This document shows positions 1 through 64,000 of a stretch of DNA of 64,000 nt, piece by piece. Location of the stretch: assembly GCA_951406725.2 (NCBI GenBank), contig OX597822.1:65658001-65722000 (forward strand), in the 5' to 3' direction. Made by a program: the position numbers and the translations under genes. Each line of letters starts with the position of its first letter. The first letter of the stretch is position 1. This DNA is from Octopus vulgaris. Taxonomy: Eukaryota. Under the pieces are notes generated by a model, which did not search any database, was not told the origin of the DNA, and saw nothing but the letters and a program-made list of their open reading frames with translations.

Positions 1-1725
1 TGATCTCTACCGTTAGGAACGGTTTATAACTCATTCTCAGATTTTCCATGCGTTTCTTACAACAAAAGCGCTTAGTATTGACGGGCACAGAATTTGAAAC
101 GACTTGTGCTATGTTTGTACCACCGGACAACAAGAAACTTTCGTCTAAAGCGTAAATAGCAATGGTGTATAATAAAAGAATAAGAATGCGTTACAGGCTG
201 ACTTCTAAGGAAAGGTTTATATCCCACCTGTTCCGGATCGTGTTTCTTAGTCTTCTAAATACTAGAGTTGTTAACGCATCCCAGATTTTCAGGCAATTTC
301 ATCCATTCGGTATTATACAGCAGATAAACATATGTGAAAATTCCTACATCAGTACTATCCTCAATGATAATATATTTCCGTCAATTAATAACATAATACA
401 TTTTTCTTTTACATTTCAGCCAAATAATTCGTAGATACAATCAATTTATCAGAGACGTTACGTATGCGGATTGTGTCAGGATAACTTATATCTATGGACA
501 TGACGATAATGAGTGACAGATATTTTCGTTAAATATTTGAGTGTTCCATGAAAAACAAAAACAAAAAAAACAACAGGAAAGTGCCAAAGTAGGATGGCCA
601 CACACACCCCTTTTAAACCCGTCTATCAACTGACAATATTGACGTCTAAAGTCTCTATAATTCGTTCTGTCCTGTAGGCTATACCTATTACTGTAATAAT
701 CTGCCAGATCGCTTCGTAGTCGGCATTAAATGCAATGAAGTTGAAGAGCAAGGACACTTAATATATTTTCTAATTTGTTGATCTGTCTGGCTAAACAAAT
801 GGCATCAACTGCGCTTCGCCTAGGTTTAAAACCGAATTGATATTCCCTCCTTCACCCTTCTTTCTCCTTCTCTCTCGCTTACATTCTTCACTTTCTCTTT
901 CTCTCTCTCTCTCTCTCACTCTCTGTATGTATATATATATATATTCCACAGAAATAGCGTTCGTAATACTTTTTTTCGTTCGGCTTAACAGCCCTTTTTG
1001 TCTTGTTATTTTCCTTGTCCTGTCTTTTACTGCTTATATTTTGTACTGTCGTTACTGTCCTGTTTTTGTTACCATTTTAACCTCTCTGCAAAAAGATCTC
1101 AAATTTTATTTGCTTTGCTTTTCGCAGGAAGGAAAGTTTCTGTCGAAGATACGTCTCGCCTTCACCTTCGAAACGTAGATTAGATGAAACCATGGCGACT
1201 GAAGAAGAGGTCTTTTCCTTGTATTATTTGTCCTGTACTCTATTTTTTTGTTGTTTAAGAAAAATGTCGAGTTCCTTGGCTTTGTGTCTGTTTTCGTTTC
1301 TCATTGTGTTCGACGTTTTTGGTGTCCTGTACTCATATATACGTGCATATATACATGTAGAGGTAGGTACGTACATATATGTATATATATGTATATGTTT
1401 TATTTATTAATATATTATATATATATATACATATACATATATACATGCCTGTATAGACACACACACACATTATACTTATTTATACATATGCATAAATATA
1501 TATATGCTATACATATATGTGTATACATATATATATATATAAATGCTATATATATATATGTATATATAAAAGTATGTATACATACATATATACATACATA
1601 TACATATATACATACATATATACATACATATATATGTATATATGTATATATATATATATATATTATATATATATATATACACATATATATATACATATAT
1701 GTATACATATATATATACATATATA

Positions 1726-1756
<31 letters not shown>

Positions 1757-1786
1757 GTATATGTATATATATGTATATATATATAC

Positions 1787-1832
<46 letters not shown>

Positions 1833-1987
1833 TTATATATCTGTATATATATGTCTAAGCATACGAAACCACGCACGTACGTTCAGACGAAAAGAATAGA
1901 ACAATCAGGTACCAAAGAGAATAAAAGAGAGACACACATATACAGAGAAATTTTGCGAAGGGACGAAAGGCTGAATCAAGCCTTCAT

Positions 1988-2026
<39 letters not shown>

Positions 2027-2250
2027 TTTTCTTTCTTTTATTATGAATTTAGTTCTCGTTCGTGTTACATAATTAATTCTGTCTGAAACACAAAGTCAAC
2101 GTGAATCACAAACTTCCATTGTGTAAATGTTTCTGTTTTTCACCATCAAATTTGCTGAGTCATGCAGAAGCGAACAGAAGAAGATACAAGAAGATAAAGA
2201 ATAGTAATGACAGCAGTGGCAACACGAAAGGAATTAATGAAAATTTAGAA

Positions 2251-2302
<52 letters not shown>

Positions 2303-2483
2303 TTAATAATAATAATAATAATTATAATAATAATAATAATAATATTAATAAAAAATAATAATATTAATAATAATATTAATAAAAATAATAATAATAACGA
2401 TAATAACAATAATATTAATAATAATAATAATAGTAATAATAATAATAATAATAGTAATAGTAATAATAATAATAAAAATAATG

Positions 2484-2516
<33 letters not shown>

Positions 2517-2536
2517 TTAATAATAATAATTATTAC

Positions 2537-2588
<52 letters not shown>

Positions 2589-2626
2589 TTAATAAAAATA
2601 ATAATAATAATAATAATATTAATAAA

Positions 2627-2684
<58 letters not shown>

Positions 2685-2718
2685 GTAATAATAATATTAA
2701 TAGTAATAATAATAATAA

Positions 2719-2787
<69 letters not shown>
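2251..2787. repeat. Long imperfect (AAT)n microsatellite
   Basis: Directly visible trinucleotide array; source of the poly-I/poly-N ORFs. Confidence 0.95.
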
Positions 2788-2789
<2 letters not shown>

Positions 2790-3338
2790 TCCTGATGCAG
2801 TACCAGGCGGTGGCTGTCGTGGCTTCTGATCTTAACTGATTGGAAGTGTTATCATGTATATTGTTTTGTCTTGGTATAAAAGATGGGCTACACCAAAAAT
2901 TCTGCTCAATACCACAGATTTGCTTGTCAGTTGTTTGTTCTTAACCAGTTATGCGTGCTCCTTAGTGGCTGAGAATATGTGCATCTCTGATAATGAGCAG
3001 AAGTAATGGGGGACCATCATAGCCATATGTCGAGAGGAATTATTTGGGGTTTGGACAATTCACCTTTAGAAACATGGGTGTTTCATTCAACATCCTTAAA
3101 CAACCCTTGTTCAGGGACCTTTCGAGCGGGATGGGTTACTCAACCCGAAGAAAATTATAAGTGGGCCCCACCTGGAAGGTCAGGCACTGTTTATCTTGAT
3201 ATGAGATCACCATATCGCGCACATATGGTTGTGATGCTTGTACTTGGTGTACCCTTATCAGACGGGTAGTCATGATGGGTATACTAGGTTTCGTATATTT
3301 TACCCCAGTGTCACTTTGATGGCATGCTCTGCTCTCTC
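2788..3338 (+). mobile_element. ~550 bp non-coding interspersed repeat ending in (AAT)n, probably a retroposon 3' portion
   Basis: A second copy lies at ~56640-57160 and an inverted fragment at ~18945-19146; this copy is flanked by (AAT)n on both sides. Confidence 0.7.
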
Positions 3339-3412
<74 letters not shown>

Positions 3413-3796
3413 TAATAATAATATTAATAACGATAATAATAACGATAATAATAAATATAACAACACTATAATAATAATAACTAGATACATATATACAAGC
3501 ATGCACACAAATGCATGTATACCTACATGTGCGTTCACGCACACACATATATATATATAGGCGTAGCTGACCAGTAAGAAGCTTGCATTGCAACCTCATG
3601 GCTCCGGGTTCACTTCTAATTCGTGACCTCTTGGGCGAGTGCGTTCAAAAGTAACCGATAGAATACAAAAATTAAGAAACTACCATTTGGGCCTATACAT
3701 TCTGTTAAAAATACTCATCAAGCCAGTGCCCCACTATGACCACACCCTGGTGCCTGAGTTCAAATTCCTCGTGGAATTTATATATAATATATTTAT

Positions 3797-3836
<40 letters not shown>

Positions 3837-3849
3837 GTATAGAATATAC

Positions 3850-3921
<72 letters not shown>

Positions 3922-3949
3922 ATATATATTTAAAATTATAAATAAGATA

Positions 3950-4072
3950 GATCGCTAGCCACTATACATTCTTTATTTTCTCTCCTTGTTTCTTTCTGTG
4001 TTCTTTTCTGCGGAAACGTTAAAGACTTTTTCACTTTCCGAGCGTTATACTAATACATCTGTTTGTTGTCTT
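3950..4072 (+). mobile_element. Short repeat of the variant-HHR family, with its ribozyme stem II deleted
   Basis: Matches 62405-62605 and (reverse strand) 51955-52130, but reads ctgcggaaacgttaaag and lacks GAGCGTAGGCTC. Confidence 0.65.
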
Positions 4073-5096
4073 CAATGGATTATAAGGAATAGTTCTGCTT
4101 GTAGCTACGCATCGTCGGTCCCGCATTGCAAGAAGCATCCGTATGATACAAGGATACCACGAATCCTTACAATGTCGAATAAATGCATTTCTCTCCGACG
4201 TTACAACACAAAAACAGGAGTGAATGTCAGCAATGGGGTTTTCCTATCCTGGCTGACAAGGAACATCTTGAAAAAGATAATTTTATAAGGCAATGATATA
4301 TTTATACATTCTTTGATTTACTTCTTCATGTAACATAAAACATGATTGATTTCTGATCTGCTTGCAACTAGGATTGTCAACGGAATAGACAGGGACTCTA
4401 AATTAAAGGTTCCACAGTGGCGCAAACTGTCTCCATTTCTATTGCGAATCTGTTAATCTCTAGGAAAAAAACCTGGGAATCCTAACTGACGCAAAGTCAT
4501 CTTCTGATAATAGCTCATACAGTGGACCTGGTAATGTTCTGCTTTTGACTACGGATTCCAATGCAATCGACTTATGATTGTTAAGTTATAACACTAGTAT
4601 CAATAACTGATGATAGGAAGAGATAGTGACACAGAATAATGTAATGCTGTTATAGTATTAATATTGTTCTTATAATAAAAAACAATTTTACATTAACCCG
4701 ATTGGTTACCCTATATTTTGTAGAGTACAAATTTATTATTCTGATACAATAGTATTGTTGACAATAACTTTGAAGTTTCGGCCAGCTAAGCTATCTTCGG
4801 ATACCAAACTGGAATTTGAGGGCCACTGAAATTGCTAGATGGTCGATGAACCTACAATAGGTTCATCCGTCCTTTTGGCAGGTACTTTTATTGCCCTGCT
4901 GGGTTTCTAGCAACCTTCCTTGCCAAGCAAGCTTGGTGGAGGGCAAATTTTAGTCGCCGACTACAGAACAATGCAAAAGATTAGCAATGAGAAAAAGGAA
5001 GGAGTGATAGATGTGTGTGTGTGGCGGGGAAATACTCACACACAAACACTTCCATGCATATGCACACACCTATATGTGTATATATATGTTTATACA

Positions 5097-5214
<118 letters not shown>

Positions 5215-5241
5215 TGAAAACATATAATAATAATTATAATA

Positions 5242-5346
<105 letters not shown>

Positions 5347-6718
5347 GATCTAGGATGCATCACCCGATCTAGGATGCATCACCCAAAATCTGACATAGAA
5401 AGACTATATATACAACCTATAGAAGGTGGTAGAGGCCTTATACAACTGGAAAACTACTATAAAATAACCACCATAGGACTGCAAAAATATCTACTTCAAA
5501 AGGAAGGAAAACTGATACAAATAGCGGCAAAACACGAGCAAAACAAAAAACTGTTCTCAGTATTTAAGGAAGCTGACAAATACAAACAAGAAATCATACC
5601 ACCTAATAAATATGAAGAAGAAGAAGAAGAAGAAGAAGAAGAAGAAGAAGAAGAAGAAGAAGAAGAAGAGGAGGAGGAGGAAGAAGAAGAAGAAGAAGAA
5701 GAAGAAGAAGAAGAAGAAGAAGAAGAAGAAGAAGAAGAAGAAGAAGAAGAAGAAGAAGAAGAAGAAGAAGAAGAAGAAGAAGAAGAAGAAGAAACAACGA
5801 AAGCTATAAAACAAATGAAATCCAAACTAAAACTAGAACAGCAACAGACCATGATATAACGATGGCAAGAAAAACCGCTTCATGGCAAATCCTGGACTAA
5901 ACTAAATGCAAAAGAAATAGACAAAGAAAAATCCCAACAATTGTTGAGAAGCTCAGGACTCAAAGCAGAGACAGGGATTTTTAATTGCAGCACAAGACCA
6001 AAGCCTCCCCACCAGAAATTACCAAAAACATGTAATGAAAAGAAAGATAACAAGTAACTGCAGAATATGTGGAGATGGACAAGAAACAATAAATCATATT
6101 ATCTCTAGCTGCCCAGTCCTGGCTAAGAAGGAATATATTCACAGACATGACAGAGTTGGAACCTAGATACATTGGAAGCTATGCCAACATTATGGAATAA
6201 CAACAGAAAAAAGATGGTATAGGCACACACCAGAAAAGGTCACAGAAAACGAGAAAGCAACCATACTCTGCGATATGCCGATACACACAGATAGAGAAAT
6301 TAAGGCCAACAGACCAGATATAGTTGTCAGAGATCATGAAGAAAAATAATGCTTTCTAATTGATGTATCAATACCGGCAGATGACAACGTGTCTCTAAAA
6401 GAAATGGAGAAACTCTCAAAATACAAATACCTGGAAAATAGAGGTAACCAGAATGTGGAATCTAAAAGCAGAAACAATTCCTATCATAGTAGGTGCATTA
6501 GGCATGATAAAAAAATATTCAGACAAATACATAACAAAAACACCAGGACTTACAAACACATATAACATACAGAAAATTGCACTACTAGGCACTGCACACA
6601 TCCTACGCAGAACACTTTCCATACAATAACCATCAGAGCATCACAACAAATCACAGCACATACCTAAGGCACACAGAGCTCGGTAGTGAAGTGAAAGCAC
6701 GCTATAAAAATAAAACTA

Positions 6719-6722
<4 letters not shown>
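5347..6722 (+). mobile_element. 5'-truncated R4/Dong-type non-LTR retrotransposon (RT C-terminus, CCHC knuckle, restriction-like endonuclease), pseudogenised
   Basis: Translation gives [59 protein letters not shown] and KIALLGTAHILRR. There is a stop at 5857-5859 plus frameshifts; (AAT)n lies on both flanks. Confidence 0.9.
5614..5793 (+). repeat. (GAA)n expansion inside the retrotransposon ORF (in-frame poly-E)
   Basis: Visible in the sequence and in ORF 5374-5859. Confidence 0.95.
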
Positions 6723-6770
<48 letters not shown>

Positions 6771-6772
<2 letters not shown>

Positions 6773-6847
6773 TTGAGGGAATATTATTCCTAAACTTACA
6801 GGGAACAATTCAATTTAGAAATACTAAATCAAATTTCACAATATGTA

Positions 6848-6880
<33 letters not shown>

Positions 6881-6881
6881 A

Positions 6882-6929
<48 letters not shown>

Positions 6930-7260
6930 TGATAGAAATGGTAAGACAACAAAAGAATGAAAGAGATCTCGATATTATGTAAACAGAGGAATTTATCTGT
7001 AAATATAATAGGTGACGATTATTCGGTAGCCATGATAAAACTCCGAGTTTCGGATGTCGGGGTGGAAGCCCACGCCGCTATCTCTTCAGTTATCGGGCCA
7101 TCGAAAAAAATGCTTGTTCAACGGGCATTTTCATAGCATATTTGTTTTTTTCGATTGCCTGATAACTAAAGAGACAGCGGTGTGGGTTTCCGCCCCGACA
7201 TCCGAAACTCGGAGTTTTATCATGGCTACCGAATAATTGTCACATATTATATTTATAGAT
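6771..7260. mobile_element. Palindromic PLE pLTR-like element with two inverted HHR copies
   Basis: Arms ~6995-7114 and ~7137-7260 are reverse complements; the left side carries an extra terminal extension; microsatellite flanks. Confidence 0.75.
7034..7094 (-). ncRNA. Type I hammerhead ribozyme, minimal stem III
   Basis: Minus strand reads GATAA-CTGAAGA-(stem II GAT..CGG..GTGG GCTT CCAC..CCG..ATC)C-GAAA-CTCGGAG-TT-TTATC. The plus-strand twin at 7161-7221 has a mutated core (CTAAAGA). Confidence 0.7.
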
Positions 7261-7278
7261 TGATATATATATATATAC

Positions 7279-7325
<47 letters not shown>

Positions 7326-8851
7326 TATACATATAATGCATGTATCTATCCACACACTTATATTTCGGAGCATTTGTATAGTGAATGTGTGAGTGTATTT
7401 GTGCTGTGCGAGCATGAATTACTATTTAATGAGTATGCTAGTAATCCTTGAGCCGTGTGCAATATTCGAATCAGGGTTACAGTATACAGTTTCGCTTACT
7501 TGCCGTCACTAGTTATTATTTCCCCGAAATTCATATATTTTGTATAAACAGCTGAATTTTTTTCTTAGTAGTGCAAAGTATTCTACAATTTATTGCTGCT
7601 CTTCCATAGCTATTTAATAAATTCTGCCCTTTTATGTAAATTTATACAGATTTTACTATAAGCGATTTAGGCAAATCTATCACTTGCAAAACTGTGGTTA
7701 CTACAATTTTACAATCATTTCTCCTGTTCACAGAATTAGGATATGAGGAAAAACTTACGAGACCTTGCACAATGTTTAGAATATTATATATAGCAGGTTC
7801 GTGACAAATAATAACATAAGACATAAAGAAATACATATACGCGTTTGTGTATATATATATATGTACGTACATGTGTGGTTGTGTGAAAACGTGTGTGTGT
7901 CTATGTGAATATAATTCTCCCAATGGAAATACGCATGACTGTTTTGTATTTTGTGTTGATAAATCTATTTATTCACTTTGCCAATCTAGTGAAGATATAA
8001 GAACATCAAACTTACGACGTAAAGGAAGAAAAACAGAACAAATTTGCGTTCGTTTTCAAGCTGGATTTTTTTTATTGCTCGCTAGCATGCATATATAATA
8101 TCAGCTGTCTTTATACATATTTCCTACAAGCGTATGTTACATATCTGCTCATGGTGATGTGCAAATATCAAGAAGAGACAATAACCTAACACAGTTTTAT
8201 TCATTTATACAATGCATTCATAAATATATTTAAATACGAGACTCCACTCTTGTTTTGTTTGAGATCCCCAAAATGTGAATAAAATCAAACAACGTTACTT
8301 ATACGAAGAAATATCATCGAAATACATGGCAAACATTCACACAAATAGGAAGATATGCAAACATGGTACACGCAGTCAAGCATATACATACGTTTACAAA
8401 TATTGTATATCCATAATCCAAAGAATTTAATGATATGTTTATACGTACATACGTCAATATGGCACGAAAATGTATAAATGTTTACAACTCACACGCACAT
8501 CTACAAATATACATACACATACACACAAACACATGCGTATACTGACATAAACACAGAAACACATAGGCACACACACACCACATACATACACACACTCGTA
8601 TATCTCAATGTATGCAAATTATTTTAAATTATTTATACTAAGGATCTAACACCGTGGTAGTTTAATGGGGCGTATGCTATAAGGGAGATTGGAATCGCAT
8701 GATATAAATTTTGCTCACATTTCCGGATGTTTGGCTAGTTAGACACGAACGTGAAAACATTTAGATTTCCGCCTTTTAAAATTCTAAAATAAATTTTTGG
8801 GAAAATATATATGTATGTGTGTGTGTGTGCGTGTGTATGCATGAGTGTGTA

Positions 8852-8913
<62 letters not shown>

Positions 8914-8918
8914 CATAT

Positions 8919-9009
<91 letters not shown>

Positions 9010-9113
9010 TATATATGTATGTACGAGAGAAATATGTAATGCATGAAGGAATACTAAACTATAATGAAATAAAAATACCATAAAGATCATGTTTCCATTC
9101 ACACATAACTATA

Positions 9114-9168
<55 letters not shown>

Positions 9169-9204
9169 ATATATATGTATGTATGTATGTATACACACAC
9201 ACGT

Positions 9205-9257
<53 letters not shown>

Positions 9258-9541
9258 CATATATACACTGGTACACACACACCTGTATATATATATACAC
9301 ACACAAGCAGACATACACACACATGTAACTGCATTTTGTATGCACAAGGTCAGCAAAATCATGCGGGGGCACACTTGATTGCATCAATGTAAGTCCTCGA
9401 CTTCTAGTTATCGATTTTTGCAGGATAACAACCATGATGACTTCAATTGGATTTGAACTCAGAACGTAGGGAAGTGGAACAAATGTCGTAAATCATTTAC
9501 GCTGACTTGTTAAAGGTTCTTCCAATCTACTGCCATTTCTA

Positions 9542-9846
9542 TGGAGACACATGGCCTAGTGGTTAGAGTAGCAGACTCGCAGTTGAGGGATCGCGGGTTC
9601 GAATCTCATACCAGGCGATGTGTTTGTTTATGAGCGAAACACCTAAGCTCCACGCGGCTCCTGCAGAAGGTAATGGCGAACTTCTGCTGACTCTATCGCC
9701 ACAACTTTCTCTCAATCTTTGCTCTTGCAGCTCACCTGCGATGGACTAGCGTCCCGTCCAGGTGGGGAGCCTATACACCTAGGAAACCGGGAAACCGGCC
9801 CTAATGAGCCAGGCGTGGCTCGAGAAGGAACAAACAAAAAAAAACA
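9542..9846 (+). mobile_element. tRNA-derived SINE with a 13-bp TSD
   Basis: Box A (tggcctagtgg) and box B (ggttcgaatc); TSD actgccatttcta at 9529-9541 and 9847-9859. Confidence 0.85.
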
Positions 9847-10660
9847 ACTGCCATTTCTAATGATACTCTACTATCGTTTGTGTAAAATTTAAAATGGTTG
9901 CGGGAAACATTTTCCTCTTGAACAAAAATCTATTCTGTCATAGATTTGACCGCCAGCTGCTGGTCTTATGTAGCCTTTTGAAAATTACGCACAAGAAGCA
10001 GAATGTCTTGCTGAGGTCACCCTGTGTCACCTGATCTGAAAGAACTTCTGGTACTTACACGGGTAGAAAACCAGACATTTTGAATTGAAGGGCACTCAAT
10101 TATGTTTACCCCATACAACTATAACTGGTATCTTAGTTTATAGATAAGACATTTAGAATGGATCACCCAAAGAGATTTTATTGACGTACAGTATCGCTCC
10201 GATTCATCTTCATTTATACCTGCTCTCACCATGGAGAGAATTTTCCTTCACAATTAGACAAAACATACGTAACGGTGGAGCTAAAACAATTAAGCGCGGA
10301 TCTCACTTTTTTACTCAATGAATGTAAATACCCCAGAGTGATCTTGGTGTCCATTAACGTCACTTGAGAATAGATATATGTTGAAGCTTATAAGTGTGCA
10401 GGACAATAGAATCTGCTGAACTATTACATACAGAATTACTGGATTATATTGTAGAGCATATCGATCTTTCTGAATTACTTACGCACTTAATAATAATGGG
10501 ATGTAGAAGCTGTGACTCCTTGTATAGTTAAAGAGCATAATGGGTTGATCATGAAATCCAACAAAGGGCTGGAGCTAGTCTGTCTACCCCTCATTTCTGT
10601 CCATGGAAACTAGTTCGTTACGTGTTTCTATTCACAGAGTAATGATTAAAATCTACAGAT

Positions 10661-10990
10661 AGGCGCAGGACTGTGTGGGTAGGTGCAGGAGTATCTGTGT
10701 GGTAAGTAGCTTGCTCCCCAACCACACGGTTCCGAATTCAGTCCCACTGCGTGGCACCTTGGGCTAGTGTCTTCTACTATAGCCTCGGGCCGTCCAAAGC
10801 CTTGTGAGTGGATTTGGTAGACGGAAACTGAAAGAACCCCGTCGTATATATGTATATGTATATATGTATATGTATGTGTTTACTAGACTTACAAAGAATA
10901 AGTCGTGGGGTCGAGTGGCTCGACTAAAGGTGGTGCTCCAGCATGGCCGCAGTGAAATGACTTAAACAAGTAAAAGAGAGTAAAAAGAGT
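10661..10990 (+). mobile_element. tRNA-derived SINE (family starting aggcgcaggagtggctgtgtggtaag)
   Basis: Same head and tail as the copies at 12842, 43390, 48950 and 51735. Confidence 0.8.
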
Positions 10991-11559
10991 ATTCCTTAAT
11001 GGCATATTATTATATAGTACAGTACAGTAATAAATTAAAGCACTCTCAACGCTTCAGTACTTATCTGAAACCTACAAACTTCACATGTATTATTTATATA
11101 AATAACACATAGATACATCTTCAGGTACTTTGTTATAGTACATACATCCATATTCGCACCTATGAGAGAAATGTTCCTTCCAACAGCATGTACACTGTAC
11201 ATAATAACATATTGAGATATTCTGTAAATGTTACGTCTTTATTCCTCTTGTTAATAGTACATAGATACACCTCTTAAAACGTAGAGAGGGGAATATTTTA
11301 TTGATAATGATTTCTGAAATTCATACTTGAGTTGTACATATGTAAAGAAGAGTTCACACTTTCGGTGATCTCAGTAATAGGTAGATTTTGTATATTCTAT
11401 CCATTTAGGTTGGATAAAACCTGATAGTGACAGTTTGGCACTTAAAATTAAGAGGAACATGCATAATGAAGTGTTACATAAGACTTAACACGAAGTACCG
11501 TATAGGATATATACATGAATGACATTGGAGCTATTTGACTAACTTAAAGAATATTTTCT

Positions 11560-11688
11560 ATCGCTGAGTCGACTGGAGCAAAGCAAAATGACCTGTTTTG
11601 CTCAAGGATCACCCGGTCCAGGGATCAAAACCGCCATCTTACAGTCGTTAATGCAACACCTTAACCATAAAATCGACGAGCCTCCATT
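11560..11688 (-). mobile_element. tRNA-derived SINE fragment
   Basis: Reverse complement of 13540-13680. Confidence 0.7.
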
Positions 11689-11712
11689 AGTATCTAGAAA
11701 TACATTACAGAT

Positions 11713-12041
11713 GAGAACCCTTTCCGCCATGATGGACCATGGGATTGCACCTAGAAAGTTACGCTCCCAGGCACTAGTCGGGGCAAGTTTGTTTATGTAA
11801 GTGGCCCATGCATACAAGCCTACCATCTCCACGCCACCAGTGTTATCCAAGGGAAAGGCAAAGGAGGTGATACAGCTTGGCATCTGTGACGTCGCAACTC
11901 ATTTCTATAGCTGAGTGAATTGAGCAACGTGAACTAAAGTGTCTTGCTCAAGAACACAACACGCAGCCCGGTTTGGGATTCGAACTCACAACCTCACGAT
12001 CGGAAGCTCGATGCTCTAACAACTGAGCCATTCGCCTTCAC
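11713..12041 (-). mobile_element. tRNA-derived SINE with an 11-bp TSD
   Basis: Head gtgaaggcgaatggctcagttgttagagc..gagttcgaatccc on the minus strand; TSD acattacagat at 11702-11712 and 12042-12052; same family as 24646-24980. Confidence 0.85.
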
Positions 12042-12176
12042 ACATTACAGATATTATAGATATTATAAAATCAAATGATTCTAATAGTCCAGATTACAAC
12101 CGATGTTTCAACAAATAGCAAACCCAGCAAGACTAGCAACAGTGGCAGCAGCAGCAACAGCAGCAACAGCGGCAGC

Positions 12177-12225
<49 letters not shown>

Positions 12226-12841
12226 ATAATAATAATAATAATAATTATTATTATTATTTTATCGATACTGGAATTATCAAACACAAATTTGATTGTAATA
12301 TGATCTATGAAGACAGAATGTACAAGAATACACACAATTGCCCCGATGATCAAATGATTCTAATAAAACAGATTACAACCGATATTTCAACAAATAGCAA
12401 ACCCATCAAGAGCAGCGGCAGCAGCAGTAGTAGTAGTAGTACTAGCAGTAGTAGTAGTAGTAGTAGTAGTAGAATGAGGAATGTATAAGATTTCGTTTAA
12501 GAATAAAATCAACAAAAAATGACTGGAATAATAGCGACGAATCAACAAATTACCAAGCGAACTTTCATTACATTTAACAGCCAGGGTTCTCTCAGATGCC
12601 AGCCTTCAGTTTTAAATAAGAAAAAAAAAAAAACTATCTGGATAATCTAGTTTTTGACTTAAAATGAATATGAAGTTGACTTCGATTTGAAAGTCTGAAG
12701 CGAGAAGTTAATACAATTAGTATTGTCCTGCGGGTTAAGCAATATCATTATCAATAGCCACGGCAACAAAAACAACAACAATCACAAAGCACAATGTACA
12801 TGTAGTTACGCTAGTAATAGCAGTTAAATCGTAATTACCGT

Positions 12842-13011
12842 AGGCGTAGGATTGGCTGTGTGGTAAGTAGCTTGCTTACCAACCACATGGTTCCGGGTTC
12901 AGTTCCACTACGTGGCACATTGGGCCAGTGTCTTCTACTATAGTCTCGGACCGCCCAAATCCTTGTGAGTGGATTTGGTAGACGGAAACTGAAAAGAGCC
13001 CATCATATATA

Positions 13012-13072
<61 letters not shown>

Positions 13073-13295
13073 TTGTGTGAAAGAAGCCCGTGTGTTTGTG
13101 TGTTTGTGCATCTGTGTTTGTCATCCCAACCGATGCCGGTGTGTTTACGTCGCCGTAACTTAGCGGTTCGGCAAAAGAGACCGATAGAATAGGCACTAGG
13201 CATACAAAGAATAAGTCCTGGGGTCGATTTGCTCGACTAAAGGCGGTGCTATTCTAGCATGGCCACAGTCAAATGACTGAAACAAGTAAAAGAGT
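12842..13295 (+). mobile_element. tRNA-derived SINE with internal (TG)n
   Basis: A/B-box head, central microsatellite and tail aaatgactgaaacaagtaaaagag. Confidence 0.85.
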
Positions 13296-13539
13296 ATTTT
13301 AACTTGTATAAGCAACCATTTTTGTCAAAAATTAGGTTAAAAAATATGGGAGTTTCTTATAACTGGCTAGTATTTTAATCGCTTGCCAAACACTTTGGCC
13401 AAATTTTAAGGCCCCAAAATTATAGGTCTCCTTATACAAGAAGGGACGTCATACACATTGAAATACGGTAAATCATATCTGAGAGTTTTAAATTGTGAGA
13501 ACACATTCTATAATATCTGTAATGTATTTCTAGATACTA

Positions 13540-13680
13540 ATGGAGGCTCGTTGCTTAATGGTTAAGGTGTTGGATTAACGACTGTAAGATTGTAGTTTCG
13601 ATCCCTGGACCGGGCGATCCGTTATGGCCTTGAGCAAAACACGTCATTTCACGTTGCTCCAGTCGAGTCAGCGATAGAAA
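13540..13680 (+). mobile_element. tRNA-derived SINE fragment
   Basis: ttgcttaatggttaagg..gtttcgatccc boxes. Confidence 0.7.
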
Positions 13681-13933
13681 TGAATTTACCCTGGAGGGGG
13701 GGATGGGCTCCGCCAAGCTTTCTCAGTGACCCCAGAGGGTTAAAGGACCTGTCATTGTCAATTTAAAGATGTACTATGTTTAAAAAGTAAAAAAGGATGT
13801 TGAGGTAGTGATGGATATCTTGTCTTAGCTCACTTCAATCAGGACTAAGCTTGTATTAAACAACAACAATAACAACGATACTGTTTTCTAGCTAAGGCTA
13901 GATTACTACCTGATTGTTTTATAATTATCATCA

Positions 13934-14046
<113 letters not shown>

Positions 14047-14216
14047 TTATCGATACTGGAATTATCAAACACAAATTTGATTGTAATAGGATCTATCAAG
14101 ACAGAATGTACAAGAATACACACAATTGCCCCGATGATCAAATGATTCTAATCGAACAGATTACAACCGATATTTCAACAAATAGCAAACCCATCAAGAG
14201 CAGCAGCAGCAGTAGT

Positions 14217-14533
14217 GGGGGATGGAAGCACTCCGTCGGTTACAACGACGAGGGTTCCGGTTGATCCGATCAACGGAACAGCCTGCTCGTGAAATTAACG
14301 TGTACCCTTAACGTAGTTCTCGGGGATATTCAGCGTGACAGAAACAGAAAGTAAGAATGAGAGAAAGTTTGGTGAAAGAGTACAGCAGGGATCACCACCA
14401 TCCCTGCCAGAGCCTCGTGGAGCTTTTAGGTGTTTTCGCTCAATAAACACTCACAACGCCCGGTCTGGGAATCGAAACCGCGATCCTACGACCGCGAGTC
14501 CGCTGCCTTAATCACTGGGCCATTGCGCCTCCA
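14217..14533 (-). mobile_element. tRNA-derived SINE inserted in an (AGT)n tract
   Basis: Head ggaggcgcaatggcccagtg..ggtttcgattccc on the minus strand; absent from the paralogous segment at 12245-12513. Confidence 0.85.
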
Positions 14534-15451
14534 TTAGTAGTAGTAATAGTAGAATAAGGAATTTATAAGATTTCGTTTAAGAATGAAATCAACTTTGTCA
14601 AGAATAGCATTACCGCTTCATCACATACCGCTATCACAAGCTCGCATGCTCCCCCACTCCCACGCTAGGCGCATGCACACACAGACCGACTCAAATGTAC
14701 ATGTGCACACATATACACAGCAGAACGCATACACACACACACACACTATTACATTATCATTATTATCAGCAGCACCACTGCATCAACAGCAACAATAAAA
14801 ATCATCATTATCAACAACAACAGACAAAAAAAAATGTTCTATACAAACTGATGGTATGTTATGAAAAATACCATCAAATACAGAGAAAAACCAAAAATAG
14901 AAAATTGGAATAAAATAATGGAAAATATAAATATATTAAAAAAAGACACTATCTAAAAATAAACAAAATGAAGAACCTGGTTAAGAAAAAAAATTTACAA
15001 ATTATAAAATAAGACATTTTTTCTTCTTTTATTTGAAAAGAATTGGAAAATAATTAGTTATTTTTTAAAAGTTGAAGTTGAAATCGTTGAAGCAGAATTC
15101 TTGTGACTATGAAGGAACAAAGAAATCTAACATCAGATATAAACTACGTTAGGTCTCAGTGAAGCATGTATAAGCTAATGTCTGAAAAAACTGAACTTTT
15201 AGACACAAACGCCCAAAGATAGGATAATACGGTTTGGTGTAGCGTCGGCGTGGATATGATGTAGGGTGAAGATGTGATGTGGCGCGATGTGGCGGCAAGT
15301 GGAGCGTAATGTGGGTTGGCGGGGTGGCGGATGGGGATTGTGTATATATTATAGGTGGAGATAACGAGAGTGTAGAGCGCATGGTGAAAGTGTGAGAGAG
15401 AGAGAGAGAGAGGGAGGAGGGCGGAGAAGAAATAGATGTGAGAGAAAGAGG

Positions 15452-15491
<40 letters not shown>

Positions 15492-15619
15492 AGTGAGAAG
15501 TACAGTGTGAATGAGTGCGGAGGAGGTGAGAGAGCGAATGGGAGAGAGCGACGGAGAGTAATCAACAGCTTTAGACAGCAATAATAGTATCGATAGAGAA
15601 AGTACGAATACCATGGTTT

Positions 15620-15913
15620 GGTGATGACGATGATGATGATGATGATAATGATTGCGATCATGGTGAAGATGATAGTGAAGATGATGGTAATGATGATGAA
15701 AGATGATGATGATGATGGTGATGATAATGAAGTTGATGATGATGATTGTGATGAAGATGATGATGATGAAGATGAAGATGATAATGGCGATGATGATGAA
15801 GATGATGGTGATAATAATGACAACGGTGACAAGGAAAACAACTTCAGTAACAACAACAACAATAGTAATGATAGTAGTAGTAGTAGTAGTAATAGTAGTA
15901 GTAGTAGTAGTAA

Positions 15914-15975
<62 letters not shown>

Positions 15976-15985
15976 ACAATGATAA
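15620..15985. repeat. Compound (GAT)n/(AAC)n/(AGT)n low-complexity tract
   Basis: Directly visible. Confidence 0.9.
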
Positions 15986-16203
15986 AGTAAACGTATCAAC
16001 AAGAACTATAACGTAGGCAACCGGAAAATTACATAAAAGAATCTTAGTTATATGTAGACATACATACCTACTGACACCCCCATATATATATACATACATA
16101 TATATATATACACACTGACACCCCCATATACATATACATACATATATATATATACATACATATATATATATACACACTGACACCCCCATATATATATACA
16201 TAC

Positions 16204-16246
<43 letters not shown>

Positions 16247-16267
16247 TAGATAGATATATACACACAC

Positions 16268-16346
<79 letters not shown>

Positions 16347-16633
16347 TATATGTATATATATGTATACAAATACATACATGCATATTTGTGTTGCTGTGTC
16401 TGAATGTTGGTGTGTGTAAATGTATATGCATACACACATGTATGGATGGACAGACATAAATAGATATTATACTATCAATCAATCACATATGTGATATATA
16501 ATCAAATATGAATAAAAAAGGAGAAAGAAAATGGCGTATAAAATAAACTCGAAGTATTTTCTTTACATTACAATGTCTTGTAGATGGCGTGTTATGTAGG
16601 TTAGAAAAGAAGCTATGACTTTCTTCCTCTCAC

Positions 16634-16689
<56 letters not shown>

Positions 16690-16943
16690 CAATTGGAAGG
16701 CAGCAATTGGAAGGCAATTCCCAACAAATTCACATATACATTCAGGCGCAACACAAACACATTACATGCACAAAGAAATACTATGCATACAACACGTATT
16801 TTATATATAATATTTATACAAAACGAAAATCTACTTTACTTATCATACGGTCGATTAAACCGTTATTTCATGCAGTGAATTAACAATAGATCTTGTATTC
16901 TCATTTTCCACTCGAGTCAACCTCTGTCTTAATATTATTATTA

Positions 16944-17031
<88 letters not shown>

Positions 17032-17054
17032 CATTATTATTATCATTATAATTA

Positions 17055-17107
<53 letters not shown>

Positions 17108-17920
17108 GTTGTTGTTGTTGATGTTGTTGTTGTTGCCGACACCATTATAAACATTGTCAACGTAATCATCATGATCATCACCGCAATCTTATTCAATATC
17201 TTCTTAACCACCGTCAACATCGTCTCCTCCTCTTCCTTCTTCTCCTCCTTTTCCCTCTCATCCTTCACATTTTCCTTCTCCTCCTTCTCCCCCTTCACCC
17301 CCCCCTCCTCACCGTCATCATTATTGAAATTATGAAATTCCTTTCCACTTATTTCATTTGATTGTTGTATCTTTTGACATTGTCGATAGCTGTCTTTCAC
17401 AACCTTTGAATTATGGAAATATACAACCGCATGTCCATCCAGGACGCTTGGTGGTTTCGTAATCCTACAAGAAATAACCTTTTGCGCATTGCAATGGCAT
17501 TTAAAATGTCGCCATTTTACGCCAGACATCATTTTCTCTTGTTTACTTTTGTTCCGTTTACAGGAATATTTCCATGACGGAATCTCTTCAGTTTTAGGCA
17601 ATCCTAAACAAATTCTATACATTTGTACATGAATAATTTGATTGTGGAATTTCACATAGAACTATTCGAAAAAGGAAGAAAGAAATTACTTGGGCAATAA
17701 GAATTCCGAGTACATACGTACAGACACACATGTAAAACACATGTTTATGTGTGTGTGTGGCTGTTTGCAAGAATGTGTTTGTGTGAATACATATATGGCG
17801 TTATGAGGTACACACACACACACGGACGCACACTCACACAGACAGACACACAAAAACACAAACAGACATATATATAATTGTGTATATGCTCGTATATCTT
17901 ATATATATATATATATATAT

Positions 17921-17954
<34 letters not shown>

Positions 17955-19441
17955 TCATTGACATCACAAGCAGCCTCCGATTTTTGTGTCTAAAATGTTT
18001 TTCAACACACCATTAACCCGATCATGTTTATACCTTGCTTCGAGATTCACTGCTTCCCCAAAAGATTCATGAGTGCAGTAATTACTTTATTTGCGTTTAC
18101 AGAAATACATTGAAACGACTTACTTGTTTCCTACATATAATTCAAAGATGCATCCATGTGTTGTATTGGTTCTCTTGAAGATTACGTTTACGGTACACGT
18201 ATCTCTGAAATGCTGAGCCATTCATATTTTATTTCAACGAATCATTAGTTCAGTTGATTGGGCCACTAAATTTTAAGAGACAAAAGAGATGCACATCCTT
18301 CATTTTCTTATATATGTTTGTAGTTTTTTTACACTGCAGGAATATGTTGTTTCCTAATGAGTTTCTTGAGTACACTTTGTTAAGCGCTGATGATTTTCCT
18401 CGTATACATATTTATTCCAAATTTTGGCACAAGGCCGGCATTTTTTTGTTTGTTTTGTTAACAGAAATACTTAAGTCAAGTCGATTACTTGGCCTCAAGT
18501 ACTTGACTGGTTCTTTATCATGCCCAAAATCAAATAAGATATGTTTAACCTCAGTGGGAACGTAAAAGGCAGGAAGGAACACCGTTCAGTATATTTTCCA
18601 GCACGCTAAAGATTCTGTAAACTCTACGCCTTGTTCATCATCAAAATAACAGCAGTGAGTTACATCTAGCATTGTACTGACATGATACAATGTTGCCCGC
18701 GGAATACTAAAGTACACGGTGCTTGGAAAGATTTCGAAACGTAATACGCCATACTTGAAGGACGTTATTGAAAGTAGTATTACCTATTTATCATGGTATT
18801 TAACCATAAAAAATTATGGGAGTCATTACCATAGCGATGTGAACCAATTCTACTAAAATGATAAAATACACTAAAAAGATTTTTGTCCTTGAGTAGCAAC
18901 TGTTATTTCCTCTTTTTTTTTTACCACTAGAAAGCGTGAAAATGGCTAATATTTCCGTCAAACGTTGCTTTTGCTACAATATCTATTCAAATCCCACAGA
19001 ATCCCTCTCACCACATGGCTATGATGTTCTTCCACTACTACTACCTATGATCAGTGATGCACATATCGTCAGCCACTAAGGGACATGTTCAAGTGGTTAA
19101 GGTACCTGAAAAACAAATCTGTAGTTTTGAGCAGAATATTTGCTATAATGATATTCCTGCTTCAACATCTCACCACTGAATGTGTCTGAAATGTAATGAA
19201 AAACAGGTCGGTTTCGAAACATTGGTGTCCAGGTCCCAAAAGCAAACTCTTAAGGAATATTAGTTATTTCCTTTGATTTTTACTGACCAAAGACAAGAAA
19301 GGAAATAAATAATGTGTTACACAGTCATATCTGTATTCGAACCAAGACCTCTCTGTTCCTGTGCTGTTCTCGTTGCATACACGCTTACGATGTAATTTCT
19401 GTGGATACAATACTCTATTGGGTTTTTAAAGTATAACATAC

Positions 19442-19638
19442 TACAGTTCTATAATATAAGAGATGAGGGATTATGTACATTATTTACATTATTTACATTT
19501 GACAGATATTTGTCCTTATGTTGTTTGTTGTTAACACAACGTTTCGGCTGATAAACCCTCCAGCCTTCCTCAGGTTTCTTGGGGAAATTTCGAACCTGGG
19601 TTCTCATTCCTAAGGTATTTTTCGATCTTCTTCTTCTT

Positions 19639-19729
<91 letters not shown>

Positions 19730-19806
19730 GCCCACGGGCATATGGCGTAGTAGTTAAGAGCGCGGGCAACTAACCCCAAGATTCCGAGTTCGATTCCAGG
19801 CATTGA

Positions 19807-19837
<31 letters not shown>

Positions 19838-19838
19838 G

Positions 19839-19926
<88 letters not shown>

Positions 19927-20093
19927 CAACAACAACAACATAAAAAATACCGTAGGAATGTGAACCCAGGTGCGAAATTTCCCCAAGACACCTGCGGAAG
20001 GCTGGAGGGTATATCAGCCGAAGCGTTATGTTAACAACAAACAAGATGAGGACAAATATCCGTTAAATGTAAATAATGTAAACAATGTATAAT
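19442..20093 (+). mobile_element. Composite tRNA-head + microsatellite + HHR element preceded by its own inverted partial copy
   Basis: Symmetry centre ATATGCCC-AC-GGGCATAT (19726-19743); tRNA-like head 19736-19810; arms ~19470-19625 and ~19940-20093 are reverse complements. Confidence 0.8.
19533..19578 (-). ncRNA. Minimal type I hammerhead ribozyme
   Basis: Minus strand reads GAAAC-CTGAGGA-A-GGCTG(gagggtttat)CAGCC-GAAA-CG-TT-GTGTT, with palindromic AACGTT stem III. The plus twin at 19987-20032 is degenerate (CTGCGGA, GAAG). Confidence 0.7.
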
Positions 20094-20432
20094 ATATTAG
20101 TATGGCACTTTCCTGCATGATCACCTCAGCTAAAAACTAAAGGTACATTATGCAGAGAATTCGGATAGTTTCCAACGGCTTCCTACGACTGCGCAAACGA
20201 TATTTTCCTGCGTTTAGGTCAACTTAGATGATGCTGTCGTTATCGCCATCTTTGTTCTCCATTTGTCAAACAGAGATATAATCAAAAATTTCTCACTGTG
20301 ATAATCTCATCTTTTTCTTAAGCTAACAAAACGAGGTAAAAATTACTCTATCACAATTGTTTTCAGATGATAATTTATTGAAACATTGAGAGATTCGGGA
20401 ACGTTAAATTCTATATATATTTATGGTATGAT

Positions 20433-20650
20433 ATAAATTTTGCAACACCACTACATCACTTATGAAAAATGACATCGTTTAAATGTCAGCCATTTTCGGC
20501 TTCGCACACCCGTGCTCTTTCCAAAATTTGCAACACCATAACACCGTCAAGCGTCTCAGACCCCACTTCTCTCATTTCTCTAATGATGCTCTCCTTTACT
20601 TGCACCAGGATCTTCAGGTTGTTGACGTAAACCCTTTCTTTCAGGTATTC
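20433..20650 (-). mobile_element. Tc1/mariner transposase 3' remnant
   Basis: WEYLKERVYVNNLK..ERARVCEAENG; near-identical to 22023-22235. Confidence 0.75.
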
Positions 20651-21868
20651 CCAACAAGAAAGGGAACTAATATGGAAGCACGAAGATCCAATAGCAGACG
20701 TGATTGTCTGGAACACATTTCTACTTTCAACATAAGGTACTGGAAGAAAAAACAAATCTGCCACATCTATACAGAAATGCATACCTAAATATGTGTGTGA
20801 GTATATATATGTACGCGCGCATGCGTGCGTTTGTGCGTGTGTGCATGTCCCAACACTAATTTATAACGTTCTCTTTGCAAGAATGCGTTGTGTTCGATAC
20901 CATTATTCCATATTTTCAAAGATTGCTGCATTTCTTTAATCTTCACGTAATATTAGTACTCTTGTTTGCATCACAGTCATTAGCAATTTCTATCGAAACG
21001 GACTAAATCTTACGTAATGACTGAGAAAATTATAGTGCTTATTCAAATGACTTTGTAATTAACAGCCGGTGTGTGTATATGCATGCATACACACGTACAA
21101 ACATTTAGATGTTCGACAACCTCATACACGCTCATCAACTGGAAACACACAGACGCATATATACACACACGACACACACACACAATAGTGTCACACATAC
21201 GTGTATAAACGGCTGCTTGCTTCTATCAGACGTGTATAAACGTTTTACGGCCTCATACACATATAAAAAGAAAATAGGATCATACACACTCACAGACGTA
21301 TATATCTACGCGCATACTAAATGCACAGTGTATACACGCACTTCATAGTCTCATACACACATACTTATGCCCACACTCATACACACGGATAAGAACATGG
21401 CATTTACACGTACACATGGTTTCATATACACGTACATACTTGTTCACTCGCGCACGCTGGCGAACGTCCATGCGCACACGCACATTAGCTTCATACGCAC
21501 GCATGGGCTTGCTCTGATACACATGCAAACGCGTTACCATACACACACACATACACTTTAGCTTCAAACACACATAGGTACTCGGTCACATACATACGTC
21601 AGGTTACTGTTGTCGATTTTACCACTAACAACTCAAATCTATTCCTTCCTCTTCCGGTCATTTCAGCGTTGCTTTGACTGTCTAATCGAGACACTCCTCT
21701 TCTCTTCATTTCGCTCTCTGCTCGTCAATCCTTTCCCTAGAAGAGCGTAGGCTCGAAACGATAACTTTTTTTTTTTCCAATTTCCCTGAGTGTTATCCTA
21801 ATTCACCCACCTTGTTTGTATTCTTTGACCTTGTCGTTGTACTTTATTCAAATGAAATTTGTACCACG

Positions 21869-21900
<32 letters not shown>

Positions 21901-21904
<4 letters not shown>

Positions 21905-22762
21905 ATGTCCCGAATGTCACTGATGAGGGGTTTCAATCTTTAGTAAGTTCTTTAACTTTACAAGTAAATAAATGAAATTTTGATACAATTTAAAGGAAGC
22001 AAGGGAAATTATTGTGTATGATATAAATTTTGCAACACCACTACATCACATATGAAAAATGACATCGCTTGAATGTCAGCCATTTTCGACTTCGCACGCC
22101 CGTGCTCTTTCCAAAACTTGCACCTTAACACCCTCAAGAGTTTCAGACCCCACTTCTCTCATTTCTCTATCGATACTCTCCTTTAGTTGCACGAGGATCT
22201 TCAGGTTGTTGACGCAAACCCTCTCCTTCAGGCATCCCCACACGAAAAAATCCGGGCTTGGCAAGTCTTGGGAACGTGAAGGCCATTCCAAGTAGACATT
22301 ACACATAGTTCCAGCATGATGGGGCAACTACTCATACCGCAAGACAAACAATGCAGTTGCTACGGCAGTGCTTTGGAGAGAGAATAATCTGCCGCTACGG
22401 CAATGTCAACTGGCCTTCCCGTTCCCCAGATTGACCAGCCCGGATTTTTCGTGTGGAAGATACCGGAGACCCTGATGCAACTGAAGGAGAATATCAGGAT
22501 AAAATTTACTGAAATGGAGTCTGGAACACTTGAGAGTGTTATGGAGCAAAATTTGGAAAGAGCATGGGCGTGCAAAGCCGAAAATGGCTGGCATTTAAGT
22601 GATGTCCTTTTTAATATGTGATGTAGTGGTGTTGCAAAATTAGCCACGGGCATATAATTTCCATTACGTCCTTTATATTGTATCAAAATTTCTTGCATTT
22701 ATTTGCAAAGTTAAGGAAGTTGTCAGAAACTGAAACACATCAGTGGCATTTGGGGCACCTTA
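21901..22762. mobile_element. Palindromic Tc1/mariner derivative built from two diverged transposase 3' ends
   Basis: TIRs taggatgtcccgaatgtcactgatg / catcagtggcatttggggcacctta in TA repeats. WPSRSQDL..DFFVWGCLKERV on the minus strand (left) and a homologous C-terminus on the plus strand (right). Confidence 0.8.
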
Positions 22763-22812
22763 TATATGTATATATGTATATATATATATGCATCTATGTA
22801 TGTATATATATT

Positions 22813-22845
<33 letters not shown>

Positions 22846-22876
22846 ATATATACATATATATATATATGTATGTATG

Positions 22877-22907
<31 letters not shown>

Positions 22908-22937
22908 ATATATATGTATGTATGTACATACATATAC

Positions 22938-23015
<78 letters not shown>

Positions 23016-23033
23016 GTATATACATATATATAA

Positions 23034-23080
<47 letters not shown>

Positions 23081-23755
23081 CGTATGTATGTATTTATATA
23101 TAAATATATGTATATATATATATATACACACATTTAGACAGATACATAGATAAAATAATGTATGCACGCACACGCGCATGCACGCATGCGCACACACATC
23201 TTTCAATTATGCGCTACAATCTTCATTTTGTTAATATAAACGTTTGTTCTTTGTGTAAAGTAGTCAACCTTAATAACCTTTGGTATTTGAGCAATTTCAG
23301 GAACGGCCATACAAGGTTTCTCAATAGTTTTGAACTTGAAATTTAGTTGTTGTTAAGAAAATCAGATTTAAATGTCCTTGATTATTTTAATTAATTCTAA
23401 CTAAAATCGCTGTTTTTGATTCAGGCTTCCAGTATTCGTAGATTGCTTTTATATAACCGCCATCAATGTCTCTTCATTTTAACTTTTAAAAGGTTTCACT
23501 ATAACACGAGTGTTATTCCAGACGAGGGTATTAAAGATTGAGACCCAGGACAGCAATTATACTGAACATTTCACGATAACAAAATTAATTTCTTTGCTTT
23601 GTAAAGAATAAAAATAGAAAGAAATAAAGAATAATTTTAACAATGAGAATTGGAACTTTTAACTGCAATCACACATTGTTCTTCAGAGATCAAATAAATG
23701 TGAAATTAATGGGTTGAAATGTCTGTGTTAACTCAATTGACTTTTATTATTATCA

Positions 23756-23799
<44 letters not shown>

Positions 23800-23846
23800 G
23801 TTGTTATTATTACTATTATTGTTGTTGTTATTATTATTATTATTAC

Positions 23847-23906
<60 letters not shown>

Positions 23907-24645
23907 CATCATCATTATTATTCTTTTTAATTATGTTTTGTATTGAATTAATTGCTAGCTTTAAATGTCGGTAAAATGTCATTGTAGTGAGGAATTATCA
24001 AATTCTATAGCTTGCGACGATTGATTTCGAAGTTATATTTTACACAGTTATATTTTTTAGTAAATAAATATTCACCCATAGCTTGACATTGGTATATTGC
24101 CGCCAGACTTAATCGAAAAACGTCTGGTATCCCCAAGTTGATAAAAATACACCGAGCTTCCATATAAAACTCAGACATATATTCAAAAAGTATTCTCATT
24201 AACTAATAATTATATTTTGTTTCCATTATGGATATAATTATGATTGATTTTTTTTTGCATCACTGCAATAAAATATACACCACTTGATGACATCGCACAA
24301 AAAAAACAAGTCCCGTGTTCTTATTTAAATTTTCCAATCAGCGAATATATTGTTCACTAAAGATTAGCTGGTGCTAAAAAAGACCATATTACAATATTTT
24401 GCAGAGGAGGCGAAATAAAACTGAAACATGCCCAGGGTTATCATTGTACTTGCGAAAAATCAAATGACACCCTTGATGCTTACTCGTATTCAGTCGTTTA
24501 TCAGTTTGGATTTTGGTGTTATCCAATCAACTTTTTCTTGGCGTGAGTTATTTCAAAAATGGTTCAAGGCCCACAGCTTTGAGGGGAGGATGACTCTATT
24601 TTATCAATCAAAGTACATATCTCTGGCTTTATTTTATTGACGTAG

Positions 24646-24980
24646 TGAAGGCGCATAGCTCACTGGTTAGAGCGTCGAGCTTACTATCGTGAGGTTGTGA
24701 GTTCGAAACCCGGATAGGGCTGCGTGTTGTGTTCTTAAGCAAGACGCTATATTTCACGTTGTTCCAGTTCACTCAGCTCTAGAAATGAGTTGCGACGTCA
24801 CAGGTGCCAAGCTGTATCGGCCCCCTTGGCTTTCCCTTGGATAACACTAGTGGCGTGGAGAGGGGAGACCGGTACGCATAGATGACTGCTGGTCTTCCAT
24901 AAACAACCTTGCCCGGACTTGTGCCTGGAATGGTAACTTTCGTGGTGCAATCCAACGGTCGTTCATGATCGAAGGGGGTC
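24646..24980 (+). mobile_element. tRNA-derived SINE
   Basis: gtgaaggcgcatagctcactggttagagc..gagttcgaaaccc; same family as 11713-12041. Confidence 0.85.
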
Positions 24981-25287
24981 TCATCAACTTTATTGACGAT
25001 CAAAGGCTTAGCTGATTTCCGCATAATTTATATTCACAAAGCAAAGTTCCAGAAGAGACGCCGCATGGCAATTACTACGACGTTTAAACAGTTTGTTTGT
25101 CTCCCTCTAATTTACATTAGTGATTGTTCTTTTCATTAATTATATAACTTTAAACAAACAAATTTTGGCATACACAGTAAGTATGCTCACCTGCATTAAA
25201 CGATGTGTATATGTCTATATATGCATAAGTGTGTGTGTGTATATATATATATGTATATATATATGTATGTATGTATATATATCTATA

Positions 25288-25324
<37 letters not shown>

Positions 25325-26540
25325 ATATATGTATATACATAATGTTGGTTTCCATGTTAAGTTATATATTTAAAAATTATTTAACATTAAAGTGGAGGAA
25401 TAGTCAACACATTTTTGTTCCAGTCTAGTTCTCTTGGTTTACTTTGAAATTTAACGATCCCGAATCTCTCAATGTTTCAATAAATTATCATCTTAAAACA
25501 ATGGTGACAGAGTAATCTATACCGCGTTTTGGCAGAAATTTTTGATTGATCTCTTTTTGACAAAAGGAGAATAAAGATGATGATAACGACAGCATCAACT
25601 AAGGCGACCCAAACACAGGAAAATATCGTTTGCGCAGTCGCAGGAAGCCGTTGGAAATTCTAAGTCACATCGACTTTTCCTTATTCACCACAACACGAAA
25701 CTGTCTCCAAATTAATTTTATAGTTCCCTTTTTCCACTCAGCTTTCACTGTGACAGTACTATACTCAATACTAAGTTGAAATTGTTATATATTATAAATA
25801 ATTTAATATTTTGTTTCTAAATGAAAAGCGCAATAAATAAAGTGCGTAGCAATAGGCCGAAGATAACCCTCGGATGCATAGTCCCAAATGGAGCCTTCGA
25901 ACATTTTTCCATGGAAGGTCTTTTTACCAAATACATTGCGAAATAGTTTTTATACCAGTATAAAAACCTATATATTGAATAATTTATTTACTAAGTACTC
26001 GAGGATTACGCATTTATATATTTAACATTAAACATACTTAGCATATGTAATATTTAAATCATGATATGTTAAATATAACGATATATCAAGAAATGGGTTC
26101 TATAACTGAAGTAGTCTCGGTTGTGTACGGTAGCCAAATCGGCCGTTACTGCCTTAATCATAACATGACATATTCTTCAGAAAACACACTTATATGAATT
26201 GGTCTCCCTTTGAGATCTGCAATAATACATGTCCAACCCGAAGTCATTGCGTTTCACAATATTACTTAACGGTTCGATACATGATTATATTTAAACACAT
26301 AATTACAACACAAATGGAAATAATCGGAAGCAAAATTAAAACAGGCTGCGGCAATAATATCATAGTTATTAGTTTATGATCAGCAGTGAAACCACAAATT
26401 GCCTGAAGATGCTTCTTGCTGTAAAATTAGATTTCACGTCTAATAAATCTTTCACATATATTGAGGAAAAGTAAATGAATTGTTGTACTTTGATATATAG
26501 GTACCTCAGTAGCGACTTTCTGTGAAGTATGTACGAATAC

Positions 26541-26785
26541 TGGTTTCAAATTTTGGCCCAAGGTCAGCAACTTTCCAAGAAGGGATAAGTCGATCAAATC
26601 GACCCTATTACTCACCTGGTACTTATTTTATCGATATGGTTTGGTTTAGCGTCGGTGTGGTTATCTTGTAGGGTGAATCAGTGATGTGGTATGATGTGGC
26701 GGCAAGTGATGCGTAATGTGGGTTAATGGCGGGTGGGGAGTAAAGGCACACTCATTCTCGGCAGAATTTCAATTCAGAACGAAAA
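26541..26785 (-). mobile_element. SINE fragment interrupted by a ~110 bp insert related to 15226-15330
   Basis: SINE motifs (aagtcgat..ctggtacttattttatcga and ctcggcagaatttcaattcagaac) flank the insert. Confidence 0.6.
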
Positions 26786-27081
26786 GCCGAAAAATATGCT
26801 ATAAAATTGTGGGTGTACAAGTCTTCATACTCTATATTATTACTAATAATATATAGAACAGTCAATTTTCAAAGCCCAGCGAAGCGCACAGGGAATTAGC
26901 CATCTGAAGAATTCATGAAGTGACTAGCAACAAACTGTAGTCACAGATGTTAAATACTGACCGTAGTTGTTAGCTCTCAGTTAAGTGGAACTTAAATGAG
27001 AGCTAATATGGTATCCGTGTGGATAATATATCGCAACAAACTCACTTATGTATGTATATATATATATAGATATATATATAT

Positions 27082-27374
27082 ATATAAGGATAAGATCTTA
27101 AATTAATTATCGATCTTATCAAGTGTCCAGCATGTGTATATATGTGTATTTATGCTACTATCTGTGTATATTCCACTGATGAGGCAAGGCATTTCTTATG
27201 CAAAGCCAGAAATCCGGGATCTGGAATTATCCAGTAATTTTTTGCTAGTTCATCGTGTCCATTAGTCTTCTCTCTTAGTGCTGTATGAACATTTAATGTG
27301 GTTTTACATTCAGGTTTTGGCTGTTATTTCCAGCGTGGAGGTATCTCTTAGATACCCTAAATTATAATTTTAAT

Positions 27375-27378
<4 letters not shown>
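27082..27378 (+). mobile_element. Short HHR-bearing pLTR-like element in (TA)n
   Basis: Second copy at 44237-44741; TA repeats on both sides. Confidence 0.75.
27170..27227 (+). ncRNA. Type I hammerhead ribozyme
   Basis: ATTCCA-CTGATGA-GGC(aagGCATttcttATGCaaa)GCC-a-GAAA-TCCGGGA-TC-TGGAAT. Confidence 0.7.
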
Positions 27379-27405
<27 letters not shown>

Positions 27406-27485
27406 CGTCTGTATGTTGGTATTTATATATATATATATATATAAATTTATGTATGTATATATATGTATATATGTATATATGCATA

Positions 27486-27522
<37 letters not shown>

Positions 27523-27693
27523 AATATTAGGGAATAAATCCAAATTTACAGGGAAAAAATCAGATTTAGGATTAAATCCAATTTTATAGTAAAATATTAT
27601 ATAATATTATTAGAGACAAAACCACTATTTTGCAAAACAAACAAGGAAAGACTTAATCAATACATAAAATTTTAATAAAAAGTCAAAAAACCG

Positions 27694-27736
27694 CCACTAC
27701 AATTGTTTCTTGTCCTGATCGACAATCTTCAGGTGG
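27694..27736 (-). ncRNA. Minimal hammerhead ribozyme in the inverted pLTR
   Basis: Minus strand reads CCAC-CTGAAGA-TTGTC(gatcag)GACAA-GAAA-CAATTG-TA-GTGG; perfect stems I and II, palindromic stem III. Confidence 0.9.
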
Positions 27737-28143
27737 ACTTCCAATCTAAAATATCAATATTTTAAAATATGAAAATAATAATTTTAAAATAATTAAAGTA
27801 TTAATGAAAAAATATAAATATATAATCTATATATAACCTATATATAATCCATATATAATCAATATATAAACAATATATAAACTAAAATAAACCTATCAAC
27901 AATTAAATATAAAATATAAAATATAAAATATAAAACAAAACAAAAAATAAACTATATATACACCCATACACATATAACTAATTATATATAACCATATCTA
28001 AATACATACACTAAATCACACACCTATATATATATCCCTATACATACACATAAAAACGTCTAGGCAACGATAAATGAATAAAATAGCCAAATACTTCAAC
28101 ACAATACTTATTCATACTCCCTCACACACACATACAACCCACA

Positions 28144-29885
28144 TTCCCGCTCTGGAAACGGACATCATTTAAAATTATGAATGGAGAAATGGAACAAATG
28201 GAATTAAAAATTATATTCACTTGGTAAAACGAACATTACTTAAAAATTATGAATGAAACAATGCAACAAAATAACAGACATCGCAAACAGACACAAACTA
28301 CCACGAATTCTTTAATAAAACTACCATGATAAACCAAAACTCACAAAAACATATTAGTAAACTAACATTATTTAAAAAAATTATGAATGGATTCTTTAAT
28401 AAAACTACTATGATAAATTAAAACTCATAAAAACATAAATGATAAAACCTCCTTTACTAAACCCTATAACATACTTATATAGCAATCCCTTTAACCTATA
28501 CATTCACACACAAATACACACACGTAAACCACACACCCATAACAAATACAAACACCCACCCCACTCACACACACCCACAAGTACATATAAGCCTCAACAT
28601 ATACACCAAACAAAATTACGTTACCAAGGAACCTAACATATGTATAAAAAGTATTCCCGCTCTGGAAACGAACATCTTTTAAAATTATGAATGGAGAAAT
28701 GGAACAAATGGAATTAAAAATTATATTCACTTGGTAAAACGAACATTACTTAAAAATTATGAATGAAACAATGCAACAAAATAACAGACATCGCAAACAG
28801 ACACAAACTACCACGAATTCTTTAATAAAACTACCATGATAAACCAAAACTCACAAAAACATATTAGTAAACTAACATTATTTAAAAAAATTATGAATGG
28901 ATTCTTTAATAAAACTACTATGATAAATTAAAACTCATAAAAACATAAATGATAAAACCTCCCTTTACTAAACCCTATAACATACTTATATAGCAATCCC
29001 TTTAACCTATACATTCACACACAAATACACACACGTAAACCACACACCCATAACAAATACAAACACCCACCCCACTCACACACACCCACAAGTACATATA
29101 AGCCTCAACATATACACCAAACAAAATTACGTTACCAAGGAACCTAACATATGTATAAAAAGTATTCCCGCTCTGGAAACGAACATCTTTTAAAATTATG
29201 AATGGAGAAATGGAACAAATGGAATTAAAAATTATATTCACTTGGTAAAACGAACATTACTTAAAAATTATGAATGAAACAATGCAACAAAATAACAGAC
29301 ATCGCAAACAGACACAAACTACCACGAATTCTTTAATAAAACTACCATGATAAACCAAAACTCACAAAAACATATTAGTAAACTAACATTATTTAAAAAA
29401 ATTATGAATGGATTCTTTAATAAAACTACTATGATAAATTAAAACTCATAAAAACATAAATGATAAAACCTCCCTTTACTAAACCCTATAACATACTTAT
29501 ATAGCAATCCCTTTAACCTATACATTCACACACAAATACACACACGTAAACCACACACCCATAACAAATACAAACACCCACCCCACTCACACACACCCAC
29601 AAGTACATATAAGCCTCAACATATACACCAAACAAAATTACGTTACCAAGGAACCTAACATATGTATAAAAAGTATTCCCGCTCTGGAAACGAACATCTT
29701 TTAAAATTATGAATGGAGAAATAGAATAAATGGAACTAAAAACAATATTCACGTGGTAAAACGAACACCACTCAAAAATTATGAATGAAACAATGCAATA
29801 AAACAACAAACATCGTAAATAGACAAATTACTACGAATTCTCTAATAAAACTACCATGATAAACCAAAACTCATAAAAACATATA
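28144..29885. repeat. Tandem repeat with a 510-511 bp unit (three near-identical copies plus a diverged partial)
   Basis: ttcccgctctggaaac recurs at 28144, 28654, 29165 and 29676. Confidence 0.95.
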
Positions 29886-30613
29886 ATGATAAAATCTCCC
29901 TTTGCTAAACTCTATAACAAACCTATATAGCAATCCCCCTAACCTAAACATTCACACACAAATACACACACGTAAACCACAGACCCACGACTTATACAAA
30001 TACCCACCTCACTCACACATACCTATACTAACGTATAAACCTTAATATACACCAAAAACCCACTCCCTCCCACACAGATAAATTAACACATACATCCCCA
30101 AACCTATATAACAAACCCATATACACATTCACACACAAATATACATACGTAAAACACACACACACAACATATACATATACTCCCTCACATATACGCATAT
30201 ACATACTCACTAAACTCGATATATACAACAATATTTACACACCCACACTCATACAGATAAATAAATTATACAACTAAAATACGCACACACTCACACACAA
30301 TCTCACATACATAAACACTCCAAAGAAAAACAACATTATTACACATAAAACGATATATAAAATACATCGTAATTAACCAGAATATCAAAAATAACAATAT
30401 GACATAAGGAGAAATAATATACATACTTTCAAGTCAGTTTCAAATTATGAAGTGAAATTAAATTCTAAGCCGTTAAAAAAATCAAACCAAAATTACGTTA
30501 CCATAGGAACATAACTTATGTATAAAAAGAATACGCGCTATGGAAGCAAACGTCATTTAAAATTATGAATGGAGAAATAGAATAAATGGAACTAAAAACT
30601 ATATTCACGCGGC

Positions 30614-33005
30614 AATGTTAAAGACTTTATTTCTAGAATTAAATGGAAAGCTTTTTACTATAATTTTTATTTATTTAATGATATTGATAGTAGGAATGAT
30701 AATTTTACCTCTAAATTTAAATCTAGAAAGGAACCTCCATTTAATAAAGAATTACAATTACTTGAAGATAGTATATGGAAGGTGGTAAAAATATTGAATT
30801 CCATAAATACCCAAATAGAAATAATGAATATTTAAGGAACTTAGCAATTAAAATTAAAGATATGAGAAATATGGATGGTATTATAGTACAATCTGATAAA
30901 ACAAGGAACCTATATAAATTAGATGTTAAATTATATGATAAACTATTAGGGAAAGAAATAATTAAAAAATATAAAATTGTTCCAGATGATATTCTTTATA
31001 ATATTAATAAGGCCTCTAAATTAGTAATGTTAAAAAAACTGAACCTTATGTACCTTTGCACCCCAGAATTACTCTTAAAGACCATAAAGATAATTTTTAT
31101 TCAGACCCTAAAGTTAGATTAATTTGCCCATGTAAATCGGACCTAGGTAAATTAAGTAAATTTATTTTAGATAAATATATCGATAAGTTAAATAAACTTA
31201 ATTATTTAAAATTATGGTTTAGTAATAACAATACATTGAAATGGTTTAATAATATTAAAGATAAAAATCGTTATAAATTTATTCAAATAGATATAGATAA
31301 TTATTATTATTCTATTAATGAAATTGTGTTTAATAAAGCGCTTATTTTCGCAATGAATAAAGTGGGTATGTCACGGGAAGAAGTTAATGTAATTAAAATG
31401 GCTAGGAAATCGCTAATTAAATATAAAAATAAATTATGGGCTAGGAATGATACTAGAGATTGTTTTGATATACCTATGGGAGCACCAGATTCTGCACAGG
31501 CTACTGATTTAGTAGGTATTTTTCTTTTATCTGAACTCCAATTAGAAAATCTTAAGATAGAGGGTGGCTTATATAGAGACGATCTTCTACTAGTTACAAA
31601 GAATTGTACTAATAGGAATCTAGAAGTATATAAGAAAAAACTATATAGTTTCTTTAAAAGATATGGTTTAAGTATTACTATATATAAGGAGAATTATAAT
31701 GTTAATTATTTAGATGTTAATTTTAATCTTATTACTGGTAAAACACAACCATATCATAAACTTAATGAGAACCTTAGATATATAAATGTTAATAGTAATC
31801 ACCCATTTTCTATTAAAAAATCGTTGATTAATAATATAAGTAAACGTATTTCATTACTCTCTTATGATATAGAGATTTTTAATAAACATGCTAATTATTA
31901 TAATGAGGCCCTTAGAGGGGCAGGTTATAATAGGAATGTTAAATTTTATAATATTAGTGATAAAGATTTAAATGATAATTTTCGAGATACTTCTAATAAT
32001 AATGATAATTTTGTTAGGTTTAGTGGTAAAAATTATAGATATTATAAAAAAAAAAATAATAAAAATGATAAAAATATAAATAAGAATAATAATAATACTA
32101 ATAATAATACAAATAAGAATAATAAAAATAAAAATAAATTTAATAATTATTATAATAATTATATTGATAAAATTAATAATATTAATAATTCCTTAAATGC
32201 TGTACATAGATATAATTCTGATAATAATTTTAATAAAATAAAGAATTATAAATATATTTATAATAATGATAATAATAATAAGGTTAATAAGAATAAAATT
32301 TGGTTAATAGTTCCTTATGGAGATCAAGTAAAAACGAATATTATTAAAGAGATTTTAGATGTTATAGAACTATTTATTAGAGATAATCGTAAATATAGAA
32401 ACATTTTCTCTATTAATAATTTTGGAGTAGGTTATTCTACCACTAATAATGTAGGTAACATTATTTCTTCATTTAATAAATATAAACTGAATAATTTTTA
32501 TAAAAATAAATTATTTGATAATAATATTAATAATGATAAGACTTATATTAATTGTACATGTAGAGATAAATCTAATTGTATATTAAATAATAATTGTGAT
32601 ATTAACGATGTAGTGTATAAATGTATAGTTACATTACATGATAATAACTTTAAGAATAATAATTACCCAAAAGCGGTTTATATAGGTTCTACTTCCTCAA
32701 AAATAAAATTAAGAATCGCACAACATATGAATTCTTTTAAAAATAAAAACTTAATCAACTCAACCGCACTTAGTAAGTACATTTGGAGTCTTAAATCACT
32801 AAATATTAATTATAGTTTAATTTGGGAAATAATTTGTAAAACTAAATCATATACTATAGGAGCTAATTGTTGTTATTTATGCTCTAATGAGTTTAAAGAA
32901 ATTTTATTTTATAAGTATGATAATTTACTTAATACTGGTGAAGAGCGCAAAATAAAATGCAGACATAAGTTACTTTACCTATATAATAAGTTTCATGATA
33001 AATAG
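30614..33005 (+). pseudogene. PLE reverse transcriptase / GIY-YIG endonuclease ORF with two 5' frameshifts
   Basis: NVKDFISRIKWKAFYY (from 30614), frameshift ~30788, SDKTRNLY, frameshift ~31038, then 649 open codons: ITLKDHK..RLICP, IDIDNYYYSI, FDIPMGAPDSAQ, GLYRDDLL, YLDV, SNHP, CTCRDKSNCILNNNC, VVY..YIG..R..QH, CYLC..E, CRH. Confidence 0.92.
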
Positions 33006-33739
33006 CATTAATAGTTCCCTATTAGGTTACTTTAGTTTAGTTTAATTTAGTTTAGATAATTATATTTATTTGGTTATGTAGTCTAGGCTTTAATTATAGT
33101 TAGTCTTTATTGATATTTCTTTGTTTTAATTAGTTCATTTTAATGTATATTAATATAACAGTTTATGGTACGTTAAAACTTTAATAATTTATATTAGATT
33201 TTTTTATTTTCTTTAATTATATATATATTTTTTTAAATTTTATTTTATTATGTATTTTTATTATGCATTTGTTATATGTATATTGGAGGATATATTTATA
33301 TGGATGATGGGTGTTATTTAGTGGTGTATATATTGAGTTTTGTATGTATGTGTGAATGTTTACGATCCCTTTGTTTTTTATTTGGTATGTTGAATTGACA
33401 GATTTTATTTGGGTATTGTCTGTTATAATAAAGTACACACACCCATAACAAATACAAGTGCCCACCTCATTCGCGCGTACCTGGAATTACATATAAGCCT
33501 CAACATATACACCAAGGGGCCACTCCGCCCCACACGGACAGATAAACACATACATCCCCAAAAATGGGCGCAATCCCACTCACACCAATCATACATGTAT
33601 ACAATTTTACACACTAGAATAATACATAACTAACCCAAATATACAGAACATACCAAATATCACCAACAAACCACCATCACAAATGAAACCCACACCCATA
33701 CAATGACAAAACTCCCCCCTCCATACCCAATTTACACCC

Positions 33740-34115
33740 ACATAGCAATCCCCATATATTCATCCATACACAAACACACATACGCAAAACACACACACAC
33801 AACACATACGTACAACCCCCCAAACACACTCATATACATACGTATCAAACTCGACATCCACAACAATACGCTCACACCCACTCACACCCAGATAAACAGA
33901 CTACACAACCAAAAACGCACACACACACGTGTGCGTATTTTAATTGTGCAATTCACCCATCCGCATGAATGCGGGCGCGAACACACCGTTGCACATATCG
34001 AGCCCAACAAGCATGCACATGTACATGTGAGGGGGTACACGCACATGCCGTGCGCGTATACCCCGCGCTTATACCCGTGCGCGAATATACACATGGAGAC
34101 TACCACACAGGTACA
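33740..34115. repeat. Local diverged hairpin in the PLE 3' region
   Basis: Centre aaaacgcacacacacacgtgtgcgtatttt (~33912-33941); arms are homologous to 30110-30295 and 34806-34990. Confidence 0.75.
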
Positions 34116-34420
34116 AACATGCATAGCAAAGGGAGCCCCATCACTACACTCAATGCATACTCTCACCCATCCGCACGGATGTGGAAGCGAATCACCGGTG
34201 CATATATTGAGGCTCATACGTAGCACTATGGAAGCGAACGTCATTGAACTTGTGAATGGAATAAATGGAATTGGGAATTGTAACCGGTTGGTAGGCTAGC
34301 GTTGCTTAGAATTGGGAATGGAATAATGTAGTAGAATGGCAGACATCGGGAATAGACGTAGGTTGCTGCGAGTTATTTATTAGGACTGCCAAGATGAACT
34401 AAAGCTCATAAATACATATA

Positions 34421-36630
34421 ATAATTTATCATGGTAGTTTTATTAAAGAATCCATTCATAATTTTTTTAAGTACTGTTGGTTTGCCGCGTGAATATAGTT
34501 TTTAGTTCCATTTATTCTATTTCTCCATTCATAATTTTAAATGACGTTTGCTTCCATAGCGCGTATTCTTTTTATACATAAGTTATGTTCCTATGGTAAC
34601 GTAATTTTGGTTTGATTTTTTTAACGGCTTAGAATTTAATTTCACTTCATAATTTGAAACTGACTTGAAAGTATGTATATTATTTCTCCTTATGTCATAT
34701 TGTTATTTTTGATATTCTGGTTAATTACGATGTATTTTATATATCGTTTTATGTGTAATAATGTTGTTTTTCTTTGGAGTGTTTATGTATGTGAGATTGT
34801 GTGTGAGTGTGCGCGTATTTTAGTTGTATAATTTATTTATCTGTATGAGTGTGGGTGTGTAAATATTGTGGTATATATCGAGTTTAGTGAGTATGTATAT
34901 GCGTATATGTGAGGGAGTATATGTATATGTTGTGTGTGTGTGTTTTACGTATGTATATTTGTGTGTGAATGTGTATATGGGTTTGTTATATAGGTTTGGG
35001 GATGTATGTGTTAATTTATCTGTGTGGGAGGGAGTGGGTTTTTGGTGTATATTGAGGTTTATACGTTAGTATAGGTATGTGTGAGTGAGGTGGGTATTTG
35101 TATAAGTCGTGGGTCTGTGGTTTACGTGTGTGTATTTGTGTGTGAATGTTTAGGTTAGGGAGATTGCTATATAGGTTTGTTATAGAGTTTAGCAAAGGGA
35201 GATTTTATCATTATATGTTTTTATGAGTTTTGGTTTATCATGGTAGTTTTATTAGAGAATTCGTAGTAATTTGTCTATTTACGATGTTTGTTGTTTTATT
35301 GCATTGTTTCATTCATAATTTTTGAGTGGTGTTCGTTTTACCACGTGAATATTATTTTTAATTCCATTTTTCCATTTCTCCATTCATAGTTTTAAAAGAT
35401 GTTCGTTTCCAGAGCGGGAATACTTTTTATACATATGTTAGGTTCCTTGGTAACGTAATTTTGTTTGGTGTATATGTTGAGGCTTATATGTACTTGTGGG
35501 TGTGTGTGAGTGGGGTGGGTGTTTGTATTTGTTATGGGTGTGTGGTTTACGTGTGTGTATTTGTGTGTGAATGTATAGGTTAAAGGGATTGCTATATAAG
35601 TATGTTATAGGGTTTAGTAAAGGGAGGTTTTATCATTTATGTTTTTATGAGATTTAATTTATCATAGTAGTTTTATTAAAGAATCCATTCATAATTTTTT
35701 TAAATAATGTTAGTTTACCGCGTGAATATAATTTTTAATTCCATTTATTCTATTTCTCCATTCATAATTTTAAATGACGTTTGCTTCCATAGCGCGTATT
35801 CTTTTTATACATAAGTTATGTTCCTATGGTAACGTAATTTTGGTTTGATGTTTTTAACGGCTTAGAATTTAATTTCACTTCATAATTTGAAACTGACTTG
35901 AAAGTATGTATATTATTTCTCCTTATGTCATATTGTTATTTTTGATATTCTGGTTACTTACGATGTATTTTATATATCGTATTATGTGTAATAATGTTGT
36001 TTTTCTTTGGAGTGTTTATGTATGTGGGATTGTGTGTGAGTGTGTGCGTGTTTTGGTTGTGTAGTTTGTTTGTCTGTATGAGTGTGGGTGTGTTAATATT
36101 GTTGTATATATCGAGTTTAGTGAGTATGTATATGTATATGGTGTGTGTTTTACGTATGTATATTTGTGTGTGAATGTGTTTATGGGTTTGCTATATAGGT
36201 TTGGGGATGTATGTGTTTATTTGTCTGTGTGGGGTTGAGTGGGTTTTTGTAGTATATGTTGAGGTTTATATGTATGTATAGGTATGTGTGAGTGGGGTGG
36301 GTATTTGTATATGTCGTGGGTGTGTGGTTTACGTGTGTGTATTTGTGTGTGAATGTTTAGGTTAGGGGGATTGCTATATAGGTATGTTATAGAGTTTAGT
36401 AAAGGGAGATTTTATCATTATATGTTTTTGTGAGTTTTGGTTTATCATGGTAGTTTTATTAAAGAATTCGTGGTAGTTTGTGTCTGTTTGCGATGTCTGT
36501 TATTTTGTTGCATTGTTTCATTCATAATTTTTAAGTAATGTTCGTTTTACCAAGTGAATATAATTTTTAATTCCATTTGTTCCATTTCTCCATTCATAAT
36601 TTTAAATGATGTCCGTTTCCAGAGCGGGAA
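34421..36630. repeat. Tandem duplication with a ~1233 bp period in the right arm
   Basis: ccgcgtgaatata at 34485 and 35718, with collinear sequence following each. Confidence 0.85.
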
Positions 36631-37037
36631 TGTGGGTTGTATGTGTGTGTGAGGGAGTATGAATAAGTATTGTGTTGAAGTATTTGGCTATTTTATTTAT
36701 TTATCGTTGCCTAGACGTTTTTATGTGTATGTATAGGGATATATATATAGGTGTGTGATTTAGTGTATGTATTTAGGTATGGTTATATATAATTAGTTAT
36801 ATGTGTATGGGTGTATATATAGTTTATTTTTTGTTTTGTTTTATATTTTATATTTTATATTTTATATTTAATTGTTGATAGGTTTATTTTAGTTTATATA
36901 TTGTTTATATATTGATTATATATGGATTATATATAGGTTATATATAGATTATATATTTATATTTTTTCATTAATACTTTAATTATTTTAAAATTATTATT
37001 TTTATATTTTAAAATATTGATATTTTAGATTGGAAGT

Positions 37038-37080
37038 CCACCTGAAGATTGTCGATTAGGACAAGAAACAATTGTAGTGG
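37038..37080 (+). ncRNA. Minimal hammerhead ribozyme in the sense pLTR
   Basis: CCAC-CTGAAGA-TTGTC(gattag)GACAA-GAAA-CAATTG-TA-GTGG; predicted cleavage after GTA. Confidence 0.9.
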
Positions 37081-37160
37081 CGGTTTTTTTGACTTTTTAT
37101 TAAAATTTTATGTATTGATTAAGTCTTTCCTTGTATATGCAAAATAGTGGTTATGTCTCT

Positions 37161-37257
<97 letters not shown>

Positions 37258-38249
37258 CATACATACAAACATGCATACATGCATACATACACATTTTTAC
37301 ATACATGCATTGCCTATGTTCACTGTACTGCAAGACGAATGCCTCGCCATTATCCTTCTGACACTCCCTTTTTTATTGAAAATTCCATAGATCATTACAA
37401 TTAAAAAAATCTATCTCTATAAAAATTAGTGTTCCTGTTTTTGAGCAGTGTGGTAGGTGATTGGAGCCCTTGAGTCACTTTGTAATTTCTGCCATAAATC
37501 CATCCATGCACACTCACACACGCACAAACACACACATGCACACATTGATATATATTGTGATTAACGGTGTGAATATGCTTTGTGAGAGTGTGTATGTGTG
37601 TCTGCTCGCGGGTATGTGTGTGACTGTGAGTATAATTACACTTTATCATTTAGAACTTAGTGACTGAACACGAAAGCAAATGGAAAAGCTTTGTACTTTT
37701 ATCCTCTCGTTAGTTATTTCCTTTCCTCAGGTATTACACCCGCCCATCTCCACTTATATTGTGTACATGACTGACTAAAATACTTTAGAGTTTGTGTCAT
37801 ATAAATTCGGTTAAAATTTAGGTGGTTGTGAAACACTATGAAACGTGGAACAAAAAATTGTTCCAGACACCTTCTTTTACGCTATCAATGAAATAAATCT
37901 AAGAAACATGACATACAATTTCGTGGATTGTAATGTAATGAGAGGTATGCAAAATCGTGACCTAACTCTCTTAGTTTTCGTGACAGGAGTATGTATTACA
38001 AGTGATTTTCTTTTCTTTAATTTCTTTTACTTATAAAATTTATACGGCTAAATCTGTCTTAGAAATGCATTTTACACATTATGTGAAACCGTGACGACCA
38101 GCACGAGAATCAATGGTTTATACAGGGCTGCTTTACATACTTTTTTTTTCCGAGATGCATGCATGGAGATACTACTTCGTTCATTTTCCTACGTCAGCTT
38201 ATCGAACATTGATAAAAATCAGTTTTTATTGAAAATATGGAAACATAAG

Positions 38250-38393
38250 CGCAAACGTGGCTGTTGGTAAGAAGTTTGCTTCCCAACCAGAGGGTTCCAG
38301 GTTCGCTGTCACTGTATGGCAACTTGGGAAAGTGTCTTCTACTATAGCCTCGGTCCGATCAAGCTTCATGAATAAATTTGCTAGACAGAAGCC

Positions 38394-38449
<56 letters not shown>

Positions 38450-38470
38450 GTATATATGTATGTGTGTATG

Positions 38471-38532
<62 letters not shown>

Positions 38533-38850
38533 CACACACACGAGGGGGTGTATGAAATGTCTTGAACCTCAAGAAAAACATGGGCCAAGATTTCTGATGA
38601 CACCTCTAGTATATATACACACATATATACACACACAAATAATACATACATGTATCCATGTTTGAATCCCCACCATCGCATGACACTCAGTGTTGGTGTG
38701 TTTACGACTCTGTAACCTAGCGTTTCGGCCTAAGGGACCGATAGGATCGGCACGAAGATTTTAAAAGATAACTAATGGGATCAACAAATTTAGCAAAAAT
38801 TCTTCAAGTAGGTGCCTCAGGGTGAACTCAGGCGAGTGACTGAAACAAAT
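38250..38850 (+). mobile_element. Degenerate tRNA-SINE with internal (TA)n and a nested mini-MITE
   Basis: Head gtggctgttggtaagaagtttgc and tail gtgactgaaacaaat. Confidence 0.7.
38540..38611. mobile_element. ~70 bp mariner-type MITE
   Basis: Imperfect TIRs acgagggggtgt / acacctctagta in a TA/CA tract. Confidence 0.45.
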
Positions 38851-39518
38851 AAACAATAATAAATAAATGATATAACACACCCACTCTCTCTCACTCACTC
38901 GTTCTCCCTCTATGTCTCTCTCCCTCTCTGTCTATCTCCTTTCCCCACGTCTATCTGCGTACATGTTTAAATATGAAATTGCATAAACAATGTGAAATGA
39001 ATGATAAGGAAATAGTAAACATAGAACTAAATTAAAGCTATTAAGACTTCACAGACGCCAGGTTTTACGTAATAGCCTTTTCAGATGGAAGTGTACATCT
39101 GGTCCAATACGAAAATATAAGGCAGCAATAATCATTCAACAACTATACAAATAAAAATCTATGTGGTCACAGTTTCGTAAAGGGATTCTATATTCACATC
39201 CGATAGTATTCTCCTCTTTTGTATCTGAGAATTTAGAATGAACTTTGCTTATTTGACAAGAAATTCCTTGCCGCATTTGACTCTCACTTTGTAACCATGT
39301 TTCTGGTTCAGTCAGGATCTTGGGCAAGTGTTTACAAGTAGAAACCCGAAATTGACCAATGCATTGTTGGTAATTTTGATAAACAGAAGTTATGTGGGAG
39401 TCTATATGTATGCATATGTGTCTGTATATATGTATATGTATGTATGTATGCATGCATGTATGTATGTATGTATGTATGTATGTATGTATGTATGTATGTA
39501 TGTATGTATGTATGTATG

Positions 39519-39580
<62 letters not shown>

Positions 39581-39782
39581 TGTGTGTGTGTATGTACATA
39601 TATAAAAGTAGCAAAAATACTGGAGATTCAGTATACACCACGTAGCAAAATTATGAGTTGAAAATATGTGGAAAACATATATAAAAAGTGGAAGAGGAAT
39701 TCTTTCGTTCCACATAGTTTAATATCTTTTTATAAAGAATTAAAAAATATATATATATATACATATATTATGGGTGTCGTGA

Positions 39783-39826
39783 TATCCAACCGGTTTTCGC
39801 TATTTAAATTAGCTTTTCAATGGACA
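39783..39826 (-). ncRNA. Degenerate hammerhead in the pLTR of the Neptune-like remnant
   Basis: Minus strand reads TCCA-TTGAAAA-GCTA(atttaaa)TAGC-GAAA-ACCGGT-TGGA; the core is mutated. Confidence 0.5.
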
Positions 39827-39959
39827 TTGTGAAGTGATCAATTCTTGTGACAAAGGGGTCTCGCTATTTTGCATGCTTGAAAATATGAATGAATCTGCAA
39901 AGTGGGCCAAGGGAGGCAACAGGTAGCAAGGGGGTCAACTAACTCTTCCGTATAATTTT

Positions 39960-40560
39960 TGAAGTTCAAGTTTAAGGTGTGGCCTGTACTTTTGTATGAA
40001 CAGGTTTTCCTTGTTTAGGCGTCTTGTAAGGAGATTGCATGTTTGCATTGGTATAATGGAAAGACATGGAAATTCGGCGTTTTATTTCTTGCGCATCTGT
40101 CGATATGTTCGCTCAGGACTATCTGCCTGTATTGAGGGAAATGAATCTGTTCTTTATGCAGCGTGACCCTGCGTCTCAAAATAAGACTCGTTTGGCCACA
40201 TAATTGTGACCATAACCTGAGCAGGTTAGGACATAGATAAGATTCTGGGAAGCACATGTGAAATTGTTTTTAATTGATAATTTTTCTCCTTTGCTGAAAT
40301 GAGAATTCCGAGCCTTCAGTTAGGTATGGGCACGCTCCACTATTAGGTTGTCTGCATTTTTTAACTGTTGGTATCGTATGTATTGAGTATAGTTTTGCAT
40401 TTGTGTGTACGAGTGTCATCTTTTCACGCGTGTGATTATCCACTTAGTATTTGTTTAATTCTTGAGATATCTTTATTCATCAAAATTGTGAGCAGATAGG
40501 AGCAGCATCGTTAACATTCGGTTTTGCATGCTTTGTTCCTGTGTCGATTGCATGCATCGC
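39960..40560 (-). pseudogene. PLE (Neptune-like) zinc knuckle + GIY-YIG endonuclease remnant
   Basis: KKCRQPNSGACPYL, FTCASQNLIYVLTCSGYGHNYV, frameshift, GQTSLILRRRVTLHKEQI..LSEHIDRC..FIQKYRP. Confidence 0.8.
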
Positions 40561-40584
40561 TAGGTTTCAATATCTATGCTGAGC

Positions 40585-41332
40585 TAAGGCTGTGAGCTGG
40601 CAGAATCGTTAGCACGCCGGGCGAAATGCTTTGTGGTATTTCGTCTGCCGTTACGTTCTGAGTTCAAATTCAGCCAAGGTTGACTTTGCCTTTCATCCTT
40701 TCGGATGTACCAGTTACGCGTTGGAGTCGATTTAATCGACTTATTCCCTTTGTCTGTCCTTGTTTGTCTCCTCTGTGTTTAGCCCTTCTGGGTAGTAAAG
40801 AAATAGGTATTTCGTCTGCCCTTACGTTCTGAGTTCAAATTCCGCCGAGGCCGACTTTGCCTTTCATCCTTTTGGGGTTGATTGAATAAGTACCAGTTAC
40901 GCACTGGGGTCGATATAATCAACTTTATCCGTTTGTCTGTCCTTGTCTGTACCCTCTGTGTTTAACCCTTGTGGGTAGTAAAGAAACAGAATTAGGTATT
41001 TCGCCTATCTACACTTCTGAGTTTGCCTTTTATCCTTTCGGGGTCGATAAATTAAGTAGCAGTTACGCGCTGGAGTCGATGTAATCGACTCATTCCCTTT
41101 GTCTGTCCTTGTTTGTCCTCTCTATGTTTAGCCCCTTGTGGGCAATAAAGAAATAAGAGTCGTTAGTGGCATTTCACCTATCTCCATGTTCTGAGTTCAA
41201 ATTCCGCTGAGGTTGACTTTGCCTTTCATTCTTTCGGGTTGGATAAGTTAAGTACCAGTTCAACATTGGAGTCGATGTAATCGTCTCATCGCCTCCCCCC
41301 AAATTGCTCGCCTTGTGCCAAAATTCGAAACT
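40585..41332 (+). mobile_element. SINE with about four tandem ~170-185 bp internal repeats
   Basis: ttctgagtt..tttgccttt..ggtcgat unit repeated; a similar array lies at 50815-51265. Confidence 0.8.
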
Positions 41333-42091
41333 AATATTTATGTAGGGTTTTCACTGAACGTAGAATCTTTAATTAACGGGATCTTATTTTCTTCGACTGT
41401 TTAACATCAAAGAGCTTTCGATAAATGTCAAGGCAAGTTTGATTATGTTTCCCTTAAATATTGCCTATTATTTGTTTTTGCATATTTTTTGTTTTTGTTA
41501 TCTGCAATAAGTATTATCTCGTGATATTCATCATAGTTATAAATCGTGTTATGTTTTGTTATCAATGATTAACGGATACGAAATACATATATGATGAGTG
41601 AAAAATGAAACAAGTAACTGTTCGTTTACTGAATAAGCATGGTAAAAAATGGCTTTCATCTCGCTCACAAATTTCACATAAACAGCTTTAGCTATACAAA
41701 CAGATGTTTGTCAGAACAGAAACCGATGTTACTTCTGAAAATGTAAATTCAATGAAATTACTATTTTGACACATCGAACATATTTCAGTGGCTCAGACGT
41801 ATTGAATGAGATTTTGCACTGAAAAAAAAAATGGTATGAATCGTGCAAACACTTTAAGAAATATAAGTTGGAATAGCACAAACGCTTGAAATGTAGAAAC
41901 AATGTTGATGCTACTACTTTGAATATACTAACGCACGTACATAGTTACACAAGTGTGCTTTTCTGTATATCAAATGCGCTCACAAGGCTTTGGGCAGCAC
42001 TAGGCTATTTAGAAAAGCGCTTGCGCAATTTCCACCCAGTGAAACTGAATCCGCAACGATGCATATATACATACATTTTTTTTAGTAATGC

Positions 42092-42386
42092 TGCCTTTTC
42101 AAGCCTAGCCATGGGCCCGGTTTCCTGGTTTCTGTGGCGTATGTGTTCACCCCAACTAGACGGGACGCTAGTCCATCGCAGCGTTACTCAAGAAACAGGA
42201 AGAGAGAGTGAGAGAAAGTTGAGGCGAAAGAGAACAACAGGGATCACCACCACCCACCGTTGGAGCCTCGTGGAGCTTTAGGTGTTTTCGCTCAATTAAG
42301 ACGCACAACGTCCGGTCTGGAAATCGAAACCGTGATCCTCCGACCACGAGTCCGCTGTCCTAACCACTGGGCCATTGCGCCTCCAC
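42092..42386 (-). mobile_element. tRNA-derived SINE
   Basis: Same family as 53297 and 61081. Confidence 0.85.
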
Positions 42387-43389
42387 ACATACATATATAC
42401 ATACATACACAATACATACATACATGCATGCATGCATACATACATACATACATACATACATACATACATACATACATACACATGTTTGTGTGCGCGCACG
42501 TGTGTGTGCGTATGAGTGTATGTGTGCCTATGTTGCGTGCCTTTGCTTATGCGTGTTTGTACATTTTCCTGTAGCTATGTTTGCGCACGTGTGTATTTTT
42601 ATGTATATCTCAGACATCATGCTCAATACATACTAATTATACAGTGCAACCAGTGCTTAAATTCGCAAGTCATATTACATCATTATACAAAATAACAAAA
42701 GGGAAGCTTAATATCTTGATCAGTGATAAAACTGAGGTGTATCAATCTGTAATCAGACACTGTATCACCATAGTCACCTCTGGTTACAATGTTGAAATGT
42801 TATACAAGGCGTGATAAAAAGCGCCGACAAATGCTATTTTCGGTCGTTGAAATTTTAGAACTACGGACTTAGTGCTTAGCAGTATTTTTTCATGTTTTTC
42901 ATTCTGAGTTCAGATTACGCCGAGGACGAATTTGCCTTTCAATTTTTTGGGTCGATAAAATAAGTACCAGCTTAACACTATTATCAATGTAATCGATATA
43001 ACACCTACCGTAAAATTGCTGGTCTTGTGCGATAATGTGAAACCATCACGTCGGTGACCTGGCAGAACTGTTAGCGCAGCGAACAAAATACTTAGCGGTA
43101 TTCTTTTGGCTTTATGTCTAGTTTCAAAATTCTGCCGAGGTCGCCTTTGCATAAAATTCATGTATTAAGGAGTGCAAAATTAAATAACAAGCAGTTCGTT
43201 TACTGAATAAGTTTGGAAGAAAATGACTTTCAGTTCGTCGCCAAATTGGATCCTTTCCCTTTCAACTGCAGATCGAGAAATTGATTTTTTGTAACAAAAC
43301 AATTTCAAACTTCGGACACTGGTAGAATGTGTCATATAAAACTTCTTTTACGCTTAGTGTTGTTGAGAAAAGTTTATTTGAATGCGGAT

Positions 43390-43529
43390 ATGCTGGAGCA
43401 CCGCCTTTAGCCGAGCAAATCGACCCCAGAACTTATTTTTTCTAAGCCTGGTACTTATTCTATCGGGGACGTAATCACACCACCATCGGTTGTCAAGCGA
43501 TATTGGGGTCACACACAAACATATAACAC

Positions 43530-43595
<66 letters not shown>

Positions 43596-43776
43596 TTATA
43601 TATATATACATATACGACAGGCTTCTTTCAGTTTATGTTTACCAAATCCACTCACAACGCTTTGGTCGGCCCGAGGCTTTAGAAGACATTAGCCCAGAGT
43701 GCCACGCAGTTGGAATGAACCTGGAACCATGTGGCTGGTAAGCAAGCTACTTACCACACAGCTACTCCTGCGCCTA
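43390..43776 (-). mobile_element. tRNA-derived SINE with internal (CA)n
   Basis: Reverse complement of the 12842 family. Confidence 0.85.
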
Positions 43777-44095
43777 CACCGTAAGTTTTCTACATACATA
43801 TTTCAGAAAGAGATTTTTAGTTTGAGAATTCTTTAAAACACACAATGATAATATGTTTATAACCTTTTGCTCATCAATGCCGAAAATTGTACATCCAATT
43901 TCTCTCCCATAATATAAAATAGAATCGCTGAAAATTAATAACAGCCTTATATCAATAATACAACGATTATGACAAAAACACTCGAGGTGGAACGCCTTTA
44001 TGGCCGCGCATCAAAGAATCAAACAAAGAAATCATTAAACAACTTTGCGATAAAGAACTGACAAAATAGCTTCCTTCCATATATGTATGCATGCA

Positions 44096-44236
<141 letters not shown>

Positions 44237-44740
44237 AATTTACATAAGGATAAGATCGTTATTTAAAATTTCGATCTTATCAAGTGGCCAGCATGGGAAT
44301 AAAAACTTTCAAAGTAATAATTATTTTAAAATTATAATTTAGGATATCTAAGAGATACCACCATGCTGGAAATAGCAGCAAAAGCTTGATTCTAAAACCA
44401 CATTAAATGTTCATACACCACCAGGAGAGAAGGCAAAAAGGACAAAATAAACTAAAGATCGTGTGCATACGTGCATATATATGTACGTATACGTTCGTAT
44501 ATGTAAATATTGGAATGTTACATATATATATCTGCATTTATGTGGTGTGTATATTCTACTGATGAGGCAAAGCATTTCTTATGTAGAGACAGACATCCGG
44601 GATCTGGAATTATCCAGTAATTTGTTTGCAAGATTATTTTGTCTTTTTGGTTTCTCTCCTGGTGCTGTATGAACATTTAATGTGGTTTTAGAGTCACGTT
44701 TTGGCTGCTATTTCCAGCGTGGTGATACCCTAAATTATAA

Positions 44741-44741
<1 letters not shown>
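44237..44741 (+). mobile_element. HHR-bearing pLTR-like element with an upstream inverted partial copy
   Basis: 44330-44450 is the reverse complement of 44633-44741; degenerate HHR at 44553-44610 (GACA instead of GAAA); same family as 27082-27378. Confidence 0.75.
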
Positions 44742-44827
<86 letters not shown>

Positions 44828-44849
44828 ATACCTATCTATCTATCCATCC

Positions 44850-44955
<106 letters not shown>

Positions 44956-45447
44956 TTAAGCACACATAAGATATATGCTCTCCAAATATATAGGTTACAT
45001 ACCTACGGATATGTACTGACACACATATCTCGGATTTTGCTGATTTAGCATTAGATAAAATCACATTAGTTCAAAAAATATCAACGACTTATAATGCACA
45101 GAACCACATGCACACACAAATACAACCACTTACAAAGATGCACACGCACACTGCTGCTCACACACAGAGATTCACACGCACACAGCCGCACACGGACACT
45201 CATTGAGACAGTCACAGTAAGTTACGTATGTGTGTATCAGATTTTTTGTGTGTATATGAGAGCATATCATTATTTTAACTTTAAGATACCAGTTGCATTT
45301 TTTTACACCTCAAAGGAAATTATTCATCTGACTTTTTTCCAATTTACATTCTTCGTTTATATTTTATATATATCTAAAGACCGACAACATCTACGAAAAA
45401 CACACCAAAATATGAATACTTTTAACATACAGCAATGACACACACAG

Positions 45448-45507
<60 letters not shown>

Positions 45508-45631
45508 GCACACACATGTACGCAAATACATATATACATGGATGTGTGGGCATATATGCGTGCATTTGTGTAATATATACATACATCTATATACAGGCAT
45601 ATATACATGTGTTTAGGTATGAATATACATT

Positions 45632-45681
<50 letters not shown>

Positions 45682-45718
45682 TACATACATACATATATGT
45701 ATATATATATGTAAGTGC

Positions 45719-45789
<71 letters not shown>

Positions 45790-46294
45790 AATACATACAC
45801 ACATGTATATATGCATGTGTGTAGTCGCGGGCGAGTATATACGCCTATGGAGGCGGATACGTGCAAAAACGGAGAGAAAACATATAGAATAAATAAATTA
45901 TGAGAACAGAGCGAGAGAGAAAATGAGAGAGAGCGAGACAGAGGGAGAGAAAGAGAATGACAGTGAGAAACAGAGAGTGAAATTAAGAAGGTTCCTATGT
46001 GCTAAAATGCGATAGACAGCGAAATGCAGTTACAATTAAACAGATAAATTGCCTACCGACCTAGCGGGCAGCAGACACTGCATAAACGACACTACATATA
46101 AAAAATCATTAACTACCTCTAATGGATGTACATGAGTCATTAGCATTATAAATACGTTATATGCAGCTGTCGTTTTCTCTTCATAGCTTAGAGGTAGACA
46201 TTTAAGCAACTTTCTCAATGGTTATCTCCAGGTAACCCCTGCTTGCAAATTTTGGCCTATTTTAACTAGATTAATTTTGTTGGATATTTTTGGA

Positions 46295-46380
<86 letters not shown>

Positions 46381-46736
46381 CATTATTGTCATCATCATCA
46401 TTATTTCTCTTCTTTTAAAAATTCTGAATAGTATTATTTATATAGTTAGTGATATTTAGCTGTGAGGGGATGTGTTTAGTGGTGGATATATTTATTCTCG
46501 CAAATAGCTGGTGACCTGAAATATTTTGTATTATATCTGACAAAAATCATCATCGCGATCATTATTATAATCATCATGATCGTCATTATCATCTTTTTCA
46601 TCATCATTATCATCACCAATTTCGTCGCTATCGTCAATATCTTCATGTTTCTCATCCTCACCATCTTCATTCTCACATTCTCATATTTATAATTTTCTCT
46701 TTTATATTTATCATCATCATCATCATCCTCATCATC

Positions 46737-46781
<45 letters not shown>

Positions 46782-46969
46782 GTTGTTGTTGTTGTTGCTT
46801 TTATATCACCCTGACTAACCAACTATTCAATTAAATTCAAATACAACGAAGTAGAAACGCACAGAAAAAGAATTTAATAGCAAAAAAAGGAATATTTAAT
46901 AGAAATAAAGAACAGTAAGAAAAGAATAAGACAAAACGAAGGAATAAAAGAAAGAAGGAAAAAAAGGAA

Positions 46970-47024
<55 letters not shown>

Positions 47025-47371
47025 GTGAGATTAACATCAACACAGAAATCTTTTGGAAAGATATAATCGACTGGAAATAATCGATAAAACAACATCAACA
47101 ATAGCAACAACAACAACAACAACAACAGCAACAGTAGAACTGTCAATAACAATATCGACAAGAACGTCAACAACAATAAAATTAATAGCAGAAGAAGTAA
47201 AACAGAAAAATATGTAACGAAAACTATCAATATTAGTAACAGAAAAAAAAAAAAAAAAAAAACCTTCCACAAAATAAACGTTCAAAAATAAATATAGAAA
47301 TATCTAAACGTGTCAACAGTTTTATATACAGAATTATGTATGCGTGTGTGTATGTGTGTATGGATATGTAT

Positions 47372-47402
<31 letters not shown>

Positions 47403-48117
47403 TATATATATATAAGAATTAATCAATCTTAATTCCTGTCTCTTAACACGATGTCTCGTCACTTCCGCCTTAATTTCTTTTTAATTCCAATACGATCTTC
47501 ATTCTCCTAGTCAAATCAACACGTTCATTCTTGAAATGCCTGACATTGCAATATTTTTACCCTCCATAGACATTCAAAAACGGCAATATCCTGATTCTTC
47601 TCTGTCTCGCTGACTTCATTCTTTCTTCCTAGCAAATTTGTTATTCATAATTATAGCTTTTATTTCAGTTTATTATATTTTCCTAATCAATTATAATATG
47701 TATTTATTATTTATTTTTTTTATAAATTTCAAAATATTTTTAATTATTACTTTTTATTTTTAATTATATACATAAAAAAATTTAATCACAAAGCAATAAA
47801 TAAAAATACGTAATACAGAATTTTTTTATGGTTTTAGTAAAATGAAAATTATAGAAAAATTGAATTTTTCCCCTGTTTTTTTCTTTATATTATTTTTTTA
47901 GAGGTGGGGGGTAGCATTCCTTCATTACGGCATATAAATAGGAACAAAAGAGCATTATTACATCAATGCCAGAGTAACCCCTCCCTTGCGAAATACTGAT
48001 AAGATCTGAAAATGAAACAAAGCGAAGAGACGAAAACTGGAAAAAGATAAAAAGCTATCAACAACATCAATTAATGTAAAACGGAAATTTTTGGATACTA
48101 CTACTACTACTAGTAAC

Positions 48118-48235
<118 letters not shown>

Positions 48236-48949
48236 GTGATAATAATAATCACAGTAATAAATAAATAGATAAATAAATAGAAACATCATTTTGAAATTTT
48301 TAATGATTTTGGTTCGGTATTTAAATCTTTTGTTATTTCTGGATTGTCTAATGAAACTATTTAACTGAGCAGAAATGGAGGAAAGATGTTAATGGCACGT
48401 ATATATTGTATTATGCAAGTCATGCGAATCATTCGTCTTTAGATAAGCTTGTTGCTGATAATTATGTAAACCATTGGTTTGTTTTTATTCTTTTGTGATC
48501 GTTGATGTCCTAACTATTATTAACTATACGTTGTTATTCTATTATTAACTTTACGTTGTTATTCTGTTACTAGTTTCAGGTAAGAGGTTGCTGCTATGGA
48601 AGTGCAGCGAATTTATGGATTTCAGCCGGCGAAACGGACAACAATAGTTTCAGTTTCATACCATAGTGTCTTCAGTGTAGACAAAACAAAATTTATTTTT
48701 CAGTTGGCAGATATAAGCACCGATCAGCAAACAACTCTATTCGCTGAAAACATAAAGAAATCCAGCAGCTTTCACCCTCAAACTTCCGGGTGCTTCTGGT
48801 TGTCGCAATACCACATGTCGAAGCACACGTATGCGACAATACCGTGCGCCAGTGAGACGAGAATGTTGAGACCACAGTTGTCTAAAAGGGAGAGGTCATT
48901 CTCTTAAGGCATACACTACAGCGCTCAGCATATTTTCTTTGTGAACTTG

Positions 48950-49343
48950 CTCTTTTACTCTTTTACTCTTTTACTTGTTTAAGTCATTTATATGTGGCCA
49001 TGCTGGAGCACTGCCTTTAGTCGAGCAAATCGACCCCAAGGCTTATTCTTTGGAAGCCTAGTACTTATTCTATCGGTCTCTTTTGCCGAACCGCTAAGCT
49101 ATGGGGACATGAACACACCAGCATCGGTTGTCAAGCGATGTTGGGGGGACAAACGCAGACACACAAACACACACACATATACATATATACGACAGGCGTC
49201 TTTCAGTTTCCGTCTACTAAATCCACTCACAACGCTTTGGTCGGTCTGAGGCAATTGTAGAAGACACTTGCCCAAGGTGCCACGCAGTGGGACTGAACCC
49301 GGAACCATATGGTTGGTAAGCAACCTACTTACCACATAGCCAT
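48950..49343 (-). mobile_element. tRNA-derived SINE
   Basis: Reverse complement of the 12842 family, with a (cttttact)n tail. Confidence 0.85.
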
Positions 49344-50750
49344 GTTATGAATAAATATGCAAATATTTATTCAGTCTGATACTTTTCTCAGTTTTTTTGA
49401 CATGCCGGTTGACATAAACACCGACATAAATAATCTGCGTAGCATGTCATGAAAGTGGAAATGTTTACGTTTGTTTCGAGTCCTCCCCAAGTTTTATTCT
49501 GGCAACTTCAAATCAGAATACATTGATATAAGAGGGTAAGTCATCTGTGCAAGCGACTACGCAGTTGAATTGAACAAAGAAGTAAATGATTGTCAACCGA
49601 AATTCTTAAAAACATATCTAAGTCTAAATAAAGCTATGAACACCTGTAATGAGGTTCCCATTTCTGTTGATACATCACGAATTTTTTGCAGACTCTTGTT
49701 TTTTATGTTTATACATACGGACGTTTGTACATGTTTGTACATGCAAACTATTGTGTTTTTTTTTTATGTTTGTATTCCCAGATATTCATTTCCACTAAAA
49801 GCGGAAGGCACGAAGTATTTCATTAAGCGCATATTTTAACAAAACCCGAAGGATTAGATTCAAGGTTGAATCACACGTAAAATTCAAGCTGCTGTGTAAA
49901 AATGCATAAGAAATGTCGTTTTCGCCTTCATCTTGACAAATGTGCCAGTTTAAAGGCACACGAATTGTACTTATAATTCACACACATAGATATATCAGCA
50001 ATATTCCTAAATATTTCGCAGATGCAAGGAAAATTCTATCTTAGATTAATTATTTAATAGAAATAGGTGAAGAGGTGGGAAAAATTCATAAATATGTAAA
50101 CATAATGTAAAAATAAATAATAATGAAGACAGAAATGAAGACAACAGTGTTTGGCACAAAGAAAATACGTCAGTTGTATCCATACTAAGATATATAACCC
50201 GTTTGTCTGTCCTTGTTTGTCCTCTATGTTTAGCCCCTTGTGGGTAATAAAGAAATAAGAAATATTAGCAAGTAAAATATGTCTTACATAGAACTAAAAT
50301 AACGTCAGTGATACCAAACATAAAAATCGTTGATTTCTAATGTCGAACAAAGAGCAAATACAGTTTTGGAATATTGTCCAAGAGCATGAGAGATCTAAAA
50401 AGGTAAAATAATCTTTAGAAATTATTACAAATGGATTTTCAGTTTCGTATGTTCTCAAATAGCTATGAAGCACGAGGAAGTAGGTTATGAAGAATTAGTT
50501 GCCCTTATTTGTCTTTCCTTAGGGTAATAAGCGATTTAAGTAACTTCGTTCCTTGTAGTGACTTCAAACGAAATATATGCAAAGAAAGCAGCTGTAATAT
50601 ACACAACAATATTTATGCCGGTTACAACAGCAATATCAATGTTATTTATACACACTTATATATGTATATATGTACACACACGCATTTAAGATACAAACAA
50701 AATTTGCTTTGCTTATGTGTATGAATACATACATATGTACGTGCACTCAA

Positions 50751-50786
<36 letters not shown>

Positions 50787-50814
50787 TGTGTGTGTGTGTA
50801 TGTATGTGTGTGTG

Positions 50815-51265
50815 TGATGTAATCGACTTAATCCGTTTGTCTGTCCTTATTTGTCGTCTCTGTGTTGAGCCCCTTGTGGATTGTAAAGAAATAGGTATTT
50901 CATCCGCCGCTGCGTTCTGAGTTCAAATTCCACCGAGGTCGACTTTGCCTTTCATCCTTTCGGGGTCGATTAAATAAGTACCAGTTATGCCATGGGGTCG
51001 ATATAGTCGACTTAATCTGTTTGTCTATCCTTGTTTGTCCTCTCTATGTTTAAACCCCTTGTGGGTAGTAAAGAAATAGATATTTCTTCTGCCGTTACGT
51101 TCTGAGTTCAAATTCTACCGAGGTCAACTTTGTCTTTCATCTTTTCGTGGTCGATAGATTAAGTACCAGTTACGCACTGAGGTCGATGCAATCGATTTAA
51201 TCCCTTTGTCTGTCCTTGTTTGTCCCCTCTATGTTTAGCCCCTTGTGGGCAATAAAGAAATAAGG
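50815..51265 (+). mobile_element. Tandem SINE-body repeats
   Basis: Same unit as 40585-41332. Confidence 0.8.
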
Positions 51266-51274
51266 AAGATAAAC

Positions 51275-51545
51275 ACTACAATTAACTGCAGAATATGTGG
51301 TGATGGGGGGGGAGAAACAATAAATTATATTGTCGCTAGCTACCCAGTCCTGGCTAAGAAAGACTATAACCACACGTATGACAGATTTGAGACCTGTATA
51401 CACTGGAAGCTATGCCAACACTATAGAATAACAACACAATGACGATGGTACAGGCACACTCCCTAAAAGATCTCAGAAAAGGACGAAGCAACCACGTCAT
51501 AGATATAGTTGTCAGAGATGATCGAGAAAAAAAATACCTTGATTC
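51275..51545 (+). mobile_element. Degenerate fragment of the Dong/R4-type element
   Basis: NCRICGDGGGETINYIV..PVLAKK..IHWKLCQHY; aligns to 6055-6365. Confidence 0.85.
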
Positions 51546-51658
51546 GGCGGAATTTGAACCCATATCATAGCGATGCGCAGACGTGCAAGCAATTCTGCCG
51601 GGCCTGCTGGCAATTCTGCCAAATCGCGCCAGAGTGATAATAATAAGAACAACAACAA

Positions 51659-51699
<41 letters not shown>

Positions 51700-51734
51700 G
51701 TAATTATAATAATAATAATAATAATAATAATCAT

Positions 51735-51870
51735 AGGCACAGGAGAGGTTTTGTGGTAAATAGCTTGCTTACGAAACACATGGTTCCGGGTTCAGTCCCA
51801 CTGCGTGGCACCTTGAGCAAGTGTCTTCTACTATAGCCTCATTGTGAGTGGATTTAGTAGGCGGAAACGA

Positions 51871-51958
<88 letters not shown>

Positions 51959-52365
51959 AGAATTCACAAAAAAACAAAAGACGAACACATGTGGTGTAGA
52001 AAACAAACAGATGTATTAGTATAATGCTTGGGCATTGAAAAAGTCTTTAACGTTTCGAGCCTACGCTCTTCCACAGAAAGGAACACAGAAATAAACAAGG
52101 AGGGAAAAAATGTGTGTAGTGGCTAGCGATCTATATGTGTGTGTGTGTGTGTGTGCGCGTGTATATGTTTTTGTGTCTGTGTTTGTCCCCCACCCCAACA
52201 TCGCATGACAACAGATGCTGGTGTGTTTACGTCCCCGTCACTTAGCGGTTCGGCAAGAGAGTCCGACAGAATACGTACTAGGCTTAAAAAAGAATAAGTC
52301 CTGGGGTCGATTTGCTCGACTAAAGGCGGTGCTCCAGCATGACCGCAGTCAAATGACTGAAACAA
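51735..52365 (+). mobile_element. tRNA-SINE interrupted by (TA)n and a nested HHR-variant element
   Basis: SINE head 51735-51870 and tail 52135-52365; insert at 51955-52130. Confidence 0.8.
52045..52080 (-). ncRNA. Variant minimal hammerhead-like motif
   Basis: Minus strand reads CTTT-CTGTGGA-A-GAGC(gtag)GCTC-GAAA-CG-TT-AAAG; core position A6 is replaced by T. Confidence 0.55.
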
Positions 52366-52424
52366 ACAAATAAATAAATATTTAAATAGATAAATAATAA
52401 CAATAATAATAATAATAATAATAT

Positions 52425-52458
<34 letters not shown>

Positions 52459-53296
52459 CTCACTTCTTGAAACCTCTTTCGCCATGTCTACATAAACAAT
52501 TGTATTTCTCTCTACTATCAAAATACGTAACAGTAATACATTGGTTAGTTTCGTTCTTTCTACTCTCATCGTTCTTAAGCTAATTTCCAACTCAGCCAAG
52601 AGAATGTGGGCTTTTTTGTCGTACTGGTTGTTCACTTCTATTAGTTACTATTACAATAGTTGCACTTTACTATAGTAATTACGCGTACTATTATTCCTCC
52701 TATTGTATCGTCTGCGTTTTTTACGTTTTTTTTTTACTTGTTTTTTTTTTCTTCTTAATTGCTGCTGCTGCTGCTGCTGTTGCGGCTGTTAATTTACCCC
52801 TTGTGTTTGTTGTTGCTGTGGTGGTTTCTTCTCTTTTTTTTTTTCATATGTTTGACAATGACGACATCAGGCATCGTAGTTTCTGAATGCTAATATTGTA
52901 AAATGGAAATAATGACTCAAATTCATGAGTAAAAAAATAGAGATGGTGGTGATGTGGTCGGTTAGTGGTGGTGGTGGTGGTGGTGGTGGTGGTAGTGGTG
53001 GCGATCGATGAACAGATGTAGAGATGTCAATGTTTGGTAACGGAAAACTGTGTGACTGACTATCATCCCATATTTGACTGAACATAAAAGAAAATACTAA
53101 TACAACTATAACCATGATAATAAATAAATGAATAAACAAACAAACAAAGAAACAATTATATAAATAAATAAATAAATAAATAAATATGTGTACATCTTCG
53201 GTGTTGGAAAACAAATCTGTTACGAAAGTGAATTAACTACGTCGTATCCCAAATATGGCGGGCGTCAATACATTTAATCTGTAACTTAGTTTAATG

Positions 53297-53578
53297 GGAA
53301 GCGAAATGGCCCAGTGTTTAGGGCAGCGGACTCGCGGTCGGAGGATCACGGGCAATGTGTATTTATTGAGCGAAAACACCTAAATTTCCACGAGGCTCCG
53401 GCAGGGGGTGATGACGACCCCAGTTGTACTCTTTCGCCATAAATTTCTCGCACTCTCTCTTCCTATTTCTTGAGTAACGCTGCGATGGACTGGCGTGCCG
53501 TACACCTGGGGAGAACACATACAACACAGAAACCGGGAAACCTGGCCCATGAGACTAGCTAGACTTGAACAGGGCGAA
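53297..53578 (+). mobile_element. tRNA-derived SINE
   Basis: Head ggaagcgaaatggcccagtgtttagggcagcggactc. Confidence 0.8.
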
Positions 53579-53910
53579 AAGAAAAGAAAGAAATAATTCT
53601 AATGCGAGATGAAATACTCTATTATTCTGTTACTAGTTGCGTTTGGGTTGCAGCCGTATTGGGTCACCACTTTTAAGGGTTTTAACGACATTTATCGATC
53701 CCTGTGCAAATTTTAATTTTCTATCTCTTTTATCGGTCCCTGTTTGTAGAGCATAAAAGGCTTTTAGACAAAATACACATTAACAAGTCTCGCAAACAAA
53801 CACGGGTCTGTATATTTATCTTTTACCTTTTAATTATTTCAGTCATAAGACTGCGGCCATGCTGGGGCACCACCTTGAAAAATTTTTAGTCGAATGGATT
53901 GACCCCACTA

Positions 53911-53980
<70 letters not shown>

Positions 53981-53985
<5 letters not shown>

Positions 53986-54090
53986 TAGTTTTATTTTTAT
54001 ATTCATTACCGAGCGCAGCTCTGTGTGCCTTGGGTATGTGCTGTGATTTGTTGTGATGCTCTGATGGTTATTGTATGGAAAGTGTTCTGC

Positions 54091-54091
<1 letters not shown>
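53981..54091 (-). mobile_element. Extreme 3' end of the Dong/R4-type element in (TTA)n
   Basis: Reverse complement of 6606-6722 with an internal gap; TTA repeats on both sides. Confidence 0.85.
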
Positions 54092-54130
<39 letters not shown>

Positions 54131-54348
54131 TTTCTCTTTTATGTCCAGTACTTGTTCTATAGGCTTCAGTGTCGAACCGGTAAGTTACAGAAACATAAAT
54201 ACACCAACACCGGTTGTCGAGCTGAGGAGATACATGTGCCGGGTGTGGGGGTGGGCATAAACACAGACAGAAAACACACACGCACAGAAATATATAGAGA
54301 CGTAGAAGCATTCTCACGCACACGCACGCACACGCATATCTATATAAC

Positions 54349-54382
<34 letters not shown>

Positions 54383-54442
54383 TGTATGTATGTATCAACC
54401 AATCTATCTATCTATCTGTCTGTCTCTCTCTCTCTCTCTCTA

Positions 54443-54499
<57 letters not shown>

Positions 54500-54636
54500 T
54501 ATTTTCATATTATTGTTTTTATTTTTTCATTTCGTTCCTGTCGAATTTTATCCCTAATTTTGTGGTTATAGAACCTAGCTGGTCTTTCTAGCGTATTGAA
54601 TCCCATGAGTGGATGTCTTATGTGTTTAAATGTACA

Positions 54637-54694
<58 letters not shown>

Positions 54695-54809
54695 ATATAT
54701 ATGTATATATATATATATGTATATGTATGTATTTATATATATATGTATATGTATGTATATATATATGTATATATATATTTATATATATATGTATATATAT
54801 ATATATATA

Positions 54810-54845
<36 letters not shown>

Positions 54846-56639
54846 TACGTATATATATATATATGTATACACACACGCATATTTATAAATATATGAGTGG
54901 ACAAACGAAAGAAGGCCACGCAACACATTTATTGCGAATAACATTTATTGTGTATGTGTGGCTTATATACTTATGTACATATATATATATTTATACATAT
55001 GCTTGTATTTATATATTTGTGTGTCGGTGAGTAGTGCTGGCTGAGTGTATGTTCCATTATTAGAAAACAAAGACCCAAAGATGCACGTAAACAGAAGTCT
55101 TACAGAAGTGATGCCCCATATAAAGAAGTCACGGTATCGCTCATACGCCCACTCACCCAAACGCACATACATATGTACGTACGTATGAGTAGATGTGTGT
55201 GCATCTGAATATATATGTATCCACGTGCATGCGTGTGTATGCGGTTATTTTTATACGTGCGTGCTTATGCTTGTACGCATGTATTTATCTGAAGTTTACA
55301 AACTGCATCCAAACCGCCGGCTTTTTTTCATGGTGGTAGACGAACTGTTTTATTTGTAAGACTTCAAATTTAGGTTTGTTTCTACAAACACGTATAACAG
55401 ACATGTTCTATAAACACGCTTAAAGAATGGAAATCAAACTGAAGTAAACAGAGGCGATAATGAGATATACTGGTGTAAGGAAACCTGTCTATATGGCATA
55501 CATATATTTATGTCTGTGCGTGTGTGTATGTGTGTTTCTGTGTGTATGTGAAGTCAAATTCACTGTCGGTCTACTTCGTTTTGTACAAATATTGAAGTGA
55601 AAAGTCGATCTACTTCTATTTCAAACTGCTTATCGCTTGGGCAAGGAGTCTATTTTCGCTTCAGTTGCGCCGGAACATCAAATTGACTCAATAAAAGTAA
55701 CTGAGAGATGCCGTAGATAAATATTTAAATTGCGCTTCTATTCAGCTTGTTTTCTCAATCAGTACTTTTTCTTCTTTCAATATTTGTTTACGCAAAACAT
55801 TGTTGAAGGATTTCTCTCCTACATTTTCTTTTATTTTAGTAGTATTTATGGTTTATGTAGGTGTTCCTTAACCTCAGATCGGCCTTGAAGAACTAAGCCT
55901 ATGATAAAAAAAACGAAACATTCTAGACGTACATGTTCTGTTTTCTTTCAGACTAGATACTCCAAGGTGTCCCTCTAATGCTGCTAGGGCAAGGTTTGAT
56001 ATGATTCTGATGGTGGAATGACCAGATACAGATATTTGCAATGACTAAATAGAGGCTCCCTCGCTGGTTGTTACAGTTGTTGGATAGATAATAAATTTCT
56101 AATTTGATCGGCTAATGACTGTGCCATTCAGACAGAGAAACATCTACGTTAACTTACCTTTGCCAGCCTCCTAATCGGATGCCAAAGTAATTAGGATGAA
56201 TATAATTGCAATCTGGCTTAGAGGTAGCTGAAGTAGGTAAAATCGGGATAGCACGTTTCTAATAAAGTAGAATGTTACCAAAGGAATTAATGCATTTTCC
56301 TCTATTTTAATACTGTGGAACACATTTTCAGGTAGAAGTGTTTATGCAACAGTTTAATAAGAAACGTGTTTCTTTAACAGCCAGAAAAATATTAAAAACA
56401 GGAATAACAATAATAATAATGGCTTCCAATTTTGGCACAGGACCAGCAAATTCAGGGAAGACGGTAAATCGCATACATCAACCCCAGTGCTTAGTTAGTA
56501 TTCATTCTATCGATCCCCGAAGTCAAATCCCTCTTGGCAGAATTTGAACTCAGAACGACCGTAAAGACGGACGAAAAGGAGGTGAGCATGTTGTCCGGCG
56601 CACTAACGATTCAGTCAGTTCGCCACCTTAAGAATACTT

Positions 56640-57160
56640 ATGGCTTCCGATCTTAACTGCTTGGAAGTGTCATCATGTACATGTTTTGTCTTGGTATAAA
56701 AGATGGGCTACAGCAAATATTCTGTTCAAGACCACAGATTTGCTTGTCCGTTGTTTGCCCGTATCCAGCTGAGCATGGCTATTAATGGCTGACGATACGT
56801 GCAGCTCTGATCATGAGTAGGAATAGTGGAGAAGCATCGTAACCATATGTTGAGAGGAATTCTTTGGGGTTTGAATAATTCCCTCTGAAAACATGTGTAT
56901 TTCGTTCAACAACCCTTATTCAGGGAACGTTTGAGCAGGATGGGCCACTCGACCTGAAGAAAATTCCAACTGCCCTCCTACCACTGCAAAGTCAATCGCT
57001 GTCTATCTTGATATGAGATCACTATATCGTGCACATACGGTTGTGATGTATGTGCTTGGTGTACATTATTCAGATGGACAGTCATGATGGGTTTGTTGGG
57101 CTTCATATATTTTACCCCAGTGTCACTTTGTTGACATGCAAGACTCTCTCTGTCTCTCTC
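56640..57160 (+). mobile_element. Second copy of the ~550 bp repeat at 2788-3338
   Basis: Collinear similarity; ends in ctctctc(aat)n. Confidence 0.75.
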
Positions 57161-57183
57161 AATAATAATAATGATGGTGGTGG

Positions 57184-57255
<72 letters not shown>

Positions 57256-58536
57256 GATGATGATGGTTTCAAATTTTAGCAAAAGATCTGCAATTTCGGG
57301 GAATACGATTCAACTTCGAGAAAATGAACTAGCCTAGATTTCAAGAATGGTTACAAAGAAAAATTGCTCATCCCCCAACGAATCCCAGGAATTATGACAA
57401 CTTCTTCAAGGGCGTGCACGAAGGAGCCTGCAAGAACACTCCAAGAAGCAGTTGCATGCAACATATTCTGAGCCTTGCTATTTAGATTACCAATCTGTAT
57501 GAGCAATAGAAACAGTTCTATGAAACTAACACTATGCTAAATGTACTTCGAAGTCGGTGCTACACACATGACTATTCTTTCAAATCTTTCAAATTAATTT
57601 TCTGGCTGTAATAGTAAAAGAAAATACACCACACTAAAGAGATCTAATAACACTGAAACCTCTGTGGAATTGTCAATGTGACACCGAGATAAAACTCAAC
57701 TCTGTGTTGCCTAAAGGAGTCGACTTTAAAATTTTAATTTTTATATTCAAAATAGTACTGCTTTACTTAATATTTTTTACAGACTCGATCATTTACCGAA
57801 TGAAATCTTAATTAAATAATATAAATTGGCTGACATCATTACATATGTCAGTAACAACTTTATGTTTAGGTTTCCATGTTAAACGTGCCTATGTCTATTT
57901 TCTTTCTCTAAGGCCCTTCATAAAACATTATTTTCCAAAGAGGGATGGTGAAATTCTCCTTGAGTTTTTTTTTCTTTTCCAGGATCAATAATTAATCTAA
58001 TTATTCATTCTCTTCATAAGGGGTATGATTTTTAATTAACTAAAATATATTGCCTCACTACATTAAGTATGCTAACAACGAGCGCTCCATATCTGCACTT
58101 AGTCATACTGAAGTATGATGATTGTTTCATCATTCTAATGAAAATTATGATGTAATAAACACAATGATGTAATAAACACAGTTGCAAACTGCATCAATGG
58201 GTTGTAAAGATTTTCCCCCACGATGATGTAACTGAAGGAAATACCCCCTGGTGGAAATAAACAGCAGTAACATGATTTCAAGTCGAATCATATGAAGGGC
58301 TAATTTGTCACTGAACTCCATGACGCAGACTGCGCCATGTTTAAAATTTTCTGATATAAGGAATTGCTTTTAGACATCTTTCTTTGCTATTTAACCTATT
58401 TGTAGTATTATGGAACGACACTAATGTTAAAGTAAAACTATGTACAATACACATACATAGCTACTATGCTTACGCGAAAATATGTATGCGTACACACACA
58501 TATATTCATACATATATATATACTTATATGCATACA

Positions 58537-58751
58537 TATGAGGTGGGGCTGAAAAGTTACTGGCTTTGGGAAGCCATACACAAAGAACAGTTGATTATGA
58601 TTTTATTCCACATATTCATCTCTCAGATTCACACATTTATTGCGGCGGTCATTCAGTTTTTCTAAGCCCTGTAAAATAACTTGAAAGTTTGGACATCCAG
58701 CCAGGCCTTTCGCGATACTCTCAAAGTGAGGAACTTTCAGCGCATCCTTTA
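58537..58751. mobile_element. mariner-type MITE
   Basis: Imperfect TIRs tatgaggtggggctgaaaagttactggcttt / aaagtgaggaactttcagcgcatccttta. Confidence 0.6.
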
Positions 58752-58800
<49 letters not shown>

Positions 58801-58805
<5 letters not shown>

Positions 58806-59862
58806 GTGAATTGAAGAAATGGAGTTGAACGAAGATTGAACAGAAATCGTTTTATTTCATTCTACACGTGTTTCGAAAGGCACAATTTACCAAATTCCGA
58901 TTGAATAATGAGACCATACTGTGTCTTTCTCTTCAGGAAGAAATAGGAAATCCGTTGGAAAAAACAAAAACAGAACAGAGGCGGAGCAAAACAAATCGAA
59001 CTAGGCTCCTAAGATCCCATGGCCAAACTGTTTAACAGTGTATGTTGAAAACGGGTGGTGGGTGCGTTGAAGATTTTAACGGGTCAGGCAGCGGTCATTT
59101 CGGTGGGTGAGGGCACGGGGTGTGTAGATGTTCTTTGTGACCGAGAGTAAAGTGCTGACTATTTAAAGAATATAAGATGTATTATATGTATTATATGGGG
59201 CGAGACAAAAACTACTTAGAGACATGTGTGTGTTTACTGTTCTATATATGTGTACGGGCGCAAGTTGGCAAGAAGCGCTACATTCTGGTCACTGCCGAGA
59301 AGTCCGTCAAGGGGTAGAAAACATTTTATGTGTACGTGTGTGCGTTTGATCGCGCGGCTGTCAGTTGGTAAACAGCTCTACACAATGGTCACTGCTGTAA
59401 GATCGGTCGGGCGGCAGAAAAATATTTTCTGTGTGCGTGTGTTCGTCTAATCATGCCTTGTCAAAGAAACCCCCCGTCGTCAAAAAACAAAGCCCCATTC
59501 ATCTCACAGGAGTAATTCCCCTTGCAATGGTTAATCATATTTCTCCTACAGGCTTTTTCAGAATTTTTTACCAAGGGCTATTTTCATATAAGTAGTGTAA
59601 CCGGGTTCAGGTATTATTTATAAGCGTTATTTATAAGCTAGATAGGTATAACGCCGCCAATGGGGGCATCGAAAAGCCGACTGTAAAAGTCCGTTTACCA
59701 TCCGGTCTCTGGCGAACAATATATGGAAGAGTTCGGAGACACACGGTTGCAACACCATATGGTTGTACCTCCAACCGTGCTGTCTTCTGCTGTGATTTTT
59801 GCTACCAAGGTATCGGTTAAACTTTTGATTAATCTGCAACAAGATTATTCATCTTTCTATTT

Positions 59863-59865
<3 letters not shown>
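58801..59865 (-). mobile_element. ~1 kb non-coding HHR-bearing insertion between (TA)n arrays
   Basis: TA arrays at 58755-58800 and 59866-59926; intact HHR near the left end; GC-richer interior. Confidence 0.6.
58854..58944 (-). ncRNA. Type I hammerhead ribozyme with a long stem II
   Basis: Minus strand reads ATTTCTTC-CTGAAGA-GAAAGACACAG(loop)TTGTGCCTTTC-GAAA-CACGTG-TA-GAATGAAAT. Confidence 0.8.
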
Positions 59866-59928
<63 letters not shown>

Positions 59929-60027
59929 GAGTAAGCACATAAATGTGAAACAATGTGCAAAAAAATACTACTCAAATACCAGAGATGGAGTAATATGCTT
60001 TATTTAAAAGCAGCAGAAATATAAAAG

Positions 60028-60065
60028 CTGTTACTCAGAGTTTCACGTCCCCGTGCGTCGGACAG
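60028..60065 (-). ncRNA. Degenerate hammerhead in a short TA-flanked element (59927-60070)
   Basis: Minus strand reads CTGT-CCGACGC-ACG(ggga)CGT-GAAA-CTCTGAG-TA-ACAG; stems are intact and the core has two changes. Confidence 0.55.
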
Positions 60066-60095
60066 TTTTATACACACACACACATACACACACAT

Positions 60096-60166
<71 letters not shown>

Positions 60167-60170
<4 letters not shown>

Positions 60171-60830
60171 AGGTGCGATGAGTAAATTGAGGCCATACTA
60201 TATTTTTAATTTCGCGCATGCGCACTGCTTTCTTTTGATTTTGTCGACTACACGGTATAGTGGGTTCAGTTTGGCACCGTCTGATGCTATTCACTTTGCA
60301 AGAAATCTGGAGGCGACATGCTGTACTGCTTGGCATTCTTGCCGGAAACACCAATACTAACTTTTCAGAGTGATTGGGTGTCAATCTGAGGACTGTGCAG
60401 AGGATTCAGAAACAGTTGGGTGAGTCTAATGGTGATTACGAAAGTACAGCAACTCGAAAAACTTACTCTGATCGTCTTGATAAGAAAGGAAATCCTAAAT
60501 TCGTTCGCGAGGTCCAGAGCGTGATTAACAACGATCCCTCCAAGTCAGTCAGATGCATCGCCATAGACATAGGAGTGTCTGAGTTTCTTATCAAGCAGGC
60601 AGTGCATGACGACATTAGGTATTTCTTGTATAAGACGAGAATTGGCCAGTTTTTATCCCAAGTCATCAAAGGCAGGAGCTACGAAGAACCGCGCTACGAA
60701 GATTTTGAACAAACTCAAACAACCCCTCCAACCGAAATGCTAGGCTTTTTCACAGACGAGAAAATATCCTGCCAAGAGCAGATGGTGAACACAAAAGTCA
60801 ACCATTGGTTTGCCGTGTCCCCAAATTGGA
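60167..60830 (+). mobile_element. Tc1/mariner (maT-like) 5' remnant: TIR, HTH and start of the catalytic domain
   Basis: LGVNLRTVQRIQKQL..INNDPSKSVRCIAIDIGVSEFLIKQAVHDDI..FFTDEK. Confidence 0.75.
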
Positions 60831-61080
60831 ATGAGTAATTTAAGAAATATTTGTTCTTAACATTAGGAATGATATTTCAATTTTAACTTCTTGATTTAGA
60901 ACCGCGTACCTTACCGAGAAACTTTCATGCCAGAAGGTACTCAAGCTTTTACCTTGCAATTTTTCCTCTAGTTCATTCATGAATATCCTATATTTCTGTT
61001 GTCGCTCATATACCTCCTGTAATGGTTAGATAATACTCAATGATATGTGTGTATGTGTTTATATGTAACGATAAACGTTG

Positions 61081-61638
61081 CCCTTTTCAAGCCTAGCCAG
61101 GTTCATGGGCCTGGTTTCCCGGTTTCTGTGGCGTCTGTGTTCCCCCCAGCTGGACGGGACGCCAGTCCATCGCAGCGTTACTCAAGAAACAGGAAGAGAG
61201 AGTGAGAGAAAGTTGGGGCGAAAGAGTACAACAGGGGTCGCCACCATCCCCTGCCGGAGCATCGTGGAGCTTTTAGGTGTTTTCGCTCAATAAACACAGA
61301 CAAAGCTCGGTCTGGATATCGAAACCGCCGTCCTCCGATCACGACTCCGCTGCCCTGACCACTGGGCCATTGCGCCTCCAAATAAATAAATGCGCCCTTT
61401 TAAAGCCTTGCCAGAATCTTGGGCTCGGTTTCCTGGTTTCAATGGCGTATGTGTACCCCAGCGGGACGAGACGCCAGTCCATCGCAGCGTTACTCATTTT
61501 TGCCAGCTGAGTGGACTGGAGCAACGTGAAAGGAAGTGTTTTGCTCAAGAATACAACGCGTCGCCCGGTTCAGGAATCGAAACCACAATCTTACGATCAT
61601 GATGCTGACACCATAACAAATAAGCCACGCGCTTCCAC
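61081..61638 (-). mobile_element. Two adjacent tRNA-SINEs sharing a 3' tail (61081-61380 and 61394-61638)
   Basis: Different tRNA heads with the same gacgggacgccagtccatcgcagcgttactca segment. Confidence 0.8.
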
Positions 61639-62479
61639 GTGTGTATATGTATTTTCGATTAAAATGAAATAACTTTCCAAATGTATTTTCAATTGAATCT
61701 TTTTGTGTAGTCGGACAATGTTCGGATAGAAGACTAATGTTTCAATTATCTAGAATTTCGGAGAAATCGAGCAACTGATAATTATATAGCAGATTATTTT
61801 CTTTATTGAGAGAAATGAATAACTTGTGATGTGCCAGAAGTAAATTTCAAGTTTTCAAAAACAATTAACAATTCCAACAAATGACTATGCTTAAAGTATT
61901 TATTGCTGGGCTAACAGGATTCATGAGGAAATTAGAATGTCTATGTTTGGCGTAAGCTGCATTGATTGACTTAAATATACATCTCCGTCATATATTTTAT
62001 AACAAAGTTTGCTTAACTGCTCTTGTCTTTCCATGTATATAATGAGGTTTGCGTAACTGATATTGTCTATGGAAGTATTGATAAGCGGACATATGTACAT
62101 TCATTTACATAATTAGTAAAATTATGGTGAAAGAAAATATATGGATATCTATATGCATTAAAATACCAAATTCTCAAACTAAAATGGAGAAACTATTAGA
62201 AAAATATATTTTATAAAGTGCCAAATTCCAGTTTGACACTTTGACTGAACGACAGATGAAAGTAAGATTTAATGTTGCAGTATAACATAATAGGAAAACT
62301 ATATAGAGTGAATCAGTTATAATTACGATAACATAAAGTACAATATGTATAAAATTATCATTCTTTAACCATAATGATGGTTGGTGAATTATGTTGATCG
62401 TAATTTTTCTGCAAGCAAATTCACGTTGCGATAGTCACTACACAATCTTTATTTTCTCTCATTGTTTCTTTCAGTGTTC

Positions 62480-62515
62480 CTTTCTGTAGAAGAGCGTAGG
62501 CTTGAAACGTTAAAG
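62480..62515 (+). ncRNA. Variant minimal hammerhead-like motif in element 62405-62605
   Basis: CTTT-CTGTAGA-A-GAGC(gtag)GCTT-GAAA-CG-TT-AAAG. Confidence 0.55.
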
Positions 62516-62603
62516 ACTTTTTCACTACCCGAACGTTATACTAATACATTTGTTTGTTGTCTACACCACCTGTCATCGTCTTTTGTTTTTTTTGTGAATA
62601 CAC

Positions 62604-62660
<57 letters not shown>

Positions 62661-62699
62661 ATATATATATATACTGGGATAAAATCGAATGGGAATTTT

Positions 62700-62754
<55 letters not shown>

Positions 62755-62760
<6 letters not shown>

Positions 62761-64000
62761 AATAAATGTTTTTATATATAAAGAACGTGAAATACAGGAA
62801 GGGACGAACACGGAAAACAGACAAATCATTCGAAGCCTTCAATCTTCAGTCAGACACCGAATCATCATAGCAAATTTCGGCTGTTCAATTCTGATATTTG
62901 CTCCAACTCGGCCAGCCCCAAGAAAAAAACTAAGCTGTAAGCATTAGATTTCTTGGTAGAAGACAAGAATGTAAACCGCAAGAGACGGATGTAAATACAA
63001 GAGACGAAAACGAAATTGAAAACAGTAATGGATAAACAAAATATAACGGTGGTTGTCTTACGACTTTAGACCAAATGAGACAAAAACAACAACAACATAG
63101 CAGCTGGCGTAGAAATAATTACCTTTTCGGTAAAGGGGACAGATGTTGGTCGAGATACGATCGCCAACAGAATGGTTAAGAAGCAGGAGAGAGAGAGAAA
63201 GAGAGACAGAGAGAGAGGGAATCAAAGAGGGTGGAAGGCAGGGGACAGAATCAGTGACCAAGAGAAAAGGAGAAAGAAGGGATTGAGGAGGATGGGAGGA
63301 AGAGGGGGGAAGAATCGGAGGGCGCCAAAATAGTTTGGTAAAGAAGCAATGGCGGGTAGGAAAGAGAAAGTATATAGAAGTCGTGCAGGGTTTAAAATTG
63401 GATAAACAAACGGGGGGGGGGGTGCACGTAACGCCGCAATAATATAAGAATAAATGTTTTATTCTCCTTTTCTCTTGGTCACTGATTCTGTCCCCTGCCT
63501 TCCACCCTCTTTGATTCCTCTCTCTCTGTCTCTCTCTCTCTCCTGCAACCTGCTGCTTCTTAACCATTCTGTTGGCGATCGTATCTCGACCAACATGTGT
63601 CCCCTCTACCGAAAAGGTAATTATTTCTACGCCAGCTGCTATGTTGTTGTTGTTTTTGTCTCATTTGGTCTAAAGTCGTAAGACAACCACCGTTATATTT
63701 TGTTTATCCATTACTGTTTTCAATTTCGTTTTCGTCTCTTGTATTTACATCCGTCTCTTGCGGTTTACATTCTTGTCTTCTACCAAGAAATCTAATGCTT
63801 ACAGCTTAGTTTTTTTTCTTGGGACTGGCCGAGTTGGAGCAAATATCAGAATTGAACAGCCGAAATTTGCTATGATGACTCGGTGTCTGACTGAAGATTG
63901 AAGGCTTCGAATGATTTGTCTGTGTTCCGTGTTCGTCCCTTCCTGTTTTTCACGTTCTTTATATATAAAAACATTTATTCTTATATTATTGCGGCGTTAC
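62755..64000. repeat. Young ~520 bp inverted repeat with a nested inversion, running off the window
   Basis: 62755-63274 is the reverse complement of 63462-63984; 63428-63460 is the reverse complement of 63968-64000; begins in (TA)n. Confidence 0.9.

Follow-up and report, generated by a model that had tools for sequence, protein, structure and literature searches.

An editing-type A>G signature in predicted fold-backs of a Penelope-like retrotransposon lineage from Octopus vulgaris

Introduction

In animals, double-stranded RNA derived from repeats is subject to A-to-I hyperediting, the highest levels being reported in octopus and frog; depletion of G at the upstream neighbour is an ADAR motif shared across animals, and a 3' preference for A is reported for invertebrates (PMC5625713). 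At the level of reverse-transcribed genomes, ADAR-type hypermutation is described for avian retroviruses, namely in the U3 of Rous-associated virus and in an inverted repeat of avian leukosis virus, with nearly 50% of the As of the inverted repeat changed from A to G (PMC12925331). APOBEC enzymes leave another signature in vertebrate LTR elements, that is G>A changes via deamination of C in the cDNA, which is reported absent in 19 invertebrate genomes by an article whose main text does not contain the word ADAR (PMC4866542). In the literature covered, mostly open-access articles, no description was found of a Penelope-like element, or of any other non-viral retrotransposon lineage, in which edits of ADAR type had become fixed.

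Penelope-like elements (PLEs) of the Hydra clade are characterised by a C-terminal GIY-YIG domain, a DKT motif, a CxCx5C linker, CxxC and CxH motifs around the conserved E and N, lack of the CCHH motif, a canonical hammerhead and insertion at (TA)n, in a description the main text of which does not use the word hairpin (PMC8557442). The present work deals with an element resembling them, located in a window of 64,000 nucleotides of the Octopus vulgaris genome at 65658001-65722000 of contig OX597822.1 (the window being the whole stretch of DNA analysed, with positions counted from its first letter). From the letters alone, the initial annotation had proposed that fold-back RNA of a PLE was hyperedited and then reinserted into the genome. 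As far as sequence patterns can tell, this proposal finds support in the direction of the changes, their confinement to predicted duplexes, the sparing of As that follow a G and the load shared among copies.

Materials and Methods

The genome surveyed amounts to 2.80 Gb in 227 contigs. Locus searches scored the best 40 of 484, the best 40 of 242 and the best 40 of 175 candidates, hence a partial sample; within loci L001-L030 and L081-L170, 48 distinct copies span the whole of the inverted block considered below. The direction of change was polarised by extant relatives devoid of the new fold-back (L144, L151, L143, L202 and L203; L206 was left out), and A>G in the window copy was scored against five pre-inversion relatives only at columns where at least 4 of the 5 agree. 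The short-seed repeat search and the unmasked G-U helix scan were swamped by microsatellite matches, and longer hairpins escape the 300-nt fold scan. Contigs from unmatched public runs presumed to be RNA also cover the region; the A/G variation found there corresponds to DNA paralogue variation and, editing being inseparable from paralogy in such contigs, no weight is placed on them regarding expression or editing.

Results

Element anatomy and class

The features of the locus are collected in Table 1. The RT/GIY-YIG ORF is open over 661 aa (31020-33005), its N-terminal part being scattered over several frames in the window copy, which is ~280 bases shorter at the upstream end than full-length relatives. 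The family is a young one, as frames of 828-841 aa are open in 8 of the 17 relatives checked and the RT protein is 95-99% identical among many copies. A Pfam search of the ORF gave no useful match, and the domain order, YRDD then VYIG...RIAQH, was read by eye. DKG is replaced by DKT (SDKTR), the CxCx5C linker reads CTCRDKSNC, CxxC is CYLC and CxH is CRH, and the N-terminal motif RIKWK has a K where the RWK of the Hydra clade has an R. A long Asn/Lys-rich low-complexity linker, in frame throughout, separates RT and endonuclease (32040-32600). The hammerhead motif, mirrored at 27694-27736 on the minus strand, was retrieved by pattern search in 15 of the 15 loci of the element family tested; on the region, Rfam made no hammerhead call and returned nothing beyond microsatellite-driven miRNA matches. 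Besides, (TA)n is present beyond both ends of the inserted unit. By its motifs, the element is classified as a Hydra-type Penelope-like retrotransposon.

Table 1. Features of the element and its surroundings in the window; pairing and the hammerhead motif are predicted, the Hydra-type assignment is by motifs, and A>G is scored against pre-inversion relatives.
Feature	Positions	Strand	Characteristics
Inverted 5'-truncated copy of the element 3' end (left arm)	27666..30615	-	98-99% identical to the right arm
Penelope-like retrotransposon copy, Hydra-type	30614..37134	+	5'-truncated; non-coding 3' region of 4.1 kb; abuts a (TA)n run
ORF, RT with C-terminal GIY-YIG	30614..33005	+	KWK, DKT, YRDD, CxCx5C, VYIG, CxxC and CxH motifs
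Inverted block	33440..34425	-	Opposite orientation in sister copies L144, L202, L203, L204, L206
Second A>G-rich arm	33440..33560	+	A>G at 12/46 As; predicted pairing with 35464-35544 and 36200-36326
Older G-U hairpin, flipped by the inversion	33701..34146	-	Inherited from the earlier episode
Arm C	34222..34420	+	A>G at 34/98 As, C>T at 0/22 Cs, 2 transversions
Nearest, shorter partner of arm C	34430..34570 (duplex 34422-34570)	+	Predicted to fold locally (z -9.2); A>G at 3/33 As
Second partner of arm C	35210..35420 (duplex 35205-35425)	+	A>G at 9/56 As
Best partner of arm C	36410..36630 (duplex 36412-36632)	+	A>G at 11/59 As
Minimal hammerhead-ribozyme motif, predicted	37038..37080	+	Core CUGANGA...GAAA, GUA site, short stems

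Only a few base differences, without direction and without any excess of A>G, separate the left arm from the right arm. The left arm contains a 511-bp unit in three near-identical tandem copies (28143-29675); this triplication is not found in that form in the right arm and could stem from template jumping or from assembly expansion. Over the 3' region (33005-37134, compared with L091-L097, L143-L145 and L151), duplications, inversions and deletions far outpace the change of the ORF, and G-U-rich sense folds with C-poor arms are encountered in the 3' regions of the older subfamily copies L095, L160, L163, L164, L167, L159, L092 and L094. A second Hydra-like family is present in the genome (L061-L073; ~55% RT identity, long open frames, 3' region of 2.4 kb), in which the 5 loci tested out of the 13 fetched exhibit neither a long G-U hairpin nor the hammerhead motif of the window family. 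Elsewhere in the window, an unrelated 305-bp inverted repeat was observed (62916-63220 and 63519-63823, 95% complementary, spacer of 298 bp), as well as two ORF fragments (5347-5859 and 60374-60838), which we take to resemble a non-LTR retrotransposon tail with a GAA repeat inside and a piece of Tc1/mariner-like transposase.

Direction of change and the predicted duplex

The initial annotation started from an ungapped alignment of 34321-34420 with 28256-28355, the counts of which were reproduced exactly, i.e. 17 G/A and 9 T/C differences, no reverse transition and 6 transversions. In register, this alignment has 32 mismatches, vs. 68-78 when it is shifted into any of 12 neighbouring registers (-6 to +6), and the two-sided binomial probability of the 26:0 asymmetry of transitions is 3e-8. 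The comparator sits inside the inverted left arm and is the mirror of 36420-36518; its reverse complement does lie downstream as had been stated, 27666-28354 being the reverse complement of 36420-37108 with 98% identity, and 34321-34420 was thus in effect compared with its own downstream complement. The G-U duplex announced on the ORF-sense (+) strand was recovered as well, with 81 Watson-Crick pairs, 28 G-U pairs and 6 mismatches predicted between 34308-34422 and 36417-36531, and the right arm is indeed rich in G/T and poor in C.

Among these 26 sites, 16 of the 17 G/A positions are A in the five relatives and all 9 T/C positions are T, which amounts to 16 A>G changes in arm C and 9 A>G changes in its partner on the ORF-sense strand, a single difference in 26 going the other way. 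In other words, 25 of the 26 transitions polarise as A>G on the ORF-sense strand rather than as C>T/G>A, and the strand-specific C-to-T deamination considered from the start as an alternative accounts for 0 of the 9 C/T sites of the starting alignment. Assembly error is excluded by recurrence, since the A/G states of 34222-34420 are found again in 47 of the 47 sampled post-inversion genomic copies and are carried by contigs from 4 of the 4 public runs.

Over the whole of arm C, the changes at A consist of 34 A>G, 1 A>C and 0 A>T, the A>G share reaching ~35% while the neighbouring sequence diverges by a few percent. Arm C can pair with three downstream segments, and the predicted duplexes with 34422-34570, 35205-35425 and 36412-36632 amount to -119, -194 and -210 kcal/mol in sense orientation, vs. 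-65, -94 and -97 kcal/mol for their weaker antisense equivalents. Regarding the second A>G-rich arm, its partners display A>G at 5/47, 2/36 and 5/33 As.

An inversion behind the new fold-back

In subfamily B (L151, L143, L158, L145, L162 and L091), there is a single G/T-rich unit and no inverted arm. In subfamily C (L144, L202, L203 and L204), an 870-nt sense-strand fold-back is predicted and the block 33440-34425 is reversed relative to the window, while L206 (identical with L020) retains the old orientation of the block, yet already lacks the ~140 bases missing from the window's family. Together, the orientation of the block in subfamily C and in L206 shows that an inversion flipped the old hairpin and made the G/T-rich unit into the arm 34222-34420.

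On the minus strand, the flipped hairpin is predicted to form a G-U rod of ~440 nt (33701-34146, -247 kcal/mol, z -19.5; over 33750-34149, -210 on the minus strand vs. -85 on the plus strand), its folding strand being opposite to that of the arm C hairpin. Reading this minus-strand hairpin as a sign of selection or of editing on two strands was dropped once the relatives showed the block to be inverted.

Confinement to duplexes, strand and neighbour context

The skew is confined to regions able to pair, as expected under the initial proposal: A>G is found at 81 of 408 As in segments scored as paired against 4 of 1104 in unpaired sequence, ORF included (p=1e-43), where pairing is predicted and five pairable but nearly unchanged segments are left out of both groups, the paired total becoming 83/658 when they are counted in. 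The five comprise 34800-35040 (0/41 As), 35040-35210 (0/34), 35700-35850 (0/35) and the two old-hairpin arms in the window copy (1/86 and 1/54). In the ORF, A>G is present at 1 of the 772 As scored. Among the changes shared within block 33440-34425, A>G stands at 114/363 and T>C at 1/159.

Concerning neighbours, the bias expected of ADAR was retrieved when five comparisons were pooled, As after a 5' G being spared (9/53) relative to all others (231/555, p=0.0003; U 112/245, A 79/181, C 40/129). This sparing is weak in the 3' arm of L144 (8/19) and marginal in arm C taken alone (0/8, p=0.048). In the same five pooled comparisons, a preference for A at the 3' neighbour was not significant (A 75/185, C 55/114, G 20/46, U 90/263; chi-square p=0.07).

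The opposite base provides a further view of the process, as ADAR prefers an A opposite C. After the inversion, the former G-U pairs of the old hairpin are A-C mismatches in the sense RNA, and in later lineages plus-strand A>G in 33701-34146 is found at 20/70 As opposite C vs. 7/57 opposite U, a modest difference (p=0.03). With plus-strand A>G gained after the flip and minus-strand A>G at 1/61, the process tracks the sense strand through the inversion. By comparison, C>T in the old hairpin is indifferent to pairing (15/72 opposite A vs. 12/58 opposite G, p=1); mismatch repair of a cDNA hairpin and selection for perfect pairing, both entertained for the old hairpin, were ruled out because no excess of C>T is seen opposite A. 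As for candidate enzymes, 4 genome loci match the deaminase domain PF02137 (A_deamin) above cut-off.

A second bias was observed over 33440-34420 in the 47 copies, with sense-strand C>T at 67/262 vs. G>A at 4/105, the former occurring at 48/142 Cs before A, 10/28 before G and 3/68 before C. Sense-strand C>T accrues in later lineages regardless of pairing; it is a second, slower asymmetric process, which ADAR does not explain.

An earlier episode in the sister subfamily

In L144 (G000:C17:42875324-42885323), the sense strand is predicted to form a near-uninterrupted hairpin of 870 nt at ~4317-5188 (-577 kcal/mol), with 253 Watson-Crick pairs, 170 G-U pairs and 9 mismatches. Relative to L151, which has no hairpin, its two arms display A>G at 112/194 and 52/108 As, together with C>T at 7/104 and 2/24, and a like A>G excess is seen in the 3' arm against the other five copies of subfamily B. 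In the unpaired stretch beside the hairpin, A>G falls to 2/115. From these sequence comparisons, we infer that a cycle of inversion, duplex formation, editing and re-insertion probably ran at least twice in the element family. In older subfamilies, the sense-strand G-U-rich folds of 10 of 10 stretches are far lower in energy than those of shuffled sequences, the stretches having been selected for their ability to fold and having two C-poor arms; these folds are suggestive and possibly correspond to the saturated remains of earlier cycles.

Inheritance among copies

The 47 post-inversion copies carry from 29 to 51 A>G changes each in arm C, and the one pre-inversion copy carries 0. Copies with 1-28 changes in arm C are absent from the 48 sampled, which, in a partial sample, is weak evidence for a burst. 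As many as 74 As of arm C are read as G in at least one copy, and 7 in every one of the 47. Among the 8 copies that have diverged least, 14 arm C changes are common to all and 67 sites are hit jointly, in sets that are not nested. In the four-gamete test on arm C, 703 of 1485 site pairs fail, which fits either sites that changed more than once or recombination between copies.

Copies that are otherwise more diverged carry a higher A>G load (Spearman 0.76 in arm C and 0.83 in the left arm of the old hairpin, with p-values that overstate the support because the copies are related). Along with the two episodes, this load rising across copies upholds the suggestion that editing went through repeated cycles. 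Variants common to at least 2 copies keep pairing in 31/38 and 29/32 cases vs. 31/72 and 12/41 for private variants; such retention of pairing by shared variants is what editing predicts, to which selection may add.

Discussion

Considering these sequence data as a whole, it is very probable that host ADAR edited the folded-back transcript and that the RT of the element itself carried these edits over into germline DNA, repeatedly and in an amplifying lineage. Inversion of 33440-34425 generated a new inverted repeat, the sense transcript of which would fold back as predicted; ADAR would then deaminate A to I in the duplex, on both arms, the element's RT would copy I as G in the course of germline insertion, and the edited copies would in turn serve as templates for further rounds. 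Each edit would convert an A-U pair into a G-U pair in the daughter RNA, which would explain that the genomic arms now read as a G-U duplex.

An adenosine deaminase could also have acted on DNA rather than RNA, either on the sense strand as it folds back in the course of second-strand synthesis or within an RNA:DNA hybrid. The same A>G direction would be predicted, and a DNA-editing ADAT has reportedly been found in amphioxus. Moreover, ADARs are described as editing the DNA of hybrids in model substrates (PMC12925331). Yet, the changes follow the intramolecular sense duplex and not the whole hybrid, as seen from the 1/772 As of the ORF, and the first-strand cDNA would form a strong minus-strand hairpin, where minus-strand A>G is nevertheless limited to 1/61; deamination of DNA is thus considered improbable. 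Misreading of A by the element's RT or during second-strand synthesis, while duplex RNA is being unwound, would likewise leave heritable, strand-specific and structure-linked changes. An adenine-specific error of RT is known from diversity-generating retroelements, where it takes the form A>N, whereas the change in arm C is almost purely A>G, and both the neighbour bias and the bias towards A-C mismatches fit ADAR. The second Hydra-like family is neutral in this respect, its 5 loci being devoid of long G-U hairpins, and misreading by the polymerase is regarded as very improbable.

Selection alone, whereby ordinary mutations would be filtered for their ability to keep pairs until a G-U-rich duplex results, draws on the fact that pairing is retained much more often by shared than by private variants. 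Nonetheless, C>T at G-C pairs would keep pairing equally well and is found at 0/22 in arm C, filtering cannot raise a rate to 35% A>G amid a divergence of a few percent, pairing has no bearing on C>T in the old hairpin, and the 5' G bias is not predicted. As a sole cause, selection is therefore largely refuted and its probability is decidedly low, although it may act on top of editing. The sense-strand C>T excess of later lineages could be taken in favour of strand-specific C-to-T deamination, with which an artefact of assembly may be grouped; with 25 of the 26 differences being A>G according to the relatives, and the states recurring across 47 copies as well as public contigs, the likelihood of either is close to nil. 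Editing by ADAR on the folded-back RNA, followed by reverse transcription, is accordingly retained as the preferred reading.

Beyond this, a ratchet may be imagined, in which every new inversion yields a perfect duplex, ADAR turns this into a G-U duplex in the daughters, and wobble-rich lineages keep amplifying by escaping silencing directed at dsRNA. We hold this extension to be possible but rather unlikely; if true, the host editing enzyme would domesticate the element, or else be exploited by it, and the richness in G/U of 3' regions throughout the element family would be accounted for.

RNA editing is usually held to be non-heritable; in the present case, a signature of editing type is passed on and built up within an amplifying germline lineage. 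If the reading by ADAR is true, RNA editing would be a source of heritable mutation, and editing would have to be active where the element retrotransposes in the germ line. The case offers unedited relatives, two episodes and a strand flip as an internal control, and may constitute a natural record of editing-site preference over many rounds. Whether editing restricts or helps retrotransposons thereby becomes a question testable from genome sequence.

Comparison with known systems

With the Hydra clade, as described in the main text of PMC8557442, the window element shares the motifs listed above plus an inverted 5'-truncated flank, but it differs by its length of ~6.5-6.8 kb vs. <3 kb and by KWK in place of RWK. 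The greater length results from the 4.1-kb, fast-rearranging 3' region with its G-U fold-backs.

The hyperediting of animal dsRNA likewise involves clustered A>G in inverted repeats and depletion of upstream G, but is known at the RNA level, while the pattern is here read from DNA alone (PMC5625713). In the LTR elements edited by APOBEC, a host deaminase signature is also fixed in genomic copies, with strand and context biases; that signature is G>A in LTR elements, whereas the one in the window element is A>G, limited to duplexes and in a non-LTR element, which would make it an ADAR counterpart, in an invertebrate, to APOBEC editing of retroelements (PMC4866542). The nearest published precedent is that of the avian retroviruses, where A>G similarly affects an inverted repeat, at as many as roughly half of its As, and reaches DNA via reverse transcription. 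The avian cases, as reported in PMC12925331, are isolated viral clones, whereas here 47 copies of a non-viral germline retrotransposon with two successive fold-backs have such changes in common and accumulate them. The present case contributes a lineage that amplifies while gaining edits, the succession of two fold-backs, and the control provided by the flip of strand.
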